A stretch of 45,037 nt of DNA, taken from positions 1-45,037 of the forward strand of contig JAMDBG010000003.1 in NCBI GenBank assembly GCA_023487865.1, read 5' to 3'. The position numbers were made by a program, and so were the translations under genes. The stretch is from Deltaproteobacteria bacterium. Its GTDB lineage: Bacteria > Desulfobacterota > Syntrophia > Syntrophales > UBA5619. Under the pieces are notes generated by a model. It saw nothing but the letters and a program-made list of their open reading frames with translations, had not been told where the DNA came from and searched no databases. Of the stretch, positions 1 through 45,037 are shown piece by piece (the stretch's first letter is position 1; each line of letters starts with the position of its first letter).

Positions 1-40
1 TTCCGAAGATTTTGAACCGCTGTAGATTTCCGTTTTTCAT
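1..40 (-). CDS. 5' end of a CDS running off the window edge (MKNGNLQRFKIFG...), product unknown
   Basis: Minus-strand ATG at 40-38 preceded by the purine-rich AGGGGGAAAC; the frame stays open to the window edge; same strand as the upstream operon. Confidence 0.5.
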   Translation of the reverse strand, partial: MKNGNLQRFKIFG

Positions 41-137
41 GTTTCCCCCTTTCTTTCTCCCAATCTTTAATGACTGCTACCTCAAACACGGAACAGGGTT
101 GACAATCCCTCTTTCCGCACCCACCTTCTTAACCTTC

Positions 138-1760
138 CTATAGTTCTCGAACGGCGTCGAATTGCTGAGGATAAGGCGAAGGGTCCATCCTCGCCTCGAT
201 GAGCTTCGGCAAACCATCGGTGGAATTCAGAGCAGTGGCCAGCGCCCCCCTCAACTCATCCTCGGTTTCAACAACCCACGTCGGAATGCCGAAACACCTG
301 CCCAGGTCCATGTAATTCAACCTCGTAAAACCCGTCCCCCTTGGCACGCCGTAACCTTTTTTTACCTGCTTCACATCAATCAGGCTTAATCTGCCGTCCG
401 AGAAAATGACCATCACGATCGGCAACCTGTACTGCATCGCCGTCGCCAATTCGGGAAGGCGCATCATGAAACCCCCGTCGCCGCAAAGCGATACGACCAT
501 CCTGTCCGGATGCAGCAACTGAAGCGCCAGTGCAGCAGGTATGGCATACCCCATCGTTGCCAGACCATTGGACATGAAGAAGGTCCCCGGCAGATAGGCA
601 TCCCAGAGTTCGATGACCAGCAGTTTGTTGGCGCCGACATCGATCGTCAGTAGTGCATCCCGGGGGATCGATTCCCGTGTGGTGTTGATCACCTGCACAG
701 CCGACAAACCGTCGACGCTGAAATTGAGGACCGCTTTCGTGTTTTCCCTGTAAGCATCTATCTCAGCGGTCCGCCAGCGGGATTCTGCGTCGCCACATTG
801 ATCATAAAGACTTTTCAAGGTGGAACTGATTTCACCGACCAACTCGATATCCGCATGGTAGTTTTCTTCAACATTGGGAATCATGTCCAGATACACAATC
901 GGCTGCCGATAACTCCACTTTTTGGGAAGCAGTTCGACCGGATCCAATCCGATCGCTATGAGAAGATCACTCTTTTCAATGATCCGCTGCTCCAGGTTCC
1001 CACCCATGAACACCCCGAGAGACCAGGGATGATTGTCCGGCAGAGAACCTTTGGCCTTTGCCGTCTTGAAAGTGGGGATATTGAACCTTTCCACAAAGCT
1101 CCGCAATTGCGCAAACACTTCCCTTTTTGCCGCTGTAATTCCCAGTCCGACGATGGCGACAGGTCTTTTTGCCCTGCTGATCCTCTCCAATCCCCTCTTC
1201 AGGTCATTGGCGTCCACTTCCGGCCAGGATTCCTCATTACCGATCGCGTTTCCCGAATCCGCCACCTCGGATTGCGACAGGTTGTTCGGAAAATCGATAT
1301 GGACCGGTCCTTTTCTCGGCAGCTTCGCGATTTTGATTCCCCGGGCCAGCATTTCGGACCAATTGGTTTTCGTCAGCCCGGCCGACAGTTTGGTCACGGG
1401 CTTGAAGAGATCGGCATGATCGATCTTCTGTCGATAGGCCAACTCGACGATCTCGGCGCCATAACGATCCGTGAATGCCAGCACGGGCGATCTGTCCAGA
1501 TAGGCCTGGGCCAAACCGTTACACAGGTTCAAAGCGCCCGGTCCCAAAGTTGAAAGACAGGCACCGGGAACTCCGGTCACATCCCCGCAAACACCCGCCA
1601 TGATCGCCGCGGACGTTTCGTGCTGGGTCAGGATAAACTTTATTCCTTCGTCTTCCGACGTGTTCATCAGGTCGGCTGAGCTTCCCCCGCCCGGTATGCC
1701 GAACAGGTAGTTCACACCGGAGCCTTTTAATACTTTACTGACTCCCTGAGACATATTCAT
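138..1760 (-). CDS. Thiamine diphosphate-dependent enzyme (acetolactate synthase large subunit-like superfamily)
   Basis: N-terminal FGIPGG and HETSA (catalytic Glu), TLGPGALN, SNGLATMGYAIPAA and the GDGGF ThDP/Mg motif; 540 aa. Confidence 0.9.
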   Translation of the reverse strand: MNMSQGVSKVLKGSGVNYLFGIPGGGSSADLMNTSEDEGIKFILTQHETSAAIMAGVCGDVTGVPGACLSTLGPGALNLCNGLAQAYLDRSPVLAFTDRYGAEIVELAYRQKIDHADLFKPVTKLSAGLTKTNWSEMLARGIKIAKLPRKGPVHIDFPNNLSQSEVADSGNAIGNEESWPEVDANDLKRGLERISRAKRPVAIVGLGITAAKREVFAQLRSFVERFNIPTFKTAKAKGSLPDNHPWSLGVFMGGNLEQRIIEKSDLLIAIGLDPVELLPKKWSYRQPIVYLDMIPNVEENYHADIELVGEISSTLKSLYDQCGDAESRWRTAEIDAYRENTKAVLNFSVDGLSAVQVINTTRESIPRDALLTIDVGANKLLVIELWDAYLPGTFFMSNGLATMGYAIPAALALQLLHPDRMVVSLCGDGGFMMRLPELATAMQYRLPIVMVIFSDGRLSLIDVKQVKKGYGVPRGTGFTRLNYMDLGRCFGIPTWVVETEDELRGALATALNSTDGLPKLIEARMDPSPYPQQFDAVREL

Positions 1761-1779
1761 GTGAACAATCTCCCCTTAT

Positions 1780-1867
1780 GAAGAATGACGACCCTGTAAA
1801 AAGTCGCAGACACCTTGAACTTGGGATGGCTTCATAAAAAGGCCGCAGGCAAGGCGCGCACCGTCAA
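1780..1867. repeat. Internally deleted copy of the palindromic MITE-like element at 40711-40882
   Basis: 1813-1859 matches 40744-40790 at 43/47 nt; it then ends in CCGTCAA, like the right end of the full copy. Confidence 0.85.
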
Positions 1868-3003
1868 GAATAGATTTTTCTGGAAACATAAACGCGTCCA
1901 TCCATGATCCTGCGGGCCGTCCTGCCCACTGTGCAACTGACGACATGGGGTCCGCTCTTCCCAAACGTCGCTTCCACTTTCACATCCATTACCCCAGAAG
2001 GATGGCCGATGACAACCTCATTTTTCGCCGGTGCCGGTGATCCTCCGAAAACCACCCGGTTCACAACGGAATCCGGAATGACCGCCCCGATTGCCGCCGG
2101 TATTCCCGCAGTGATGGCGAATGTCTTATGCATCTTCCCCATGGCCATCACGCGGGCCAGCATGCTGACCGTTCCTTTTTCAATCTTTGCTCCGGTGATC
2201 GTCCAGTAATCCCTCGCCGGGGCGATGAACGAAATTTTCGGAATGGACTGGCTCACCTGAATCCCCATCAGTTGACCGACCTTCGTGCGGATGGCCTCCA
2301 GTTTCGTCCATACCCTCTCGTCCTGATTTAATCCCGCCGGTAGTTCATCCCCGCGGAGATTCAGTTCCTCGGCACGGACGAATGCCGTCGGATTCCCCGC
2401 ATCCACAATGGTGACTGCATATTTTTCACCTGTGTCCAGCGTCAACTCATCCACCGCATTTCCGGTGGGAAGAAGCCTCCCCGTGGTCGCCCCGCCCGGG
2501 TCCATGAAACTCAGCTCGATTCTGGCCCCGGTCCCCGGACAACCGTCAATCGCGTAATCCCCGTCCGGGAAAAACTTCCCTTTTTTCACCGGGACTTTTG
2601 CATAAATCATCTTCTTCGTATTGGTGTTATAGATTCGGACAACGGTGAAAGGTTCCACTGCTTTCACCAGCCCCTTATCGACTGCATAAGGGCCGACCGC
2701 CGAGCTGATATTTCCGCAATTGGCGGAGTAATCCACGAAGGCCTTGTCGATCCCCACGGCGCCGAACGTGTAGTTGATGTCCCGATCCGGTTCCCTGGCG
2801 GGGGCGATGACCGCCAGCTTGCTCGTGAGCGAATCGGCCCCGCCCAAGCCGTCGATCTGGCGGATATCGGGACTCCCAAATATGGACAGGATGATCCGAT
2901 CCCTCAGGGCAAGATCTCCCGGCAGGTCCTTCTCCAACAGGAAGATCCCTTTACTCGTTCCGCCCCGCATGATCGTGCAGGGAAATTGGGTTTTTAATTT
3001 CAT
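1864..3003 (-). CDS. PrpF / 3-methylitaconate isomerase family protein
   Basis: MRGGTSKG, QIDGLGGA...SK, NCGN (catalytic Cys), VDAGNP, HPSG and RTARRIMDG motifs; start moved to ATG 3003 behind GGAGAGGGAAGTG. Confidence 0.9.
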   Translation of the reverse strand: MKLKTQFPCTIMRGGTSKGIFLLEKDLPGDLALRDRIILSIFGSPDIRQIDGLGGADSLTSKLAVIAPAREPDRDINYTFGAVGIDKAFVDYSANCGNISSAVGPYAVDKGLVKAVEPFTVVRIYNTNTKKMIYAKVPVKKGKFFPDGDYAIDGCPGTGARIELSFMDPGGATTGRLLPTGNAVDELTLDTGEKYAVTIVDAGNPTAFVRAEELNLRGDELPAGLNQDERVWTKLEAIRTKVGQLMGIQVSQSIPKISFIAPARDYWTITGAKIEKGTVSMLARVMAMGKMHKTFAITAGIPAAIGAVIPDSVVNRVVFGGSPAPAKNEVVIGHPSGVMDVKVEATFGKSGPHVVSCTVGRTARRIMDGRVYVSRKIYS

Positions 3004-3022
3004 CACTTCCCTCTCCATAAAG

Positions 3023-3077
3023 TCCGGGACATCCCCTGCCGACAATCACCGCTGTCGTCAAGGGGATTCCCCCCGGA
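3023..3077. other. Long imperfect intergenic stem-loop between tctA and the prpF-like gene
   Basis: Nested inverted arms TCCGGG/CCCGGA, ATCCCCT/AGGGGAT and CGACA/TGTCG. Confidence 0.5.
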
Positions 3078-3161
3078 ACGCTGACCGACGACCGTATCGG
3101 CGGCGGGCATCCGACACAAACCTCAATACCCGCGAACAAGCGGGCGCGCGCTTTCCATCAC

Positions 3162-4655
3162 CTATAATCCTTGCAGCAGCTTCGGTTTCTTGAACAGAGG
3201 ATAGACGATGGAGAAAACGGCCGCTGCCAGCAGAACTGCGCTGATGGGCCGGCTCACGAGGATCAGGGGATCCCCGAGAGAGAGCAGGAGCGATCTTCTC
3301 ATGGCGAGCTCCGCCATGTCTCCCAGGACGAGTGCCAAAATGGCCGGGGCGACGGGGATGTCGAATTTCCTCATCACATAGCCGATGAGTCCGAAGGCGA
3401 ACATGACAAAGAGGTCATCCACGCTGTTCTGCAATCCGAAGGCGCCGACCACGCAAAGGACGATGATCGCGGCGGAAAAGACTGAATAGGGTAGACGGTT
3501 TAACTCCAGAAAGAACCGGATCGCCATGATCGTCAATACCAGGAGGAAGAGATTGGAGAGGAGCATTGCGACAAAGATCCCGTAGATGATGTCCGGACGG
3601 GAGGAGAGCAGCATGGGACCCGGCTGCATCCCGTGGATCATGAAAGCGGCGATCATCATGGCGGTCGTGTTGCTCCCCGGCAGCCCCAGGGAGAGCAGGA
3701 TGGTCATGGATCCGCCAGTCGAGGCGTTGTTCGAGCACTCCGCGGCCATCAGGCCATCCACGGCGCCGTGGCCGAACTTCTCCGGTTCTTTCGAGGTCCT
3801 GGCCGCCTCACCGTATGCCAGGAATGAAGCGATGGTCGCCCCGGCGCCGGGCAGGGCGCCGACGACCGTTCCGATGATCGGGGAACGGATCATTACGTTG
3901 AACCAGTTCTTCCGATAGAGGGAAAACTCGGGCATCTCGGCCCTCATGCCGCGGTATCCGACGTGCCCCTTGTACTCCTTGAAAGGCTCCTCCGCTTCGA
4001 TGAGGATCTCCGAAACAGCCAGAAGCCCCACCATCGCTGTGACAAAATTGATTCCTCCCAAAAGCAAAGTCGTATCGAAGGTGAAACGTTCCCCTCCCGT
4101 GATGCCGTCGGTCCCGATCGTCGCCAGGAAAAGGCCGAAGAAGCAGGAAAGAAATCCCTTCAGCAGAGACCCCCCCGAAAGGCTCGAAACGACGCTTAAT
4201 CCGAGGATGGTGAGGGCGAAGTATTCGGGCGGACCGAATTTCAGGGCAAAATTGGCAATCAGGGGCGTCGCCACCATCATGACCAGGACGCTGAAGATCC
4301 CCCCGTAGATGGAGCTGAGCAGAAAAATCCACAGAGCAGATGCGGCATGACCCTGCTTGGCCAGCGCATGCCCTTCGATCACGGTGGGGACCGCGGAGGG
4401 TTCACCCGGGATGCCGAAAAGGATCGACGTGATGGAACCGCCGGTGATCCCTCCACAGTAGGCGGCCACCAGCATGCAGAAGGCTGTTATCGGCGACATC
4501 GTATAAGTGAACGACAACAGAAGGACGACGCCCATCGACGTGCTGATGCCGGGCAGTGCTCCCGCCAGCAAACCCCAGAGTCCCCCCAACACCATCGCCA
4601 GGATGTTCTGCGGGAGGAGGACGATTGCAAAGGCATTCCAGTAATGTTCCCACAT
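3162..4655 (-). CDS. tctA: Tripartite tricarboxylate transporter large permease TctA
   Basis: GALPG, GGSITSILFGIPG, FGPPEYFAL, ECSNNAS, GLPGS and HGMQPGP motifs; very hydrophobic, 497 aa. Confidence 0.93.
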   Translation of the reverse strand: MWEHYWNAFAIVLLPQNILAMVLGGLWGLLAGALPGISTSMGVVLLLSFTYTMSPITAFCMLVAAYCGGITGGSITSILFGIPGEPSAVPTVIEGHALAKQGHAASALWIFLLSSIYGGIFSVLVMMVATPLIANFALKFGPPEYFALTILGLSVVSSLSGGSLLKGFLSCFFGLFLATIGTDGITGGERFTFDTTLLLGGINFVTAMVGLLAVSEILIEAEEPFKEYKGHVGYRGMRAEMPEFSLYRKNWFNVMIRSPIIGTVVGALPGAGATIASFLAYGEAARTSKEPEKFGHGAVDGLMAAECSNNASTGGSMTILLSLGLPGSNTTAMMIAAFMIHGMQPGPMLLSSRPDIIYGIFVAMLLSNLFLLVLTIMAIRFFLELNRLPYSVFSAAIIVLCVVGAFGLQNSVDDLFVMFAFGLIGYVMRKFDIPVAPAILALVLGDMAELAMRRSLLLSLGDPLILVSRPISAVLLAAAVFSIVYPLFKKPKLLQGL

Positions 4656-4673
4656 GAGATGATACCTCGACGG

Positions 4674-5174
4674 CTAATAGAAAAGACGGCTGAATTCAGC
4701 AAAGATCCCCTCGCCCTTGGGAAATGCAATTTTGATGAATTTTGCGAAAACGAGGATCGTGATGGCGGTGACCAGTAACGGCGAGATGATCAGGACCGAT
4801 TTTCTTCTCTCTTCAAGCGCCAGGGCGAACGCAGGGATGAAAAGAAACGTCGACAGGATAAAACCGATCCAGGGCATAACGATGATATAGACGAGGAGAC
4901 AGACGATGCTGAGCGCGACTTTCCTCCGTCGCCTCCCTGCCACGGCACTCGCCTCCGGTGAGGATTCCTCAACCGCTCTGCCCTTTGCCTTGGCGATCGT
5001 CGCGATCAACCAGCACACGCTCAGGAGCACCGATACACCGAGGGAGAGCATGGGCCAGAAGCCGCTGCCCACTTCACCGAAGCGCCCGACCCCATGCAAT
5101 TTGACCGCCTCGTAAAACATGAACGAAAAAAAAGCGACGCAGAACGCGCCGAGGGCGATTTCACCTTTTTTCAT
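4674..5174 (-). CDS. tctB: Tripartite tricarboxylate transporter small subunit TctB
   Basis: 166 aa with 4-5 TM segments, GFWP and IGFILST motifs; sits between tctC and tctA. Confidence 0.85.
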   Translation of the reverse strand: MKKGEIALGAFCVAFFSFMFYEAVKLHGVGRFGEVGSGFWPMLSLGVSVLLSVCWLIATIAKAKGRAVEESSPEASAVAGRRRRKVALSIVCLLVYIIVMPWIGFILSTFLFIPAFALALEERRKSVLIISPLLVTAITILVFAKFIKIAFPKGEGIFAEFSRLFY

Positions 5175-5193
5175 GGCATACCTCGATGATCAC

Positions 5194-5228
5194 CGGCTTG
5201 CGGAGAAGGTTCCTGCTTCCGCAAGCCG
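5194..5228. other. Stem-loop downstream of the substrate-binding protein gene (likely mRNA-stabilising or attenuating)
   Basis: Perfect 11-bp stem CGGCTTGCGGA (5194-5204) / TCCGCAAGCCG (5218-5228) in the tctC-tctB gap. Confidence 0.6.
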
Positions 5229-5252
5229 ATGCCGGATGTTGAAAAGGGAAAA

Positions 5253-6227
5253 TTACTTCACATAACCAAGATCCTTTAAAACTTCCGTGAAGAATTTGAC
5301 CTCGTCGTCCCAGTATTTTCTCGTTTCCTCGGGACCCAGGTAGCCCTGACGGGCATAAAGGTGATTATCCTGAACGAATTTCTTATAAACAGGGACATCC
5401 AGGGCCTTCTTGATCACATCGTGAAGATACTTTATCCGGTCCGGCGGTGTGCCCTTCTTCACCCCCCAGGCCCGCATCAGTCCGTGGGTGTAATTGATGC
5501 CAAGCTCCGCGCTGCACGGCACGTTCGGGAGGGCCGGATGCCGCTTTTCCATGATCACCGCGAGTGATTTGAGTTTACCGGCTTCGATCAGGGGGAGTGT
5601 CTCGGCAAGCTCTTCCACGGCGCCATGAATATGTCCGCCCATGATGGCCGCCTTGATCTCCGCCCCGGAATCGAACGGGACGAATGTCACTACCACTCCC
5701 ACTGCCTTGAAGAAAGCCACCGTCTGGATCTCCGACCACCCCCCCGGCGAGGTCCCGGCAAACTTCAGCATCTTGGGATTCTTCTTTCCATATTCGATCA
5801 GATCGGCCAGCGTCTTGAATTTGGAATCTCCGGAAATCGTCACTGCCGACGTATCCCACTGAATCCTCATGATAGGATCAAAATCCCTCAACAATTGTGC
5901 ACGAGTTTTCGGTTTGACGGCGTCGATGAGATGGGACGTGGTAATGGCGAGGACCTCATAACCGTCGGCGGGTTGCTGAGCGACATAGAGCATCCCCTTG
6001 GTCGCCCCGCCGCCCGGCATATTGGTGATCACCAGCGGAACCTTCAAAAGGGGTTTCAGTCCTTCGGCCACAGCCCTCGCCGCCGTGTCGCTCCCGCCGC
6101 CGACACCGAACGGAACGATAATCTCGATGGCCCGGTCGGGATACGCCGCCGCTGCGCTGGTTGAGATTCCCATCACACATCCGACAAGAAACAAAAACGC
6201 CATGACAAATATCTTTGTTGTCTTCAT
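5253..6227 (-). CDS. tctC: Tripartite tricarboxylate transporter substrate-binding protein TctC (Bug family)
   Basis: Signal peptide, YPDRAIEIIVPFGVGGGSD, NMPGGG, ADGY and HPALPNVP motifs. Confidence 0.93.
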   Translation of the reverse strand: MKTTKIFVMAFLFLVGCVMGISTSAAAAYPDRAIEIIVPFGVGGGSDTAARAVAEGLKPLLKVPLVITNMPGGGATKGMLYVAQQPADGYEVLAITTSHLIDAVKPKTRAQLLRDFDPIMRIQWDTSAVTISGDSKFKTLADLIEYGKKNPKMLKFAGTSPGGWSEIQTVAFFKAVGVVVTFVPFDSGAEIKAAIMGGHIHGAVEELAETLPLIEAGKLKSLAVIMEKRHPALPNVPCSAELGINYTHGLMRAWGVKKGTPPDRIKYLHDVIKKALDVPVYKKFVQDNHLYARQGYLGPEETRKYWDDEVKFFTEVLKDLGYVK

Positions 6228-6497
6228 GTCACTCCCTCCTTATCCTGATGTTATGACCCTATCGGACAGAAAAGTCCCCTTCCTACCCAACAAAGAATCC
6301 TGATCAAAACGGACGAACTCCGGGCCCACCGAATGACCCATGAACCGAACTGAATACGACTATTCGAGTAAAAATGTTTTGTTATATCGGAAATAGCAGT
6401 TTAATTTGATGCTTTATCTGGACGGTGGTTTATCTCAACGTTCTTCCCCCTGGTTCCGTAGATCCGCTGCAGAATGGATGGAACCGCACCCCCGGGT

Positions 6498-6527
6498 TTG
6501 GTAACACCACAATACAATCCATGTCAA
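6498..6527 (-). promoter_or_regulatory. Putative sigma70 promoter of the tct operon, overlapped by a TGGT-N3-ACCA palindrome
   Basis: Minus-strand TTGACA at 6527-6522 with a weak TG-extended -10 (TGTTACCAA); TGGTAACACCA at 6499-6509. Confidence 0.4.
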
Positions 6528-6695
6528 GAAAATATTCCAGCCGCGAAAAACACTTTCCACCATAGCTGCGGCGCCCAAGAAAATGGATCCGGGCGCCTCA
6601 GCCAACGTAATGTAATGACCCATTCGATCGGAAGCCATTTCAACGCCCTATGGTTTGAAAAACACCGATCAGCGTTAGTGTATAAAAAAATTATC

Positions 6696-6724
6696 TTGAC
6701 ATGCAGGCGACATCTCCATATACT
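6696..6724 (+). promoter_or_regulatory. Sigma70 promoter of the nuo operon
   Basis: TTGACA (6696-6701)-N17-TATACT (6719-6724). Confidence 0.75.
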
Positions 6725-6895
6725 CCCGCCGCTTGCAGTCAAGCCCTTAGAGTTCCGGATATAATTTGTTGTTATTCATCAGGTTGCCCGGTCGGACGGT
6801 TAGACTCGGCCGATCGGGAAAGCAGGTTTTCGCGCACAAAAGCGTCAGCAGGAATGAAGCGAAACGCAGCTTGGATGGATTGAGCGATTATCATC

Positions 6896-7276
6896 ATGAC
6901 TACACTAAACCAATTTTCCTCTGTCTTGCTGTTTGCCGTCGTCGCCGTCCTGTTCACTTTGATTCCCATCTTTATCGCCTATATCCTGGCGCCGCGGACG
7001 AAAGGCGTAAAGACACTCGCCACTTACGAGTGTGGGATCGAACCGTACGGCAGCGCCTGGATCCGCTACAGCATCACCTATTATATTTATGCACTGATCT
7101 TTATCGCCTTTGACGTGGATATCCTCTATCTCTTCCCCGTGGCGCTGAGCTACACGCGTGGCGGAGCGATGCACGAGTTTTACGCGCTTCTGGCATTTGT
7201 ACTCATCCTTGCTCTTGCGGTTATTTATGCATGGGGGAAAGGGGTTTTCATCTGGAAAAGGAAATTATCCCGGTAA
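6896..7276 (+). CDS. nuoA: Complex I-like subunit NuoA
   Basis: YECG loop, [10 protein letters not shown] and YAWGKG; 3 TM segments. Confidence 0.93.
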
Positions 7277-7740
7277 AATTCGCCATGGTGGAGAAAGTCC
7301 TCGACCTGGCAAGGGCAAACTCGCTCTGGCCGGTGACCTTCGGGCTGGCCTGCTGCGCTATCGAGATGATGTCCACCTCCATGTCCCGTTTCGACATCGA
7401 CAGGTTCGGGGCAGGCGTCTTTCGGGCCTCACCGCGCCAGGCGGATTTTATGATTGTCACCGGTACGGTCACCAAAAAAATGGCCCCCGTCCTTACCACC
7501 CTCTACGAGCAGATGCCTTCTCCGAAATGGGTCATCGCGATGGGCAATTGCGCCATCTCTGGGGGACCTTTCGTTTTCGAAGGCCAGTATAACATTGTGG
7601 AAGGCGTTGACCTTCTTGTCCCGGTCGACGTGTATGTCCCGGGATGCCCGCCGCGACCGGAAGCCCTTCTGGAGGGTTTGCTGAAACTGGAAGAAAAAAT
7701 AACGGGGACCAGAAGATTCCCCCGGGTCGAGAGTGCATAG
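7231..7740 (+). CDS. nuoB: Complex I-like subunit NuoB (start uncertain; alternative ATG at 7285)
   Basis: [27 protein letters not shown] and [10 protein letters not shown] (cluster N2 ligands). Confidence 0.93.
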
Positions 7741-9311
7741 TGAGCGGTATTGCTGAAGAGATCAAAGCGAGTGTCATGGGTGCCGAGCCGGTCGAGGTCT
7801 CCTATCCGGAAAAGGGGTATCACTGTGCCCTGGAGACAAGCCCGGATAAGCTGCCGGACATCGTAAGGTTATTCGACGAAAAACGCTTTTACCTGGAATG
7901 CCTGCTCTGCACGGATTACACCGATTATCTCGAGCTGGTCTATTTGTTTAATACGCACCTGTCACCCTGCCGCGTGAAAGTCACCCTGAAAGTCGATCCG
8001 CAGCAGCCCGTTGCCCCGAGCATGTCGTCCATTTACGCCTCCGCCTACTGGTACGAACGGGAAATCCACGAATTTTACGGCGTCCTTTTTACGGGACACC
8101 CCAACATGACGTATCTGTTCCTCCACAACGACATCCATGACTACCCCCTGCGGAAGGGCAAGGTTCCTGTCCCTCCTGAAGACAAAGAGCGGCTCGACTC
8201 CTTCAAGCCCGGCGAACAGGAGGATACCTTCTTCATCAATCTCGGCCCCCAGCACCCCAGCACCCATGGAGTGTTACGCGTCGTGCTGAAGATGGACGGG
8301 GAATACATCGAGCAGGCCGAACCGGTGCTGGGCTATCTGCACCGCATGCATGAAAAAATGGCGGAGAACAGGAGCTACCAGCAATTCCTCCCCAATACGG
8401 GACGCATGGACTACCTGGGACCGATGTCCTTCAACCTCGGGTACGTGCTGGCTGTAGAAAGATTATGCGCCATTTCCGTTCCGGATCGGGCCATATTCGT
8501 GCGGATCATCGCCACGGAGTTGAACAGGATCTGCAGCCATCTTCTGTGGGTCGGCGCTTATCTGGCCGATCTGGGCGCCCTCACCCCCTTTCTGTTCGTC
8601 TTCGACGATAGGGAACAGATTCAGGATGTCCTGGAAGGGATTACCGGATCGAGGCTGACGTACTGCTACTTCCGATTTGGAGGCCTATACAACGACGTGG
8701 ATGATCAGTTCATCGCGGGAACCAAGGCCTTCGTCAAGCGGATGTGGGGCCGTTTTTCGCTTTATGAAAAACTCGTTACGGGCAACGTCATCTTCGTCAA
8801 CCGAACCAAAGGGATCGGAACCATCACCGGGGAGCAGGCCCGGAAGTACGGCGTTGCCGGTCCGGTCCTCCGCTCCGCCGGGATCGCGTGCGATTTGCGG
8901 AAGGTGGAATCCTACTCGGCATACAATGAGATGGAATTCAATATCCCCGTGGGAGAACACGGCGATGCCCTGGACACGTATAAGATACGCATTGCCGAGA
9001 TGGAAAACAGCCTTCGGATCATAGAGCAGGCGCTTGCCAAACTACCCGGCGGCCCGTTCATGGCGGAAAAGGTTCCCAAAAAACTCAAACCACCCCGCGG
9101 CGACATCTACCAGGTCGTGGAAACGCCGCGCGGCGAGCTGGGCATATATATCGTGAGCGATGAAAGCGACAGGCCCTTGCGGATGAAGTGGCGCGTTCCC
9201 TCTTTTTCCAATCTGATGATCTTTCCGGAACTGGCCAGAGGGATGCTCCTGGCCGACGCGGTTGCCATCCTGGGGAGTCTTGACCTCGTGATACCGGAAA
9301 TAGACAGGTGA
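7740..9311 (+). CDS. nuoCD: Fused NuoC/NuoD subunit
   Basis: NuoC part [16 protein letters not shown]...YPLRK; NuoD part [29 protein letters not shown] and C-terminal EIDR; no NiFe CxxC motifs; GTG start overlaps the nuoB stop. Confidence 0.92.
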
Positions 9312-10294
9312 TATCGTCAATGGTAAACGAACTATTGAATATGGCGAGTTCGGATGCGGGAAAGATGGTCCTTGGGCTTATCGGGGTCCTGGTGTTTGTG
9401 GTCGTCAATGCCCTCCTGCTGACCTGGGCGGAAAGGAAGGTCGCCGGGCATATGCAGAGGCGGATCGGACCCAAGGAGGTGGGGCCCTTCGGTCTCATCC
9501 AGCCCATCGCCGATGCGATCAAGCTCCTGGGAAAGGAGATCCTCACCCCTGCAAAGGTGGACAAGCCGCTTTACTATCTGGCCCCGGTACTCATCTTCGT
9601 CCCCGTACTCGTCTCCTTCATCGTGATCCCCTTTGACGCCTCTTTGCAGGTTACGGATATCAATGTAGGGATCCTGGTCATCCTCGCTTTTTCATCCATT
9701 TCCGTCCTTTCCATCCTGATGGCCGGATGGGGCTCCGAAAACAAGTACTCGCTCATCGGCGCGGTCAGAAGCGTGGCCCAGAATATCGCTTATGAAATCC
9801 CCCTGCTGTTGGCGCTTCTGCCGGTGATCATGCTGGCCAATTCCCTGTCTCTCAAAGAGATCGTGGAAAAACAGGAGGGGCTGTGGTTTGTCGTCATCCA
9901 GCCGCTGGCCTTCATCATCTATTTTATCGCCTCGGTTGCCGAGACCAACCGGACGCCATTCGACCTTCCCGAGGCGGAGAGCGAATTGGTCGCCGGTTAC
10001 CATACGGAATATTCGGGGATGAGATTTGCCTTGTTCTTCCTGGCGGAGTACACGAACATCTTCATCGTGAGCGCCATTGCGGCAACATTTTTTCTTGGGG
10101 GCTATCAGGGGCCATTGCTTCCCGGTATTGTGTGGTTTCTCCTCAAATCCTATTTCCTGGTGTTTGTGATCATGTGGCTCCGCTGGACCTATCCCCGGGT
10201 GCGTTTTGACCAGCTCCTGAATTTTGCCTGGAAGGGGCTTATCCCCCTGGCCTTCGTGAATCTTATCATTACCGGAGGACTCCTGAAGATATGA
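9308..10294 (+). CDS. nuoH: Complex I-like subunit NuoH
   Basis: [23 protein letters not shown] and [27 protein letters not shown]. Confidence 0.95.
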
Positions 10295-10734
10295 TCTACG
10301 GATTCATCAAAGGCACTGCCTCCCTTATCGCCGGCCTCGGCGTGACGATCCGGGCCTTTTTCCAGCCGGTCGTCACCTCCCAGTATCCACGGGAGTTGCT
10401 GACGATCAGCCCGCGCTTTCGCGGGCATACCAGACTGCTCGTCGACCCGGAAAACCCGGAGAAAAACAAGTGCACCGCCTGCGGAATATGCGTAAAGAGC
10501 TGCCCGTCCGGATCCATCAAGAAAGTGGAGGGAGAAAAGAAAGAGGGAGAAAAGAAGAAGACGGCCACCGAGTATCTCCTGGATTTTACCACCTGCAGCC
10601 AGTGCGGCATCTGTGTGGAGGTCTGCCCCTTCGATGCGCTGGATTTTTCCCACGCTTACAACTCGGCAGGCTATAAGCGGGAAGATTTCCATTATGATCT
10701 GGTCAAGGAACTGATGAGGAATAGGGTGCAATGA
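10291..10734 (+). CDS. nuoI: Complex I-like subunit NuoI (2x[4Fe-4S])
   Basis: TSQYP, PRFRG and two CxxCxxCxxxCP motifs. Confidence 0.92.
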
Positions 10735-11237
10735 CTCCCGGAGAATGGATTTTCATAGGGGTGATAACAGCCACGATGGCGGGAACGCTGGCGGCGGTAT
10801 TATCCGGTTCACTTATCTACGCCATGTTCGGTCTGGTCACGGCGATGTTCGGCATGGCGGGTATCTATATTTACCTGAATGCACCCTTTCTGGCCATGAT
10901 GCAGATCCTCATCTATGTGGGAGCGATTTCCATCCTGATCGCGTTTGCCATCATGCTTGCAGGCCCGATGTACCGGAGGCCCAAGGAGTGGACCACCCTG
11001 GCGAAATTTGCCGCAGCGCTGGCCGTTGCGCTTGTTTCCCTGCTGCTGCTGTTAAAAGTGGTCATCGGAGCCACCCACAACGCAAGCGAGGCCAAACCCC
11101 TCGTCGTGACCACTCAGGAACTGGGAAGGATATTTCTGGACAGGCTTACCCTGCCGTTCGAGCTTGTTTCTCTGCTCATCGTCGTCAGCATCATCGGTGC
11201 GATCATGCTGGCACTCTTCTCAAAGGGGGAGAAATGA
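10731..11237 (+). CDS. nuoJ: Complex I-like subunit NuoJ
   Basis: LNAPFLAMMQILIYVGAISIL and PFELVSLL motifs. Confidence 0.9.
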   Translation: MTPGEWIFIGVITATMAGTLAAVLSGSLIYAMFGLVTAMFGMAGIYIYLNAPFLAMMQILIYVGAISILIAFAIMLAGPMYRRPKEWTTLAKFAAALAVALVSLLLLLKVVIGATHNASEAKPLVVTTQELGRIFLDRLTLPFELVSLLIVVSIIGAIMLALFSKGEK

Positions 11238-11560
11238 CAGGAAATCTTTTGTATAACAACCTGCAGCTCTACCTCTTTATCGCCCTTTTTCTTTTAGGAT
11301 GCGGGCTTCTGGGTGTCATATACCGGCGCACGCTGATCGGGATGCTCATTTCCATGGAGCTGATCATGAACGGGGCCGGATTGAACCTTGTGGCGTTAAA
11401 CAGCTTTTCCGCTCAAGGAAACGCATACGGGATTGCCTTCACCCTGTTCATCATGGGGATCGCCGCAGCGGAGGCGGCCATCGCCCTGGGAATCATCATT
11501 GCCGTATTCAGGCGGTTCGGCCATATTGAAGGCGGGGAAATAAAGGAGATGAAAGGCTGA
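11234..11560 (+). CDS. nuoK: Complex I-like subunit NuoK
   Basis: ATGA overlap with the nuoJ stop; SMELIMN and IAAAEAAIALG motifs. Confidence 0.92.
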   Translation: MTGNLLYNNLQLYLFIALFLLGCGLLGVIYRRTLIGMLISMELIMNGAGLNLVALNSFSAQGNAYGIAFTLFIMGIAAAEAAIALGIIIAVFRRFGHIEGGEIKEMKG

Positions 11561-11563
11561 CCT

Positions 11564-13033
11564 ATGGTGATCGAATCTGCACAGCCTCTTTTACCGATCG
11601 CGATCGTTCTTTGCGTTTCGGTCTTGATTCTCCTCTCCAGGAAAAAGCCGAACGTCCGGGAATTCTGGTCCATCGCCGGCGCCGTTCTGACCTTTGCCGC
11701 CGTGGTCATGATGGTTCCCCCCGTCTGGCGGGGCGACCGGCTCGTTTACACGCTTTCCACCATCGCTCCGGGGATCTCCCTCAACTTCAGAGTAGATGCC
11801 CTTTCACTCGTCTTCGGGATCGTCTCCTCATTTTTGTGGATCTTCGCCTCCGTTTACAATATCGGCTACATGCGGACGCTGAAGGAGCATGCGCAGACGC
11901 GCTACTATGTTTGCTTTGCCGTTTCCATTTTAGGAGCCCAGGGTGTCTCCTATTCAGGCGGCCTTTTTTCCCTTTACCTTTTTTATGAAATCATCACCCT
12001 CTTCACCTACCCGCTGGTCGCCCATCATCAGGATGAAGAGGGCTATGCCGGCGGGAAAAAGTACCTTGTCTATCTGATGGGAACATCGAAAGGTCTGCTG
12101 CTGCCCGCGGTCATCCTGACCTATGTCATGACCGGGACGCTTGACTTTTCCGATACGATCACCTCCGGCGTTTTCCCCGGCGGGGCGGACAATGTCTGGA
12201 TCACCGTGACCTACGTGCTTTTCATCTTCGGCTTTGCGAAGGCCGCCATCATGCCGTTCCATAACTGGCTCCCCTCGGCCATGGTCGCACCCACGCCGGT
12301 CAGCGCCCTGCTGCATGCCGTCGCCGTCGTGAAGGCGGGCGTTTTCTGCATAGCGCGGGTCATGCTTTCCACCTTCGGTACGGCGCTTCTGCAGGATTCC
12401 GGTCTCGGCTTGCTGACGGCCTATTTCGTATCCTTCACGATCCTTGCCGCCTCCATCATCGCCCTGACCAAGGACGATCTGAAGGCCAGGCTCGCCTATT
12501 CGACGGTCAGTCAGCTTTCCTATGTCATTTTAGGAGTCGCCCTCCTGGATAAGAGCGGGGTACTGGGCGGCATCATCCATATCTTAAACCACGGATTCAG
12601 CAAGATCACCCTGTTCTTCTGCGCCGGGGCCATTTTCGTGGCGAGCCGACGAAAAAAAATCAGCGACATGGCGGGCATCGGCTACGCCATGCCCTTCACG
12701 ATGGGGGCCTTTGCCATCGCATCGCTCAGTATGATCGGCGTTCCGCCCGTGGCGGGCTTCGTGACCAAGTGGTATCTCTTGAACGGTGCACTGGAGATCG
12801 GCAACCTGCCCATCATGATCATTCTGATGGCCAGCACGATCCTGAATGCCGGGTACTTTGTCCCCATCACGTTCAGGGCCTTCTTCACAGGGGACAAAAA
12901 GACATGGAAACAGGAAGGTATCGGGGAGGCGCCGCTCACCATGGTCATCCCTCTCGTCATTGCGGCCCTCATCTCAGTAGGATTGGGCCTCTATCCCAAT
13001 GCCTTTAGCTACCTGATAGGGAGGCTGTTCTGA
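11564..13033 (+). CDS. Proton-conducting antiporter-like subunit (NuoL/MrpA-type core motifs, no C-terminal lateral helix)
   Basis: PFHNWLPSAMVAPTPVSALLHA and LAYSTVSQL; 489 aa. Confidence 0.88.
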   Translation: MVIESAQPLLPIAIVLCVSVLILLSRKKPNVREFWSIAGAVLTFAAVVMMVPPVWRGDRLVYTLSTIAPGISLNFRVDALSLVFGIVSSFLWIFASVYNIGYMRTLKEHAQTRYYVCFAVSILGAQGVSYSGGLFSLYLFYEIITLFTYPLVAHHQDEEGYAGGKKYLVYLMGTSKGLLLPAVILTYVMTGTLDFSDTITSGVFPGGADNVWITVTYVLFIFGFAKAAIMPFHNWLPSAMVAPTPVSALLHAVAVVKAGVFCIARVMLSTFGTALLQDSGLGLLTAYFVSFTILAASIIALTKDDLKARLAYSTVSQLSYVILGVALLDKSGVLGGIIHILNHGFSKITLFFCAGAIFVASRRKKISDMAGIGYAMPFTMGAFAIASLSMIGVPPVAGFVTKWYLLNGALEIGNLPIMIILMASTILNAGYFVPITFRAFFTGDKKTWKQEGIGEAPLTMVIPLVIAALISVGLGLYPNAFSYLIGRLF

Positions 13034-13281
13034 TGAAACTGGCGGATATGATCGGAACGCTCAGGGACAATCTCAAAATCCTGAAGATGGCGATGATCGT
13101 CTATCTGGCGGTCCTGGTCGTCATTGATTTTTTCCTCTCAAGGGAACACGCCCATTACCTGATTGATAAAATTTACGCCTACTGGGCCGTATTCGGAACG
13201 GTCGGCTGCTTCCTCCTGATTAAATTCAGCAAGGGGGTCGCGCATCTGTTTCTTGCCAAGGATGAAGATTACTATGATTGA
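13033..13281 (+). CDS. Small two-TM hypothetical membrane protein inside the nuo operon
   Basis: 82 aa; TGATG coupling to the upstream gene; two hydrophobic stretches; acidic EDYYD tail. Confidence 0.8.
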   Translation: MKLADMIGTLRDNLKILKMAMIVYLAVLVVIDFFLSREHAHYLIDKIYAYWAVFGTVGCFLLIKFSKGVAHLFLAKDEDYYD

Positions 13282-13311
13282 CGGATTTAATGACTCTTTA
13301 ACGAGGGGACT

Positions 13312-15066
13312 ATGAATAGCTGGCTGCATCCGGCGCTTTTCTTTTTCGCGGGGAGTCTCCTGCTGCCTTTCTTTCAGGGAAAGGCCAGAAAGGCGATCCT
13401 CCTTCTTATCCCCATCCTCGCCATTATCGCCGTTGCCCTGGCGGAGCAGGGGATCTACGGCCAGTACCGCTTCTTGAACGTCAACGGTGTCTTTGGAAGG
13501 GTCGACAAACTGAGCCTGATATTCGCCTGGGTATTCACCATCATGGCGTTTCTCGGCGCTCTCTATGCCCTCCATGTCAAGGAAAGCGGACACCACATCG
13601 CCGGATTCCTGTATGTGGGAAGTTCGCTGGGAGCTATTTTTGCGGGTGACTACTTCACGTTGTTCATCTTCTGGGAGATCATGGCCTTTTCCTCCGTCTT
13701 CCTTGTCTGGTATCAGAGGACGAGAAAGTCCCTAGACGCGGGATTCCGCTACCTCCTCGTTCATGTCTTTGGCGGACTCCTCTTTTTTACGGGGATGATG
13801 CTCTACTACGGCAAGACGGGGAGTTTTGCCTTCAACAGCATCGCTCCGGCCGGCGCGGGGATCGCCGAATATCTGATCCTCTGCGGTTTTGCCCTGAATG
13901 CCGCCGTACTGCCCCTGCACGCCTGGCTTCCCGACGCCTATCCGGAGGCGACCGTCGAAGGCGCCGTATTCCTTTGCGCCTTTACAACGAAAACGGCGGT
14001 ATATGTGTTGGCGCGCGGATTTTCCGGCTTTGAAGTTCTGGCCATCATGGGAACGGCCATGACCGTCTTCGGTGTCTGTTATGCCGTCATCGAAAATGAT
14101 ATCCGGCGGGTGCTGGCCTATCACATCATCAGCCAGGTCGGGTACATGGTGGCGGGGATCGGCATCGGAACGCATCTGGCCGTGAACGGGGCGGCGGCCC
14201 ATGCCTTCGCCCACATTCTCTACAAGGCCCTCCTGTTCATGGGGGCCGGCGCCGTATTGTACATGACGGGAACGGCAAAATTGACCCGCCTGGGGGGGCT
14301 TTACAAAACCATGCCGCTGACGATGATCTTCTATATCGTCGGGGCTGTGTCCATTGCGGGATTTCCCCTTTTCAGCGGCTTCGTGAGCAAATCCATGATC
14401 GTGTCCGCGGCCCACCAGGAAGGGAGACTCTGGCTGATGAACTTCCTCAATCTGGCGGGGATAGGAACCTTCCTGTCCGTTGGACTCAAGGTGACCTATT
14501 TTGCCTTCTTCGGGAAGGGGGAGCCCGTCCAGGCCAAGGAACCGCCGGCGAACATGCTCTGGGCCATGGGCATCACATCGCTTCTTTGCTTCATCATCGG
14601 CGTTTATCCCGACGTCCTGTACGTCCTGCTTCCCTTCGCCACGGAATACCGGCCTTACAACCTGCCGCACCTCTCCGAGGCGCTGCAGCTCCTCTCCTTT
14701 ACCGGCCTGGTATTTTTCCTTCTTTTATCCAAGCTGGGACCGGAAGAAAAGATCAATCTCGATGTGGACTACTTTTACCGGAAGGGAACGGCCCTTTTCC
14801 TTAAGTTTGATGAAAAGGTGATCGGCGTCGGCGACACCCTCTGGGGGGAGCTTTACAGAACGCTCGGGCTCAGCGCGCTTTTCAAAAGCGCAGAGGCGTC
14901 ATACGGCTTTGACCGGAAGGTGATCGACGGAATCGTCGACGGTTCGGCAACCTCCACCGTAGGCCTGGGATCCGTGGTGAGGAAATTGCAGACGGGCCGG
15001 ATACAGACATACATCGGTCTGTCGCTGATGATTTTTTTCCTGGTGGTGTTGTTTGCGGTGATATAG
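13312..15066 (+). CDS. MrpD-like Na+/H+ antiporter-type subunit with a NuoL-like C-terminal extension
   Basis: FWEIMA, PLHAWLPDAYPEA and LAYHIISQVG; C-terminal DRKVIDG...LQTGRIQTY plus a final TM. Confidence 0.88.
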   Translation: MNSWLHPALFFFAGSLLLPFFQGKARKAILLLIPILAIIAVALAEQGIYGQYRFLNVNGVFGRVDKLSLIFAWVFTIMAFLGALYALHVKESGHHIAGFLYVGSSLGAIFAGDYFTLFIFWEIMAFSSVFLVWYQRTRKSLDAGFRYLLVHVFGGLLFFTGMMLYYGKTGSFAFNSIAPAGAGIAEYLILCGFALNAAVLPLHAWLPDAYPEATVEGAVFLCAFTTKTAVYVLARGFSGFEVLAIMGTAMTVFGVCYAVIENDIRRVLAYHIISQVGYMVAGIGIGTHLAVNGAAAHAFAHILYKALLFMGAGAVLYMTGTAKLTRLGGLYKTMPLTMIFYIVGAVSIAGFPLFSGFVSKSMIVSAAHQEGRLWLMNFLNLAGIGTFLSVGLKVTYFAFFGKGEPVQAKEPPANMLWAMGITSLLCFIIGVYPDVLYVLLPFATEYRPYNLPHLSEALQLLSFTGLVFFLLLSKLGPEEKINLDVDYFYRKGTALFLKFDEKVIGVGDTLWGELYRTLGLSALFKSAEASYGFDRKVIDGIVDGSATSTVGLGSVVRKLQTGRIQTYIGLSLMIFFLVVLFAVI

Positions 15067-15130
15067 ACAATCCGGAGAGGAAGACCATCCGGTCTTTCCG
15101 GTGTCTTCTGATGACGAAGGAATAAGAAGC

Positions 15131-16615
15131 ATGGAAAAGTACCTCATAATGAACCCCCTCGATTTTCCCATCCTGTCGACGATTATCTTCCTTCCTCTGG
15201 TGGGGGTTGCACTGATCCTTCTCATGAGAAAGGAATTGGCAATCAAGGTCACGGCCCTGATCGCCAGTATCGCCACCCTGGTCCTTTCCGTGGTGCTTTG
15301 CGCCTATTTCGACCCGCGGACTCCCCGGTTCCAGTTCGGGGAATCTCTCTCCTGGATACAGATGTACAACATCAACTATACTCTGGGGGTCGACGGCATC
15401 ACGATCCTCCTGATTGTATTGACCGCCCTCGTTACCCCGGCTTGCGTCCTGTGTTCCTGGACCTCGATTTCACAACGGATCAAGGAGTTCATGATCTGCA
15501 TACTCCTCATGGAAACCTCCATGATCGGGGTTTTCTGCTCCCTGGATTTCATCCTTTTCTACGTCTTCTGGGAAGCGATGCTGATACCGATGTACCTTCT
15601 CATCGCCGTCTGGGGCGGACCGCAGCGGGATTACGCATCCATCAAGTTCTTTATCTACACCCTGTTCGGGAGTGTTTTTCTCCTGGTCGCAATCATTGCC
15701 CTGTACCTTGTCAACGGGACCTTCAGCATTCCCGAAGCCATGTATAAAAATTACCCCTTCCAGTTCCAGGCTTGGGTTTTCCTGGCCTTTGCCATCGCCT
15801 TTGCCATCAAGGTGCCCATGTTTCCGTTCCATACATGGCTGCCGGCGGCACATACGGAAGCACCTACCGCGGGCAGCGTCCTTCTGGCCAGCATTCTCCT
15901 GAAGATGGGCACTTACGGTTTTATGCGGTTCTGCCTTCCCATCACCCCGGTGGCGAGTTTTGCTTTTGCCCCTTATATCGTTGCCCTTTCCGTCATCGCC
16001 ATTATCTACGGAGGGTTTGTCTGTCTGAGCCAGACCGATATGAAGAAACTGATCGCCTATTCCAGTGTGGCGCATATGGGATTTGTCACTTTGGGGATAT
16101 TCACCTTTACAAAGATCGGATTCGAAGGGGCGATGTTGCAGATGATCAACCACGGAATCACCACCGGAGCGCTTTTTCTCTCCGTAGGGATTGTTTACGA
16201 GCGGACCCATAGCCGCGATATATACGATAACGCGGGTCTGGGAAAAATAACGCCCGTCTATGTCGGATTCTTTGGTCTGTTCGCCATCTCTTCCTTCGGA
16301 TTCCCCGGCACCAATAACTTTGTGGGTGAGCTCTACGTCCTCGTGAGCGCGTTTGCCTGGAGCAAGGCGGTGGGATTCCTGGCTGTGGTCGGCGCCGTCC
16401 TGGCGGCCGCCTATATGCTTCGATTGCTTAAACTGATCGTCTGGGGCAGAGAGGATAAAAGAACAATCCGGGACATGAACCTCCGGGAGGTGATCTATCT
16501 GCTGCCGCTGGGCGTCTTTGTGATCTGGATCGGCCTTTTCCCCCGGCCCTTTGTCCGGATGATGGAGATGACACTCAGTCATCTGCTCTGGCGATTGCAG
16601 GGTTTTTCCCACTAA
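15131..16615 (+). CDS. nuoM: Complex I-like subunit NuoM
   Basis: FWEAMLIPMY, KVPMFPFHTWLPAAHTEAPTAGS, LKMGTYG and AYSSVAHMG. Confidence 0.93.
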   Translation: MEKYLIMNPLDFPILSTIIFLPLVGVALILLMRKELAIKVTALIASIATLVLSVVLCAYFDPRTPRFQFGESLSWIQMYNINYTLGVDGITILLIVLTALVTPACVLCSWTSISQRIKEFMICILLMETSMIGVFCSLDFILFYVFWEAMLIPMYLLIAVWGGPQRDYASIKFFIYTLFGSVFLLVAIIALYLVNGTFSIPEAMYKNYPFQFQAWVFLAFAIAFAIKVPMFPFHTWLPAAHTEAPTAGSVLLASILLKMGTYGFMRFCLPITPVASFAFAPYIVALSVIAIIYGGFVCLSQTDMKKLIAYSSVAHMGFVTLGIFTFTKIGFEGAMLQMINHGITTGALFLSVGIVYERTHSRDIYDNAGLGKITPVYVGFFGLFAISSFGFPGTNNFVGELYVLVSAFAWSKAVGFLAVVGAVLAAAYMLRLLKLIVWGREDKRTIRDMNLREVIYLLPLGVFVIWIGLFPRPFVRMMEMTLSHLLWRLQGFSH

Positions 16616-16627
16616 AGAGGTTGGCTT

Positions 16628-18022
16628 ATGATGTTGTTGTTGCCTGAACTGTCCATGCTTTTGCTTTCCGTTGTTTTTCTTTTCCTATCCTTAGCGGACA
16701 GGAAAGAATCCCTCTTTTTTTGGGCAAGGGCGATGGCCCTGGCGGGGCTTGTCATGACCCTTGCCGGGGTTGCCGGGGAGGGAGAGCTCTTTTCCGGTGC
16801 CTATCGGGTCGATCTTTTCTCCCAAATCTTCAAGGTGCTCATTTCCGTCGGTTTCTGCTATGTGGTCTTTATGTTCGGCAGTGAAGACGAGGTGGACCGC
16901 CGCTATCTCCCCGACTACCTCATGTTTTTGACTTTTTCCACACTCGGCCTGATGATGCTGGCCAGCGCCGTGGAGCTCATCTCCATCGTCATCAGCCTGG
17001 AAATCTCCTCCTTCAGCCTCTATGCCGTCGTCCCCCTGCGCAAGTCGCAGACCAAGCTGCAGCTGGAGGCGGCGGTAAAGTACCTCTTCTTCGGCGCCGT
17101 TTCCACGGGCGTCATGCTTTTCGGGATGGGCTATCTCTACGCGATGGCCGGATCCACATTTCTTGCCGACATCGTCCGGACCTTGCCGGCGTTCATTTCC
17201 CAACCGATTGGCATTTTGGCCCTGATACTCACCATGACCGGATTTTTCTTCAAGCTTTCCCTCTTCCCGCTGCATTTCTGGGCACCCGATATCTACGAGG
17301 GGGCCTCCAATACGACGACGACATTTATCGCCACGGTCCCTAAAATCGCCGCGGTCGCCCTGTTGGTCAGGATCGCCATGCTGGCGCCTTCCGTTTCCCC
17401 GCCGCTGGCCAATATCCTGATTATTCTGGCGGCCCTGTCGATGACGATGGGAAACCTTGTCGGACTCATCCAGAGGGACGTCAAGCGCCTTCTCGCCTAC
17501 TCCGGCATCGCCCACGCAGGGTATCTGATGCTCGGCGTCATTTCGCTGAACAGCGACGGCGGCGCTTCTGCCATCTATTATATCGCGATTTACCTTTTCA
17601 TGAACCTGGCCTGTTTTTACGTGATCATCCTGATGTCAAGGAGTGGTGAAAATGTGATGGTGGATGATCTTGCGGGCCTGTCGAGGAGGTCTCCCCTGCT
17701 CGCCCTTACCCTCGCCGTTTCCGCTTTCTCCCTGGCGGGCATCCCCCCCACGGGAGGTTTCACCGGAAAGTTTTTTCTTTTTGTCAGCGCCTTTCAGGAA
17801 GGTTATCTCACCATCGTCATCATCGGCGCTGTCAATACCGTTATCTCCATCTTCTACTACTTGAACCTGGTACGGATGAGTTATTCCAGAGAACCGGAGT
17901 CCCGACCGACCATCGCTCTGCATTTTCATGAAAAGGCGCTCTGCTATACCCTCATCTTTATGATCCTCTATATGGGGCTTGTCCCCTTCGGACTGCTGGA
18001 CATCTTTCAGAGTGCCTTCTGA
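16628..18022 (+). CDS. nuoN: Complex I-like subunit NuoN
   Basis: EAAVKY, FKLSLFPLHFWAPDIYEGA, KRLLAYSGIAHAG and SLAGIPPTGGF-GK. Confidence 0.93.
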   Translation: MMLLLPELSMLLLSVVFLFLSLADRKESLFFWARAMALAGLVMTLAGVAGEGELFSGAYRVDLFSQIFKVLISVGFCYVVFMFGSEDEVDRRYLPDYLMFLTFSTLGLMMLASAVELISIVISLEISSFSLYAVVPLRKSQTKLQLEAAVKYLFFGAVSTGVMLFGMGYLYAMAGSTFLADIVRTLPAFISQPIGILALILTMTGFFFKLSLFPLHFWAPDIYEGASNTTTTFIATVPKIAAVALLVRIAMLAPSVSPPLANILIILAALSMTMGNLVGLIQRDVKRLLAYSGIAHAGYLMLGVISLNSDGGASAIYYIAIYLFMNLACFYVIILMSRSGENVMVDDLAGLSRRSPLLALTLAVSAFSLAGIPPTGGFTGKFFLFVSAFQEGYLTIVIIGAVNTVISIFYYLNLVRMSYSREPESRPTIALHFHEKALCYTLIFMILYMGLVPFGLLDIFQSAF

Positions 18023-18184
18023 AGTCTTTTAGAAACACCGGACAACCAGAGATCAAAACCCGCATCCTTTTCGTAAAAAAGAGTCATATGCGCCGTCGTT
18101 TCAGGCAGTTCCAATTATTGCTTGAACTTGGGCAAGAAAGGGGATATACAGCGCCTACTTCCAAATATAAGGAGAACAGCCGTA

Positions 18185-19024
18185 ATGGCTATGATGTTGA
18201 AAGATTCTTTACAGAACATACAGATTCATAAGGCCATGAGCCCCCACTACACGGAGCTCTTGGAAATCCTTGAGGAGATCCTGATCCTCCGGGAACAGCA
18301 CCGCCATCGGATACAAAGGGAGATTTTTCCCGTCGAGCAAAAGCTGATTGCCGCTAAACTGGCGGGAGGGCTTCCGCTGGTGGATTTTTCCGCCGTCACT
18401 TGCGACCTCACAGAATCCAAGGAGTATTTTCTGTCCCTCCTGGAAATCGCGGAAAAACGGTCGCCCGGTGAAACGGGAGAAATGGCCAGGAAAATCAGTG
18501 AAGGGGAAATCCGCTTCAACGACCTGATCTACGAATCATTCAACCCCCTGCCCCTGGAAGAAGAGACGGAAGCGGAAAAGGAAGAGGAGGATTCCTTCGA
18601 TCTGATAGAGCTCTTCATCGAAGAGAGCCTGAGACCGGCCCTGGAGAAGGTCGTGGAAGTATACGGCGACGTCGTCGGCAAGGCGGGATGGTCGGAGGGC
18701 TACTGCCCCATCTGCGGCCGGGAACCAAAGATCGGCGAGATCCGGGATGAAGAGGGAACTCGCTACCTCTTCTGCAACCAGTGCGGCTTCGAGTGGAGTT
18801 TTCGGAGGATCAAATGTCCCTTTTGCGGCAATGAGGAACAGCAGACCCTTGCCTATTTTACGATCGAAGAAGACGAACGGTACCGGGTCGACGTCTGCAA
18901 TGAGTGCAAACGGTACATCAAGATCCTGGACTTCAGGGATACCAAGGAAAAGGCTGACATGGACGTGGAGGACATCGCCACACTCCACCTGGATATGCTG
19001 GCCAATGATGAGGGTTACGATTAA
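18185..19024 (+). CDS. fdhE: FdhE-family formate dehydrogenase accessory protein
   Basis: Four CxxC pairs (CPICG, CNQC, CPFCG, CNEC), then YIK and DIATLHLD; start at ATG 18185 behind AAGGAG. Confidence 0.8.
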   Translation: MAMMLKDSLQNIQIHKAMSPHYTELLEILEEILILREQHRHRIQREIFPVEQKLIAAKLAGGLPLVDFSAVTCDLTESKEYFLSLLEIAEKRSPGETGEMARKISEGEIRFNDLIYESFNPLPLEEETEAEKEEEDSFDLIELFIEESLRPALEKVVEVYGDVVGKAGWSEGYCPICGREPKIGEIRDEEGTRYLFCNQCGFEWSFRRIKCPFCGNEEQQTLAYFTIEEDERYRVDVCNECKRYIKILDFRDTKEKADMDVEDIATLHLDMLANDEGYD

Positions 19025-19048
19025 TCCCGGGCAATTTGTAAATACCAA

Positions 19049-19705
19049 ATGGATGACCGGCATATAGCGGAGATCATTCGTCTTCTCGAGAAGGAGCTCG
19101 AAAACCGCGAACTCCCCATTGTCTCGCAGCTTGCCCACGAGCGCTACGACCCGTTTGCAATCCTGATCTCCACCCTTCTGAGCCTCCGAACCAAGGATGA
19201 GGTGACGGCGGCGGCCACGCAAAGGCTCCTTGCTTTGGCCTCCACACCGGAGGGAATGCTCCGGCTTTCCAGCGATGAGATCCGGAAGGCGATCTACCCG
19301 GTAGGATTCTATCGGACCAAGGCGGAGACGATCCTCCGTGTCTGCCGGGAGCTGATCGACCGTTTTCACGCCCGTGTCCCCAATACGCTCGATGCGCTCC
19401 TTTCACTAAAGGGCGTGGGCCGCAAGACGGCCAACCTTGTCATCTCCCTCGGCTTCGGAGGGGCGGGCCTCTGCGTAGACACCCATGTGCACAGGATCTC
19501 CAACCGCCTCGGCTACGTCCGGACAAAGAACCCGGAGGAAACGGAATTTGCCCTCCGGGCGAAACTCCCCCCGAAATACTGGTCAAGAGTCAACACGCTT
19601 CTGGTCGCCTTCGGGAGAAATACCTGCCGTCCCGTTTCGCCCCTCTGCAGCACCTGCCCGATTGCTGCATACTGCGACCGGGTCGGCGTGAAGAAGAGCC
19701 GTTAA
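19049..19705 (+). CDS. nth: Endonuclease III
   Basis: HhH motif LKGVGRKTAN, VDTHVHR and C-terminal Cx6Cx2Cx5C Fe-S motif. Confidence 0.93.
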   Translation: MDDRHIAEIIRLLEKELENRELPIVSQLAHERYDPFAILISTLLSLRTKDEVTAAATQRLLALASTPEGMLRLSSDEIRKAIYPVGFYRTKAETILRVCRELIDRFHARVPNTLDALLSLKGVGRKTANLVISLGFGGAGLCVDTHVHRISNRLGYVRTKNPEETEFALRAKLPPKYWSRVNTLLVAFGRNTCRPVSPLCSTCPIAAYCDRVGVKKSR

Positions 19706-19764
19706 AGGGATCCGTTGCCCTCCCGGCGGGATGTGTATACCGGCGAAAGGGCATTCCTTCCACA

Positions 19765-19792
19765 TTGACACATTTTTATATGGTGATACAAT
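19765..19792 (+). promoter_or_regulatory. Sigma70 promoter of gap
   Basis: TTGACA-N16-TACAAT with a TG extension. Confidence 0.65.
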
Positions 19793-19832
19793 CCACTTGC
19801 GGAGGAATACATCCGCCCGCCACACCCGGTAA

Positions 19833-20864
<1,032 letters not shown>

Positions 20865-20954
20865 GAGATGACAAACCGCAGGAACGGTTTGAGAAAAATC
20901 CCCTGCCCTGCCCTCTTAAAAGAGATGAGAAAACGGGGAAAACAGTAAGGAGCG

Positions 20955-22241
20955 ATGCACATGGCTAAAGTGGAGGTTTTTGAAAAGAAGCGCCCGGTCC
21001 TCGGCATCAACAGTTTGGGAAGAATAGGCAAGCTTACCCTGTGGCACCATATCGGAAGGAAATATTTTCAGGAAATCATCGTCAATGTCGGAAGGGGCGT
21101 GGGCACAGGTCTTTCCGCTATCGCCCAGCTGATAGAAAAGGATGCCACATACGGCAACATCCACAGGTTCCTGTATGGCATCAAGGCGAAACGGATGATC
21201 CAGATTGTTGATGAGAAAAAAGGCAAGCTCCTCATCGACGGCATCCCCGTGACCATACTGCGTGAAGCACGAAATCCGGCTGAGATCGGCTGGAGAAATT
21301 ACGGGGTCGACGTAGTGGCGGAATGTACCGGCAAATACCAGGACCCCACCGTTGCCCCGGATGATAAGAACGGCTCCATTATCGGGCACCTCGCCAGCGG
21401 CGCCAAGGTCGCTATCAATTCCTCGCCGTTCAAAATAAAAAACAAGGGATTGCCGATGCCGGATGAAGCGGTCACGCTGATTTACGGGATCAATCACACG
21501 GCCTTCGACTACAAGAAACATCAGGTTGTGTCGGCGGCTTCCTGCACCACAACGGGTTTGGCGCACATGATTAAACCACTCCTGGAAAACGAAGCCACCA
21601 GCAAAATCCTCACGGCCTCCATGTCCACGGTTCATGCGGTCACAAACTCGCAGAGCATTCTCGATAAGACGCCGAAATCCGGCGATAAGGATCTACGCAA
21701 AAGCAGAAGTACGCTCAATAACATCATCCTCACCTCCACAAACGCCGCCGAGGCGCTCTCTCAGGTAATCCCGGAGGTGAAAGATATCGGTTTCATGGCG
21801 GATTCAATCAGGGTCCCCACGAATACGGAATCGCTCATCGTTCTGAATGCCACCTTCCAAACCCATCGAAATACGAGCGGCAAAGATACCCCCCTGACTA
21901 CCGAGATGCTCAATGATATCTACCGGCGGGCATCGGGGAATGATCCCGAGCATCTCGTTGTCTTTTCAGATGAACAGAATGTATCTACCGATCTGATCGG
22001 AGTGGATGCGGCGGTGGTGATTGAAGGACAGTTCAACCACATCAGGACGGCATTCATCGATATCGATCTCTCTCATGTCCCGGACCTGCCGGAGGCATTT
22101 CTCAAGACCTTGTCACAGTCGACCATGCGGATACCCGTTGTCCACGCCAAGATATTCGGCTGGTATGACAATGAATACGGCAGTTACACGAACAGACTCG
22201 GCGATTTGACCACATACATCCACAAGAGCCTGTTTCCATGA
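20955..22241 (+). CDS. Divergent, longer GAPDH-family dehydrogenase
   Basis: GINSLGRIGK, SAASCTTTGL (catalytic Cys), TVHAVT, RVPT and WYDNEYG; 428 aa with insertions relative to the adjacent gap. Confidence 0.88.
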   Translation: MHMAKVEVFEKKRPVLGINSLGRIGKLTLWHHIGRKYFQEIIVNVGRGVGTGLSAIAQLIEKDATYGNIHRFLYGIKAKRMIQIVDEKKGKLLIDGIPVTILREARNPAEIGWRNYGVDVVAECTGKYQDPTVAPDDKNGSIIGHLASGAKVAINSSPFKIKNKGLPMPDEAVTLIYGINHTAFDYKKHQVVSAASCTTTGLAHMIKPLLENEATSKILTASMSTVHAVTNSQSILDKTPKSGDKDLRKSRSTLNNIILTSTNAAEALSQVIPEVKDIGFMADSIRVPTNTESLIVLNATFQTHRNTSGKDTPLTTEMLNDIYRRASGNDPEHLVVFSDEQNVSTDLIGVDAAVVIEGQFNHIRTAFIDIDLSHVPDLPEAFLKTLSQSTMRIPVVHAKIFGWYDNEYGSYTNRLGDLTTYIHKSLFP

Positions 22242-22266
22242 AGTTTGGCGAGTGAGGGCGGGGCGG

Positions 22267-25200
22267 TTAGAGGATTATTTTGAAAGATTCATCGGGGCCG
22301 ATTGCATGTTTTCCCGTATAGACGGCCCCGCTCCAGCCGTCAATACTGATGAAATCTCCGCTGCGGATGGTTTTATCGTCGACCCGGCTATACTCTTCCG
22401 ACTCATAGACATGGAGTTTATTGAAACCCACGACACCGACTTTGTTGAGTTGAGGGATCGTGACCGCCGCATGTGAAGTGCCGCCGCCCCTGGCAGTGAG
22501 GATACCTTCGACCTTCAGAATAATCCCGACGTCGTCCGGAACCGTATCAGGACGGATCAGAATGAGGGCTGTTTCCGGTTCCTTCTCCCGGAAATGTTCA
22601 ATCCCTTCTTCGGAATAGACCGCCCTGCCCGTCAATGCCCCGCCGCTCACCCCGATCCCCATGCCGAGAAAAGAGCGTTCCAGGTCGCCGTCACCCACAA
22701 AGGTTCTCACCATCCCCGTTTCCCTTTGAACCATATCGCGGGTCTGGAGGATATAGAGGCCCTTCTTTGTGGCATTTTCAAAGGTAAATTCGATTTCCTG
22801 ATGGCTGAATCCTTTATCATAGACCAGGAATTCCGCTATTCTGACAAGTTCCTTGTATATTTCCGGAAATCTCGTTTCCAGCGAGATCATCGACTCCCTT
22901 TTCTCCGCCGTCCTCTGCTTTTCCGATATGGGAAAGGTCTCCACGAGACCGGAAACGATATCGTCCCCCTGGACACCGAAAATGAAATCTCCATAAATGG
23001 AAACATCCTGCGATGAGCCCTTGGGATCCCGTGTCATGATGACACCCGAACCGGAGCATTCATTCAAGTTGCCGAACACCATGGCCTGGACGATGACGGC
23101 CGTGCCCCATTCATCGGAAAGATGCATCTGATGACGGAGGATCCTCGCCTGTTCGGAATTCCAGGAGGCGAAAACCTCCATAATGGCATGCTGGAGCTGC
23201 TGATAGGGATCGTTCGCAATCTTGATGCCTCTCTTTTCCATGGCCTCTTTATAGGAAAGGGCCAACAGTCTCATCTGTTCCGGATCGAACTGGATTTTCT
23301 TTTTCACGTCATAATGATTTTTAAAGGAGCTCATGATTTGATCGAAAATATTTCTCTCCAGCCCCTGGAACATTCCCCAGGTCTGCACGAGTCTCCGGTA
23401 AGAATCCCACGCCGCCCATTGATGGCCGTCCTGTCTGGCGAACCCCTCCGCAATCGTTTCATTGATGCCCACATTGAGAAAAGAACACATCATACCGGGG
23501 AGGGAAATCGTTGCACCGCTTCTCACGGAAAGGAGAAGGGTATTGTCGGGATCGCCGAAGGTTTTTCCGGTGATCCGCTCGAGATCTTTGATTTCCTTAC
23601 AGATCCTCTGCCAGAGGTCCTCAAAAATATATTCATACCCCATGACGCCTTCATAACCCCGAAAGACTTCGGTGGTGATCACAAAACCCGGCGGGACAGG
23701 CAGGTTGAAGGATGTCAGTTCCTTCAGGAAGTAAGCTTTGTTGCCGATGAGGATCTGGTTGTCCGTATCCCTGTTTTCTTTATAAAGGGTTGCTATGGCC
23801 AATTCCGGGATATAGGCCATGACAAGGTTGAGGATCTTCTTGTTGTCCTTGAATTTCTCCTGCTCCGCGCTCAGAGCCCTGATCACGGCATTAACGAAGT
23901 TATCCAGGACCTGCAGACCAAAGGCCGAGGCGATGATGGAACGGATGAAGTTTTCCGAGTATTGATAAAAGACCCGCTGCTCTTCCTTGGCGATGGTTTT
24001 TCTGTCCCTGTTTTCATCGTAATCCATTATCCGGCCGATAATGACAGGCAGATTGGAGCGATGGGCGTCGATATAGTAATCGCGGGTGATATCCTGAATG
24101 CCTTTGGCAATGAACTGGAAGATATCGATATACTGATCGATGGAAAACTGCCGTATCTGCAGGGCATTCGTTATATACTTCAGCTTTGCCACAAGTCCTT
24201 CCGTCGCCACCCCTTCCAGGTCGAGGGCTTTGACATAGAGCCACAGGTATTGATGAATCTTCATCAAGGTGCTTTTGGTAATGAACTTGAGGTTCAGGGA
24301 TTCCACCAACCTCTCAAAGAGCGTTGTCGCGAAACACTCGAGGCGGAGAGACAGACCCATGGCTTCGAATTTCTCTTCCCGGTAGGTCCCGTACATGGAA
24401 GGGATACCGGCGGCGATATGCCGTTTATAATAGATATTTTCAAATGAATCCGTCTTTTTTGAGGAAAGGATCCTCTCCTTCAAGCCTCCGATCATTCTGA
24501 GAATGATGATCAGGCTTCTGTAATCGTCCTTTTTTGCCAGTGACCGTTTGAGGGAGCGGACTTTTCGCGGATCGAGCAGGGCGGATGCTTCAAGGTCTTT
24601 CACGATATCGATATGCTGATGGTAATATTTCTTGTAGATCAGCTGATAGAACCTGATCATCAGCCCGGCACGCTCCTTTTCCCTTTCCAGGACGCCACTG
24701 ACTGCATTGATTTCTCTTGATATCTTCCCCTCATCCCATTGAAGAAGTGCAGAAACATCACCATGGGTCTTTTGAAACAGGCTGCCGAACAGGACATGCA
24801 GGTCGTCAAAATATTCACCTGACGCCCGAACCTCATTGAAAACCTCGCCAGGCAAGTGATCCTTCAGATATTCTCTTTCACCGGAATTCCAGTAACGAAA
24901 GATATCCTCGATGAAGGACACCAGACGACTGTTGCTTTCGACGTGCGACTGCTTTCTTAAAAAATAGATGAGTCTGTCATTTCTGGCGGAAAGCTCATCC
25001 ACCGCAGTCGATATCGCCCGCAACTCCCCCTCTGCACCGATCTCGCTGAAAAAAACCGGAAAAATTCTCAGGAGCTGTTTGACCAGATTGTAGGCGGGCA
25101 GGATATCTGAATTCAGCAGCAGGGAGATGTCCTTCTGAAGAAGGTCCGTATCCCGGACAAAAACCCCTCCCAGCTTCAGATTGATAATGAGGGCCGAGAG

Positions 25201-26481
25201 AAGTTTCTTTGTCCATCTTGGTTTGCGGGAAATAATCTCAAGCCAGGAGCGGATGTTTTTAATGTGAGTCGGGTTCACCCGGATTTGCCATTCAGCAGTA
25301 GGTCCCTGGACATCGGGATGCTGAAAACCGAAGGCCACAAGTTCTTCAAGGAAGGTATCCACGAGAGGATGGCTGTTGGACTCAAAAACTTCCTTCGCCA
25401 GTGTGGTGATGCAATCGAGGATGGAACTCCGGTATTGATTCTGTGCAACTGTCTTTTTCAATAAACGGAAGACCTTCTGCACAAGATCATTAACATTCCG
25501 ATCACTTTCTTCTTTTAACGCCCGCCCCAGACAGCGATTAATCTCGATCAGACACGCGTTGCGTATATCCGACAGTCCGTCAACATTCATCATATTGAAA
25601 AGAAAATCGAGTTTCACAAGATAACGGCGGCCTTTAAAAGCGTCGGATTTTTCGAGGGCATCCGCAATGACAAGGTATCCGTTGGCGATCTGCACATGGT
25701 CGGGCAGATCCAGGTAGGGTGAAATCGGGTCCGGAACAGTCAGCACCTGCCGGTCGAGGACCTCCAGACGGGCGAGCAGCTCACGGATATGTTGATGGGA
25801 AAGGGGCATGATCAGCTCTCGATACGCGTCCTTGTCTTCTTTGGTCTCGCCCTCCGCGGAGAACCATTGGGAAGGATCCGCTTGCGTCAGCCAGAAACGG
25901 TATGTCGATCTGAATACGGACGAGAGAAGCCCACTGACCTCATAATGCTCCGTCTTGATTGGAATCTCCATTAAAAGCTTTGCCGTCGCCTTCATATAAC
26001 TAGATGATTTTTTTAGTAAATTGTTATGATTCCGTGACAGATCGGCGAGCAAACGAAAGAAGGGAGAAAACAGGGGGGTGTTTCTCTCAAGCAGATGGTT
26101 GCTTTTGGAAAGAACGGTATTGAGAAACTCAAAGCAGTAACGGACGGCACTGTCCCGGACCTCTTCGTCCTTGGCCGAAGAGAGGACGACAAGATAAATA
26201 TCCGCCAACTTTTTCAGTGCGGGCAATCCCCTTTCATGGGTGTTGAAATCATAGAAATCGCCGATGGAAAGGCCCTTGAGCTGGGTAAGAACATATTCCC
26301 AGTTCACAAAGGGGTGGTGAAGCTCGATAAGAAGCTCTTCCGTCCGTTTCAACACCCCGTAATGGTTCTTCGCGACATCCAGGAGTATCCTGTATTCGTC
26401 GGGGATCTGCACAACTGCCCTGGTTCGCTCCAGATTGATTTCCAAGGCGCTCAAGGGTTGTGTATCTACTTTTGTATCCAT
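22267..26481 (-). CDS. PPDK-derived dikinase-like protein: ~900-aa unknown N-terminal region + ATP-grasp + phospho-His domain, no pyruvate/PEP-binding barrel
   Basis: IGNKA, PVPPGFVITT, SVRSGA, VQAMVFGN, QGDDIVSG, EIEFT, LQTR and GGGTSHAA; the ORF ends ~12 aa after the His domain (ISIDGWSGAVYTG). Confidence 0.88.
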   Translation of the reverse strand: MDTKVDTQPLSALEINLERTRAVVQIPDEYRILLDVAKNHYGVLKRTEELLIELHHPFVNWEYVLTQLKGLSIGDFYDFNTHERGLPALKKLADIYLVVLSSAKDEEVRDSAVRYCFEFLNTVLSKSNHLLERNTPLFSPFFRLLADLSRNHNNLLKKSSSYMKATAKLLMEIPIKTEHYEVSGLLSSVFRSTYRFWLTQADPSQWFSAEGETKEDKDAYRELIMPLSHQHIRELLARLEVLDRQVLTVPDPISPYLDLPDHVQIANGYLVIADALEKSDAFKGRRYLVKLDFLFNMMNVDGLSDIRNACLIEINRCLGRALKEESDRNVNDLVQKVFRLLKKTVAQNQYRSSILDCITTLAKEVFESNSHPLVDTFLEELVAFGFQHPDVQGPTAEWQIRVNPTHIKNIRSWLEIISRKPRWTKKLLSALIINLKLGGVFVRDTDLLQKDISLLLNSDILPAYNLVKQLLRIFPVFFSEIGAEGELRAISTAVDELSARNDRLIYFLRKQSHVESNSRLVSFIEDIFRYWNSGEREYLKDHLPGEVFNEVRASGEYFDDLHVLFGSLFQKTHGDVSALLQWDEGKISREINAVSGVLEREKERAGLMIRFYQLIYKKYYHQHIDIVKDLEASALLDPRKVRSLKRSLAKKDDYRSLIIILRMIGGLKERILSSKKTDSFENIYYKRHIAAGIPSMYGTYREEKFEAMGLSLRLECFATTLFERLVESLNLKFITKSTLMKIHQYLWLYVKALDLEGVATEGLVAKLKYITNALQIRQFSIDQYIDIFQFIAKGIQDITRDYYIDAHRSNLPVIIGRIMDYDENRDRKTIAKEEQRVFYQYSENFIRSIIASAFGLQVLDNFVNAVIRALSAEQEKFKDNKKILNLVMAYIPELAIATLYKENRDTDNQILIGNKAYFLKELTSFNLPVPPGFVITTEVFRGYEGVMGYEYIFEDLWQRICKEIKDLERITGKTFGDPDNTLLLSVRSGATISLPGMMCSFLNVGINETIAEGFARQDGHQWAAWDSYRRLVQTWGMFQGLERNIFDQIMSSFKNHYDVKKKIQFDPEQMRLLALSYKEAMEKRGIKIANDPYQQLQHAIMEVFASWNSEQARILRHQMHLSDEWGTAVIVQAMVFGNLNECSGSGVIMTRDPKGSSQDVSIYGDFIFGVQGDDIVSGLVETFPISEKQRTAEKRESMISLETRFPEIYKELVRIAEFLVYDKGFSHQEIEFTFENATKKGLYILQTRDMVQRETGMVRTFVGDGDLERSFLGMGIGVSGGALTGRAVYSEEGIEHFREKEPETALILIRPDTVPDDVGIILKVEGILTARGGGTSHAAVTIPQLNKVGVVGFNKLHVYESEEYSRVDDKTIRSGDFISIDGWSGAVYTGKHAIGPDESFKIIL

Positions 26482-26558
26482 GCCTATAGAGTAATGCGAA
26501 TTTCGGAATAATGCAATTCATAACTCACCCATCATTCACCCATTACGGCAAAAAAACA

Positions 26559-26587
26559 TTGACGAAGCTGGACGGGCTGGCTATGAT
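26559..26587 (+). promoter_or_regulatory. Sigma70 promoter of tpiA-secG
   Basis: TTGACG-N17-TATGAT. Confidence 0.6.
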
Positions 26588-26674
26588 CCGCAATAATGAA
26601 AGCGGCAATCCATTATTCATGCAGAATGAAATCTCTCGCTCTGTGTATCGGCCGCACGTCATCTGGAGGCTGAT

Positions 26675-27424
26675 ATGATTCGACCGGTCATCGCTGGAAA
26701 CTGGAAGATGAATAAGACCGTAGCGGAGGCGGTGGATTTTGCCGTGCGTCTCCGGACGGCATACAGCACCCCCCCGGATCGGGAAGTAATCATCGCTCCT
26801 CCGTTCACAGCGCTTCAGGCAGTGGCGGACACCATCCGGGGGTCATTCATCCTTCTTGCCGCCCAGAATCTGCATGAGGAGGAAAAGGGGGCCTATACCG
26901 GTGAGATCTCAGGCAAGATGCTTCGCGAGGCAGGATGCAACTGCGTCATCATCGGCCACTCAGAGCGTCGCACCCTCTTTACCGAAAGCGATGACCGCAT
27001 CAACCGGAAGCTACGGGCGGCCCTGACGGCCGGCCTGAGACCGATCTTCTGTATCGGAGAGTCACTCCGACAGCGGGAAGAGGGTGAAACGGAGGCGGTC
27101 ATAGAGCACCAATTAAAAGAGGGATTGAATAATTTGACTGCCAATGATATAGAATCATGTGTCGTCGCCTATGAGCCGGTATGGGCGATCGGTACCGGCA
27201 AAACGGCGAGCCCGGAACAAGCCGAGAAGGTTCATCGCTTCATCCGGGAATGGATCGTCCGGCGGTACGGTCCGAAAAATGGGGCGGAGCTGGCCATCCT
27301 CTATGGGGGCAGTGTCACGCCGAAGAACATCGCCGAGCTGATGGCACAGCCGGATATCAACGGGGCGCTGGTAGGCGGTGCCAGCCTGGATGTCGATTCT
27401 TTCATCCAGCTTGTCGGTTGTTGA
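26675..27424 (+). CDS. tpiA: Triosephosphate isomerase
   Basis: AGNWKM, IGHSERR, AYEPVWAIGTG, YGGSV and LVGGASL. Confidence 0.97.
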   Translation: MIRPVIAGNWKMNKTVAEAVDFAVRLRTAYSTPPDREVIIAPPFTALQAVADTIRGSFILLAAQNLHEEEKGAYTGEISGKMLREAGCNCVIIGHSERRTLFTESDDRINRKLRAALTAGLRPIFCIGESLRQREEGETEAVIEHQLKEGLNNLTANDIESCVVAYEPVWAIGTGKTASPEQAEKVHRFIREWIVRRYGPKNGAELAILYGGSVTPKNIAELMAQPDINGALVGGASLDVDSFIQLVGC

Positions 27425-27448
27425 ATCAAATTAAAGGGGTATAAAAAA

Positions 27449-27808
27449 GTGCAAATTCTCGTCACCATATTACATGTGATCGTCTGCATCGTCCTGATCC
27501 TCGTCGTACTGCTGCAGGCGGGTAAGGGCGCCAATATGGGCGCCGTTTTCGGAGGTTCCAGCCAGACCATTTTCGGAAGCAGCGGCCCGGGGACCTTTCT
27601 CGGCAAGATGACGACCGGGGTCGCCATCATCTTCATGCTGACCTCGTTCAGCCTATCCTATACAGCCTCCCACAAGGGGACTTCCCTGATGGAGGGTGCC
27701 TCGCGACCCGCGGCCCAGAAAACGGCTCCCGTGCAGCAGCCGGCAGCACCGTCTGCCCCGGCAGCCCCGGCGCCACAGGCCCCGGCAGCACCCCCGACGG
27801 CCAAATAG
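27449..27808 (+). CDS. secG: Preprotein translocase subunit SecG
   Basis: VLLQAGKGA-MGA-FGG-SQTIFG; 2 TM segments, Pro/Ala-rich tail; usual tpiA-secG-tRNA-Leu synteny. Confidence 0.95.
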   Translation: MQILVTILHVIVCIVLILVVLLQAGKGANMGAVFGGSSQTIFGSSGPGTFLGKMTTGVAIIFMLTSFSLSYTASHKGTSLMEGASRPAAQKTAPVQQPAAPSAPAAPAPQAPAAPPTAK

Positions 27809-27845
27809 ATCCCTGTCCGGGAAAGCGGATGCTGTTCTTTTGATA

Positions 27846-27874
27846 TTGACAAAGTCTTATTTAATAGGTAAGTT
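27846..27874 (+). promoter_or_regulatory. Putative promoter of tRNA-Leu
   Basis: TTGACA-N17-TAAGTT. Confidence 0.5.
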
Positions 27875-27928
27875 CCCGGCGAAAGTCCGCCCGGTGGTGC
27901 CTTTAGCGCCGGTGGTTGCGATACGAGT

Positions 27929-28015
27929 GCCGAAGTGGTGGAATCTGGTAGACACGCTATCTTGAGGGGGTAGTGAGCTACGCTCATCCGGGTTCAAGTC
28001 CCGGCTTCGGCACCA
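27929..28015 (+). tRNA. tRNA-Leu(GAG)
   Basis: Acceptor stem GCCGAAG/CTTCGGC, anticodon arm CTATC-TTGAGGG-GGTAG, long variable arm, GGTTCAA T-loop, encoded CCA. Confidence 0.97.
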
Positions 28016-28033
28016 TTATACTGAAAATGCAAC

Positions 28034-28067
28034 GGGGAAACGGGCAGGCGCCCGGAACCCCCTTTTC
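28034..28067 (+). terminator. Likely intrinsic terminator after tRNA-Leu
   Basis: GGGG..CGGGC/GCCCG..CCCC hairpin followed by TTTT. Confidence 0.55.
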
Positions 28068-28141
28068 TTACCTCTATCATCGGCGTCAATCGCACAAGGG
28101 ACCGATCTAAAAACCAGCGTTATGCAACGAAAAGGAAAATC

Positions 28142-28279
28142 ATGAACGAAGGCCTGCTTCTGATTGTCATCGTCGTAGGGTGGTTTATCCTGAACCGCTT
28201 TGTCCTGCCCCGCTTCGGCATCCGTACCTGAATCTGCCCTGACGGGAAGGATTCCCGTCCCGGTAAAGATGTAAAGTAA
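28142..28279 (+). CDS. Small single-TM protein; candidate selenoprotein (29 aa to the UGA, 45 aa with read-through)
   Basis: RBS AAAGGA before ATG 28142; MNEGLLLIVIVVGWFILNRFVLPRFGIRT-TGA(28229-31)-ICPDGKDSRPGKDVK-TAA; hairpin directly 3' of the TGA; too short for the ORF track. Confidence 0.65.
28241..28259 (+). promoter_or_regulatory. Putative bacterial SECIS element
   Basis: Perfect 8-bp stem GACGGGAA/TTCCCGTC with a GGA loop starting 17 nt after the in-frame TGA. Confidence 0.55.
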
Positions 28280-28610
28280 TTAAAGAACAGCAAATTTGCA
28301 CCGGAATAACCGGGTGGGAGGAATACCCGACGCTCCCCGGATTCAGGCGTGATCTCTATTCAATCTCTGACAATCCCCTCTTTTCGGCTTGTCTCTCCCC
28401 CCTCCACCAGTGACCGTTTTCCAGCGTATAGATCCAACCAGGACTGCAGGGCAGATCACAGACCACACCATGAGTCAACACACCACAAACGAAGCAAGCG
28501 AAAAAAGCTTAACATTTTCCGAAAAATCGGATAAGGTCACGGCGGTCCACAATAAAAAATCCTAATGCGGGAATGTATCAAGATATCGGTTGGCATCTAT
28601 ATTGGGTGCA

Positions 28611-29477
28611 ATGATGATCAATCAGCAGATTCGGGATTTTATCTCACATATGCCCAGGTTTTCCGCGACCGGAACAAAGGTGATGGAAGTCTGCAATCGC
28701 CCGACGACCTCATCACATGATCTCAACAGGGTGATTTCCTTGGACCCGGTTCTCACCGGCAAAGTTTTAAAACTGGTCAATTCCGCATACTATTCCTTGG
28801 GCAAGGAGGTGACCTCCCTGACCCATGCCTTCATCCTGCTGGGAATCAATACAGTGAAGAATCTTGCCTTGGGCACCGCTATTCTGGAGAGTATCGGTGG
28901 AAGGAGTTCGTTTCGCTGCCTGTCCATGGATGATTTCTGGCTTCACTCTCTGGGTGTGGGAGTGATTTCGAGATCACTGGCACGGCTGACAGGAATTCCC
29001 TTCGCGGAGGAAGAAGGATATTTCGTCGCCGGACTTCTCCATGACCTGGGGAAGATTCCTCTCAACTATTGTGATCCGGAGATGTACAACCGTGCTCTTG
29101 AAGCGGCAATTCTCCAACAAACCACTCTCTACGAGGCGGAAAAGACGTGTCTGGGCCTTGATCACTGTATCGTGGGCGGATGGATAGCTGAAAAATGGAG
29201 GCTGCATCGGGATTTTTTGGATGTCCTTCATTTCCACCATGACCAGAACAGCGGTAGAGAAAAATCCCCTTTCTTAGTCATCGTGTCCCTGGCGAACCTC
29301 TATGCAAACTACTGGAAGATCGGCTCGGCGGGAAACACAACGCCGGTCCATTTACTGATGGAACATCTTCAGAAAAGGCTGAACATTGCACCGGAGCAGA
29401 TTGCTGCGATTCACGATAAAGTTTTGGAAGATATAGATAAATCTCGAATTTTCCTGGAGGTGGCAACCGAGGGATGA
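28611..29477 (+). CDS. HDOD domain signalling protein
   Basis: DPVLTGKVLKLVNSAYY, FWLHS, AGLLHDLGK, LGLDH and WRL motifs. Confidence 0.9.
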   Translation: MMINQQIRDFISHMPRFSATGTKVMEVCNRPTTSSHDLNRVISLDPVLTGKVLKLVNSAYYSLGKEVTSLTHAFILLGINTVKNLALGTAILESIGGRSSFRCLSMDDFWLHSLGVGVISRSLARLTGIPFAEEEGYFVAGLLHDLGKIPLNYCDPEMYNRALEAAILQQTTLYEAEKTCLGLDHCIVGGWIAEKWRLHRDFLDVLHFHHDQNSGREKSPFLVIVSLANLYANYWKIGSAGNTTPVHLLMEHLQKRLNIAPEQIAAIHDKVLEDIDKSRIFLEVATEG

Positions 29478-29481
29478 GCGC

Positions 29482-30402
29482 ATGATGGATATTACGTTCT
29501 GGGGTGTGAGAGGGGGCATCCCCTCTCCGGGAGCGCACACGGTCAAATACGGAGGGAACACCTCCTGTGTGGAACTGTACTTCCCTGATTCTCACCGGCT
29601 CATCATCATCGATGCCGGTTCAGGCATCCGTAACCTCGGCAGCCGCATGGTGTCTCCGGATTACCGACAGACACCTATAGACGCGGATCTGTTTTTCACC
29701 CATACCCACAGCGATCACATTATCGGATTTCCTTTTTTTGCCCCCCTTTATATCCCAGGGACGAAACTCCGGATATACGGACCTGTGACCTATGACGAAG
29801 ACTCACTGGAAAAGATCATCAGCTCTCATATGTCCTATCATTTTTTCCCCGTCCGCCTGGCAGAACTCGCAGCTGAAATGGTCTATAACGAATTAAAAGA
29901 GGGATCCTATGAACTCGGCGACGGAATAACGGTGACCACCCGGTACCTGAACCATCCCCTGTTGTGTTTCGGTTACCGATTTGAGCATCAGGGGCGGGTC
30001 ATCTGTACGGCTTTTGATAACGAACCGTTTCGCAATCTATTCGCCCGGCATCCCGGTAAGCCTGACGACGATGACTCTATAGCTCTGGAGGGCGAGAATG
30101 TGGCTGCCCAGGAAAACACCCGTCTGGAAAACTTTTTCGCAGGGGCCGATCTCCTGATCTCTGACGCCCAGTACCTTCAGCAGGAATATGAATCTTCCCG
30201 ATTGGGCTGGGGTCATTCTCCCGTCGAACATGCCATAGACGCCGCTCGGCGGGCTCAAGTAAAACGGTTGGCTCTCTTCCACCACGATCCTGAACGCACC
30301 GACGCGCAGCTTGATACGCTGGAATCGTTTCACTGCAAACCCGATCCGAAGAAGGGGATGGAAATCTTTTTCGCCCGAGAGGGGATGCGGATCGAGATAT
30401 AA
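29482..30402 (+). CDS. Metallo-beta-lactamase-fold hydrolase (phosphodiesterase-like)
   Basis: FWGVRG, YGGNTSC, DAGSG, THTHSDH, WGHS and LFHHDP. Confidence 0.9.
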   Translation: MMDITFWGVRGGIPSPGAHTVKYGGNTSCVELYFPDSHRLIIIDAGSGIRNLGSRMVSPDYRQTPIDADLFFTHTHSDHIIGFPFFAPLYIPGTKLRIYGPVTYDEDSLEKIISSHMSYHFFPVRLAELAAEMVYNELKEGSYELGDGITVTTRYLNHPLLCFGYRFEHQGRVICTAFDNEPFRNLFARHPGKPDDDDSIALEGENVAAQENTRLENFFAGADLLISDAQYLQQEYESSRLGWGHSPVEHAIDAARRAQVKRLALFHHDPERTDAQLDTLESFHCKPDPKKGMEIFFAREGMRIEI

Positions 30403-30492
30403 ACCATTTACTTCCTTTTGCCCGCCGATACCGATCAAGCAAAGAATTTCATCACAACCAGCCGCGCGACATTGTTCCGGGAATGATGAGGA

Positions 30493-31497
30493 TCATGGAG
30501 TGCCCTGAAAAGCACACCTGGCCTCATGATGAAGGAGATCACCCATTTTCTTGTATTTTGGAGAAAAATGGAACAGCACCATGCGCTTTGCCCCCGCCTG
30601 TCTTGCCAGCATCCCGGCCTGCCTCGCCGTAAGATGGCACTTCTGTGCAGCGTTATCGGCATCTTCATGAAGAAAAGGCGCTTCGATAAAGATCAGATCC
30701 GATCCGCCACTCAGCTCTACGATCCGGCGCGCATTTTCATCACTGTAAAGGGCATCGGTGACGTACGATATCTTCTGCCCCGGTGTGATCTTCACGGCCT
30801 TTTGTCTCAGAACACCAAGCGGCACGACTTTCCAAACCATCCGACCGTCGGCATCCCGCCACCATGCCCGTACAGGAAGGTCATCCGGTCCCCCCTTCAT
30901 GACATGCGCCTTAAGCTCCAGCAGCCAGGTCCCTGTAGAAAGCCCCATATCCCGAAGGACATTCTTCTTGATATTGATGCGTGTCTTTTCTTCAAAACAA
31001 AAAGCCAAACAGGGCGTCCCGTGATCGAGAAATAACGCTCTGACGGTAAAGAAATCCCCTTGAACAAGGGTTCCGTCATAATCAGCGTGTTCCTCACCCT
31101 CCGGTCTGAAGGCATTCCGGCAATGATATTGTCTGCTGATTTGGTATTGCGGATGTATCTCCGTCACGAGCAATGCAAAGTCATTGGTGTAATTGGCAAC
31201 CAGATTCCAGGTATAGGAACGGAGCTTGTCTTCGACATTCTGCAGAAAATTGGGCGGTCCGTAAAGATGAATGCGCCGGTCTCTCCCCAGAGAAATCCTC
31301 AGGAGATGATCAAAACCGATGAAATGGTCCATGTGGGTGTGGGAAACGAATATGTAGCCGATCTTTAAAAGTTTGCGGGGCGGCAGCGCATGGATATCGC
31401 CGAGGTCGAAAAGAAAGGCTTCCTTTCGATACTTGAAATCCACATACACGCCTGGATCACCGAAGGGATCATTGATCAGAGAAGCGCTGTGAATCAC
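30493..31497 (-). CDS. Ribonuclease Z-like metallo-beta-lactamase-fold protein
   Basis: NDPFGDPG, FDLGD, SHTHMDH, HLTARQAG and FHFSPKY; start taken as GTG 31497 (the ORF track extends to 31554). Confidence 0.8.
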   Translation of the reverse strand: MIHSASLINDPFGDPGVYVDFKYRKEAFLFDLGDIHALPPRKLLKIGYIFVSHTHMDHFIGFDHLLRISLGRDRRIHLYGPPNFLQNVEDKLRSYTWNLVANYTNDFALLVTEIHPQYQISRQYHCRNAFRPEGEEHADYDGTLVQGDFFTVRALFLDHGTPCLAFCFEEKTRINIKKNVLRDMGLSTGTWLLELKAHVMKGGPDDLPVRAWWRDADGRMVWKVVPLGVLRQKAVKITPGQKISYVTDALYSDENARRIVELSGGSDLIFIEAPFLHEDADNAAQKCHLTARQAGMLARQAGAKRMVLFHFSPKYKKMGDLLHHEARCAFQGTP

Positions 31498-31599
31498 TTT
31501 TCCCCATCCACTTATGCTAAGGCCGCAAAATAAAGTGAGGAAAGATAACTTCATTAACCCTGTTTACATGGTTCTTATAGCATGAAGTGTGATTTTTTC

Positions 31600-32322
31600 C
31601 TAAAAAGGAGGAACAATATTGTTGGATTCGAATTTGCTGTCCGCAATATCCGCTGTCCCACCGTTGAAGATGCCGCTGCCGACGCGCGCCTCGTTTCCCT
31701 GAAATGTGCAATTTTTGACAATCAAAGTGCCATCGCTGTCTATGGCGCCGCCTATGTCCGCCCAGTTATTTAAAAACTCGCTGTCCGTGATGTTCACGGT
31801 TCCCTTATAGTTGAGGACAGCCCCTCCATAGGTGGCAAGGCGCGCAAAATTTTCCGTGAAACGACAGCGGTCGATGTTCAAAACAACCCCGCTATTGGCT
31901 CGGACACCGCCTCCATGGGGTGTACTGCCCTTTGCAATGACCAGATACTGGAGATTGACGGTCGGACCCCCTTGACTGATTTCAAATATCCCCACCAGGT
32001 AGTTTCCACTGATCTCGATCGACCAGTCCGTCCGGCCTTTGATCGTCAGGTTCTGGTCGATGTCAGGCAGGGGACTGCCCAATGTGAGGGTGCCGGTCAG
32101 ATCGTCACTGAAAACGATGATGTCCGCCCCGCTTCCCGCCTGGCAGTCTGGGGAGCCCGACTGGGTGTCGAGATTCGCGTTGATTATGGCCTCCCGCAGG
32201 GAACACCGGCTGTTTAGATTCTGCTCGTCGGCCAGCGTCGTGACGACTATTGTGGCGGCAACTGCCGGAGCGCACCAAAGGACCATGAATGCCGAAAATA
32301 GAATCCACCATCTCTTGGCCAT
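31600..32322 (-). pseudogene. CSLREA-domain secreted beta-helix protein, apparently C-terminally truncated
   Basis: Signal peptide, CSLREAI motif and GG(A/G)I/F-x-x-N-x-A repeats; the last repeat breaks off at FESNN-IVPPF*; strong RBS AAGGAGG. Confidence 0.6.
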
Positions 32323-32722
32323 GAAACAACCTCCTTTTTGAGGATACCCTTATTAAATGCCAGAAATGCCGGGAAGAAGTCTATCACCGCCCTTCTCCCC
32401 GCCCTGCACATCCGAAAAAGAGCCTTCTCTCACTTCACAACCGTCTCCAATGCCAGTTCCAGGGCGCCGCAACCCCGTGGGTGCTCACTGCCAAGAAAAA
32501 AACCAGGTAAAACATATGCCGCTATCGCTTCAACCATTCATCACCTCCTTATTCGGTAGATATGGGTTCAAAATGCTTAAAAGAGATCGAGATTTTTATA
32601 ACCGGCAAAAAAGGCCCGACTCGGTTTTCTGCCTCGTGCCGCCTACGAACGACGCTTCTATGAAAAACGACCGGCAGTATGAGATATCTGGTGGCTCTAT
32701 TGACCGCCGAACTCATTAATGG

Positions 32723-33301
32723 CTAGAACGCAAACCTGAGCCCGATGAGCCACGTGATAAAGAAGTTTTCATCCCGTACGTCAAGATTGGTAATATTAAA
32801 GAGGACGGATGCATCCAGCGATACCGCGTCTGTCAATTGATACTCGGCTCCTGCACCAAACGGCATCAGAAAGCTGGTATCGTCCTCTCGCTTCGATCCC
32901 TTCCGGTCTAAATCCGCATAGATAAATCCGATACCGGCCTGGACATGCGGTTTGAGCTCTGGAAAGCCAGCGATGCCGAAGGTATATTTTGCCTGTCCGG
33001 TAAGACCGACTTGGAAGAGATCACCCGTTAATCCCATCTGGAGAAGCGGTCCGATTGAGAATCGACGGGTAAGGTAGTAATCGCCATAGAGGCCAAGAGC
33101 ATAGGCCGTACCATCCGGGGTGTCGGTTTGCAGACCAAGGGCGGCGCCAGCAAAAAATCTCCCCGTGCTTTCATCTGCGGTGTTCTGTTGGGCCTCGGCG
33201 GTTGACCAGAGTGTAAACGAGAGTGCAATACTCACCATGATGGCAATGGCGACCGCAAGAAGAAAACGGATAACGTCTGCTTTTACGAGATTTGGTTGCA
33301 T
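32723..33301 (-). CDS. Outer-membrane beta-barrel protein (8-strand, OmpA/OmpW-like)
   Basis: Signal peptide, alternating amphipathic strands, GAGAEY and C-terminal GLRFAF; ATG 33301 behind AAGGAGGA. Confidence 0.75.
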   Translation of the reverse strand: MQPNLVKADVIRFLLAVAIAIMVSIALSFTLWSTAEAQQNTADESTGRFFAGAALGLQTDTPDGTAYALGLYGDYYLTRRFSIGPLLQMGLTGDLFQVGLTGQAKYTFGIAGFPELKPHVQAGIGFIYADLDRKGSKREDDTSFLMPFGAGAEYQLTDAVSLDASVLFNITNLDVRDENFFITWLIGLRFAF

Positions 33302-33367
33302 TTTCAATCCTCCTTTCCCCCTCACTCAAGGTAGAGTCAGACACATGGTCTGTTGTTAACAATGGAT

Positions 33368-34363
33368 TCAGCCGCCGTGAGCCGGCCGACGACTCGCTTC
33401 AGAACCCTCAACGTTTCCTTTGAGGCGGACCGCTCGGACAAAATGCTTATTGAAGTACGGTATGTTTAGATTGTCAACGCGAACTCTCCGTTTATAGGAC
33501 GACGCGTGAACAAATTGATTATTGCCGATATAGATCCCCACGTGGCCCAGCCTCCGTCTCGTATTGAAGAAGAGAAGATCTCCGGCGACCAGTTCGCTCC
33601 TTTTCACGCGCAGTCCCACCAGGGATTGCTGAAAGGCCGTCCGCGGAAGGTCGATGTTGAAGAACTGATAGGTCTTCTTCACGAATGCCGAACAGTCGAG
33701 TCCCTTCACCGAAGTACCCCCAAAACGGTAGGGCGCACCGAGGAAACCCATCGCCACCTTGACGAGCATCCTCTGCTCTTCCGGATTTTTCCATTGACCG
33801 AACGGTGCGGCGTTCTCCTGCTCGTGCCGCTCGACGACAGGCCAGGCCCCGTCGCCGGCGCCCCCGCGATCCGCATCTTCCCCTTCCGGCTCCTGTTCCG
33901 ATTTTGCCTGATTCTTCACCGATTCGGCCCTTTCCTCCCCTTCACCCTCCTGACTCCGGTATCGCTCGATTTTCTGACCGACCTGCAAGACACTTCCCTT
34001 AAGCCGGTTAACCTCGCGAAGGTCAGCTATGGATATCCCTGTTTTATCGGCGATCTTCGCCAGAGTGTCTCCTTTTTTGACCTGATAGATTCTTTCATGG
34101 AGAGATGCGGAGCGCTGGGATTTTGTCTGAGAGACTTCAGAGACGGGAATGGTCAGGATCTGCCGGGGCTTAGGGTCGTCTTTGGTAAGGTGATTGGCTG
34201 CTCTCAGGGCGTCGGGGGTGACTCCGAGCCGCTCGGCGATACCGGAAATCGTATCGCCCTGCCGGACCTGGTAGGTCGAACTGGCCTGACCGTCCCGGCA
34301 AAGACTCCACGACACCAACAGGACACCGAGTCCTACCCAAAGGAAAATCCGCCGTCTCATCAT
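33368..34363 (-). CDS. LysM-LysM-NlpC/P60 peptidoglycan endopeptidase
   Basis: YQVRQGDT and YQVKKGDTL LysM starts; PYRFGG, DCSAF, HVGIY and FVHAS catalytic motifs. Confidence 0.93.
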   Translation of the reverse strand: MMRRRIFLWVGLGVLLVSWSLCRDGQASSTYQVRQGDTISGIAERLGVTPDALRAANHLTKDDPKPRQILTIPVSEVSQTKSQRSASLHERIYQVKKGDTLAKIADKTGISIADLREVNRLKGSVLQVGQKIERYRSQEGEGEERAESVKNQAKSEQEPEGEDADRGGAGDGAWPVVERHEQENAAPFGQWKNPEEQRMLVKVAMGFLGAPYRFGGTSVKGLDCSAFVKKTYQFFNIDLPRTAFQQSLVGLRVKRSELVAGDLLFFNTRRRLGHVGIYIGNNQFVHASSYKRRVRVDNLNIPYFNKHFVRAVRLKGNVEGSEASRRPAHGG

Positions 34364-34775
34364 GAAGAACCTCCTATTGCTTCATCGGGGGCTATCCACT
34401 CCTGTTGCGGCACACAAATGTTGCTGATGTTTTGCTAATGGATGACAAACTGCACACGTTCTTTTGTCAGGAGTGGAAAGCTACCGCCCTGCATCGCCTG
34501 CCCCAGGAGGGGTGTTCCTCAGTTCTTGGTCACGATGTCAGCACTGTATCTCGGGTAACAAACGAGCACAGAATATGCCAACAGATGCCTAAGAAACCAA
34601 CCTACTGAATTCAGACAGTTTATGATGAAAATTACCTACAGCGTAGGGACGATTGTGCATGATATTCCAAACAGAAAGCGCAGGGGAGTGCAGGATTTTG
34701 CCTCCACCTAACCGATAAGAGACCTCCGGAGGCAAAACGGTGGGCGGGTAAATGCCTTGCGACCATATCACAACA

Positions 34776-34808
34776 AAGAAAAAGGGGCCGGTAACCTTAC
34801 CGAACCCC
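34776..34808 (-). terminator. Intrinsic terminator after tRNA-Glu
   Basis: Minus strand GGGG-TTCGGTAA-GG-TTACCGG-CCCC-TTTTT. Confidence 0.65.
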
Positions 34809-34820
34809 ATGTATTTCTTA

Positions 34821-34895
34821 TGGTAGTCCCACGGGGAGTTGAACCCCGGCTTCCGGCGTGAGAGGCCAGCGTCCTAACCACTAGACGATGGGACC
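34821..34895 (-). tRNA. tRNA-Glu(CTC)
   Basis: Reverse complement GGTCCCA...CTGGC-CTCTCAC-GCCGG...GGTTCAA...TGGGACT-ACCA; lies directly downstream of gltX. Confidence 0.96.
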
Positions 34896-34947
34896 GTGAC
34901 GGAGCATTGTTGTTTAATGAATGCCCGCTAAAAAGTCAAGGCCAAAA

Positions 34948-36363
34948 TCAACTGGCGGCCCCGATCCAGGCGACAGCCTTTTGAATTCTGCCGATCACCC
35001 TCTCCTTTCCAAGGGTGACCATTACCTCATCGATACCGGGACTTACAGTCTTTCCCGTAAGGGCGACGCGGAGCGTCTGAGCGATCCATTTAAGCTTTGT
35101 CCCGCGCTCCTCGGCAAGCGCACGCAGAAAGGACTCCAAACCATCCTTCGTATACTCCGCAAGACCGGGGATCCCCTCCGCCACTGCCACTAGATGGCCG
35201 GCGTATTCGGGCGTCAAGAATTTCGCCGCCGCCTCGGGATCGTAAGCCACCTCCTCCTGGAAATAAAAAACTCCTCCTTCAGCCATCTCCACCAGGGTTT
35301 TCGACCGTGTCCGGAGATCCGCTATCGCTTTTGCAACAAAGGGACGATCGGAGACATCGAATCCCCGCTTCTCCCAGAAGGGAAGAACCGACTCTACCAG
35401 ACGCTCTGCGGGATAAGCCATGATGTAATGCTGGTTCAGCCAGAGGAGCTTTTCCGGATTGAAGACCGCCGCCGATTTGCCGACCGCCTCCAGGGAGAAC
35501 TCCCGGACGAGTTCCTCCATCGTGAATATCTCCTGGTCCCCGTGGGACCAGCCGAGACGGACCAGGTAATTGACCAGGGCCTCGGGCAGATATCCCATCT
35601 CCTGGTAGGCCATCACCGACGTCGCGCCGTGACGCTTGCTCAGCCTGGCCCTGTCTGATCCGAGGATCATCGGCACATGGCCGAACAGGGGAACTTCGTA
35701 ACCCAGCGCCTCGTAAATCTGGATCTGCTTGGGCGTGTTATTGACATGGTCATCCCCCCGGATGACGTGGGTGATCCCCATCTGGGCATCGTCCACGACC
35801 ACCGCGAAATTGTAAGTCGGATAGCCGTCGGCGCGTTCGATGATCAGATCGTCCAGCTCCTCGTTGTTGAAGGAGATGTTCCCCTTGATCAGGTCGTGTA
35901 CGACGGTGACACCCACCTCGGGACCGCGGAAACGGACCACGGAGCCGGAAGATCTGGGCAATCCACGGTCGCGGCAGGTCCCGTCATATTTCGGCTTCCG
36001 CCCTTCGGCGAGGGCCTTCTTTCGCTTCGCCTCCAGCTCCTCCGGGGCACAGGTGCAGTAATACGCGTTCCCCGTATCGATCAGCTTCTGGACCATCTCC
36101 CTGTGGATATTCACCCGCTCCGCCTGGAAATAGGGGCCTTCGTCCCAGTTTAGGCCGAGCCACGCCATCGCATCCAGGATCGCCCGAGTCGATTCCTCCG
36201 TAGAGCGAACCTGATCCGTATCCTCAATCCGCAGGATGAATGTCCCAGCGTATCTGCGTGTATAGAGCCAGTTGAACAAAGCCGTACGAGCGCCGCCGAT
36301 ATGGAGAAATCCCGTCGGCGACGGGGCAAAACGCGTTCTCATTTTTCCCTTTGTCATTGTCAT
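34948..36363 (-). CDS. gltX: Glutamate-tRNA ligase
   Basis: [24 protein letters not shown] and LSKR. Confidence 0.97.
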
Positions 36364-36748
36364 CCGCCTGATCGTGTTTTCCGGACCCGCTTCTGGTGTG
36401 CTATCGAAAAGTACCCCTCTTTTGCCTCTGCGGGTGAAGCGATTCCATCTTGATTGATGTAGTCTATAGGACCTCGCCTATCCTATTGTCAAGAAAGAAA
36501 AGGCGATGCCGGTCGAAGCGACACAGCGGATCGGGTCTCTTTGTCGGTAGCCACGGGCAAATGCATTATGCTGAAAAGAATCTGAGACCTGCTAATTTCA
36601 TTTGAATTTACATCCCATTCAGTTTATAAGTCCTCCCATAGCGTTCCAGGAAGGGGAAACGGGATGCACCGTCGCTTGGCCGCCGCTGCCTCAAGAACCA
36701 TCGAAAATCAGGCAAAGCATGAAAAACAGGACAGGTGATAAATTATCC

Positions 36749-36777
36749 TTGACAATCCAGCCGGTTTATAATTTACT
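36749..36777 (+). promoter_or_regulatory. Putative promoter of the yceD-rpmF-fab cluster
   Basis: TTGACA-N17-TTTACT in an AT-rich context. Confidence 0.45.
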
Positions 36778-36845
36778 TTAACCCTTTACACGGCGACTTC
36801 CGGTAACGGGAAATTGTCGTTTTCGCTGTCGGGAAAGGGCAATTT

Positions 36846-37385
36846 TTGAAGATCAGCGTAAACAAGATCCCCGAAGGGGGGATGAATCTCCGGTTTGAAA
36901 AGGATTGGGAATGGTTCCGGAATTTTCTTTCGGAAACGGAACCGTCCGATTTCGTCCTGGACCGGATCGCAGTTGCCTGCACCGTCAGGAGGATGAAGGA
37001 GACGGTCTTTATCGAAGGATCTGCAGCCACGACCGTGGAGGCACCCTGCAGCCGCTGTCTGACGACGGCCATCCTGCCGGTTAGATCCTCGTTCAAATAT
37101 ACCTTTTCTCCACCTCCCGACCGGCCGCAGGAGGAATGGGAGCTGAGCGCCGAGGATCTTGATTTTGCGTATTACGAGGAGGATACCATCGATCTGGACC
37201 CGCTGATCTTTGAACAGATCATTCTCCAGATCCCGATCAAGCCTCTGTGCACGGAAACCTGTAAGGGGCTGTGCCCCCATTGCGGTATCAATATGAATGT
37301 GGCCGGCTGTCGCTGTGAGACCAAATCCTTTGATGAACGCCTCGCCGCGTTGAAGCAGTTCAAGGTTCAATCCGAGAAACAATAG
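36846..37385 (+). CDS. yceD: DUF177/YceD family protein
   Basis: CSRCL and PLC-ETCKGLCPHCG; immediately upstream of rpmF. Confidence 0.9.
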   Translation: MKISVNKIPEGGMNLRFEKDWEWFRNFLSETEPSDFVLDRIAVACTVRRMKETVFIEGSAATTVEAPCSRCLTTAILPVRSSFKYTFSPPPDRPQEEWELSAEDLDFAYYEEDTIDLDPLIFEQIILQIPIKPLCTETCKGLCPHCGINMNVAGCRCETKSFDERLAALKQFKVQSEKQ

Positions 37386-37409
37386 AGAAGGAAAAAGGAG
37401 TAAGATATT

Positions 37410-37595
37410 ATGCCAAATCCAATAAAAAGACATTCCAAGTCCAGAAGAAACATGAGAAGGGCGCACGATTTTCTGAAGCCGGTTCTGGCATCCGCGTGTC
37501 CGCAATGCCATGCGCCCAAGCTTCCTCACCATGTCTGTCCCACCTGCGGGACATACAAGGGAAAGGAAGTCATCCCCATCGAAAAGGCATCCTGA
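37410..37595 (+). CDS. rpmF: 50S ribosomal protein L32 (zinc-ribbon form)
   Basis: [18 protein letters not shown] and CPTCG-YKG. Confidence 0.95.
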
Positions 37596-37617
37596 ACCGC
37601 CGGGCGAGGAAACACCC

Positions 37618-38559
37618 ATGGCTAAATACGGTGTCGTCTTTCCTGGACAGGGATCGCAATACCCCGGCATGGGTCAGGACCTTTACCGGGGAGATCAGCG
37701 TGTAAGGGACCTTTTTGCAGCAGCCGGGGATGTCTTCGGCCGGGACATGGTCTCTCTGTGCTTTAATGGACCACAGGAGGCCCTTGACCTGACGGTGAAC
37801 ACGCAGACTGCCGTTCTCACGGTGGATATCGCCGCCTGGCTGGCTTTTTCCGGACGGGTGGGCACAACACCGATCATCATGGCTGGCCACAGTCTCGGAG
37901 AATATGCCGCCCTTTATGCGGCCGGCGCCGTCGACCTGCGTGACGTCCTTGCCCTGGTTCACCTGAGGGCAAAATACCACCAGGAGGCCGTTCCCGTAGG
38001 TGAAGGGGCGATGGCGGCCATCCTCGGCCTTTCGAGAGACGTGGTGGAGGAGCTGTGCCGCCAGATTAACGGCGAAAATCATACCGTGGTTCTCTCGATC
38101 GAAAACGCCCCCGGACAGATCGTCGTCTCCGGACATACGACGGCCATAGAAAAAATCATCGCCGCCGCCGAGGCAAAAGAGGGCGGCCGGGCGGTGAAAC
38201 TTGCCATCAGCGTCCCTTGCCACTCTCCCCTCCTGCAGGGAGCGGCCGAGCGGTTCGCTGCGGAGCTGACCCAGGTCGATATCCGGGATTGCATAATCCC
38301 CGTGATTCCCAACCGCGACCCGGACATTCTCCATTCCCGGGAACGTACACGAGAGCTGCTGATAAGACAGATTACCTCTCCGGTCCGTTGGAAGGAGACA
38401 ATCGAAAGGATGGCCGCAATGGGCGTCGATACCATCGTGGAGCTCGGCCCGAAGAGGACCCTCTCCGGGCTGATCAGGCGGATTGACCGGCGATTGCGTC
38501 TCCTCAACGTCGAGGATGGTGAATCACTGAAGCAGACGGTGGCGGCATTGAACGACTGA
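37618..38559 (+). CDS. fabD: Malonyl-CoA:ACP transacylase
   Basis: FPGQGSQ, GHSLGEY, VPCHS and SPVRW; ATG 37618 behind GAGGA. Confidence 0.95.
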   Translation: MAKYGVVFPGQGSQYPGMGQDLYRGDQRVRDLFAAAGDVFGRDMVSLCFNGPQEALDLTVNTQTAVLTVDIAAWLAFSGRVGTTPIIMAGHSLGEYAALYAAGAVDLRDVLALVHLRAKYHQEAVPVGEGAMAAILGLSRDVVEELCRQINGENHTVVLSIENAPGQIVVSGHTTAIEKIIAAAEAKEGGRAVKLAISVPCHSPLLQGAAERFAAELTQVDIRDCIIPVIPNRDPDILHSRERTRELLIRQITSPVRWKETIERMAAMGVDTIVELGPKRTLSGLIRRIDRRLRLLNVEDGESLKQTVAALND

Positions 38560-38630
38560 GCGGGAACAAACCGCTGTTGCATTCCCACCCCTGCCGTCGC
38601 AGGGGTCATTTTCATTAGGAGGAAGTGTTC

Positions 38631-38876
38631 ATGACACTGGAAGAAAAGGTCATCAGTATTATAATGGAGCAACTGGATGTCACACGCGAGGAATGTGTTG
38701 CCGAGGCGTCATTCATCGACGATCTCGGGGCCGATTCTCTCGATCTCGTCGAATTGATCATGGAAATGGAAGAAACCTTCGACGTCCAGATCGCCGACAA
38801 TGAACTGGAAAAAATCCGTACCATCAAAGATGTGTTTGAGTTTCTCAAAAGCAGGGGCACCGTCTGGCAGGAATAG
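38631..38876 (+). CDS. acpP: Acyl carrier protein
   Basis: [12 protein letters not shown] phosphopantetheine site; RBS AGGAGG. Confidence 0.96.
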
Positions 38877-38951
38877 AGGCCGGCGATCGATTGCGTTTGC
38901 CGTTTCAACCTTGTCGGCCGGCAGTCCGATTTGTCGCAGCAGGGGGAGCAG

Positions 38952-40193
38952 TTGAAAAACAGGGTAGTCATCACGGGCATGGGCGCCGTCACACCGCTCG
39001 GCAACTCCGTCGCAGAGACCTGGGAGGGAATCTGCAGGGGAAAATCCGGCATCGGCCGGCTCACGAAATTCGACTGTACGGCTCATGAAACACGGATCGC
39101 CGGCGAGCTGAAGGATTTCGATCCGCTCCGCTTTGTAAATAAAAAAGAACTGCGGCGCCTGGACGACTTCATCATCTATGCCTTGGCAGCCGCAGAGATG
39201 GCCCTGGCCGATGCAGGCCTTGCCAGCGGTGCAGCCGAGGGGGAACGGACAGGGGTGATCATCGGTTCGGCCATCGGGGGGCTCGCCACCATCGAAAAAG
39301 AAAAGGAAGCGATCTTCCTGGGCGGGCCCCGGAAGATGTCTGCCTTCACCATCCCTGCGGTGCTGGCCAATCTCGCCTCCGGCCATGTGTCGATCCGTTT
39401 CGGAGCGAAGGGGCCGATCGGCTGCAGCGTCACGGCCTGCTCCTCGGGCGCCTGCGCCATCGGCGATGCCGTCCGCCTCATTGCCGAAGGTCATGCCGAT
39501 TGCATGATCGCCGGCGGAGTGGAAGCGGCCGTGACCCCGTTGTGCGTTGCAGGATTCAACGCCATGCGGGCGCTCTCCAAACGCAACGAAGAACCGGAAA
39601 AGGCGAGCCGCCCTTTCGACCGGGACCGCGACGGATTCGTCATCGGCGAAGGCTGCGGCATCGTGATTCTCGAAGCCCTGCCCCGCGCATTAGACAGGGG
39701 CACCCGCATCTGCGGCGAAATCGCAGGGTACGGTAACACCAGCGACGCGTTTCATATGGCGGCCCCGCCGCCCGGGCATGAGGGTGCCGTCCGATGTATG
39801 CAGGCCGCCCTGCGGGATGCGGGGATGGAAGCCGCCGGAATTGATTACATCAACGCCCACGGGACTTCCACCCCCCTGAACGACGCATACGAGACGGAAG
39901 CGATCAAAACGGTCTTCGGCGAACACACGCGACGGCTCGCCGTCAGTTCGACCAAATCGATGACCGGTCATCTCCTTGGGGCGGCCGGCGGCATCGAGAC
40001 GATCTTCTGCATGAAGGCGATCGACACGGGGATGCTCCCCCCAACGATCAACCTGGATCATCCGGATCCCACTTGCGATCTGGACTACGTCCCCCACCAG
40101 GCGAGAAAAGCGGCGATCCGCACCGCCATGTCCAATACCTTTGGTTTCGGCGGGGTGAATGCCGTCCTGATTGTGAAAAAATTCGAGGAATAA
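38952..40193 (+). CDS. fabF: 3-oxoacyl-ACP synthase II
   Basis: RVVITGMG, TACSSG, NAHGTST, GHLLGAAG and FGFGG; TTG start inferred. Confidence 0.95.
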   Translation: MKNRVVITGMGAVTPLGNSVAETWEGICRGKSGIGRLTKFDCTAHETRIAGELKDFDPLRFVNKKELRRLDDFIIYALAAAEMALADAGLASGAAEGERTGVIIGSAIGGLATIEKEKEAIFLGGPRKMSAFTIPAVLANLASGHVSIRFGAKGPIGCSVTACSSGACAIGDAVRLIAEGHADCMIAGGVEAAVTPLCVAGFNAMRALSKRNEEPEKASRPFDRDRDGFVIGEGCGIVILEALPRALDRGTRICGEIAGYGNTSDAFHMAAPPPGHEGAVRCMQAALRDAGMEAAGIDYINAHGTSTPLNDAYETEAIKTVFGEHTRRLAVSSTKSMTGHLLGAAGGIETIFCMKAIDTGMLPPTINLDHPDPTCDLDYVPHQARKAAIRTAMSNTFGFGGVNAVLIVKKFEE

Positions 40194-40196
40194 CGT

Positions 40197-40664
40197 ATGG
40201 CCATGGACAAGATCATCATCGGCGCGGATCATGCCGGTTATCCGCTCAAGGAGGCGCTCAAACCCTTTCTCAAGGAGATGGGGTTCGCCGTCACCGACAC
40301 AGGGACGGACAGCGACCGGCCCGCGGACTACCCCGATTTCGCGGCCCGAGTGGCCGAAAAGGTCTCTGCAGGCGTTTTTAGGAGGGGCATACTGATCTGC
40401 GGTTCCGGGGTGGGGATGTCGATCACCGCCAACCGGTTCCCCGGCGTGAGGGCCGCCCTCTGCCTCGACGAAGAAACGGCACGTATGAGCCGGATGCACA
40501 ATGATGCCAACATCCTGGTCCTTGCGGGGAGGAAAACCGATGCGGTTACAGCGCGTGCGATCACCCGGGTGTGGCTGGAAACCCCGTTTGAGGGAGGGCG
40601 TCATCAGAAACGTCTCGATAAAATCAGGGATGCGGAATTGGGATTGCGACATAAAAGAAATTAA
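40197..40664 (+). CDS. rpiB: Ribose-5-phosphate isomerase B
   Basis: GADHAG, ICGSGVG, HNDAN and FEGGRH. Confidence 0.94.
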   Translation: MAMDKIIIGADHAGYPLKEALKPFLKEMGFAVTDTGTDSDRPADYPDFAARVAEKVSAGVFRRGILICGSGVGMSITANRFPGVRAALCLDEETARMSRMHNDANILVLAGRKTDAVTARAITRVWLETPFEGGRHQKRLDKIRDAELGLRHKRN

Positions 40665-40710
40665 TTTTTTAACCAGCAAAATCATGTTCCCATTCGTGTG
40701 AGGGAGCATG

Positions 40711-40882
40711 GAAGATGATGCCCTCGTAAAAAGGTCACAAAAGCCTTGAATTTGGGACGGCTTCGTAAAAGGGCCGCAGGCAAGGCGCGCGAAAACCGAG
40801 GAGTGAGACGTACTTTGCCGTACGCCGCAACGACGAGGGATGAAGCGCAACGCAGCATCCGGATTTTTTACGAAGCCGTCAA
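40711..40882. mobile_element. Non-autonomous palindromic MITE-like element, with a degenerate second left end
   Basis: Perfect 15-bp inverted repeat GACGGCTTCGTAAAA (40756-40770) / TTTTACGAAGCCGTC (40866-40880); central CGTAC/GTACG hairpin; extra degenerate left end TGATGCCCTCGTAAAAA at 40716-40732; second copy at 1780-1867. Confidence 0.75.
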
Positions 40883-40910
40883 AGATAGCCATCGGGAGAA
40901 TACCAATTAC

Positions 40911-42167
40911 ATGTCTTATTTAATGCAGGCCGACCCGGAGGTCGGAGAGGCCATCCGGCAGGAAACCCGCAGACAGGCGGGAAAACTTGAAATGATCGCT
41001 TCGGAAAACTTTGTCAGCGAGGCCGTCCTGGAAGCCCAGGGGAGCGTGATGACGAACAAGTATGCCGAAGGCTACCCCGGCCGCCGTTATTACGGGGGAT
41101 GCGAGTTCGTCGATATCGTGGAGCGGCTCGCCATCGAACGGAGCAAGCGGCTCTTCGGGGCAGAGCACGCCAATGTGCAGGCGCATGCGGGCGTTCAGGC
41201 CAACATGGCCGTTTATTTTTCAGTCCTTGCTCCGGGAGATACGATTTTGGGCATGAACCTCTCCCACGGCGGCCATCTCTCGCACGGGAGCCCCGCCAGT
41301 TTTTCCGGACGGTTTTACCATGGCGTTTTCTATGGAGTGGATCGGAAGACCGAAACCATCGACTTCAACGAAGTGGAGACACTCGCCAGGCAGCATCGGC
41401 CGAAGATCATCGTCGTCGGCGCCAGCTCCTATCCCCGGACGATCGATTATCGGAAGTTCCGGGACATCGCCGACCGGGTCGGGGCGCTGATCATGGCCGA
41501 CATCGCCCACATCGGCGGCCTGGTCGCCGCCGGTCTGCATCCTTCCCCCGTCCCCGTCTGCGAATTCGTCACAATGACCACCCACAAAACGTTGCGAGGT
41601 CCCCGGGGGGGGCTGATCCTGTGCAAGAATCCATTCGCCCAGGCCCTTGATGCGAAGATCTTCCCGGGGATGCAGGGCGGACCCCTCATGCATATCATTG
41701 CCGCCAAGGCGGTCGCTTTGAAAGAGGCCCTTACCGACGACTTCAAGCAATATCAGGCCCAGATCCTTAAAAACGCCCGGACCCTTGCCGATACCCTGCT
41801 GGCGGAAGGTTTTCGACTCGTTTCCGGCGGTACGGACAACCACCTGATGCTCGTCGATCTGACCCATCTGGGCATCACGGGAAAGGAAGCGCAGGAGACC
41901 CTGGACCGGACAGGGATCACGATCAATAAAAATCCGATTCCCTATGACACGAAGAGCCCCCAGGTGACCAGCGGCATACGCATCGGAACACCTGCACTGA
42001 CCACACGGGGGATGAAAGAGGCGGAGATGAAGCAGATCGGTGGAATCATCACGGAGGTGCTCCGGAATATCCATAACGAAAAACGCCTGACCGAGATCCG
42101 GGAAGAGGTCAGATCCCTCTGCGAGCGATTCCCTCTCTACCCGGAACGGTTAAGGGAAAACCGGTAG
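40911..42167 (+). CDS. glyA: Serine hydroxymethyltransferase
   Basis: [21 protein letters not shown] and [12 protein letters not shown]; start ATG 40911 (the longer track ORF reads through the repeat). Confidence 0.97.
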
Positions 42168-42197
42168 CGGCCCCCGGGGCGAAAGCGGACTTCAGAC

Positions 42198-42683
42198 ATG
42201 GCAGAACCTGAAACAGGAAAGCAGTCGGACGGCAGGGCTGAATCCGACCGGCCCGAGTGGGACGATTATTTTCTCGATATCGTCGGGCTCGTCGGCAAAC
42301 GCGCCACCTGCCTGAGGCGCTGTGTCGGCGCCGCTCTGGTCCGGGACCGGCGGATCCTTTCCACCGGATACAACGGCGCCCCTTCGGGGCTCCGTCATTG
42401 CCTGGAGATCGGCTGCCTCAGAGAGCAGAATAATATCCCTTCCGGTGAACGCCATGAGCTCTGCCGCGGGCTCCACGCCGAGCAGAACGCCATCATCCAG
42501 GCGGCGCTGCACGGGGTCAGCGTCAACGGGGCGACCCTTTACTGCACGAACCATCCCTGTATCATCTGCGCCAAAATGATCATCAATGCCGGAATCGTTC
42601 GGATCGTCGTCGCGGGAGAGTACCGCGATCGTCTTGCCGAAGAGATGCTGGCGGAGGCAAACATCGAGGTAAACAGGCGATGA
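42198..42683 (+). CDS. dCMP deaminase / ComEB-family zinc deaminase
   Basis: RATCLRR-VGA, GYNG, HAEQNA and PCIIC. Confidence 0.9.
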
Positions 42684-43165
42684 AATGTCCTTTTTGCGCC
42701 CATTGCGACAACAAGGTGATCGACTCGCGGATCAGCAAGGACGGCGACGCCATCCGGCGGCGGCGGGAGTGTCTGGGCTGCAGCAAACGCTTCACAACCT
42801 ATGAATACGTCGAAGAGGTCCTGCCGGTGGTCGTCAAAAAAGATGGCCGCCGCGAGCCTTTCGATCGGACAAAGATCCGGATCGGGATCAAGAAGGCCTG
42901 TGAGAAACGTCCGATCAGCACCGACGCCATCGAAACCGTGGTGGACAATGTCGAACGGTCCTGTCAGGAATTCCAGGACAAGGAGATCCCCTCCGCGGCG
43001 ATCGGCGAAAAGATCATGCGGGAACTCCAGACCCTCGACGGCGTCGCCTATGTCCGCTTCGCATCGGTTTACCGTGAGTTCCGGGATGTCAGCGACTTTG
43101 TAGAGGAATTGAAGGATTTCCTCCGTGACAGAAAAATAGGGAAGGGAAAAAAGAAGGAGGGATAG
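42680..43165 (+). CDS. nrdR: Transcriptional repressor NrdR
   Basis: MKCPFC, RRRREC-C-RFTTYE, ATP cone and AYVRFASVY. Confidence 0.96.
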
Positions 43166-43168
43166 AGG

Positions 43169-43837
43169 GTGTTCACGGGAATTGTAGCCGCCATGGGATC
43201 CGTCCGGCGCCTGTCGCTCCGGGGTGAAGATGCCCTGCTGGAGGTCGACGCCTCCCTGGAGCTGGGCGACGTCCGGATCGGCGACAGCATCTCCGTCAGC
43301 GGTGCCTGCCTCACCGTCACCGCGCTGAAAGATACGGGATTCACGGCGGATGTATCGGCGGAGACCCTCTCCCGGACGACGCTCAAGACCATAAAGGCAG
43401 GCGATCCGGTGAATCTTGAAAAGGCCCTGCGCGTCGGGGATCGGCTCGGAGGACACATCGTCCTGGGCCACGTGGATGGTGTGGGCAGGATCCTTGAAAA
43501 ATCCGTCCTTTCCCAATCGGTCATTTTCTGCTTCGGGATTGATCCGGGACTGACCCGCTATGTGGTCGCCAAGGGATCGATCGCGGTGGACGGGATCAGC
43601 CTGACCGTGAACCGCTGTGAAAAGGACCGTTTTTATGTTAATATCATTCCTCACACGGCGGCCGGAACGACCCTCGGAGTGAAAAAGACATCGGAGTCCG
43701 TCAACATCGAAACGGATATCCTGGCCAGGTATCTGGAGAAACTGATCAAGGCCGATCCGGCGGGCGTTGATGAGAAAGGCAATCCTGCCGGCGGAGTGGA
43801 CATGGCCCTTCTCGCCCGGCACGGATTCTTGAAATAG
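43169..43837 (+). CDS. ribE: Riboflavin synthase (alpha chain)
   Basis: MFTGIV, GACLT, GGHIVLGHVD and VNIETD. Confidence 0.95.
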   Translation: MFTGIVAAMGSVRRLSLRGEDALLEVDASLELGDVRIGDSISVSGACLTVTALKDTGFTADVSAETLSRTTLKTIKAGDPVNLEKALRVGDRLGGHIVLGHVDGVGRILEKSVLSQSVIFCFGIDPGLTRYVVAKGSIAVDGISLTVNRCEKDRFYVNIIPHTAAGTTLGVKKTSESVNIETDILARYLEKLIKADPAGVDEKGNPAGGVDMALLARHGFLK

Positions 43838-43851
43838 AAAATGGAGAAGTT

Positions 43852-45037
43852 ATGGGTGTCAGCACCATCAAGGAAGCCATCGTCGATATCAAAAGCGGCA
43901 GGATGGTCATTCTCGTCGATGACGAGGACCGGGAAAACGAGGGCGACCTCTGCATAGCGGCCCAGTTCGTTACACCGGAGGCGATCAACTTCATGGCCAG
44001 ATACGGCCGGGGACTCATCTGCCTCACATTGACCGAGGAGGACGCAGACAAGCTCCGCCTGACGCCGATGGTCCGGGACAACCGCTCCCGCTTCGGCACC
44101 GCCTTTACCGTCTCCATCGAGGCAAAGCAGGGTGTCACGACAGGGATCTCGGCGGCCGATCGGGCAGCGACGGTCCTTGCCGCCGTCGCCGACGGCGCGA
44201 AACCGGATGACCTGGTCAGTCCCGGCCACATCTTTCCCATCCGCGCCAAGAAAGGCGGCGTCCTGGTGAGAACCGGCCAGACGGAAGGTTCGGTCGATCT
44301 GGCGCGTCTCGCCGGCCTGAAGCCCGCCGGTGTCATCTGTGAAGTCATGAAGGACGACGGGACGATGGCCCGCATGCCCGACCTGGAGACATTCGCCCGG
44401 GAGCACAATCTGAAGATCGTCACGATCAAGGATCTGATCGATTTCCGGATGCAACACGAATCCCTGATCCGACGGGCGGCGACGGCCATGATTCCCACCC
44501 GGTACGGAGGCGAGTTCAAGCTGATCGTCTACGAAAACGACGTGGACGAGATGAAGCATCTGGCCCTCGTCAAGGGGGAAATCACACCCACGGATGAGGT
44601 CCTGGTCCGTGTCCATTCGGAATGCCTGACCGGCGATGTCTTCGGCTCCGAGCGCTGCGATTGCGGCGATCAGCTCCACCAGGCCATGAACATGGTGGCG
44701 GAGGCCGGCAAAGGGGTGATCGTCTACATGCATCAGGAGGGCCGTGGAATCGGTCTGGTCAACAAGATCAAGGCTTACGAACTCCAGGAGCAGGGGCATG
44801 ACACGGTGGAGGCCAACATCGCCCTCGGGTTCAAGGAAGATCTCAGGGATTACGGCATCGGCGCCCAGATCCTGGCCGATATAGGGGTCCGGAAGATGCG
44901 ACTCCTGACGAACAATCCCAAAAAGATCGTCGGATTGGAGGGGTATGGACTCACCATCACCCAGCGCATCCCGATCGAGATCAAGCCGAACGAATGCAAC
45001 ATCCAGTACCTCCAGACGAAGAAAAAGATCAACCATC
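43852..45037 (+). CDS. ribBA: Bifunctional DHBP synthase / GTP cyclohydrolase II, 3' end outside the window
   Basis: My translation from ATG 43852: MGVSTIKEAI...VDDEDRENEGD...RVHSECLTGDVFGSERCDCG...QEGRGIG...TNNPKK; missing from the ORF track because there is no stop in the window. Confidence 0.95.
   Translation, partial: MGVSTIKEAIVDIKSGRMVILVDDEDRENEGDLCIAAQFVTPEAINFMARYGRGLICLTLTEEDADKLRLTPMVRDNRSRFGTAFTVSIEAKQGVTTGISAADRAATVLAAVADGAKPDDLVSPGHIFPIRAKKGGVLVRTGQTEGSVDLARLAGLKPAGVICEVMKDDGTMARMPDLETFAREHNLKIVTIKDLIDFRMQHESLIRRAATAMIPTRYGGEFKLIVYENDVDEMKHLALVKGEITPTDEVLVRVHSECLTGDVFGSERCDCGDQLHQAMNMVAEAGKGVIVYMHQEGRGIGLVNKIKAYELQEQGHDTVEANIALGFKEDLRDYGIGAQILADIGVRKMRLLTNNPKKIVGLEGYGLTITQRIPIEIKPNECNIQYLQTKKKINH

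Follow-up and report, generated by a model that had tools for sequence, protein, structure and literature searches.

Does the short open reading frame that begins at position 28142 of the window end at its in-frame TGA, or is this codon read as selenocysteine (Sec) so that the gene continues to the TAA farther downstream? The window is a 45,037-nucleotide stretch of a deltaproteobacterial contig (JAMDBG010000003.1 of assembly GCA_023487865.1), and the first-pass annotation of its letters had proposed a 45-residue membrane-anchored selenoprotein with a U-x-C motif and a SECIS-like hairpin, which gene callers would miss or truncate to 29 residues. The sequence layout described in that annotation is confirmed base for base (Table 1). 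Although there is no direct evidence of selenium incorporation or of translation past the UGA, the comparisons presented below strongly support the selenoprotein reading, and the gene is very probably real. Sec insertion itself, the membrane topology, and the function are inferred.

Table 1. Positions of the candidate selenoprotein gene, its parts, and its surroundings in the window.
Feature	Positions	Strand	Description
tpiA	26675-27424		Upstream gene
secG	27449-27808		Upstream gene
Terminator-like site	27814-27831		Follows secG
tRNA-Leu(GAG)	27929-28015		Upstream gene
Shine-Dalgarno-like sequence	28132-28136	+	AAGGA, 5 nt before the ATG
Whole gene	28142-28279	+	ATG at 28142; 45 codons with UGA read as Sec, plus the stop; product MNEGLLLIVIVVGWFILNRFVLPRFGIRT-U-ICPDGKDSRPGKDVK
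29-aa ORF under table 11	28142-28231		MNEGLLLIVIVVGWFILNRFVLPRFGIRT and the TGA; the only ORF listed for the gene
Predicted membrane helix	28145-28216	+	Residues 2-25
G-x-x-T	28217-28228	+	G26-I-R-T29, immediately before the proposed Sec codon
In-frame UGA	28229-28231	+	Proposed Sec30
Cys32 codon	28235-28237	+	TGC; U-x-C spacing
SECIS-like hairpin	28241-28259	+	8-bp perfect stem inside the coding tail (codons D34-R39)
Hairpin 5' arm	28241-28248	+	GACGGGAA
Hairpin loop	28249-28251	+	GGA; first base 17 nt after the UGA
Hairpin 3' arm	28252-28259	+	TTCCCGTC
Stop codon	28277-28279	+	TAA, after 15 further sense codons

The gene follows tpiA, secG, and tRNA-Leu, and lies about 300 nt before a 295-aa ORF. 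The region 28220-28300 folds at -20.1 kcal/mol with z = -2.17, and 6 of 200 shuffled sequences fold at least as well; taken alone, the hairpin is therefore only mildly unusual, and it is lifted above chance by its conservation across homologues. An Rfam search of 27000-29500 at permissive E-values found only the tRNA-Leu and chance-level hits, with no match over the hairpin, and a promoter and terminator scan gave nothing useful for this gene.

A six-frame search of 61 related genomes with the read-through peptide gave 34 best rows (E <= 0.0103), every one of which has a single in-frame TGA. Of these loci, 29 were extended, and the same layout was observed each time: a start codon (26 ATG, 3 GTG) located exactly 29 codons before the TGA in 28 of 29 and 28 codons before it in one, a hydrophobic helix, the motif L-P-[RK]-x-G-[IV]-x-T-TGA, and an open tail of 11-34 codons. 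Ten further copies were found, including a second gene in the window's own genome with a tail that begins ULKQSC. Eight weak hits proved unrelated and were dropped before all counts; four of these are 80-86-aa ORFs that matched without stops. A profile of the 29 loci, in which M1, W14, L22, P23, G26, T29, and U30 are invariant, matched 188 of 401 genomes sampled across the phylum, in 124 of 255 genera. All 150 listed matches contain the TGA, and the alignment runs past it. In a larger alignment of 89 rows, W14, P23, G26, and T29 remain invariant, whereas L22 is nearly invariant. A motif filter that allowed Sec, Cys, or any stop at this position found TGA in all 65 non-redundant loci. In contrast, long open frames of the window's own genome end in TGA only 53% of the time, and the terminal stops of the family are mixed (TGA 61, TAA 30, and TAG 26 of 118, with one cut by a locus end). 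Related genomes are not independent samples; even allowing for shared ancestry, however, an ordinary stop codon would not be invariant like this.

To examine the distribution beyond the phylum, a degenerate DNA pattern for W14...L-P-x-x-G-x-x-T-TGA was scanned over one genome per GTDB species. All 120 show the motif in a plausible setting: in 118 of 120, at least 13 of the 17 residues before the motif are hydrophobic, and 118 of 120 have a start codon 25-32 codons upstream of the TGA. Record titles name many Desulfobacterales, Geobacterales, and Syntrophales, including three cultured strains, i.e., Geomobilimonas luticola JCM 17780, Pelotalea chapellei DSM 13688, and Geobacter sp. OR-1. By these titles, the peptide also occurs in at least ten other phyla; the names include Nitrospirota, Acidobacteriota, Planctomycetota (including Kuenenia), Chloroflexota, Myxococcota, Armatimonadota, KSB1, Gemmatimonadota, Verrucomicrobia, Spirochaetes, and Alphaproteobacteria. 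Two named records encode peptides identical to those of two same-phylum genomes. In a sample of 151 genomes of the phylum of one Planctomycetaceae record, 15 carry the peptide, and all 15 have TGA.

Three observations indicate that the tail is translated. The frame after the TGA stays open for at least 11 codons in 181 of 181 distinct copies, whereas the +1 and +2 frames close earlier in 63 and 62 of 181, respectively. In addition, homologues with Cys at this position and one continuous ORF exist, although they are rare: P0002, P0003, P0004, P0008, P0014, P0019, and P0022 of the protein collection searched. Their tails look like those of the Sec forms (C-M-x-x-A-C-Q-V...), and P0019 is nr record MBN2325805.1 from a Candidatus Omnitrophota MAG. 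Furthermore, in one Pirellulales record (L112) the frame of the peptide runs without a stop into a thioredoxin. Most of the 247 database hits are the 29-residue truncation, labelled at best "hypothetical protein", and the window's own 29-mer is among them. Forms with Trp at this position (P0005-P0007, P0009, P0010, P0027, and P0099) are also present in the collection. We think that these are TGA read under another code, because a 29-aa member (P0123) shares the 90% cluster of P0005 and no genomic copy has TGG.

A contiguous stem of at least 5 bp was located by a strict finder in 58 of 64 distinct copies, and the loop starts 16 or 17 nt after the UGA in 40 of those 58. The commonest loops are GGA (12), GGUCGA (10), and AGGU (9); the loop in the window lacks the U seen in many relatives. 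On two ungapped subsets, RNAalifold placed the same helix, with 93.0% and 96.8% of cells paired, and three pairs in each subset show changes on both sides. Fourteen cells carry double changes, against 3.4 and 4.4 in column shuffles; none of 500 shuffles reaches the observed value, and slid partners score far lower. This is the position and loop type expected of a bacterial SECIS. Interestingly, in most of the family the Cys codon UGC is itself part of the 5' stem, and in the clade with U-M-V-Q-x-R-Q it is CGC (Arg), with a compensating change in the 3' arm. The U-x-C motif emphasized in the first-pass annotation is specific to the window's small clade: the first Cys is at U+2 in only 7 of 181 copies, whereas it is at U+5, i.e., U-x4-C, in 132, at U+6 in 8, further away in 21, and absent in 13. 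Much of the apparent protein conservation of the tail is thus imposed by the stem that it encodes; the tail may matter mostly as RNA, and the Cys may be dispensable.

The window's own genome has tRNA-Sec (75.3 bits), SelB (378.5 bits), and a SelD that itself has an in-frame TGA, whereas SelA was not found in this 79%-complete assembly. Thirteen peptide-positive genomes were probed with the tRNA-Sec model, i.e., eight that lacked a SelA match and five from other phyla, and all thirteen have tRNA-Sec; five of the eight were also found to have SelB. A fourteenth, from the Planctomycetota sample, lacked both a SelA and a tRNA-Sec match but has SelB-like genes and a SelD with TGA. No carrier was shown to lack the system. 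SelA is present in 372 of 401 sampled genomes of the phylum, and in the Planctomycetota sample in 14 of 15 carriers, against 112 of 151 overall. This co-occurrence agrees with the selenoprotein reading but has little power because Sec machinery is common in these phyla.

One rival is that the gene ends at the UGA, the product is a 29-residue membrane peptide, and the conserved hairpin serves another purpose such as transcript stability or regulation. The ORF listing and the databases give exactly this product, and the best-conserved part of the protein is the first 29 residues. Because Sec insertion in bacteria appears often to be inefficient, a truncated form probably exists alongside the full-length one. 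As the sole product, however, it is unlikely in view of the invariant TGA, the open frame beyond it, the Cys homologues that read straight through, and a hairpin with SECIS-like position and loop that is not followed by a T-run. It is also improbable that the ORF is mainly a selenium-sensing leader, in which read-through or termination at the UGA reports the Sec-tRNA supply, controls translation or transcription downstream, and leaves the peptide with little function. The ORF is short, with a UGA and a structured RNA, and in 8 loci of one genus a downstream gene starts -14 to 13 nt after the stop of the peptide, which would allow translational coupling. On the other hand, no downstream gene is conserved across the family, the next ORF in the window is about 300 nt away, a membrane helix with invariant W, P, G, and T across phyla is not expected of a mere leader, and the Cys forms keep the same protein although they cannot sense selenium.

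In some carriers, the UGA might instead be read as Cys, or as another residue, by a tRNA-Sec-like tRNA, in which case the family would be a recoded-UGA family but not always a selenoprotein. Three carriers of one genus lack a SelA match, and two of them have only a lower-scoring tRNA-Sec hit of 58.4 bits; another genome (G196) has a second tRNA-Sec-like gene at 52.9 bits beside a SelB-like ORF. UGA-to-Cys recoding by such tRNAs may occur in deltaproteobacteria. Nevertheless, those three genomes are only 61-79% complete, and given the tRNA-Sec, full-length SelB, and Sec-containing SelD of the window's own genome, Sec is the default reading here; this alternative is likewise improbable.

The recoding mechanism is the ordinary bacterial one, of the fdhF type, whereas the protein does not match a catalogued family. 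Only weak transmembrane-helix matches were obtained for 89 members in NCBIfam (release 20, June 2026) and Pfam at E <= 1, and for three members at E <= 10, and a 2026 table of 119 prokaryotic selenoprotein families and subfamilies lists nothing like it (PMC13188914). The ESM Atlas gave only unnamed clusters. No bacterial small membrane selenoprotein was found in the literature (bioRxiv 10.1101/2022.07.06.499078 and PMC13326102 among the papers consulted) in searches that did not extend to supplementary tables or subscription papers, so that prior mention cannot be excluded; phrase hits concerned eukaryotic SELENOK and SELENOS. The members are small (about 41-97 residues), membrane-anchored, and almost always in the Sec form, and we know of no other bacterial selenoprotein of this shape. 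Current selenoprotein finders lean on Cys homologues and on annotated ORFs, and the authors of deep-Sep state that their method may miss selenoproteins without Cys homologues (PMC12013277). If confirmed, the family would add a new and very common member to the bacterial selenoproteome, would show that these finders have a systematic blind spot, and counts of selenoproteins per genome in anaerobes would need revising.

AlphaFold2 with the 89-row alignment predicts one helix (residues 2-25, pLDDT about 90) and a disordered tail. The N-terminus is short and acidic, and basic residues follow the helix; we therefore infer an N-out/C-in topology, which would place Sec30 at the cytoplasmic face of the inner membrane. 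In architecture, the peptide resembles SELENOK and SELENOS, small single-pass ER-membrane selenoproteins with a disordered, charged cytosolic tail that carries Sec and, in SELENOS, a Sec-Cys pair that is probably reduced by thioredoxin. However, no SELENOK or SELENOS family was among the Pfam matches, the Sec lies 5 residues after the helix and not near the C-terminus, and the SECIS is in-frame and not in a 3' UTR; the resemblance is convergent. The FeoB-associated Cys-rich membrane protein (PF12669) is also a tiny protein with an N-terminal helix and a Cys-containing tail, but none of the 89 members matched its model at E <= 1, the motif L-P-x-x-G-x-x-T-U-x4-C differs from its probable clustered CxC repeats, and the neighbours are not feoB. 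Likewise, none matched the YgaP-like TM domain (PF11127, DUF2892), a small membrane segment that may end in a similar G-I-x-T-C-like motif, and we treat it as a neighbour and not a relative.

The flanking ORFs of 183 loci were clustered, with flanks of +-1.5 kb for 65 loci and +-2.5 kb for 118. Thioredoxin (PF00085, WCGPC) is the commonest neighbour, at 27 loci, 21 of them on the same strand within 150 nt, followed by ArsR-family regulators (PF01022; 24 loci, 15 on the same strand within 150 nt), proteins with a YgaP-like TM domain (15 and 5), ECF sigma factors (10 loci), and DsbD_TM/CcdA (PF02683; 6 loci). A WCxPC motif lies within 700 nt on the same strand of a random position in about 0.2% of the window's own genome, so the thioredoxin link is far above chance. 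Fifty-four loci have at least one of thioredoxin, ArsR, YgaP-like, or DsbD_TM, whereas the other 129 have none; these include the window's own locus, which has tpiA, secG, and tRNA-Leu upstream and an HDOD-like ORF downstream, and the functional proposal thus rests on a minority. The "redox or metal-binding" role suggested in the first-pass annotation remains an inference. We tentatively propose a membrane-tethered Sec (Sec/Cys) redox centre that is kept reduced by thioredoxin and acts on a membrane-proximal substrate such as reactive sulfur or selenium species, metal(loid)s, or peroxides, in many lineages under ArsR-type control. More broadly, it is somewhat more likely than not that this is one of the most widespread bacterial selenoprotein families, missed by every catalogue because it is tiny, has few Cys homologues, and is truncated by gene callers, and that it is a convergent bacterial counterpart of SELENOK/SELENOS wired into ArsR-, YgaP-, and CcdA-type sulfur, selenium, and metalloid redox modules. 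A YeeE/YedE sulfur-transport fragment was also annotated upstream of the peptide at one locus, and its ORF cluster spans three loci.

The genome from which the window derives (G000) carries a second member of the peptide family at locus L055, on contig C123, and this member is of the common type; its Sec residue (U) is followed by LKQSCSVESR. The U-x-C gene of the window is therefore a lineage-specific paralogue, which is seen in 7 genomes of two genera. In the closest relatives (loci L010 and L011), the order of tpiA, secG, tRNA-Leu(GAG), and the peptide gene is kept. One database protein (P0119) is a miscalled 85-aa ORF that runs through the tRNA into the peptide. Public protein sets also hold full-length family members (P0005-P0007, P0009, P0010, P0027, and P0099) with W at the position where the genome copies have TGA; these are probably contigs translated under a code that reads TGA as Trp, and a 29-aa form shares one such cluster. 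The coordinates of these and other features are listed in the table below.

Coordinates of features in the window, in the genome of the window, and in other genomes and loci
Feature	Genome, contig, or locus	Coordinates	Strand
Second family member of the common type (L055)	G000:C123	4101-4244	-
Peptide reading frame continuing into a thioredoxin	L112 (Pirellulales MAG record)	1145-1660	+
Downstream ORF (example of the 8 loci)	L060	998-1426	-
SelD gene with an in-frame TGA (L086), cut by the contig end	G000:C28	1-516	-
Second tRNA-Sec-like gene and the SelB-like ORF directly beside it	G196:C19	91158-91246 and 91285-92403	
tRNA-Leu(GAG)	Window	27929-28015	
1404-aa ORF	Window	22267-26481	-

In the Pirellulales MAG record L112, the reading frame of the peptide continues without a stop into a full thioredoxin (WCGPC), which is either a natural membrane-anchor-Sec-thioredoxin fusion or two genes in one frame. 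In 8 loci of one genus (L058, L060, L061, L065-L067, L070, and L073), a 143-aa protein starts -14 to 13 nt after the stop codon of the peptide. This protein has two C-Q-L-G-[LA]-F motifs, one of which is at the very C-terminus, and no Pfam match, and a 3D-domain lipoprotein lies just upstream.

With regard to the selenocysteine machinery, the SelD gene of the window's own genome has an in-frame TGA, so it is itself a selenoprotein. The tRNA-Sec-like gene of genome G196 that lies beside the SelB-like ORF is a second, lower-scoring one (52.9 bits), and two carriers of a genus without a SelA match (G145 and G178) have only a 58.4-bit tRNA-Sec hit. This arrangement is reminiscent of the UGA-to-Cys recoding tRNAs that appear to occur in deltaproteobacteria.
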